Shown here one piece after another: positions 1 through 18,993 of a stretch of DNA of 18,993 nucleotides. A model generated the notes under the pieces. It had not been told where the DNA came from. It worked only from the letters and a program-made list of their open reading frames with translations, and made no database searches. How positions within the stretch are numbered: position 1 is the stretch's first letter; each line of letters begins with the position of its first letter. Source of the DNA: Candidatus Woesearchaeota archaeon (GTDB taxonomy: Archaea > Nanobdellota > Nanobdellia > Nanobdellales > CAZNIQ01); assembly GCA_964573185.1 (NCBI GenBank), contig CAZNIQ010000009.1, forward strand, positions 5,640 through 24,632, written 5' to 3'. The position numbers and the translations under genes are program-made.

Positions 1-954
1 AATTCCAAGAAACGTTAAAGCTAATAGAACTACATAGTTAGTTATACCACCTGTAAACCACAAAGTATGATATTTTATTAATGATCTTATAAAAGAACTT
101 CGCTTTTTAAATGTCCAAAAATAATTCCATAGAAAATTATGTATTAAAGATAGCTCTATCGCAATTGGAGATGCTAAATATAAAGGTATATTGTTTTTGA
201 CTAATAAATAAAGCAAGCCTTCATTAACAAGGATACCTAAGGTTCCAACAAGCATAAACTTAAGGATTCTATATTCTGAAAGTTTTAAAATCAAGATCGC
301 ATAATTTACTATTTCTTTAATATTTAATTTGGACTTCCCATATTTTCTTTCTTCAAAGGTAATAGGGATTTCTTTTACTTTCAAGTTAGGAAATCTAACG
401 AGTATTTCCAATAAGATCTTGTATCCAATAGCGTACCATTTTGTTTCATAAAATATTTTTTCCTTTTTAATGGCAAAAAAACCTGATAATGGATCTTTAA
501 CATTTAAATTAAATAAGAATTTGGCTAACCATGTTGCCAATTTTGAAATTAGAGATCTTTCTTTTTTCCATTTAGCTATTTCTCCACCTTCAATATATCT
601 AGATCCTATCACCAAATCATATCCTTCTAAAATCCCTTTTACTAATTTTGGAATGTCCTCTGGTTTATGCTGCCCATCTGCATCCATTACAACACATATT
701 TCCCCCTCAGAATTAAGTATTCCTTCTAGAATTGCTGCTGCTAACCCTAATTTTTTTGGTCTCCTTATTACCTTAACATTATACTTTTTTGCTAAACTTA
801 AAGCGATTTCCCATGTTCTATCCGAAGAGTTATCGTCAACAACTACTATTTCATAATTCCATTTATTTTTAATCATAATTTCATGTATTTTTGGAATTAA
901 CCACTGGATATTTTCCTTTTCATTATAAGTTGGTAGAATTACAGAAACTTTCAT
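1..954 (-). CDS. GT2 glycosyltransferase, dolichyl-phosphate mannose/hexose synthase (Dpm1)-like, with C-terminal GtrA-like membrane domain; 3' end runs off the window
   Basis: Missing from the ORF track because it is open at the window edge. Hand translation of the minus strand from the ATG at 952-954 gives MKVSVILPTYNEKENIQWLIPKIHEIM..YEIVVVDDNSSDRTWEIA..GEICVVMDADGQHKPEDIP..GSRYIEGG, a GT2 fold with a DAD (DXD) motif. It continues into hydrophobic LKFMLVGTLGILVNEGLLYLLV..HNFLWNYFWTFK (GtrA-like). The frame stays open for all 318 codons down to position 1. The start overlaps the upstream stop as ATGA (951-954). Confidence 0.85.
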   Translation of the reverse strand, partial: MKVSVILPTYNEKENIQWLIPKIHEIMIKNKWNYEIVVVDDNSSDRTWEIALSLAKKYNVKVIRRPKKLGLAAAILEGILNSEGEICVVMDADGQHKPEDIPKLVKGILEGYDLVIGSRYIEGGEIAKWKKERSLISKLATWLAKFLFNLNVKDPLSGFFAIKKEKIFYETKWYAIGYKILLEILVRFPNLKVKEIPITFEERKYGKSKLNIKEIVNYAILILKLSEYRILKFMLVGTLGILVNEGLLYLLVKNNIPLYLASPIAIELSLIHNFLWNYFWTFKKRSSFIRSLIKYHTLWFTGGITNYVVLLALTFLGI

Positions 955-1550
955 TGGTGATTGACAAATACACAATATCCGAAATTAGGATTTGCTTTAC
1001 AAATTAGTCTTATTAAAAGTACTTTTGGCAAGCCTAAATAAGGTATTCTAAATATAACTTTTCCTACTACTCTTTCTTGAGGAATTTTTCTTTCCCATGG
1101 CAATGGAAATGGAGAGTTATCTCCCTTAAAAGTATAATAACATTTTTCTTCTGTACAGGTGATATTTATGATTCTATGTACTATCGGTACTCCTAAAGGA
1201 GATACATATACTGCTACATCTCCAATACTATAATTTTTTGTTCCTTTCACTATTATAATGTCTCCAACGTTTATACCATTCGGAAAAGGAAATTTGTACC
1301 AGTCTTCTGGATTTTTAATAACACCATGTTGCACATACCAATCTAAATTGAAATGCTTATGTTCCATGCTATTCGTTAAGACAATAACAATAGGGTAAGG
1401 AGTTGCTAAAGCAAATTGCAATAAGGGATAAATAACAAAATTAAATAGTATGAAAATGAAAACTATAAATAGGATATCACTTAATAAATCTTTACCAAAA
1501 AATACATATTTGAAAAAATTAAGGATCTTTTTTAATCGTATTCTCTCCAT
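951..1550 (-). CDS. Signal peptidase I, archaeal/Sec11 (S26B) type
   Basis: N-terminal TM helix followed by LTNSMEH (Ser box), VGDIIIV, PIVHRII (His box) and KGDNS. The track start at 1562 is a GTG; the first ATG (MERIRLKK) is at 1550. Overlaps the tfs 3' end by 19 nt. Confidence 0.75.
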   Translation of the reverse strand: MERIRLKKILNFFKYVFFGKDLLSDILFIVFIFILFNFVIYPLLQFALATPYPIVIVLTNSMEHKHFNLDWYVQHGVIKNPEDWYKFPFPNGINVGDIIIVKGTKNYSIGDVAVYVSPLGVPIVHRIINITCTEEKCYYTFKGDNSPFPLPWERKIPQERVVGKVIFRIPYLGLPKVLLIRLICKANPNFGYCVFVNHQ

Positions 1551-1858
1551 ACAAATCCACACTTAGTACATTTATAAAATCTTGTTTCAGCTTCATCTCC
1601 TGCTCTGGTTTGTACAGTCCAGTAATAAGCTTCGTCATTTCCACATCTCGGACATATAACTCCTTTTACTTTTGGTAACATCTCTACTTTCTGTTCAACG
1701 ATTCCAAAAGCTCTTTCTTCTTTATTTTTGATAGTTTCAGTCAATTTACCACTAGTATTCGCTTCTTCTTTATAACCACACCTAGGACAAACATAATAAG
1801 TTTTATCTCCTTCCTTCTTTAATATCATTAGAGAACCACATTTGGGACAGAACTTCAT
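1532..1858 (-). CDS. tfs: Transcription elongation/cleavage factor TFS (RpoM/TFIIS-like)
   Basis: 108 aa with two C4 zinc ribbons (CPKCG..CPRCG and CPRCG..CTKCG). Carries the TFIIS-type acidic hairpin WTVQTRAGDEAET. ATGA overlap with the upstream gene at 1855-1858. Confidence 0.9.
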   Translation of the reverse strand: MKFCPKCGSLMILKKEGDKTYYVCPRCGYKEEANTSGKLTETIKNKEERAFGIVEQKVEMLPKVKGVICPRCGNDEAYYWTVQTRAGDEAETRFYKCTKCGFVWREYD

Positions 1859-2634
1859 GGGGTATATTTATTTTTCAAATACTTTATAAAACTTACAGGA
1901 AGTCCTACAAAGACCTTTAATAAGAGATCTAATGCACTGGTATAAATTGCTACAAACATTAAATATATGTAAATAAAATATCTCTGAATTAGAGCTTTTG
2001 TAAGATCTGATGTATTAACATTTTCTATAGGAGATTCTTTAATAGCTTTTAATAAAGCATAATATTCTTCTGGGGTAAGTTTTCCCATATCAACCATAGC
2101 TCTTAAAGCATCTTTAACACCCTGTATATAGATATCCTTAATCTGATGAGAAAAAGTATACATTAATTTCTTTAAAGGAATCTCAATTTGTTGTATTACA
2201 AAGTTATAAGCTAAATCTTTGTTTAAAATTAGTATAAGTATTGAAATTAATATTATTGTAAAGGTGGCAATAGAAATCTTTTTTCTTACATCTGAAAATG
2301 TATCCCAGAAATTTTTTCCTTGTATAAACATAAACGGAAACAAAAGGATATAGAGAAATAAAGATTGAAAAGTCCTGAAATAAAAAATAAGGAAAAAAGA
2401 TATTATTAGAAAAATTATTCTTGCTACTTTACTTAAGAACATTGATAGAATAATTATGACTAAAAATAGAAAATAGATTCTTAGAATAACAAAAATATTT
2501 GGATTAAAAAGAAAATGAATTGTAATTTCATTTACTGATTGGAACAAGAGGAAAAGAAGGGGAAGAATGATTATTAATAGAAAATCTGACGAGGACCACT
2601 TCTTCATTATATCAGTAGCGGTAGAACTCTTCAT
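1855..2634 (-). CDS. Polytopic membrane protein, unknown function
   Basis: 259-aa ORF with several long hydrophobic stretches (LLIIILPLLFLLF, FLFLVIIILSMFL, IIFLIISFFLIFYF, FTIILISILILIL, IYIYLMFVAIY). First gene of a four-gene unit linked by ATGA or short overlaps. Alternative start at M10 (2607). No family recognised. Confidence 0.6.
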   Translation of the reverse strand: MKSSTATDIMKKWSSSDFLLIIILPLLFLLFQSVNEITIHFLFNPNIFVILRIYFLFLVIIILSMFLSKVARIIFLIISFFLIFYFRTFQSLFLYILLFPFMFIQGKNFWDTFSDVRKKISIATFTIILISILILILNKDLAYNFVIQQIEIPLKKLMYTFSHQIKDIYIQGVKDALRAMVDMGKLTPEEYYALLKAIKESPIENVNTSDLTKALIQRYFIYIYLMFVAIYTSALDLLLKVFVGLPVSFIKYLKNKYTP

Positions 2635-2663
2635 CTTTTAAGAATTTACCTCAAACTTTTTAA

Positions 2664-3704
2664 ATGAAGCTTATGTTCCTATTTTCAGGGGAAAACCCTT
2701 TAATGGCAAAAGCCGAATTAGAGAGCGTTTTAATAGGGGAAAGAATTAACTTTCACAATTTATATTTCTCTGAAGAAGATAGAATTGGTATATATAAAAT
2801 AGAGGGCAATGATTTGGAAAGAATTTTTTCAAGATTGATTTTAACGCATAAAGTTTATTCTTATATTTTCTTCTCCGATCACAAAAATTTCTACGATTCC
2901 GCTAAAAGAATTAGTTGGAATTTATATATAGAGCCCCCTTATTACGTAAGAGTTATTAGAATTCCTTCTGGAAATAAAGCTTTACAAGGAATAAGAGAAA
3001 AATTTGCAGATATAATATGGTATTCTTTAAAAAATCCAAAAGTAGATGTAAGAAACCCTAAAACTATTATTGACGTAATAGTAACTCCAAAAAAAGTATT
3101 TGTAGGTAGATTATTTTTAGATGTAAAAGCTTTGAGAAAAGATCTTAAAAATAGAAATCCGGAGAAAAGACCAATTTTTCATCCTGCTGCTTTAAGACCA
3201 AAGGAAGCAAGATTATTGATTAACTTTGCAAGAGTAAAACCCGGGGACTTGATTTTGGATCCTTTTTGTGGAGTAGGATCTATTTTGATTGAAGCTTGTT
3301 TGATGGGTATAAGATCAATAGGAATTGATATAAATGAAGATTTTGTTGAAGGTGCTAAAATAAATTTAGAACATTATTGTAAAAATAAAAATTGGGAGGT
3401 ATATGTTGGAGATGCTACGAAATTGACTAAATATATTAAGGAAAAAGTGGATGCGATAGTAACTGATCCTCCTTATGGAAGATCTTCTAAAGGGACAAAG
3501 GATTTAGAAACATTGTATAAAGAATTTTTGGACGAAGCTTATCACGTTTTAAAAGATAATAAATTTATTTCGATGTTTGTACCACATTATCTTAAAGAGT
3601 ACTTTGAAAAAATAGCTTCTGAAAAATATAAAATAATTTATCATTTTCCAATTTATGTGCATAAAAGTTTGACGAGGGTGTTATACGTTTTACAGAAAAC
3701 TTAA
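2664..3704 (+). CDS. trm11: tRNA (guanine-N2)-methyltransferase, Trm11/Trm-G10 family (THUMP + class I SAM methyltransferase)
   Basis: N-terminus MKLMFLFSGENPLMAKAELESVL is typical of the COG1041/Trm11 family. SAM motif I is LDPFCGVGSILIEA and motif IV is VTDPPYG. Confidence 0.8.
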   Translation: MKLMFLFSGENPLMAKAELESVLIGERINFHNLYFSEEDRIGIYKIEGNDLERIFSRLILTHKVYSYIFFSDHKNFYDSAKRISWNLYIEPPYYVRVIRIPSGNKALQGIREKFADIIWYSLKNPKVDVRNPKTIIDVIVTPKKVFVGRLFLDVKALRKDLKNRNPEKRPIFHPAALRPKEARLLINFARVKPGDLILDPFCGVGSILIEACLMGIRSIGIDINEDFVEGAKINLEHYCKNKNWEVYVGDATKLTKYIKEKVDAIVTDPPYGRSSKGTKDLETLYKEFLDEAYHVLKDNKFISMFVPHYLKEYFEKIASEKYKIIYHFPIYVHKSLTRVLYVLQKT

Positions 3705-3730
3705 AAATAAAGTTTGGACGGAAATCTAAA

Positions 3731-3985
3731 ATGAAGCCTAAGAGAAATGAAAGGTATTATCTTGTAGAGAAGGATGATAAACTGTACCTTTATGATTCTG
3801 AGTTTAATGAGCTAATAGAGTTAGATGAACTGTTAATGCTTGTTTGGTTACTTTCTGATGGATTGAAAACTAAAGAAGAGATTGCAAAAATATTAAAAGA
3901 AGAATTTGAGATCGAAAATTCTGAAGAAATCGTTAAAGAAGCTTTAGAAATTCTAAGAGAGAATAATTTGATAATTTTTAATTAA
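3731..3985 (+). CDS. Small PqqD-family / RiPP-recognition-element (RRE)-like protein
   Basis: 84 aa. YYLVEKDDKLYLYDSEFNELIELDELLMLVWLLSDGLKTKEEIAKILKEEFEIENSEEIVKEALEILRENNLI follows the PqqD-family pattern: beta strands, then L-N/D-x-x-a-x-x-i-W-x-l-l-d-G-x-x-T-x-e-E-I, then acidic helices and a terminal hydrophobic L-I. Lies 26 nt downstream of trm11. Confidence 0.5.
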   Translation: MKPKRNERYYLVEKDDKLYLYDSEFNELIELDELLMLVWLLSDGLKTKEEIAKILKEEFEIENSEEIVKEALEILRENNLIIFN

Positions 3986-4850
3986 CACCATACTTCTTTT
4001 TGAAAAACTCCTTAATATTTTGAACATCTCTTTTGTATAATTCTTCTGCCCCCTCAAAATCTTTTGGAACAGCTTGTGGCCAATCTATAACATAGAAAGT
4101 ACCATCCTGCTTTACCAATATGTTATCAGGTGCTAGATCTCCATGAACAATTCCTTCCTTTTCAACTATCTGATTATAAGTTTCTAAAATGTCGTTTAAC
4201 CATTCTTTCGGATTTTCCAATTTTACCTGTCTTAAGTCTTTTGCAGGGATTCCCGGATAGTCATAAATCATTTTCATAACAACTACATGCCTATTCCAAG
4301 ATATGGGCTCTGGAACAGGATACCTATCAGATAATCTCTGTAAAACATAATGTTCTATCTGAGCTTTAGCCCTAGGGATATCAATTTTATATTCCTCAAT
4401 CTTTAACTCTTTAATTCTCCATTTAATTGCAATATAGGCTAAAGATTTCTTTATTTTTGTAAATTCATGCCCATAGTACCTGTGAAACTTTATAATAACC
4501 CATTCATCATCAGGTGTCAATGCAGAATAAATTAAAGCTTCTTTACCTTCCCCAATCATTGTGCCTAGCTGTTTTATAACATCATTTCTCTTTAAATCCC
4601 AAAGAGCTATTAAATCCAAGCCTTTTTGAGTTATTTTAAATGTCCACTCCTTTAGAACAGGATTATAGCTCATCTGTATAGCTTTCGCTTTATTTAGTTC
4701 CCTAAGCCTTTTCTTTATTTCACTTTCAGGATATGTTATTCTTTCTTTTAATTTGGAATATGGAATCCACTCAAAAGCGTATCTTAAACCTGCAAGTATT
4801 CTAAGTATTGCAGCATGTATTTTATCCATTCCGAGTTCGGGATCATACAT
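3978..4850 (-). CDS. rio2: RIO-type Ser/Thr protein kinase, Rio2 subtype (N-terminal winged helix + RIO domain)
   Basis: Winged-helix part ends in KITQKGLDLIALWDL. The P-loop-like segment is IGEGKEALIY, followed by IIKFHRY. The catalytic/metal loop is IVHGDLAPDNILV..FYVIDWPQAV. Confidence 0.85.
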   Translation of the reverse strand: MYDPELGMDKIHAAILRILAGLRYAFEWIPYSKLKERITYPESEIKKRLRELNKAKAIQMSYNPVLKEWTFKITQKGLDLIALWDLKRNDVIKQLGTMIGEGKEALIYSALTPDDEWVIIKFHRYYGHEFTKIKKSLAYIAIKWRIKELKIEEYKIDIPRAKAQIEHYVLQRLSDRYPVPEPISWNRHVVVMKMIYDYPGIPAKDLRQVKLENPKEWLNDILETYNQIVEKEGIVHGDLAPDNILVKQDGTFYVIDWPQAVPKDFEGAEELYKRDVQNIKEFFKKKYGVN

Positions 4851-4865
4851 TCAAAAAATTAAAAA

Positions 4866-5942
4866 TTAAGTCTTTTTAAGGAGTTGTTCTAAATAAACTT
4901 GCCTTTCGTAAAGCTTCTTAATCATAGATTCTAGCTGATAAATCTTCCAAGTAATATCCTTTACATCCGGCATGTTCTTTATTTTCTCTTCCAAAATCTT
5001 TATTCTTTCAAAAGCTTCAGCAACCTCATCCGCATTTAATATCTTTAATCTCATTTCTAATGCTTTTATTTTTTCCTTTAATTCTTCATTCTCCTTAGAT
5101 AATGCATAAACAATATCATATAAATCTTTTATCTCCTTAACTAACCCATCCTCTTTCAATTTCTTAATTTCTTTTTTAATCTCATCTATTTTTTTGTATA
5201 TTTCATTTTTTATCTCCCTATGTCCTTCTCTTAAAGAATCTATTAGAGTTTCAAGAATATTCAATCTTCTTTCGATATCTAGGAACCTTTCTTCAAAATC
5301 TCTTATCCTTTGATTTACAATCTCTAAATCTTTATTCTCCTCTTTTATTATAATTTTCTCTTCTCTCTTTTCGTTTAATTTTCTCTCAAGTTTTTTAACA
5401 TAGTTCTCAAACTTTTGAACATATTTTTCCAGATCTTTTACCTCTGATTTCAGTTCTTCTACTTCTCCATATAATTTTGATAGTTCAATTCCAACTTCTT
5501 TTAACTCTTTCAAATGTTCTATTTCTCTTTTTAAATTTTTTAGCTTATACAGCTCTTCTTTAATTTTATCTATTTCACTAACTTTTTCTATATTATCTTT
5601 CAATAATGTTATTTCTGATTTTAAATTATCGATTTCATCTAAGATTTTTACATAATCTTCTGTTGTTAGAACACTAGAATATTTTTCTTTTAATTGCCTT
5701 AATAATTCAGCATTTCTTTCTAAAATATAATTATGTTCTTTCTCAAGATTTTCAATTATTTTATTAAAATCTTTAAGCTCTTCTTTTAATTTTTTAATTT
5801 CTCCTTGTATTTCTTTTATTTTCTCATTGAATTCTTCTTTTGTTACAGCTTCTAATTTAAATTTGAGATTTAATTCATTAAGCTTAGATTTTAATTTTTG
5901 CTGTGCTTTTATTAAATCTTCAATTAGAGGTACAACATCCAT
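4866..5942 (-). CDS. Long K/E/L-rich coiled-coil protein, unknown function
   Basis: 358 aa, almost entirely heptad-like K/E/L/I sequence with no TM segment. Lies 15 nt upstream of rio2 and 1 nt downstream of the small coiled-coil ORF, on the same strand. Confidence 0.65.
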   Translation of the reverse strand: MDVVPLIEDLIKAQQKLKSKLNELNLKFKLEAVTKEEFNEKIKEIQGEIKKLKEELKDFNKIIENLEKEHNYILERNAELLRQLKEKYSSVLTTEDYVKILDEIDNLKSEITLLKDNIEKVSEIDKIKEELYKLKNLKREIEHLKELKEVGIELSKLYGEVEELKSEVKDLEKYVQKFENYVKKLERKLNEKREEKIIIKEENKDLEIVNQRIRDFEERFLDIERRLNILETLIDSLREGHREIKNEIYKKIDEIKKEIKKLKEDGLVKEIKDLYDIVYALSKENEELKEKIKALEMRLKILNADEVAEAFERIKILEEKIKNMPDVKDITWKIYQLESMIKKLYERQVYLEQLLKKT

Positions 5943-5943
5943 T

Positions 5944-6219
5944 TTATTTTATTTTTCTCTCAAGAAATAAAACTTTTCTTTCCAACAGATCGATTTTTTT
6001 ATAAAGGTTCTCAATAGTTAGTAATAAATCACTAATAGTTTTTTCCATATAAGTTAATCTCTCATTTATTTTTTCCACTTCATTATAACTAAAGTTTTTA
6101 TTTGATATTTTTCTTTTTCCATTTTTCACTTTCTTTAACTTTTCAAGTTCTTTTTTGTACATATCTCTTTCAGCTTTAAGCTTAAGAATAAAATTCTCAA
6201 GTTTTTCTAATATATCCAT
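5944..6219 (-). CDS. Small coiled-coil (helical hairpin) protein, unknown function
   Basis: The track ORF runs to 6336, but that start would overlap the archaellin ATG (CATG at 6334-6337) and leave no room for a promoter. M40 (MDILEKLENFILKLKAERD..) at 6219 leaves a 115-bp AT-rich divergent promoter region. Confidence 0.5.
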   Translation of the reverse strand: MDILEKLENFILKLKAERDMYKKELEKLKKVKNGKRKISNKNFSYNEVEKINERLTYMEKTISDLLLTIENLYKKIDLLERKVLFLERKIK

Positions 6220-6334
6220 AATCTTTCTACTTCTTCTCCATTTATTTTCCTTTTTTAATCTATATTGTTTAACAATAAGTTTAACGTTGATGCTTTGTAA
6301 ACCTATTTTAAGAAGCTCAAAAAGAAAGATATAC

Positions 6335-6907
6335 ATGAGGAGAGGACAGTTAGGTATTGGTGCGCTAGTATTATTTATAGCTTTTGTTTTAACGGCAGCA
6401 ATAGCAGCTTTCTTAATAACACAAACAACAGTATCTACACAGCAGAAAGCAGCTGCAGTAGCAGATCAAGCAAGAGAAAGAGCAGGTACGACATTTGAGA
6501 TAGTTAGAGTAGAAGGTATTACTAATGCTAATCAAACTGAAATAGAGAAATATATTGTATATGTAAGATTGGCACCAGGTTCTTCTCCAATAAATCTAAA
6601 CCATACAACTTTGCTATACTATACTAGGGATGGAAGGGAAGCTTTTACATATGGTGGGAATGTAACAGATGAGACAAACTTAACGAAAGTAGATCACAAG
6701 TTCTATATTTTAACAGCATATACAGCAGGTACTCCTGACAATATATTTGAAGCGGGAGAGTTCTATGCGTTAGGAATAAGAGTAAACAGAACAATAAAGC
6801 CTTCTGAATGGTGGAGAATAGTATTAGTGCCTAAAGAAGGAATGCCAGCAGAGGTTTATGGAATAGCACCTGATGTATTTACAAGCCAGGTTGTTATCTT
6901 AAGATGA
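6335..6907 (+). CDS. arlB: Archaellin (archaeal flagellin) paralog 1, 190 aa
   Basis: Class III signal peptide and N-terminal helix MRRGQLGIGALVLFIAFVLTAAIAAFLI. Then QQKAAAVADQARERAG..FEIVRVEG, VRLAPGSSPINL, and C-terminal VLVPKEGMPAEVYGIAPDVF..VVIL. Several N-x-S/T sequons. The track ORF start at 6155 is an antisense-derived extension and was rejected. Confidence 0.85.
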   Translation: MRRGQLGIGALVLFIAFVLTAAIAAFLITQTTVSTQQKAAAVADQARERAGTTFEIVRVEGITNANQTEIEKYIVYVRLAPGSSPINLNHTTLLYYTRDGREAFTYGGNVTDETNLTKVDHKFYILTAYTAGTPDNIFEAGEFYALGIRVNRTIKPSEWWRIVLVPKEGMPAEVYGIAPDVFTSQVVILR

Positions 6908-7527
6908 GGGGCTGGTTCTCCTCTATTTTTTTCTATGCATTATTTTTAACTCTAGGTTTATTCATACTTTTCTTTTTAACAGGTTATGGAGGAAGGTTTA
7001 TGGCTAAGTCTATTTTACAATATGATCAAATGCAAAAAGAGAAAAAAATACCTATGTTTAGGCTTGCAGATGTTCATATAGAGGCTTTAACAAATTATGG
7101 AGAATTGAACTTTACATTGATAAATATGGGAGACTCTATAAAAATAGAAAATTGGATGCTAGAGATACAAAAAATAGATGGTAAACTACTGTGTAGATAC
7201 ATCCTACCTCCAATCGTGACCTCTGAAGGAGGTTCTATTGAAAATATCACTTTTAATGTTTATGTAGTTAATAGAAATCTTTCTTATGAAAATATTGTTT
7301 ACTATGCGGTGCTTGGAGCTGAACAAAATGAGACATATGCTTTAGCACCAGGAGACGTAGCATTTGTAAATATAGTAATGACAGATAATTGCCCAGCCAA
7401 AATATATGATGTTGGATTAAATGTAGAAAAGATTATTGTAAGGCTCCTTATTCCCCCTTCCGGATACTCCGTTATTTTAAGGTGTAAATACGATTTATCT
7501 GAAGGAGAAGTGATATGCACGGAATAA
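6904..7527 (+). CDS. N-terminally membrane-anchored protein with predicted beta-sandwich ectodomain; possible ArlF/ArlG-like or pilin-like accessory protein
   Basis: Starts MRG followed by a 24-residue hydrophobic stretch (WFSSIFFYALFLTLGLFILFFLTG). The rest is beta-rich with an LNFTLINMGDSIKIENW-type strand motif. ATGA overlap with arlB1 and a 13-nt overlap with the next gene. The functional call is weak. Confidence 0.5.
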   Translation: MRGWFSSIFFYALFLTLGLFILFFLTGYGGRFMAKSILQYDQMQKEKKIPMFRLADVHIEALTNYGELNFTLINMGDSIKIENWMLEIQKIDGKLLCRYILPPIVTSEGGSIENITFNVYVVNRNLSYENIVYYAVLGAEQNETYALAPGDVAFVNIVMTDNCPAKIYDVGLNVEKIIVRLLIPPSGYSVILRCKYDLSEGEVICTE

Positions 7528-10500
7528 GGCCTCTATTGTTTTATTTCTTTTTACTCTTTTTACCTGTTGCTCTTTCCTGGTGGAATTACTCTTGGAAATA
7601 TAGAATTCCCATAACTATACAGGAGAATTCTGGAAATACTTTAACAGATTATCAGGTTCAATTAGTCATCGATACTGCATCTCTAATATCACAAGGGAAA
7701 TTAAGATCGGATTGTGGGGATTTAAGATTTACATATTTATATTCAAATGGAACAGAAGTTGAAATCCCTTACTGGATAGAATCAGGTTGTAACACTGCTA
7801 ATACTATTATATGGATAAAAGTTCCAGAAATTCCTGCTTCTGGAACAGCAACAGTTTATATGTATTATGGAAATCCTTCCGCAACCTCCGAGTCAAATAA
7901 ATCCCAAGTTTTTGTCCATTGGGTTGGAGACATAAATAAATACTGTTATATAACAACAACAGGCGCTCAATGTTCTGTTACATTTACTACGGCAGACTTA
8001 GGATATCCTGGATATATTTTTGTAGATGTTTATATGGATTTATTTTTAAGAGGAGATTTAGATTATGGTGGAGCTACTGCACAAGATGGAGTTTGTACGG
8101 ATTCCTATGAATGGGTTGTAATTTATAGAAATGGTATATGTGTTGGTACTTACTCTACAGGTTATCAGGATTGTACCTGGAGAAGACCAGCTAACTGGCC
8201 AAAATGGTTCTATCATGTAGATCAGGAAGCAATAGATTTAGGAATGACTGCAAACTTTGGACCGGAAGTCTCATTTAATCCAGGTGGTTGTTTTGGTTAT
8301 GGTGATGCTGATTTCCATATTTTAGAAGCTTATCTAAGAAAATACGTTTCTCCTGAACCTTCTTATACCTTAGGTCCAGAAGAATTAGTTTGTATACCTA
8401 TATTAACTTTAGAACAACCAGTAAATAATTCAGCTTTAGGATCAGATAACCTAAATATAAAAGTTTCCATTTCCCATCTAGGATATTGTTCTAAAAACTG
8501 GGAAGCCAATATAACTTTTCTTTCACCTATTTCAAAAACTTATTCTTTGACTTGTGATTCTTCTTCCTGTTATGGAACAATTGATCTAAACGAATTATTA
8601 TACAACGTGGGAATAGCTTCAGATTCCTTACCAATAGAATTTAAGGTAATAGTAAAGGATGTTAATACTGGGGCTACAAATGAAACCTATGGAATAGTTT
8701 ATGTAAGAACAAATCATAACGTTTATATAAGACAACCAACTCTTGGTTCAATAGTTTTAGGTTCAGGATTCATCATAAAAGCTCAAACCGATTCTGTTTT
8801 CAAAATAAAAGCATGTTATCCTAACTTACCACCAGGAGCAAAAGCAGAAAAAATAATAATTGACAATGAGACAAAAACATGTGAAATCTGGGTTGATCTT
8901 TCAAACTATTGTAGTACAAATATCATTTCATTTAACGTAACTATAGAAAACACTGTAGGAGTTAATTCAACTTCCTATACACAATCGCATTACATCTATG
9001 ACCCACAGATAATATTAAACATTGTCGAACCTTCAAATACGAACCTCTCGTTAAGATATCTTAAATTAAAAGTGGCTGTTAATAAATATCCCATAGCTGG
9101 AAAACTGGTTCCCACAACAAGGAAATTTAATGTTACTATTGGAGGAGTTAATTATACTTTATATGGAACGGAAGATGGGTATTTGATTTTAGAACTATAT
9201 CATAAGGGAAGTAATCCTGAATATGATATATATGGAAGAAGGATACCAAGTTTGTATGATCTTTTAGGACACTCTGATGGAAATATAACTTTAGAGATAT
9301 ATGGATTAGGAAGATGTGGCTATGCAAATGGAACTAAAATTATTGTTCATGTTCCAAAAACAATATTTGAGGTTAATTTCACTTCTCCAACTCCATCAGA
9401 CGGATCAATACTACAATATTTATTTATGGAAGTTCAAGGAAAAATTAATGAAAATATTTTAGCAGATCCGAAATGCGAATTATGGATTTCGAAGGATAAT
9501 GGATTCTCATGGATAAGATTGAAAGATTTGGATAATTGTTATGGATACATCGTAAATGATGAATTTGATTTGAATAATCTCTACTATGATGCTGTAAATG
9601 GATATTATGTATTAAAGTATAAAATAAAAATTGTTGATTTAAGATGGAATGAAACAAATGAAACTGGAGTAAGAACCATTTACATACCCTACAATGCTGA
9701 GCCAATACCTGTAGTAAATCCAAGAATGTCCTCCTATGATATCCAAGCTATATTAAATAAGGCATTGGAAAAAAGAAAACCTGCTATCTTGTTTGAATCA
9801 GGAGCATATAGAGTAAATCTGATTATTGATGCTGGTAATCAAAGTTTTAGACTTATAGGTGCAAATTCCGTCTTAGAGCCAAAAATTAGAGGATTACCTG
9901 TTATTACTGTAAAAAGTGGAAAAATATTGATAGACAGGATTCAGATTAAAAATTCAATATTTAATGTAAGAGTATTTAATGGAGAAGTAAACATAACAAA
10001 CTCTAAAATTATGGGTGGATTGTATGGAATTGAAATAATTAACGGTGTAATTAACCTTAAGAATAATGTTATTACCGGTAAAATTTCTGGAATAAAAGCA
10101 AAGTATTTGGAAGGTATTGTTGAAAATAATAAAATATATGGAAAAGTATGGGGATTGTATATCAAATCTGCTCACAACGTTGTAATAAAAAATAATAACA
10201 TAGTTAGTAGAGTGTATGGTATTAAAATTGACAGTGGTATCAACGTATTGCTATACAATAATACCATCAGAAGTGGCGTATTTGGTGTACAAATATTTGG
10301 AAGAAACGTATCTATAGATCATAACATAATTTCTGGAAAAGTATATGGGATTAGAAGTAGTGTGAGCAACATAACAAATGATATTATAATAGCACGGATT
10401 TTTGGAATTTATGTAAATGGTCCTGTAAATATTGAAAACACAACGGTGTATTCAAATATATTCGGATTTTATGGATATGGAAATATATCTAATTTAAGAA

Positions 10501-10826
10501 TCTATAACGCAAAGTTAGGTGTAAAACTAATCGAAAAAGGATATATAGATAATCTATATTTAGGAAGATCTAATTTGAACATAAACTATACGGGAAATCT
10601 CTTAGTAATGTATAGAAATCCGATAAGATCCCCAAGTGGTATGTTATTTACAGGAGGATCTGTTATGATACTTGGAAGAGGGAATTATAATATCACCTTC
10701 CTAAATGCTATACCACAATGCAAATTATACTACATTTACAAAGTGCTTGGTCTGCCAAAATTAATAGCAGAAGGTAAAAGCTTTAGTGGAAGTGGTAGTG
10801 GAATCTATGCTTTATATTGTATTTAA
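7515..10826 (+). CDS. Giant (1103 aa) secreted surface protein: signal peptide, DUF2341 (ConA/lectin-like) domain, repeated beta-sandwich modules, C-terminal parallel beta-helix (PbH1/NosD-like) repeats
   Basis: The N-terminus MHGIRPLLFYFFLLFLPVALS is hydrophobic. WKYRIPITIQE..LTDYQVQLVID..DCGDLRFTY..IPYWIES..IIWIKVPEIPASGTATVYMYYGNPSA matches the DUF2341 signature. About ten 20-23-aa repeats of the form NNxIxGxvyGIxI lie at nt 9940-10560. Many Cys residues and N-x-S/T sequons. GGAG at 7504-7507 lies upstream of the ATG. No C-terminal TM or sorting motif (ends GSGSGIYALYCI). Confidence 0.8.
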   Translation: MHGIRPLLFYFFLLFLPVALSWWNYSWKYRIPITIQENSGNTLTDYQVQLVIDTASLISQGKLRSDCGDLRFTYLYSNGTEVEIPYWIESGCNTANTIIWIKVPEIPASGTATVYMYYGNPSATSESNKSQVFVHWVGDINKYCYITTTGAQCSVTFTTADLGYPGYIFVDVYMDLFLRGDLDYGGATAQDGVCTDSYEWVVIYRNGICVGTYSTGYQDCTWRRPANWPKWFYHVDQEAIDLGMTANFGPEVSFNPGGCFGYGDADFHILEAYLRKYVSPEPSYTLGPEELVCIPILTLEQPVNNSALGSDNLNIKVSISHLGYCSKNWEANITFLSPISKTYSLTCDSSSCYGTIDLNELLYNVGIASDSLPIEFKVIVKDVNTGATNETYGIVYVRTNHNVYIRQPTLGSIVLGSGFIIKAQTDSVFKIKACYPNLPPGAKAEKIIIDNETKTCEIWVDLSNYCSTNIISFNVTIENTVGVNSTSYTQSHYIYDPQIILNIVEPSNTNLSLRYLKLKVAVNKYPIAGKLVPTTRKFNVTIGGVNYTLYGTEDGYLILELYHKGSNPEYDIYGRRIPSLYDLLGHSDGNITLEIYGLGRCGYANGTKIIVHVPKTIFEVNFTSPTPSDGSILQYLFMEVQGKINENILADPKCELWISKDNGFSWIRLKDLDNCYGYIVNDEFDLNNLYYDAVNGYYVLKYKIKIVDLRWNETNETGVRTIYIPYNAEPIPVVNPRMSSYDIQAILNKALEKRKPAILFESGAYRVNLIIDAGNQSFRLIGANSVLEPKIRGLPVITVKSGKILIDRIQIKNSIFNVRVFNGEVNITNSKIMGGLYGIEIINGVINLKNNVITGKISGIKAKYLEGIVENNKIYGKVWGLYIKSAHNVVIKNNNIVSRVYGIKIDSGINVLLYNNTIRSGVFGVQIFGRNVSIDHNIISGKVYGIRSSVSNITNDIIIARIFGIYVNGPVNIENTTVYSNIFGFYGYGNISNLRIYNAKLGVKLIEKGYIDNLYLGRSNLNINYTGNLLVMYRNPIRSPSGMLFTGGSVMILGRGNYNITFLNAIPQCKLYYIYKVLGLPKLIAEGKSFSGSGSGIYALYCI
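9940..10560 (+). repeat. Degenerate tandem coding repeats (60-66 nt period) encoding parallel beta-helix rungs
   Basis: Repeat starts read at about 9999, 10060, 10126, 10192, 10258, 10321, 10381 and 10441. They encode NSKIMGGLYGIEII, NNVITGKISGIKAK, NNKIYGKVWGLYIK, NNNIVSRVYGIKID, NNTIRSGVFGVQIF, HNIISGKVYGIRSS, DIIIARIFGIYVNG and NTTVYSNIFGFYGY. Confidence 0.6.
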
Positions 10827-10834
10827 CTTTTTTG
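10827..10834 (+). terminator. Oligo-T archaeal terminator after the giant gene
   Basis: The stop TAA at 10824-10826 is followed immediately by CTTTTTTG (T6 at 10828-10833). Confidence 0.4.
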
Positions 10835-10889
10835 ATTAACATTTTTGTTGAAAAAATCCTAAAATAGAAAGCTAAATATCATATTATTC

Positions 10890-11573
10890 ATGAGAAGAGC
10901 GCAGACAGGTGTTGGTTCTTTGCTGATCTTCTTAGCAACAATGGTAGTAGCAGTTTTAGCAGCAGTAGTATTTATTACAACAGCTAGCTCCTTGCAACAA
11001 AAGGCTTTCGCAGTAGGTTCTGAAGCAAAAGAAAGAGTAGCAGCAACAGTTGATGTAGAATCTATTACAGGATACAAAGGTGTTGGCGCTGTAAACTATG
11101 ATGGAAGAGTTGTAGATAGATATGTTGAAAATCTATCTGTTGTAATTAAATTGGCACCGGGTGCAGATCCTATAAAATTAGATGACGAAGCAACAACATT
11201 ACAAATATTAACACCCCATTGGCAAGCTTTAGCAATTAGATTAGGAGGATATGCTGTATCAAATGCTACAGGAGAAGTTTGGCCAACATTATATTATGCA
11301 GATTCAGCTTTAAACACCACACTAAAGAGTGTACAACCTGAAAGATTCTATGTATGGGTTAACCAATCTGTAAATAGAGATGGTATTTGGGAAGTATTGT
11401 CCCCTGGTGAATTATATACGTTAGTAATACCATTAAATAAGAATGCTGGACATGTAATACCAGAGGAAGAAGAAGTTACAGTAAAGTTCGTATCTAGAAC
11501 AGGAATGTCTACAATGATAAAGTTCAGAGCTCCAACGGTAATAAAGGACCCAATCGTCCCGCTATATCCTTAA
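10890..11573 (+). CDS. arlB: Archaellin paralog 2, 227 aa
   Basis: MRRAQTGVGSLLIFLATMVVAVLAAVVFI..LQQKAFAVGSEAKERVAATVDVESITG, then IKLAPGADPIKL, and C-terminal VKFVSRTGMSTMIKFRAPTV..IVPLYP. Has its own AT-rich upstream region and downstream T6 runs. Confidence 0.85.
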   Translation: MRRAQTGVGSLLIFLATMVVAVLAAVVFITTASSLQQKAFAVGSEAKERVAATVDVESITGYKGVGAVNYDGRVVDRYVENLSVVIKLAPGADPIKLDDEATTLQILTPHWQALAIRLGGYAVSNATGEVWPTLYYADSALNTTLKSVQPERFYVWVNQSVNRDGIWEVLSPGELYTLVIPLNKNAGHVIPEEEEVTVKFVSRTGMSTMIKFRAPTVIKDPIVPLYP

Positions 11574-11576
11574 ATT

Positions 11577-11611
11577 CTTTTTTAATCATTATTTTTTAAC
11601 AAAAGTTTTTT
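11577..11611 (+). terminator. Cluster of three T6 runs after arlB2
   Basis: T6 runs at 11578-11583, 11592-11597 and 11606-11611, between the arlB2 stop (11571-11573) and the arlB3 start (11636). Confidence 0.4.
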
Positions 11612-11635
11612 ATTATCGTTAAATAATTATTCTTT

Positions 11636-12478
11636 ATGAAAGCACAGTTCGGATTAACGACCCTTATTATCTTTATAGCATTGATTGCAACAGCAGCAAT
11701 AGCAGCAGGTGTTATCTTATATACAACAGGAGTTCTACAGCAAAGAGCTTTAACAGTTGGTGCAAAAGCTAGAGAAAGAGTAGCAACAGGATTGGAAGTA
11801 TTTCAAGTGAATGGATACCAATTTGACCCTAATACGCAAACATTTAATGATAAATTAGGAAAAGTAACAGTGATAGGATTATTAATGAGATTGGCACCAG
11901 GTTCTAAGCCAATAAACTTCAACGATCTTTCAGTATTATTTACAGACGAAAATGAATTTTATTCTGTAAATTTAAGGCCATTAAATAGAAATGGAAGTGT
12001 ATATCCTTTAGTAGTTATCGGAAAAATGGTTGGAGATAAAATATTAATAACAGGTTGCTTATATGATAAGGTAATATCAACATCACCAAATTGTACAATA
12101 GAAGCAAATGTGGGAGGTACGGCACAAAATTTGACACTAGGAGTAAATGTAACAGAGGCTTCCTTAGAGGATTGGATAAGATATATTTTAGCACATAAAG
12201 ATTGGATCAATCATTATTCTGGAATTGCTACTCAACTAAAAACAGCATTAGGACTTGTAGGATACAATATAAAGAATGAAAACGTATATTTAGAGGAAGG
12301 AGAAGTATATGAATTATTCATAACTTTACCGGGAGCGGAAGATCCTGCTGGAAATTCATTAGAACCAAACGAATATTATGAAATAAGAGTAGTTCCCAGA
12401 GAAGGTCAAGTAGTATACATAGAGCATACTGTTCCTTCTGTATTGCCTTATGCAAGAGTAACGTTATATCCAACTTAA
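11636..12478 (+). CDS. arlB: Archaellin paralog 3, 280 aa (largest variable middle domain)
   Basis: MKAQFGLTTLIIFIALIATAAIAAGVILYTTGVLQQRALTVGAKARERVATGLEVFQVNG, then MRLAPGSKPINF, and C-terminal IRVVPREGQVVYIEHTVPSV..VTLYPT. Confidence 0.85.
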   Translation: MKAQFGLTTLIIFIALIATAAIAAGVILYTTGVLQQRALTVGAKARERVATGLEVFQVNGYQFDPNTQTFNDKLGKVTVIGLLMRLAPGSKPINFNDLSVLFTDENEFYSVNLRPLNRNGSVYPLVVIGKMVGDKILITGCLYDKVISTSPNCTIEANVGGTAQNLTLGVNVTEASLEDWIRYILAHKDWINHYSGIATQLKTALGLVGYNIKNENVYLEEGEVYELFITLPGAEDPAGNSLEPNEYYEIRVVPREGQVVYIEHTVPSVLPYARVTLYPT

Positions 12479-12499
12479 TTTTTTAACTTTTCTTTTATC
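12479..12499 (+). terminator. Oligo-T tract after arlB3
   Basis: TTTTTTAACTTTTCTTTTA begins directly after the TAA at 12476-12478. It may also hold the tRNA-Thr promoter. Confidence 0.35.
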
Positions 12500-12512
12500 T
12501 TCATATTTAAAA

Positions 12513-12586
12513 GCCCCGGTAGCTCAGCCTGGTAGAGCGCCGGATTGGTAATCCGGAGGTCCCGGGTTCAAATCCCGGCCGGGGCT
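12513..12586 (+). tRNA. tRNA-Thr (anticodon GGU), intron-less, CCA not encoded
   Basis: Hand-folded cloverleaf. Acceptor GCCCCGG/CCGGGGC; D arm GCTC-AGCCTGGTA-GAGC. Anticodon arm CCGGA-TTGGTAA-TCCGG; variable loop AGGTC. T arm CCGGG-TTCAAAT-CCCGG; discriminator T. By hand count 50 of 74 nt are G+C. Confidence 0.95.
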
Positions 12587-12615
12587 TTCAAAAATATTTT
12601 CCTTAAAGAATTTCA

Positions 12616-13023
12616 ATGGAATGGGGCAAAAAGATAATATTTACATTTAAAGTATCGATAGGGTTAATTCTAACAGCTTTGATACTTCTAATAATTCTTA
12701 AGCTAATGTATTATATTGCTTCGTTAGTCTATCTTAACCCTCTGGAAAGATTTGAGCCTATCAATATTAAAAATATGCTTGGTGATATCCTTTTGGTTTT
12801 TGTTTTAATAGAATTGCTTAGAACTGTTTATATTTATATTACGCAGCAGGATGTCTATTTAAACGCTATATTTGAAGCGGCACTTGTTGCAGTACTGAGG
12901 AAAATAATTTTGGTAGAAGTAGAGAAGTTGGATCCATTATATATTATTTCATTAACCATTATACTTTTAGGTTTGTCATACGTTTATTTTAAAATGATGA
13001 AGGATCAACGAACAGAAGAATGA
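12616..13023 (+). CDS. Small four-TM membrane protein, PsiE (phosphate-starvation-inducible E)-like
   Basis: 135 aa. LLVFVLIELLRTVYIYI and EAALVAVLRKIILVE resemble the paired PsiE-family helices (compare E. coli PsiE YFLYFEFIALIVKYF and GITAIVRLIIVDH, recalled from memory). Confidence 0.5.
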   Translation: MEWGKKIIFTFKVSIGLILTALILLIILKLMYYIASLVYLNPLERFEPINIKNMLGDILLVFVLIELLRTVYIYITQQDVYLNAIFEAALVAVLRKIILVEVEKLDPLYIISLTIILLGLSYVYFKMMKDQRTEE

Positions 13024-13042
13024 AGATTTGCCTACCGACTGA
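12994..13042 (+). ncRNA. Candidate C/D-box sRNA 1 (overlaps the last 10 codons of the PsiE-like CDS)
   Basis: C box ATGATGA at 12994-13000, then a 12-nt guide aggatcaacgaa. D' CAGA at 13013-13016, then spacer agaa. C' TGAAGA at 13021-13026, then a 12-nt guide tttgcctaccga. D box CTGA at 13039-13042. Confidence 0.55.
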
Positions 13043-13090
13043 TGATGAGCATCGGATCTGCGGATTAGTGAAGAAGCTTCTCGTCTCTGA
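13042..13090 (+). ncRNA. Candidate C/D-box sRNA 2 (intergenic; 3' half antisense to the last codons of tgtA)
   Basis: C box ATGATGA at 13042-13048, then a 12-nt guide gcatcggatctg. D' CGGA at 13061-13064, then spacer ttag. C' TGAAGA at 13069-13074, then a 12-nt guide agcttctcgtct. D box CTGA at 13087-13090. Same spacing as sRNA 1, exactly 48 nt downstream. Confidence 0.6.
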
Positions 13091-14321
13091 TATTCTTTAA
13101 ATCCTTGAACGGATAAAGATATTCATAAATCAAATCATAATCTCTTGGATCCACTCTTTCTTTTAACCTTTCTAAAGCCCTTTTTATATCAGCTCTTAAT
13201 TCTAATAATTCTCCTTTATAAGTAATCCCCCATCTCTTTCTTATAGGATCTAATTTCTTTAACCATTCATAATATTTTTCCAAAACAAATTTAGTAGCCT
13301 CATAAACTTTATAATGGCTGTGAGCTTTCAGAAAAACCCATTCATATAGATATCCGTTATAAATAGCATCCTTTATTATTTCTATTTCTTTTTTAAGTAC
13401 CCAAAGATTGTGTGCTGCCAAAATTTTTATTCTTTCTCTTTCATCTAAAGAAAGCACTTCTTTTAAGTCATAGAACCCATAAGGAGTTTCAAACTCAAAA
13501 TATTTTAATTCTTCCAATCTCACTGTTCCAAAAGGAGTTAAAATTCTATTATCATAAGCGTATAAAGCATATGAGGCTGAATCGAAGATATCATTACCTA
13601 ATAAAACCGATAGCGGTAGAATTAAAGGGTGTCCTAAACCAAAGAGATGAACCGGTTTGTTTAAAGGTAAATTTATTCTAGCTTCCATAATAATCTCAAA
13701 AAGTTTTTTGAATTCATATTTAATCATATATGGAACTATAGTACCTGTAGCAAAAATATCTACATCTAACTTTGATATTTTAAAAGCAGCTTCTCTTCTT
13801 AGATCTATATATATTCCACCTTGAATAGCACCATTTATTAAACCATCATAATTTTTTTCCTTTTTGATTTCTAATCCCTCTTTAATTCTTTCTAAAGTTA
13901 TCTCCAAATCCCTTTTTGCCCGTTCATAAGAAGCATCTACATCGGTAGGTATATCTAGAACATTTATTATATCTGAATTAATTTTTATTTGGAACTTCAC
14001 TATAGTTTTATTATCTACCTCGATTTCTTTTTTATAATGAAGCATCTGATACGATCCTGAATCTGTTTCAATTACTCCATTAAAGTTTAAGAATTTATGG
14101 ATATCCTCTATTTGAAATTTATTTTTGTAAAGTATATAAGCATTAGTAATTATTGTGTTTATCTTAAATTTCTTTTCAATATCTTTTGGATGAATTATCA
14201 ATTTATTCGGATTAATTACCGGAAATAAAAAAGGTGTTTCTACTTTTTTGCCTCTAACATAAAGGATTCCTATCCTAGAAGCACTATCTCCTCGTTCCTT
14301 AATTTCAAACATTTTATACAT
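13065..14321 (-). CDS. tgtA: Archaeosine tRNA-guanine transglycosylase, catalytic (TIM-barrel) subunit only, no PUA region
   Basis: MFEIKERGDSASRIGIL..VETPFLFPV, then ETDSGSYQ, VHLFGLGHP, NDIFDSASYALYA and LAAHNLW, all TGT family motifs. At 418 aa it is too short for the C2/PUA domains. The likely true start is M4 at 14312, based on homolog N-termini and TATA spacing. Confidence 0.85.
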   Translation of the reverse strand: MYKMFEIKERGDSASRIGILYVRGKKVETPFLFPVINPNKLIIHPKDIEKKFKINTIITNAYILYKNKFQIEDIHKFLNFNGVIETDSGSYQMLHYKKEIEVDNKTIVKFQIKINSDIINVLDIPTDVDASYERAKRDLEITLERIKEGLEIKKEKNYDGLINGAIQGGIYIDLRREAAFKISKLDVDIFATGTIVPYMIKYEFKKLFEIIMEARINLPLNKPVHLFGLGHPLILPLSVLLGNDIFDSASYALYAYDNRILTPFGTVRLEELKYFEFETPYGFYDLKEVLSLDERERIKILAAHNLWVLKKEIEIIKDAIYNGYLYEWVFLKAHSHYKVYEATKFVLEKYYEWLKKLDPIRKRWGITYKGELLELRADIKRALERLKERVDPRDYDLIYEYLYPFKDLKNIRDEKLLH

Positions 14322-14330
14322 TTCACAAAA

Positions 14331-14345
14331 TTTATAGTTTTATAG
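14331..14345. promoter_or_regulatory. Two adjacent TATA-like boxes (TTTATAG, TTTTATAG) in the 38-bp tgtA/transporter divergent spacer
   Basis: TTTATAG at 14331-14337 lies at -29..-23 from the ATG at 14360. Its neighbour at 14338-14345 (CTATAAAA on the minus strand) lies at -33..-26 from the minus-strand ATG at 14312. Confidence 0.4.
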
Positions 14346-14359
14346 ATTACGAATAATTC

Positions 14360-15358
14360 ATGAATAAGGAATTACTCTCTATCATAAAAAGAATTACAAG
14401 AAATCTTTCAAAAAATATGATGCTCTATACGTTAGCGACAATTATTCTAGGAATTACTGTTGGTTATTTATATAATCCTACTTTCCTTGCCAAATTTATA
14501 CCAGTTATAGTATTCTTTATGATTTATCCTATGATGGTTAATGTTTCATTTGAAAGCCTAAGGAATGTAAGGAAATATAAAAAAGTTATTTTGCTTGCTT
14601 TGCTCTATAATTTTGTATTAGCACCTATAATCTATTATTTTCTTTGTTCTTTATTTAAAGTGACCTATGATATACAAATAGCTTTGCTTTTACTTGCCAT
14701 AGCACCTGCCTCAAGCATGGGAATAGGTTATGTTGGATTGGCTGAAGGAAATGTAGCACTGGCAAGCGTAATTGTAGCTTCTGCCTTTTTAATTTTCATT
14801 ATAGTTGCGCCATTGGTAATTCACTTTATTGTAAGTTCAAACTACATAGTACTTCCATTAGAAAAAATAATCAAAAATCTCCTCCTGGTATTAGTACTTC
14901 CCCTATTACTTGGTGTAATTACACGAGAACTTATAATAGAAAGGAGGAACATAAAGTTTAATGAAGTAAAACCGTTATTTTCGTTTATCACATTAGTATT
15001 TCTGTATATTCTTATTTTTTCAATATTTGCATTAAAAGGAAGGGCTATTCTTGAAAACCCTACTAAAATAGCTATAATAGTTCCGTTAGCAACTTTATTT
15101 TACATAATAATGTTAGCAATAGAGTATATTGTTAACAAATACATAGCAAAAATGAAATATGAAGAATTTCAGGCAGTGGTTTTTACAACCGTCAGTAAAA
15201 ATGTAGCTCTAACAATGGCACTACTAGCTTTTCTATTTGGAAAACATGGATATATTATGGCAATCTATCCAGCTATAATTTCTCTTATTCAACTAGTATT
15301 TTTAATAACATACTTACATTTTAGTTTGCAGAAAAGGCATGCCGCCGCCGGGATTTGA
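14360..15358 (+). CDS. ACR3/BASS (SBF-like) superfamily transporter
   Basis: 332 aa with about 10 TM helices. LLLLAIAPASSMGIGYVGLAEGNVALASVIVA resembles the ACR3/bile-acid:Na+ symporter core motif. The last 6 codons (HAAAGI) are read from the antisense of tRNA-Glu. Confidence 0.65.
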   Translation: MNKELLSIIKRITRNLSKNMMLYTLATIILGITVGYLYNPTFLAKFIPVIVFFMIYPMMVNVSFESLRNVRKYKKVILLALLYNFVLAPIIYYFLCSLFKVTYDIQIALLLLAIAPASSMGIGYVGLAEGNVALASVIVASAFLIFIIVAPLVIHFIVSSNYIVLPLEKIIKNLLLVLVLPLLLGVITRELIIERRNIKFNEVKPLFSFITLVFLYILIFSIFALKGRAILENPTKIAIIVPLATLFYIIMLAIEYIVNKYIAKMKYEEFQAVVFTTVSKNVALTMALLAFLFGKHGYIMAIYPAIISLIQLVFLITYLHFSLQKRHAAAGI

Positions 15359-15414
15359 ACCCGGGTCTCGGGGACGAAAACCCCGCATCCTTGACCTGGC
15401 TAGACGACGGCGGC
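15340..15414 (-). tRNA. tRNA-Glu (anticodon UUC), intron-less and unsplit, CCA not encoded
   Basis: The reverse complement folds as follows. Acceptor GCCGCCG/CGGCGGC; D arm GTCT..GGAT. Anticodon arm CGGGG-TTTTCGT-CCCCG; 4-nt variable loop AGAC. T arm CCGGG-TTCAAAT-CCCGG; discriminator A. 75 nt. Confidence 0.93.
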
Positions 15415-15420
15415 TTTAAG

Positions 15421-15448
15421 TTTATAAATTCTTCCAAATCTTTATAAA
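15421..15448. promoter_or_regulatory. Two palindromic TATA boxes (TTTATAAA x2, 20 bp apart) in the 38-bp tRNA-Glu/mscS divergent spacer
   Basis: TTTATAAA at 15421-15428 lies at -32..-25 from the mscS ATG (15453). TTTATAAA at 15441-15448 lies at -34..-27 from the tRNA-Glu 5' end (15414, minus strand). Confidence 0.45.
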
Positions 15449-15452
15449 CCTA

Positions 15453-16268
15453 ATGTTACCTATTGAAAAGGTTTTGTTTACTGTTATATCATTAATAGGC
15501 TTCTTTTTGTTCAAGATATTTTCTGATAAATATCTAAAATACTTAATTAACATGATACCTGATAAAGAAAAAAGAACTTTGTTTATAATCTTTATAAAAA
15601 TCATCTGGACTTTCTTATTTGTAACCTTAGTTTTCTTTTTATTGGACTATTGGGGGATAAATATTACTCCTCTTCTTGCTTCCTTGGGTATATTATCTGT
15701 TATCGTTGGTTTAGCTTTGCAGAATTCTTTATCTAACTTCTTCTCAGGTCTATTCTTAACTGCTGATCAGTCTATAAGAATCGGGGATTTTATAGAATTG
15801 CCAGAATACAATATAGTTGGGAGAATTGAAAATATAGGATGGAGAAGCACTAGAATAAGAACCTTGGAGAATAATATTGTTTATATTCCTAATTCAAAAT
15901 TAGCAAACAGCATTGTAGTAAATTATTCAAGACCTAAAGAGGAAATACTTATTTGGTTCGATGTTGGAATTTCGTATTTTGAGGATTTGGAAAAAGTTGA
16001 AAAAATAACTTTGGAAGTTGCAAATGAAGTTGAAAAGAAATATAATGTAAATTGGGAGCCTAAACTTTATTATTATAATTTTGGAGATTCAAATATCTAT
16101 TTTAAAATAGTATTAAAAGCTAAGGATTTTTTTAACGCAAAAGAAATTGTACATGAATTTATGAAAAAGCTAAAAGAAAGATATGATAAGGAAGGAATAG
16201 AGATAAGCTTTCCAAATGTTAATGTCTTTTTAAGATACGGAAGAGAGAACTACAAGCTTTCTATCTAA
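15453..16268 (+). CDS. mscS: Small-conductance mechanosensitive channel (MscS family)
   Basis: Three N-terminal TM helices. The pore-helix/beta-domain signature is GLALQNSLSNFFSGLFLTADQSIRIGDFIEL..GRIENIGWRSTRIRTLENNIVYIPNSKLANSIVVNYS. Confidence 0.85.
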   Translation: MLPIEKVLFTVISLIGFFLFKIFSDKYLKYLINMIPDKEKRTLFIIFIKIIWTFLFVTLVFFLLDYWGINITPLLASLGILSVIVGLALQNSLSNFFSGLFLTADQSIRIGDFIELPEYNIVGRIENIGWRSTRIRTLENNIVYIPNSKLANSIVVNYSRPKEEILIWFDVGISYFEDLEKVEKITLEVANEVEKKYNVNWEPKLYYYNFGDSNIYFKIVLKAKDFFNAKEIVHEFMKKLKERYDKEGIEISFPNVNVFLRYGRENYKLSI

Positions 16269-17615
16269 TATCTCTTTTACTACTTTTGGATTAGCTTTTC
16301 CTTTAAGCTTTTTCATTATCCTTCCAAATAAATAGTTATATACCTTTTTATTTCCTTGTAAATATTCTTCTAAAGCCTTCTTCTCTTCTTTTAGTACTTC
16401 CTCAACAGTTTTTTCTATCAAATCTTTATCCGAAATTACAATATAACCTTTCTCTTTAGCATATTCTATTGGGTTTTTGTTTTCTGAGAGCATAACTCTT
16501 ATAATTTCATTAAAATACTTTTCAGGTATCTCAAAGTTTTTCACTTTCTTTACTAGTTCTAAAAACCAATCGATATTCAATCTTTCTTTTAATTCAGGAC
16601 TATCTAATTTAAGATCATATTGTACCTTCCTAAGTCTGGAAACAATTATTTCAGCAACATAATTTTTTTCCAAGCCTGTTTTACTAAGAATTTCAACAGA
16701 TAATAAAGCAAACTCGGGATCAGGAAGTAATCTTTCTATATACGTTTCTTTTAAACCTAATGATTTTAACTCGTTCTCAATATCTTTTGGAGTAATTATT
16801 TCTTTCCTAACTTCATTAATTAACTCCTCTGTAATAATCATTGGATTCAAATCTGGGTCAGGTATATATCTATAATCTGCAATTGTTTCTTTTTCTCTTA
16901 AAGGAACGGTAATTCTTTTCTCTTCATCATAATGTCTTGTTTCTCTTTTTACTTTTTCACCAGATTCTATTAATCTTTTTTGCCTCAAAATTTCATATTT
17001 CAATGCATAATATACTCCCTCAATAGAATTTACATTTTTTATCTCAACTCTTTCCCCACCTTCTATAGAAATGTTAACGTCAACTCTTATGCTTCCGGGA
17101 TCATCTTTAATTGCTTTAGAATACTTTAAATAAAGAAATAATTTTTCTAACCATTCTTTAGCTTGCTCTGGGGATTCTATATCAGGTTCGGTAACTATTT
17201 CTGCTAACGGAACACCAGATCTATTGAAATCAACATATCCATTTCTTAAATCATATCTTCCCGGATCTTCTTCTAAATGTACTTCCCGGATTCTTACTCC
17301 AAAGAAGTTTCCATTTATCATTAATGGTTCTGAAGTAATTTGATAGTTCTTTGGAAGATCAGGATAAAAATAATGTTTTCTTAAGAAATAAACCTTTCCA
17401 TAATTCGGTTTGCATCCCAAAATCAAGCCTACTTTTATTACATTTTTGATAGCTTCTAAATTAGGAGGCATAGGTTTAGATCCAGGCTGGCCCGTACAGA
17501 TGGGACAAATATTTGTATTTGGCTCTTTATCCCTATAATCTGTTGAACATTTACAGAATAACTTTTGCTTAGTATTTAACTGAACATGAATCTCAAATCC
17601 TATTTTAACTTTCAT
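16230..17615 (-). CDS. gatB: Aspartyl/glutamyl-tRNA(Asn/Gln) amidotransferase subunit B
   Basis: KIGFEIHVQLNTKQKLFCKC..NTNICPICTGQPGSKP, FLRKHYFYPDLPKNYQITS and HLEEDPGRY. The 461-aa length fits GatB rather than GatE. ATGA overlap with gatA at 17612-17615. Confidence 0.9.
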   Translation of the reverse strand: MKVKIGFEIHVQLNTKQKLFCKCSTDYRDKEPNTNICPICTGQPGSKPMPPNLEAIKNVIKVGLILGCKPNYGKVYFLRKHYFYPDLPKNYQITSEPLMINGNFFGVRIREVHLEEDPGRYDLRNGYVDFNRSGVPLAEIVTEPDIESPEQAKEWLEKLFLYLKYSKAIKDDPGSIRVDVNISIEGGERVEIKNVNSIEGVYYALKYEILRQKRLIESGEKVKRETRHYDEEKRITVPLREKETIADYRYIPDPDLNPMIITEELINEVRKEIITPKDIENELKSLGLKETYIERLLPDPEFALLSVEILSKTGLEKNYVAEIIVSRLRKVQYDLKLDSPELKERLNIDWFLELVKKVKNFEIPEKYFNEIIRVMLSENKNPIEYAKEKGYIVISDKDLIEKTVEEVLKEEKKALEEYLQGNKKVYNYLFGRIMKKLKGKANPKVVKEILDRKLVVLSSVS

Positions 17616-18993
17616 CTTATTTTTGTTCTGATAAAGTTAGAAAATCTTTGCTCTACAGCATACATCAATTCTAAAACCTTATGATCTTCTTTTAGATTTC
17701 CCATTATTTGAAAACCGATGAACTTATCAATTGGCACATTTCCTGCAGGAATTCCTACAAGATTTGCTAGAACAGTAAGAACATCCATTTGATACATTTT
17801 TAAAGGATCCTGTATTTCTCCAATTTTCCAAGGTAAAACTGGCATCGTTGGGGAAACCAGATAATCATATTCCTTAAATAATTCCAATATTTCTTTCCTT
17901 ATCTTTAATCTCACTAATACAGCTTTCTTATACCATCTTCCATATTCTTCTCTTGATGTTATAAAAGTTCCCAAAAGTATTCTTCTTTTAACTTCTTTCC
18001 CTAAAACTTTTCTAGATTCCATAATAGTTTCCCACAAATCTCTTCTCTCATTTCTATATCCATACTTTAAACCATCGTATCTTTGCATTGCAGAAGAAAA
18101 TTCTGAGAAAACAACGAGATAATATGTTGGAACGGCGTAATGAACTTCTGGTAATGATATTTCTTTAATTTCTAATCCTAAAGAATTCAAGTAATCTAGA
18201 ACTTCAAAGAATTTCTTCTTAATTTTATCTTCGGTGTATTCTAAAAATTCCCTTGCATATACTATCTTTCTTCCCTTTAGTTTATTTTCATCGAAGTTTT
18301 CTATAACCTTCGTAAAGGATTTAACGGGCCTTTCAATAGTAGTTGGATCATGAATATCTTTTCCAGAAATAACATCTAAAAGTAAAGCTAAACCATATGT
18401 ATCTTTTGCCATAGGACCTATTTGATCTAAAGACATTGCCATATCAATTAATCCGTATCTAGAAACTAATCCGTATGTGGGTTTGAAACCAAAGATAGAA
18501 CAGAAAGCAGAGGGATTTCTTATTGAGCCACCAGTATCTGATCCTAAAGCTAAATCTGCAAATCCAGCAGCTAATGAAGCAGCAGAACCGGAAGAAGAAC
18601 CGCCCGGAACCCTTTCTAAATCTAAAGGATTTCTTGTTGGGCCAAAAGCGGAATTAGTACCATCGGATCCACAAGCAAATTCATCCATATTTGTTTTTCC
18701 AATTATAATTCCACCTTCTCTTTTTATTCTTTGAATTACCGTTGCGTCAAAGGGTGCGATATAGTTTTCAAGCATTTTTGATCCAGCAGTAGCCCTAACT
18801 CCTTCAACCAAAATATTATCTTTCACTGCTATAAGTAAATATGATAACTTACCTTCTTTCTTTTGTTTAATCTCTTTTTCAACTTTATCTAAAAGAAGAG
18901 TTATGAAAGAGTTTATTTCTTTCTCTTTTCTTTCAATATTTTTCCTAATTTTTTCGAAATGGCCTTCAGGATCACTTTTGGCTTCCTCAATTA
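17612..18993 (-). CDS. gatA: Glutamyl-tRNA(Gln)/aspartyl-tRNA(Asn) amidotransferase subunit A; 5' end off window
   Basis: Amidase signature GGSSSGSAASLAAGFADLALGSDTGGSIRNPSAFC, plus GKTNMDEFACGS. The track start (GTG at 18826) is internal. The frame stays open upstream to the window end (IEEAKSDPEGHFEKIRKNIERKEKEINSFITLLLDKVEKEIKQKKEGKLSYLLIAVKDNI). Confidence 0.9.
   Translation of the reverse strand, partial: IEEAKSDPEGHFEKIRKNIERKEKEINSFITLLLDKVEKEIKQKKEGKLSYLLIAVKDNILVEGVRATAGSKMLENYIAPFDATVIQRIKREGGIIIGKTNMDEFACGSDGTNSAFGPTRNPLDLERVPGGSSSGSAASLAAGFADLALGSDTGGSIRNPSAFCSIFGFKPTYGLVSRYGLIDMAMSLDQIGPMAKDTYGLALLLDVISGKDIHDPTTIERPVKSFTKVIENFDENKLKGRKIVYAREFLEYTEDKIKKKFFEVLDYLNSLGLEIKEISLPEVHYAVPTYYLVVFSEFSSAMQRYDGLKYGYRNERRDLWETIMESRKVLGKEVKRRILLGTFITSREEYGRWYKKAVLVRLKIRKEILELFKEYDYLVSPTMPVLPWKIGEIQDPLKMYQMDVLTVLANLVGIPAGNVPIDKFIGFQIMGNLKEDHKVLELMYAVEQRFSNFIRTKIR

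Follow-up and report, generated by a model that had tools for sequence, protein, structure and literature searches.

A nanoarchaeal archaellin locus encoding a divergent archaellin-like protein and a giant secreted protein

The occurrence of a gene for an 1103-aa secreted protein among archaellin genes, with no archaellum motor gene alongside, raises the question of what kind of locus this is and whether the giant protein has anything to do with the filament. The window analysed here, a stretch of 18,993 nt from contig CAZNIQ010000009.1 of Candidatus Woesearchaeota archaeon assembly GCA_964573185.1, contains five contiguous genes: three ordinary archaellin genes, a fourth filament-like gene and the gene of the giant. 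The initial annotation had described a motor-less archaellin cluster around a giant surface protein, and the archaellins, overlaps, GGAG, T-runs and tRNA-Thr on which it drew are all present at their reported positions. Its interpretation survives in part, as the arrangement recurs in relatives, while neither the lack of motor genes as a special property nor an obligatory cap, sheath or anchor role for the giant can be maintained. The window is best explained as the filament-subunit locus of a nanoarchaeote archaellum whose arl genes are split over several loci.

Archaellin genes and the location of the motor genes

The cluster is flanked upstream by a coiled-coil pair and a RIO kinase and downstream by PsiE and tRNA-Thr (GGT; 12512..12587, plus strand, ARAGORN), the latter marking the cluster end. 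The AT-rich divergent intergenic region (6220..6334, unstranded, 24% GC) is the presumed arlB1 promoter, with a putative TATA-like element (TTTTAAG) ~30 nt 5' of the arlB1 ATG; the minus-strand open reading frame on its other side (5944-6336) has a 91-aa orthologue in locus L005, which makes M40 (6219) its most likely start. Profile searches confirmed three plus-strand archaellin genes, all with Pfam Arch_flagellin (PF01917) matches above the gathering score: arlB1 (6335..6907, 190 aa, group A, E-value 8.6e-28), arlB2 (10890..11573, 227 aa, group B, E-value 2e-19) and arlB3 (11636..12478, 280 aa, group C, E-value 1.9e-22). Their N-termini are MRRG/QLGIGALV (class-III-type, in an arlB1 product with 5 N-glycosylation sequons), MRRA/QTGVGSLL and MKA/QFGLTTLI, respectively, and ArlB3 has an enlarged outer domain. 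The QQKA/QQRA...ARERV, RLAPGS.PI and C-terminal strand motifs previously reported are seen in the archaellin alignment. Sequon density in the five cluster proteins is 1.4–2.6 per 100 aa, against 0.24 in the other window proteins.

Alignment indicates that the three archaellin orthogroups are kept across nanoarchaeal genomes, and the paralogues of about 190, 227 and 280 aa are best explained as anciently diverged. Orthologues of arlB1 share 42–76% identity with it and always lie 5' of the small gene, those of arlB2 occur in Nanoclepta and GCA_053994055, and those of arlB3 (281–283 aa) were found in every related locus reaching far enough, a count that leaves out L005 and L006, which stop short of the arlB3 position. 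No arlB2 orthologue was found in the Nanobdella, YN1 or Nanopusillus loci examined, which carry archaellins of groups A and C only, plus the small protein. In Nanobdella, only one gene is transcribed more strongly than the arlB1 orthologue, MJ1_0453 (tagged by continuity with MJ1_0452 and MJ1_0451), and cells in the free state swim; the evidence supports archaellins of this type being the working archaellins of the organism.

Scans of the main open reading frames with Pfam and NCBIfam detected no arl motor gene in the window, and tblastn searches of the window with nanoarchaeal ArlCDE and its 128-aa neighbour gave no match, in agreement with the earlier observation that no motor gene follows the cluster before it ends at tRNA-Thr. 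This lack is ordinary and follows an already known pattern: Nanoarchaeota are known to lack the traditional arl cluster (review PMC10117864), relatives carry arlCDE-x-arlH-arlI at another locus without archaellins, and nanoarchaeal archaellins are separate from arlJ too. Scattered arl genes being usual in flagellated Nanoarchaeota, 'motor-less' does not define a special module, and arlCDE, arlH, arlI and arlJ would be expected elsewhere in this genome, as in relatives.

A fourth archaellin-superfamily protein

The small gene (6904..7527, plus strand, 207 aa) had been described as encoding a membrane-anchored protein, which is correct as far as it goes, but the product is archaellin-like with a class-III-type N-terminus (MRG/WFSSIFF). 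Its AF2 model (pLDDT 80.8) comprises a helix (aa 4–45) followed by a beta-sandwich (aa 50–207). The best Foldseek matches are archaellins (7ofq, 9eq7, 8rh5, 5o4u and 5z1l; E-values 5e-5 to 6e-4), followed by ArlF 4p94 (E-value 1.7e-3) and ArlG 5tuh (E-value 3.7e-3, TM 0.59 on target length). Although the window's own protein has no significant Pfam or NCBIfam match in profile scans, 8/17 members of its family match PF01917 (best E-value 1.3e-5), and hhalign places the family in register with nanoarchaeal archaellins from residue 1 (E-value 1e-4). Family N-termini (MKGQ/AF..., MRG/WF...) mirror those of the archaellins (MRRG/Q, MRRA/Q, MKA/Q). The family is restricted to Nanoarchaeota, with members of 178–210 aa and four conserved Cys, and published annotations label it 'uncharacterized' or 'hypothetical'. 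The 207-aa protein is thus a previously unrecognised, very divergent fourth member of the archaellin superfamily, albeit with Foldseek TM-scores of just 0.38–0.45, which weigh against our overall explanation.

The matches to 4p94 and 5tuh also suggest that the 207-aa protein could be a nanoarchaeal ArlF/ArlG stator linking motor to envelope, with the giant as its envelope-side partner. One orthologue has a weak NCBIfam ArlF match in N-terminal register (E-value 0.076), and in relatives the motor loci contain a single further candidate resembling ArlF/G (a protein of 128 aa with one TM segment in YN1; Nps_00935 in N. acidilobi). Annotated components in Nanobdella and YN1 are limited to ArlBHIJ or FlaBDEHIJF, and, according to Makarova et al., Nst1 encodes one copy each of FlaF and FlaG. 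However, the top structural matches are full-length archaellins, the N-terminus is of the [KR][GA]/Q type found in the cognate archaellins, the ~42-residue predicted N-terminal helix resembles that of filament subunits, the linked gene is an archaellin gene rather than arlH, and family scores fall far below the NCBIfam ArlF and ArlG cut-offs. We therefore regard a stator as unlikely.

The arlB1 and small genes are tightly coupled. Sequence reading confirmed the reported ATGA overlap at 6904-6907 (ATG 6904-6906, TGA 6905-6907), and in 8/8 arrangements seen the two genes overlap by 4 nt or lie 1 nt apart. The reported 13-nt overlap between the small gene (TAA 7525-7527) and the giant gene (ATG 7515) was likewise confirmed, as was the Shine-Dalgarno-like GGAG (7504..7507, plus strand) inside the small gene, 7 nt before the giant ATG; this overlap is unique to the window, with gaps of 49–101 nt elsewhere. 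Runs of at least six T occur once in 6,036 nt of cluster coding sequence versus five times in 158 nt of spacers. The T6 run at 10828..10833 (plus strand), 2 nt past the giant stop, is likely an archaeal oligo-T terminator closing a presumably co-transcribed arlB1-small-giant unit. The AT-rich upstream regions and T6 runs attributed to arlB2 and arlB3 are present: arlB2 has its own upstream spacer (63 nt, 19% GC), the arlB2-arlB3 spacer (11% GC), with three T6 runs (11578..11611, plus strand), reads as a putative terminator and promoter region, and a further T6 run (12479..12484, plus strand) immediately follows the arlB3 stop. T6 runs thus begin 1–5 nt past the stops of the giant gene, arlB2 and arlB3 (10828, 11578 and 12479). 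Within the small gene start, 19 nt past the arlB1 stop, a T7 run (6926..6932, plus strand), the single coding-sequence run counted above, is possibly a leaky terminator that would lower small and giant transcript relative to arlB1. The same run encodes the conserved IFF motif.

The giant protein and its association with archaellins

Pfam, fold modelling and orthologue comparison divide the giant (7515..10826, plus strand, 1103 aa) into a Sec-type signal peptide (about aa 1–21), a DUF2341 lectin-like head (aa 66–136, Pfam E-value 1.1e-19), a poorly modelled stretch (aa 122–295), tandem Ig-like domains (about aa 295–735), a right-handed beta-helix (about aa 755–1035) and a conserved C-terminal motif (G-x-G-I-Y-A-L-Y). 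The initial description as a DUF2341/beta-helix protein therefore stands, DUF2341 being significant and the beta-helix match weak by profile (NosD-type, aa 754–938, E-value 2e-4). Matches to adhesin repeats, pectate lyases and tailspike-like proteins were obtained for the beta-helix and Ig repeats; the overall model is poor (pLDDT 59.8), which counts against our explanation. The protein contains 26 sequons and 20 Cys. True orthologues, defined as sharing the C-terminal ~620 aa, all have a Sec-type signal peptide and the C-terminal motif, and neither the giant nor any of them has a C-terminal membrane anchor. The conserved core (aa 484–1103) is 32% identical to the YN1 orthologue, while the N-terminal head varies between lineages; DUF2341 was ruled out as the conserved part, as the N-terminus differs in the orthologues from Nanobdella and YN1. 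The giant is thus a secreted, sequon-rich protein without a membrane anchor whose conserved core is the C-terminal beta-helix module, a point not made before, and some other protein must therefore keep it at the cell surface.

The archaellin-small-giant arrangement is no isolated case, recurring in several nanoarchaeal lineages. In six lineages, and with three different sets of flanks, the giant orthologue is either adjacent to these archaellins or no more than 4 kb away. Nanoclepta/NZ13-N, Nanobdella, YN1, GCA_053994055 and GCA_054017035 show this linkage with matching archaellin orthologues; several of these lineages have the same flanks and are therefore not independent observations. Nanopusillus sp. 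and N. acidilobi lack the giant gene at a locus that is otherwise syntenic, as does Nst1 judging by gene table, indicating an accessory rather than core component, and in GCA_053994055 four unrelated genes separate it from the archaellins. Archaellum assembly can thus do without the giant, and the linkage is breakable. These absences exclude an obligatory role as the cap, sheath or anchor that had been proposed, and an S-layer identity is not supported, the Nanobdella S-layer candidate being a different protein (MJ1_0160).

The same absences and displacement would fit a giant that is an independent surface protein (glycan lyase, adhesin or S-layer-associated), placed here by shared regulation or genomic inertia without any tie to the archaellum. 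DUF2341 occurs in other archaea without archaellin neighbours, as in an Aenigmatarchaeota protein, only one of three pectin-lyase-like proteins of Nanobdella is at the locus, with two away from archaellins, its authors propose host cell-wall degradation, and the small/giant overlap is confined to the window. Against this, arlB1, the small gene and the giant are found together in three flanking contexts despite heavily scrambled nanoarchaeal gene order, the 13-nt frame overlap and internal GGAG come with no terminator before 10828, and a protein without its own anchor needs a partner. We consider independence possible but doubtful.

A further proposal, that arlB1, the small protein and the giant form a separate non-rotating adhesive fibre, along the lines of an archaellin-like fibre such as Iho670 or of the rough, 15-nm Nanobdella appendage, appears highly improbable. 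Two filament types are seen in Nanobdella, several TFF ATPases without identified pilin partners are encoded in nanoarchaeal genomes, and arlB2 and arlB3 are separate transcription units; however, the arlB1 orthologue is the top-expressed Nanobdella archaellin, archaellum-like filaments of 9 nm are more common there than the other type, the archaellins at the Nanobdella, YN1 and Nanopusillus loci examined belong to groups A and C only, and, as expected if they co-polymerise, all three paralogues have the N-terminal helix and core motifs in common.

From what is observed (the identity of the genes, the protein folds, the overlaps and the synteny between lineages), we favour, on balance, an archaellum filament locus with a minor archaellin-like subunit and an accessory host-contact giant. 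The three archaellin paralogues would supply the filament, which the 207-aa protein, presumably in low copy, would enter via its N-terminal helix at the tip, base or sporadic positions. The giant, probably exported by Sec and co-expressed, would bind or cut glycans during host seeking and attachment, with an exchangeable N-terminal head (DUF2341 lectin-like here, other in Nanobdella and YN1). More speculatively, the small protein would most likely be what docks it on or close to the archaellum. Nanobdella archaella show unexplained 'thorn-like densities' and a corrugated proximal segment, and tip adhesins have been proposed among the products of archaeal type IV pilus loci, namely large adhesin-like proteins, some of them with DUF2341. 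The giant may arm the swimming filament of a tiny symbiotic archaeon to find or grip its host.

Comparison with known systems

The small protein resembles the ArlF/ArlG stators (4P94, 5TUH) in that a hydrophobic helix at the N-terminus leads into a beta-sandwich of archaellin type (E-value about 1e-3), but differs in its class-III-type N-terminus, greater length, four conserved Cys, position beside an archaellin gene rather than arlH, and failure of the NCBIfam ArlF and ArlG models. Flagellated Nanoarchaeota with dispersed arl genes (Nanopusillus acidilobi, Nst1, Nanoclepta minutus, Nanobdella aerobiophila and YN1) have the same archaellin orthogroups and arlB1-small pair, again with archaellins apart from arlCDE-x-arlH-arlI and arlJ; the window lineage differs in its flanks, five contiguous genes and 13-nt overlap, and published nanoarchaeal annotations pass over where the giant lies. 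MJ1_0451 of Nanobdella aerobiophila is an orthologue of the giant's C-terminal core (29–30% identity over 72% of the query), heavily sequon-rich with Ig-like folds and a parallel beta-helix and directly 3' of the arlB1 and small-gene orthologues, but has an unrelated N-terminal region without DUF2341. It was described as a 'pectin lyase-like protein', with host cell-wall glycan degradation proposed and no connection made with archaellins (Kato et al., bioRxiv 10.1101/2023.10.27.564410).

The type IV minor-pilin and large-adhesin modules (PilY1; Methanococcus Epd) share with the window a small class-III-signal gene adjoining a large secreted adhesin-like gene, whose product has one end conserved and the other variable. 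In bacterial PilY1, the C-terminus is conserved and the N-terminus variable. DUF2341, present in the window giant, also occurs in proteins encoded at the Epd pilus locus of Methanococcus (Makarova et al. 2016), among them MMJJ_08210, in which a screen for transformation-defective mutants recovered transposon insertions. In contrast to these modules, the nanoarchaeal one, with a hypothetical tip location, is dispensable in some lineages, its conserved part is a beta-helix rather than a beta-propeller, and its partners are the archaellins of a rotary motility organelle rather than pilins.

Archaellin genes and their transcription units

Three archaellin genes, arlB1 (6335–6907), arlB2 (10890–11573) and arlB3 (11636–12478), encode proteins of 190, 227 and 280 aa that match PF01917 with 98.1, 70.9 and 80.7 bits, all far above the Pfam gathering threshold of 29.5 (E-values 8.6e-28, 2e-19 and 1.9e-22). 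This agrees with the identity proposed in the initial annotation, whose coordinates were all reproduced by ORF listing and direct reading of the sequence. The archaellins also match the NCBIfam flagellin subfamily model PRK08541 (E 5e-23 to 7e-26), under its 210-bit cut-off, and the arlB1 product, which is 42–76% identical to its nanoarchaeal orthologues, matches the N-terminal domain model TIGR02537 (23.8 bits, cut-off 20). Each N-terminus carries a class III signal peptide, defined as a short charged leader with G or A at position −1 followed by a hydrophobic helix of at least about 20 residues, and the three read MRRG/QLGIGALVLFIAFVL, MRRA/QTGVGSLLIFLATMVV and MKA/QFGLTTLIIFIALIA, with the slash marking predicted cleavage. 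The leaders comprise just 3–4 residues (MRRG, 6335–6346; MRRA, 10890–10901; MKA, 11636–11644). No A24 prepilin peptidase has been reported for nanoarchaea (Makarova et al.; N. acidilobi gene table), and the host has one. In Nanobdella, free cells are motile and just one gene is transcribed more strongly than that of the major archaellin, so these archaellins are not relics.

GC content is 27–34% all along the window. The forward-strand arlB1 gene starts with the ATG at 6335, and its stop overlaps the ATG (ATGA) at 6904 of a forward-strand ORF for a 207-aa protein (6904–7527, hereafter the small protein). The ATG at 7515 of the next forward-strand ORF (7515–10826), encoding a giant protein of 1103 aa, lies 13 nt ahead of the TAA of the small-protein ORF and is preceded by a GGAG at 7504–7507 on the same strand. 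Spacers of 63 and 62 nt, with 19% and 11% GC, precede arlB2 and arlB3, and a tRNA-Thr gene lies at 12512–12587. Within the cluster, the coding sequences (6,036 nt) contain a single run of six or more T and the spacers (158 nt) contain five, the first run of each spacer beginning 1–5 nt past the stop of the giant gene, arlB2 or arlB3. This layout would fit three transcription units (arlB1–small–giant, arlB2 and arlB3), of which the first may be transcribed from a single promoter within 6220–6334. A T7 run at 6926–6932 possibly attenuates transcription past arlB1, which would yield an excess of the major subunit, and the GGAG and gene overlaps may couple translation.

Upstream of and divergent from arlB1 is a pair of coiled-coil proteins of 358 aa (4866–5942, reverse strand) and about 91 aa (5944–6219, reverse strand). 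The pair is kept beside arlB1 in the closest relative (67% and 64% identity; loci L005 and L006) and is not found in other nanoarchaeal loci. A longer reading of the second ORF (5944–6336, 130 aa), touching the arlB1 ATG and overlapping the start of that gene, was rejected; since the orthologue has 91 aa, this ORF is probably over-extended, and M40 at 6219 is the likely start. A protein of ~80 aa without a Pfam family is encoded shortly upstream of arlB1, and on its strand, in Nanobdella, YN1 and Nanoclepta (L001 8282–8524; L002 7558–7800; L008 8997–9236; L011 453–695), with 39–53% identity between lineages; no counterpart was found in the window. Elsewhere in the window, a tRNA-Glu (TTC) gene at 15340–15414 (reverse strand) overlaps the last 19 nt of an SBF-family transporter ORF (14360–15358, forward strand), and this reduced genome also encodes, between genes for a THUMP methyltransferase and a RIO kinase, an 84-aa PqqD-like protein (3731–3985, forward strand; E 3.2e-6); proteins of this type are usually peptide chaperones of RiPP pathways.

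The 207-aa protein and the archaellum motor loci

Pfam and NCBIfam scans of the small protein by itself gave no family match. Positional orthologues in 5 related loci share 22–49% identity with the window protein, and the family N-terminus, M-[KR]-[GAS]-[QWYF] followed by a hydrophobic stretch, is of the same type as that of the cognate archaellins; four cysteines are conserved. A single-sequence search recovered only the protein itself and one relative, and a profile search recovered 18 members, all nanoarchaeal where named (MJ1_0452 of Nanobdella aerobiophila, YN1_0210, Nanopusillus). An exhaustive HMMER profile search of 1.84 billion representatives returned only about 10 family clusters together with spurious cadherin and Calx-beta repeat proteins, and nothing among these representatives connected the family with ArlF, ArlG or ArlB outside Nanoarchaeota. 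Against PDB sequences, the profile gave chance calmodulin matches only.

PF01917 matches were obtained for 8 of 17 family members, all under threshold (best E 1.3e-5) and none for the window protein, and hhalign aligned the family with nanoarchaeal archaellins in register from residue 1 (probability 56%, E 1e-4). The AlphaFold2 model built from the 17-sequence alignment (pLDDT 80.8) comprises a helix at residues 4–45 and a beta-sandwich mostly at pLDDT ≥90. Archaellins of five organisms account for all of its top 10 Foldseek matches in the PDB (E 5e-5 to 1.5e-3, probability 1.00); ArlF 4p94 (1.7e-3) and ArlG 5tuh (3.7e-3) come next. On the basis of these profile, fold, Foldseek and hhalign results, the small protein is a fourth, Nanoarchaeota-specific member of the archaellin superfamily, and the annotations 'hypothetical' or 'LTD domain' should be dropped in favour of that superfamily.

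Pfam and NCBIfam scans, and tblastn with a nanoarchaeal ArlCDE and its 128-aa neighbour, detected no arl motor genes, arlH/I/J or prepilin peptidase gene in the window. An 11-kb ENA contig with matching gene order, reached through GatB, extends this view by about 1.6 kb and one unannotated gene. The motor locus of YN1, beside ribosomal and tRNA-synthetase genes, encodes an ArlCDE fusion, a single-TM protein of 128 aa, ArlH and an ArlI with a putative intein, with no archaellin. N. acidilobi and Nst1 share that motor locus (Nps_00925–00940), with archaellins elsewhere (Nps_01995–02010). GI numbers in Makarova et al. place arlI, arlJ and the archaellins of Nst1 far apart, and arlJ is recorded in relatives. 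The initial annotation had treated the 'motor-less' state as a special trait of the cluster; as motor genes lie apart from the archaellins in YN1, N. acidilobi and Nst1 too, their absence after the archaellins is an already known nanoarchaeal condition and not a property of this module. The YN1 ArlI ATPase (L007 11821–14952) has 1043 aa, with a T2SSE core and a weak intein-splicing match at aa 412–868, which suggests an intein inside this archaellum ATPase. In nanoarchaeal motor loci, the gene between those for ArlCDE and ArlH encodes the 128-aa protein (YN1, L007 10729–11115; N. acidilobi, Nps_00935), which combines a single TM helix with a beta-rich remainder; no family match was found for it. 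Its N-terminus in YN1 (MIRELIFLII...) has no class-III-type site, and it is likely a divergent ArlF or ArlG, in which case just one of the pair is visible there.

That only a single ArlF/G-like candidate is visible in the motor locus, together with a weak ArlF match in one orthologue of the small protein, could be taken to mean that the small protein is itself the nanoarchaeal ArlF or ArlG. We regard this as unlikely. The NCBIfam equivalog models for ArlF (NF052590) and ArlG (NF052591) do not match the window protein, and the sole ArlF match among the 17 aligned members, P0125 from GCA_053994055 (L004), scores 13 bits (E 0.076), the cut-off being 110. In ArlF and ArlG the archaellin domain is not preceded by a class III signal peptide (PMC10117864), but the N-termini of this family (M[KR][GAS][QWYF]...) are archaellin-like. 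A minor filament subunit is favoured over ArlF/ArlG, because the family has the class III signal that ArlF and ArlG lack, because the predicted helix is of filament-subunit length, because the gene overlaps or adjoins an archaellin gene in 8/8 arrangements (4-nt overlap or 1-nt gap) and because a separate ArlF/G-like candidate without such an N-terminus is encoded in the motor locus. As a minor subunit, the small protein would enter the archaellum assembly pathway via its class-III-type N-terminus.

The giant protein and its linkage to archaellins

From sequence, every orthologue of the giant has a Sec-type signal peptide, and a class III signal was accordingly rejected for it; no C-terminal anchor was found in any of them. 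The giant would thus be exported by the Sec route and would need a partner for staying on the surface. Its DUF2341 domain (PF10102; aa 66–136; 71.1 bits, gathering score 23.4) belongs to a head that many unrelated surface proteins of archaea share at their N-termini (57–70% identity). Full-length relatives are all Nanoarchaeota (NZ13-N, Nanoclepta minutus and Nanobdella aerobiophila). Residues 484–1103 form the conserved part, with 32% identity to YN1. Comparison of the N-terminal regions (window 7515–8400, L001 10001–11500 and L008 10719–12500) shows that the N-terminal half is exchanged and the C-terminal ~620 aa conserved: DUF2341 is present in the window, GCA_054017035, GCA_053994055 and Nanoclepta, and an unrelated region in Nanobdella and YN1. 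Such a pattern would be expected if a receptor-binding end varied and a docking or enzymatic core stayed constant. The C-terminal motif G-x-G-[IV]-Y-[AG]-L-[YM] occurs in 5/6 orthologues, the end of the GCA_053994055 protein being divergent. Sequon density in all five proteins of the cluster is ten-fold over the window background.

The AlphaFold model of the giant is poor overall (pLDDT 59.8), with a good C-terminal third modelled as a regular beta-helix; residues 755–1035 form regular strands in the AF2 model (pLDDT 75–90). Pfam Beta_helix did not match the window protein, a NosD match is weak (E 2e-4; 20 bits, cut-off 300) and PF13229 matches are precomputed for the orthologues. Foldseek retrieved tandem-Ig adhesin repeats, macroglobulin domains, pectate lyases (PelI, E 3e-3) and tailspike-like proteins (WceF and Pam1, E 1.2e-2), all at low to very low TM-scores, and there was no match to PDB sequences. 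Genes for lattice-forming S-layer proteins normally rank near the top in expression. The giant was rejected as the main S-layer protein, as Nanobdella has other candidates (MJ1_0160 and MJ1_0707) and the gene is missing from the Nanopusillus locus. Kato et al. described the Nanobdella orthologue, MJ1_0451, as pectin-lyase-like and suggested host-glycan degradation, without remarking on its neighbours.

The window has the order arlB1–small–giant–arlB2–arlB3, and GCA_054017035, with the same flanks, has arlB1–small–giant before its contig ends. The order is arlB1–small–arlB2–giant–MTase–arlB3 in Nanoclepta, NZ13-N and a JGI relative, and arlB1–small–giant–(MTase)–arlB3 in Nanobdella and YN1. GCA_053994055 has arlB2, arlB1–small, arlB3, four unrelated genes and then the giant. 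Nanopusillus sp. and N. acidilobi have arlB1–small–MTase–arlB3 with no giant, an order that orthologue tags Nst1_396–399 also indicate for Nst1. The giant is thus kept with archaellins across three differing flanking contexts and lost from the locus in one clade. The initial annotation had proposed a filament-plus-adhesin module, a proposal that would fail if homologues of the giant were ordinary surface proteins lacking conserved linkage to archaellins; these arrangements do not refute it, but they place the giant among accessory components and not in the core. DUF2341 itself was rejected as the element tied to archaellins, since not all orthologues keep it and an Aenigmatarchaeota protein sharing this domain alone with the giant has no archaellin neighbour.

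Possible roles and parallels in known filaments

As obligate ectosymbionts, Nanoarchaeota find their hosts by swimming as free cells, and recognition and attachment are poorly understood. The locus supplies two candidates for the decorations and segments seen on nanoarchaeal archaella, a Nanoarchaeota-specific fourth, putatively minor archaellin-like protein and a recurrent anchorless giant of putative lectin/beta-helix type. More speculatively, the surface partner of the giant may be the small protein on the filament. That the small protein acts as an adaptor, joining the giant to the archaellum at the tip or at sporadic sites via the predicted C-terminal beta-helix core, is a doubtful proposal. 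If true, the archaellum would be an armed organelle that swims and also recognises or cuts host surface glycans, the 'thorn-like densities' that cryo-ET revealed on archaella of Nanobdella would be explained, the exchangeable N-terminal head (DUF2341 here) would set host specificity, and the lack of a giant at the Nanopusillus locus would amount to a natural knock-out. All three archaellin classes join the small protein and the giant as candidates for the decorations and segments on nanoarchaeal archaella, for which Nanobdella and YN1 offer cultured systems and Nanopusillus a giant-less comparison.

No tip, cap or adhesin component of the archaellum was found in the searchable literature, in which the filament, unlike type IV pili, is described as consisting of archaellins only. 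Archaeal pilus loci encode large adhesin-like proteins, including DUF2341 proteins, beside minor pilins, and these have been proposed as tip adhesins (Makarova et al.). A screen of M. maripaludis for transformation-defective mutants yielded transposon insertions in the DUF2341 gene of the epd locus. The pair in the archaellin locus parallels this known pairing of minor subunit and adhesin in type IV filaments. PilY1-type adhesins have a conserved C-terminal beta-propeller that docks on minor pilins at the filament tip, whereas the conserved C-terminal module of the giant is a predicted beta-helix (AF2, Foldseek), so that PilY1 and the window locus share only a genetic logic, that of a minor subunit with a giant adhesin.

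Follow-up and report, generated by a model that had tools for sequence, protein, structure and literature searches.

A tandem pair of predicted C/D box sRNA genes in a nanoarchaeal genome carries a conserved guide complementary to the 5′ end of 16S rRNA

[quoted passage not shown] The window, that is, the whole stretch of DNA analysed, covers 18,993 nt of contig CAZNIQ010000009.1, and the two units form a cassette at positions 12994-13090 of its + strand (Table 1). Our overall reading, to which we assign a probability of about 85%, is that the cassette encodes a pair of C/D sRNAs, that unit 1 belongs to a family with a guide against 16S rRNA, that unit 2 carries orphan guides, and that both RNAs would be trimmed apart from one transcript. 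Gene type and arrangement alike are already known, and these particular genes are new members; no description of them, of the GGAUCAACG guide family to which unit 1 belongs or of its pairing with the 5′ end of the small-subunit (SSU) rRNA was found in the literature searched. They add two, and probably three, unannotated guide-RNA genes to a nanoarchaeal genome, and their interest lies mainly in the conserved guide against the 16S 5′ end and in the shuffling of guide halves, not in the tandem layout.

Each unit is 49 nt long and the two starts lie 48 nt apart, so that A13042 is common to both as the last base of D box 1 and the first base of C box 2. Unit 1 reads ATGATGA AGGATCAACGAA CAGA AGAA TGAAGA TTTGCCTACCGA CTGA and unit 2 reads ATGATGA GCATCGGATCTG CGGA TTAG TGAAGA AGCTTCTCGTCT CTGA. 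The terminal C (RUGAUGA) and D (CUGA) boxes are perfect in both, guide, loop and guide follow a 12-4-12 spacing as in most of 25 N. equitans sRNAs, and the internal D′ (CAGA, CGGA) and C′ (UGAAGA in both) boxes retain the GA dinucleotides of the k-loop. This box layout, with its coordinates, 48-nt offset and shared base, had been described in an earlier sequence-only reading, which proved exact in every detail when the sequence was re-read. The two units are alike in boxes and spacing and have only 1/12 and 2/12 guide positions in common, and this combination of constrained boxes and free guides is the signature of a C/D sRNA family. A recent tandem duplication is rejected on the same comparison, because the guides are this dissimilar and the loops differ as well; any duplication that gave rise to the pair must therefore be old.

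Table 1. Positions of the sRNA units, their boxes and guides, and the neighbouring genes in the window.
Feature	Position	Strand	Description
C/D box sRNA unit 1	12994..13042	+	Box architecture, profile match, homologous 5′ half, guide pairing with relatives' 16S
Unit 1 C box	12994-13000	+	AUGAUGA
Unit 1 D′ guide	13001-13012	+	AGGAUCAACGAA
Unit 1 D′ box	13013-13016	+	CAGA
Unit 1 loop	13017-13020	+	
Unit 1 C′ box	13021-13026	+	UGAAGA
Unit 1 D guide	13027-13038	+	UUUGCCUACCGA
Unit 1 D box	13039-13042	+	CUGA
C/D box sRNA unit 2	13042..13090	+	Box architecture, profile match
Unit 2 C box	13042-13048	+	AUGAUGA, core UGAUGA from 13043
Unit 2 D′ guide	13049-13060	+	GCAUCGGAUCUG
Unit 2 D′ box	13061-13064	+	CGGA
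Unit 2 loop	13065-13068	+	
Unit 2 C′ box	13069-13074	+	UGAAGA
Unit 2 D guide	13075-13086	+	AGCUUCUCGUCU
Unit 2 D box	13087-13090	+	CUGA
Third C/D sRNA candidate	about 2585-2634	-	Full-length N. equitans profile match, E = 1.8e-4
tRNA-Thr(GGU)	12512..12587	+	28 nt upstream of psiE, same strand
PsiE-family CDS	12616..13023	+	Pfam PsiE 1e-17; possible host transcript
tgtA (archaeosine tRNA-guanine transglycosylase)	13065..14321	-	Pfam TGT 7e-66; 418 aa, catalytic part only

Such an arrangement is not expected from base composition. A relaxed scan of both strands of the whole window required RTGATGA, NNGA, TGATGA (no more than one mismatch) and CTGA in this order, with 11-13 nt allowed for each guide and 3-9 nt for the loop, and it matched units 1 and 2 only. 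Not one of 2000 dinucleotide-preserving shuffles of the window contained even a single unit, and the analytic expectation from composition is 6.4e-6 units per window, which bears out the earlier estimate that a chance origin is improbable. Two further, independently assembled sequences from this species (Logan SRR7968109, L001/L053; ENA ERZ27262635, L052, 99.83% identical over 9.4 kb) contain the 97 nt without a single change, and the cassette is therefore not an assembly artefact. Its GC content is 44%, compared with 31% in the 500-nt flanks and 30% across the window, so the local GC-rich island reported before is real and modest. The fold z-score of the region is +0.89, indicating no stable fold, and a search for terminator-like hairpins or sites at the cassette found none; on these grounds a hairpin, terminator or structured-RNA reading is rejected. 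The absence of a stable fold and of a terminator hairpin is as expected for guide RNAs.

Comparison with experimentally identified sRNAs points the same way. By RNA-seq, 26 C/D sRNAs were found in N. equitans (Randau 2012; PMC3491384), and they have the same compact layout, frequent UGAAGA and CAGA variants and unpaired ends (PMC3491384, Additional file 2). The CGGA D′ variant of unit 2 is absent among them, and other NNGA D′ variants occur there. A profile hidden Markov model built from 25 RNA-seq-verified N. equitans C/D sRNAs aligned by their boxes, and run over the 19-kb window with nhmmer and filters off, gave exactly three full-length matches: unit 1 (E = 3.2e-4), unit 2 (E = 5.7e-4) and the third candidate in Table 1. 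The remaining matches in the window were partial, with E > 3. The Rfam models sR5, sR3 and sR1, together with about fifteen other archaeal C/D families, aligned end to end, in register and on the + strand only. Scores for sR5, sR3 and sR1 were 26-29 bits (E of about 4e-5 to 8e-5) against gathering scores of 40-45, with unit 2 at 29.1 bits for sR5 and 27 bits for sR3, and at gathering thresholds the window yielded only two tRNAs. A covariance-model check, which the sequence-only reading had proposed, thus agrees in register and strand and falls short in score. The same gathering-threshold search reported none of the clearly conserved sRNAs of related genomes either, which makes the threshold uninformative for this clade, and we do not count the missing matches as evidence against the units. 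Genes for L7Ae, Nop5 and fibrillarin were not found within the window; N. equitans does possess them (PMC3491384).

The 5′ half of unit 1 recurs in other genomes. One genome for each of 185,579 species was scanned for the pattern ATGATGA-N-GGATCAACG-NNNN-GA (ATGATGANGGATCAACGNNNNGA; C box, guide core and D′ box), giving 19 matches, of which 8 are scattered among bacteria and lack further boxes. The 11 archaeal matches (Nanoarchaeota/Woesearchaeota) are all complete C/D sRNAs and include six Nanopusillus MAGs, N. acidilobi, two Nanobsidianus stetteri, Nanoarchaeota YN1, Nanopusillaceae KM4331-08 and one Woesearchaeota MAG. The C box, the D′ guide GGAUCAACG and the D′ box of unit 1 are accordingly found in 10 other nanoarchaeal genomes and one woesearchaeal genome, and the guide family is, on these matches, conserved across Nanoarchaeota. 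Each of the 10 nanoarchaeal sRNAs is preceded by a TTTAAAAA box, starting some 24 nt before it, and followed by an A/T-rich tail that includes runs of T. In the 11 genomes the sRNA is an independent gene, and in the nanoarchaeal ones it has its own predicted promoter. The consensus of these stand-alone sRNAs is ATGATGA-(T/A)GGATCAACGAT-CTGA-ATAG-TGATGA-TTGATGGGCAAA-CTGA. Where flanks were examined (L020, L025 and L054), the gene is divergent from an rpS17-L14-L24-S4e operon, and in L018 and L025 it lies near the 5S rRNA gene; no description of this rpS17-adjacent sRNA was found in the literature searched. It shares with unit 1 the C box, the D′ guide (U/A)GGAUCAACGA(U/C), the D′ box and the spacing (Nanopusillus, Nanobsidianus, YN1 and KM4331-08). 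Unlike unit 1, it has its own TTTAAAAA promoter box, a T-rich tail, fully canonical boxes (CTGA, TGATGA) and no second sRNA behind it, and its D guide is UUGAUGGGCAAA rather than UUUGCCUACCGA.

Across an alignment of 14 sRNAs of the unit 1 family, the invariant columns coincide exactly with the C, D′, C′ and D box positions, and the guides vary. Conservation of boxes but not guides, which had been proposed as a check in related genomes, therefore holds for the unit 1 family; for unit 2 no homologue was found. The 5′ half of unit 1 is identical to that of KM4331-08 at 21 of 23 positions, and the D guide differs. The reverse combination is seen in L056 and L057/L058, where the sRNA upstream of rpS17 keeps the GAUGGGC D guide and has a different D′ guide (the S17 homologue loci L054-L058 come from other samples and species than the window). 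Together these cases argue that guide halves have been re-paired between lineages, as has been reviewed for other archaea (PMC7994747). The tandem arrangement itself was not conserved at the loci compared. At the 3′ ends of the tgtA homologues L002 (70% identity) and L003/L004 (64%) there is no C/D unit, and the neighbouring genes differ; in L002 and L003 a 16S rRNA gene precedes tgtA and another ORF follows it. The same is true of the psiE homologues L005-L011 (76%, 67% and 60% identity), which are followed by a helicase gene (L005/L006), a prolyl-tRNA synthetase gene (L007-L010) or the contig end (L011). None of the relatives examined thus carries the cassette at the 3′ end of psiE or of tgtA, which marks the tandem as species-specific.

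Both guides of unit 1 have plausible rRNA targets. Targets were sought on the rRNA of relatives with a tgtA identity of 64-70%, using complete 16S from L002 and L003 and nearly complete 23S from L007. The D′ guide AGGAUCAACGAA forms 10 contiguous Watson-Crick pairs with nt 6-15 of the relatives' 16S rRNA (CGUUGAUCCU), with an energy of -16.5 kcal/mol on nt 3-15 that none of 60 shuffled guides equalled. The N+5 rule places the predicted methylation site at 16S U8, approximately E. coli U13 in our own alignment. A match to the conserved 16S 5′ end had been offered earlier as a weak lead, which is strengthened here: Nanoarchaeota 16S begins AUUCCCGUUGAUCCU, and the contiguous pairs number 10, not 9. 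A second site, 23S nt 95-106 (ACCGUUGAUCCG) with predicted methylation at about U99, forms 9 pairs with the window's D′ guide and 10 Watson-Crick pairs plus one GU pair with the Nanopusillus guide UGGAUCAACGAU, and is a near-equal alternative target as predicted from pairing. For the organism of the window, the 16S site appears favoured over the 23S site at roughly two to one, because its guide has A at positions 1 and 12, because the D guide of the woesearchaeal sRNA pairs with 16S nt 24-35 (N+5 = C28, only 20 nt from U8), and because the best matches of all three partner guides in the unit 1 family lie in 16S. The D guide of unit 1, UUUGCCUACCGA, forms 9 Watson-Crick and 2 GU pairs with nt 452-462 of the relatives' 16S at the base of helix 18 (GCGGUGGGCAAG), with -18.8 kcal/mol on nt 451-463 (1 of 60 shuffled guides as good) and predicted methylation at N+5, 16S U456, approximately E. 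coli position 504. Helix 18 is a hotspot of archaeal guide-directed methylation (PMC4644070). In the stand-alone sRNAs, the D guide UUGAUGGGCAAA pairs with 16S GCCCGUCA, with N+5 at the equivalent of E. coli C1402. Complementarity of at least 9 nt in the N+5 register, proposed in the sequence-only reading as a check on all four guides, was found on relatives' rRNA for both guides of unit 1 and for neither guide of unit 2.

Helix 1 and the 5′ strand of the central pseudoknot both derive from the 5′-terminal sequence of the SSU rRNA. In eukaryotes, box A/A′ of the U3 snoRNA pairs with 18S nt 6-22 (PMC4340053). Like unit 1, U3 is a C/D-class RNA complementary to this universally conserved SSU 5′-terminal sequence (GUUGAUCCUG). 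U3 pairs through a 5′ extension, has B/C boxes, also pairs with the 5′ ETS and directs no methylation, whereas the pairing segment of unit 1 is an ordinary 12-nt D′ guide in methylation register. We reject unit 1 as a U3 homologue, as it has neither a 5′ extension nor extra boxes and its pairing segment is such a guide; U3-like sRNAs have been stated to be absent from Archaea (PMC3608112). A more speculative reading, which we consider unlikely, is that the GGAUCAACG guide acts as a trans-acting chaperone instead of, or besides, directing methylation: it would hold the 16S 5′ end while the partner guide holds a distant 16S element, as an analogue of U3 box A, and in the species of the window it would be fused to a second sRNA and could form a four-guide particle. 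The partner elements may then be helix 18 here, the C1402 region in Nanopusillus and C28 in the woesearchaeon. Under the preferred reading as methylation guides, the family reveals a conserved nanoarchaeal guide against the extreme 5′ end of 16S rRNA, and its partner guide, varying by lineage among these same three elements, provides a clear natural example of guide-half shuffling. Since the 5′-end site is that of eukaryotic U3, U3-like trans-acting pairing in Archaea becomes directly testable.

Unit 2 has a complete box set and, as judged from the same comparisons, orphan guides. Against the relatives' 16S and 23S rRNA, its guides performed no better than shuffled guides (fractions 0.28 and 0.40), and no run of 7-8 nt of either target sequence was found there. 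A 12-bp match to 16S nt 1152-1164 was rejected because it requires a bulged target base. A search of 241 million metagenome records with the D′ guide of unit 2 (ATGATGANNATCGGATCTNNNGA) found no homologue, returning 21 chance matches on unrelated, mostly GC-richer contigs without C′/D boxes. Guides that lack a target are frequent, above all in sRNAs with a CDS overlap (PMC6009581, PMC7994747). These results leave some room for unit 2, or both units, being a relic or a new and not yet functional copy whose guides have drifted or are dictated by tgtA codons: an above-chance target in relatives' 16S and 23S rRNA is missing, the antisense tgtA strand is the only exact or near match among the loci compared, the metagenome scan found no homologue with the D′ guide, and orphan guides are reported to be common at CDS overlaps. 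We nevertheless think it improbable, because unit 2 retains all four boxes and the exact 12-4-12 spacing, and inactive sRNA genes would soon gather mutations, as argued by Randau (PMC3491384). Moreover, the targets were sought on relatives' rRNA, and the organism's own rRNA, its tRNAs or variable rRNA regions may hold one; 2 of the 26 expressed N. equitans sRNAs also have no predicted target (PMC3491384).

If expressed, units 1 and 2 would each assemble with L7Ae, Nop5 and fibrillarin on the k-turn and the k-loop, and would direct 2′-O-methylation of the target nucleotide that pairs with the fifth base of the guide, counted upstream from box D or D′. There is no room for a separate promoter between the units, D box 1 ending at 13042 and the core of C box 2 starting at 13043. 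Both units are most likely produced from one + strand transcript, by read-through from psiE or from a start inside the psiE 3′ end, and co-transcription with psiE followed by processing of a dicistron is plausible on this layout. Trimming to the protein-protected box cores would then separate them. The first base of RUGAUGA lies outside the k-turn core. The UGAUGA of unit 2 starts one base after the shared A that ends CUGA, and a single cut at 13042/13043 would thus release both RNAs; several N. equitans sRNAs carry just a single base ahead of UGAUGA (PMC3491384). The absence of any spacer between D box 1 and the core of C box 2 would also suit an RNA of about 97 nt that stays uncut, with four guides, two C/D and two C′/D′ motifs in one covalently linked double sRNP, and Lui et al. 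describe the maturation of an overlapping pair as unclear (PMC6009581). We regard this as very improbable: no functional double-length archaeal sRNA was found in the literature searched, all N. equitans sRNAs measure 52-61 nt, and their starts one base before UGAUGA fit a cut at 13042/13043 (PMC3491384). Trimmed single units remain our preferred products. Overlapping the tgtA 3′ end in antisense, unit 2 might also exert regulatory side effects, such as have been discussed for Pyrobaculum (PMC6009581). Some 30-35 nt before unit 1 there is a string resembling an archaeal TATA box, ATTATAC, but such strings are common in DNA of 30% GC and we attach no weight to it. A sigma-70 promoter scan gave no enrichment, the sigma-70 model being irrelevant for archaea.

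The arrangement has close published parallels. Most N. equitans sRNAs overlap mRNAs, and some adjoin split genes including tgtA (PMC3491384). Like the units described here, they combine the compact C-12-D′-4-C′-12-D layout with tolerance of UGAAGA/CAGA variants and unpaired ends. N. equitans sRNA5, next to NEQ124 (the N-terminal part of tgtA), even shares ATGATGA..TTAG-TGAAGA-A..CTGA with unit 2. It lies upstream of tgtA on the same strand, however, whereas unit 2 is antisense at the tgtA 3′ end. The N. equitans sRNAs also differ in their guides, none of the 26 carrying the GGAUCAACG guide, and none directly abuts another sRNA. The Pyrobaculum dicistrons sR34/sR40 and sR101/sR21, as described in PMC6009581 and, for the 2017 work, as summarized in PMC7994747, consist of tandem co-transcribed C/D sRNAs of the kind proposed here. 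In P. neutrophilum the D box of sR34 lies within the C box of sR40 with a 4-nt overlap, and both sense and antisense overlaps with CDS 3′ ends are regular sRNA categories (PMC6009581). The Pyrobaculum pairs differ from ours in phylum and guides, the overlap here is only 1 nt, and our cassette, unlike theirs, occupies the space between two convergent CDSs, each of which extends into it. With overlapping tandem sRNAs and CDS 3′-end overlaps already in the literature (PMC6009581, PMC7994747, PMC3491384), the initial view of the arrangement as remarkable was overstated, whereas the identification as C/D sRNAs is supported by the N. equitans-like layout, the profile matches and the conservation of the unit 1 5′ half elsewhere.

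The two reading frames enter the cassette as had been claimed. The CDS of the PsiE-family membrane protein ends with a TGA stop inside the C′ box of unit 1, and the 10 codons up to and including this stop (MMKDQRTEE*) span unit 1 from its C box through the D′ guide, D′ box and loop into the C′ box. On the opposite strand, tgtA overlaps unit 2 by 26 nt, its last 7 codons and stop lying antisense to the stretch that runs from the loop through the C′ box and D guide to the D box. The closest tgtA homologues end ..YPFKDLKNIK*, whereas the TgtA of the window ends ..YPFKDLKNIRDEKLLH (final part KDLKNIRDEKLLH); the closest PsiE ends ..YFKLLKD*, whereas that of the window ends ..YFKMMKDQRTEE. Among PsiE homologues the C-termini are ..KLLKD*, ..KMQKQDQ* or ..KQYK*, with no sRNA behind. 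Compared with its closest homologues, each ORF has about 5 extra codons, which are cassette sequence read in frame, so that both flanking protein annotations carry tails of about five residues that are really sRNA sequence. In the relative L025, the stand-alone sRNA read as the start of an ORF gives MMKDQRSEE, against MMKDQRTEE in the PsiE tail of the window, which rules out conserved codons as the source of the boxes. A coincidence of codons (KMMKDQRTEE and RDEKLLH) with AT-rich intergenic DNA, or a bidirectional terminator, might be entertained because each unit lies partly inside a CDS and convergent genes require termination signals, but both are effectively refuted already by the shuffles (0/2000 with a unit, 6e-6 expected), by the absence of the codon tails from the closest homologues, by the occurrence of the same sequence as a non-coding stand-alone gene in relatives and by the lack of any hairpin or fold signal.

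The host of the window is a Nanopusillaceae archaeon (Nanoarchaeota). The named sources of the tgtA homologues are Nanopusillaceae, Nanopusillus and Nanoarchaeota MAGs, and the PUA part is missing from all of these homologues, as in the split N. equitans gene (PMC3491384). The tRNA-Thr(GGU) gene upstream of psiE is possibly in the same transcription unit. A tRNA gene is also found upstream of psiE in the relative L005, and archaellin genes lie upstream of the tRNA-Thr/psiE region of the window.

The window holds a third C/D box sRNA candidate, apart from the tandem cassette. This candidate is the top nhmmer match in the window for a profile of 25 RNA-seq-verified N. equitans C/D box sRNAs (E = 1.8e-4), is followed by TTTT and has TTTAAA (2664-2659) ~30 nt upstream. 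Its ATG doubles as the listed start of an ORF, and an RNA methyltransferase gene is divergent from it. Its guides had no above-chance target in the relatives' rRNA when compared with shuffled guides. In the relative's locus L025, a listed ORF also starts inside a stand-alone sRNA (MMKDQRSEEMMNDGQTE...) and probably has its true start further downstream, which illustrates the inflation of ORF calls by C/D sRNAs in these AT-rich genomes.

Coordinates of features in the window and in loci of related genomes
Feature	Location	Positions	Strand	Details
Third C/D box sRNA candidate	window	2585-2634	-	ATGAAGA-GTTCTACCGCTA-CTGA-TATAA-TGAAGA-AGTGGTCCTCGT-CAGA
ORF without Pfam match	window	1855-2634		259 aa; start ATG inside third sRNA candidate
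THUMP/UPF0020 RNA methyltransferase gene	window	2664-3704		divergent from third sRNA candidate
tgtA	window	13065-14321	-	418 aa
Unit 1 D guide	window	13027-13038		TTTGCCTACCGA
ORF overlapping tgtA stop codon	L002	5239-5742
ORF overlapping tgtA stop codon	L003	5206-5703
16S rRNA gene	L002	2464-3949
16S rRNA gene	L003	2458-3949
23S rRNA gene	L007	7453-10399
RNase P RNA match	L007	1985-2228	+	Candidatus Nanopusillus scaffold
Listed ORF	L025	3482-4039	+	start inside stand-alone sRNA
Woesearchaeota MAG sRNA	L029	6670-6719	+	D' guide (CGGAUCAACGAA) same as unit 1 family

A conserved nanoarchaeal sRNA occurs in L013, L015, L018-L021, L023, L025, L027, L028 and L054-L058, and its placement upstream of rpS17 holds for the loci with checked flanks. 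The core of its D guide, GAUGGGC, is complementary to 16S GCCCGUC, with the predicted methylation site (N+5) at the equivalent of E. coli C1402; this pairing is only marginally above that of shuffled guides (fraction 0.08). The C1402 position is 2'-O-methylated in bacteria and eukaryotes. The rpS17 locus L057 carries a variant D guide, UAGAUGGGCGUG, that lengthens the pairing towards C1400, and in both L056 and L057 a 5S rRNA gene follows on the same strand ~30 nt downstream of the sRNA. In the woesearchaeal sRNA the C' box is degenerate (UGAAGG) and the D guide is directed against 16S nt 24-35, a site that N. equitans sRNA5 targets with its D' guide. When the relatives' D guide, TTGATGGGCAAA (L013-L028), is reverse-complemented, the unit 1 D guide matches it at 9/12 positions, and all three mismatches are transitions; the chance per register is ~4e-4, and this match may be a coincidence.

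The tgtA gene of the window encodes the catalytic TGT domain alone, with no PUA, as does the split gene NEQ124 of N. equitans. In the relatives, the stop codon of tgtA is overlapped by an ORF of 165-167 aa with no Pfam match; this ORF is missing from the window, where the sRNA cassette sits in its place. Relatives' rRNA genes are unlinked: 16S lies immediately upstream of tgtA, and 23S adjoins the ProRS and psiE genes. In the window's species, by contrast, tgtA adjoins an SBF-family transporter gene, which means that the region has been rearranged. The psiE-homologue locus L007 also matches archaeal RNase P RNA, with 86.1 bits against a gathering score of 84; N. equitans has been described as without RNase P (PMC3491384).
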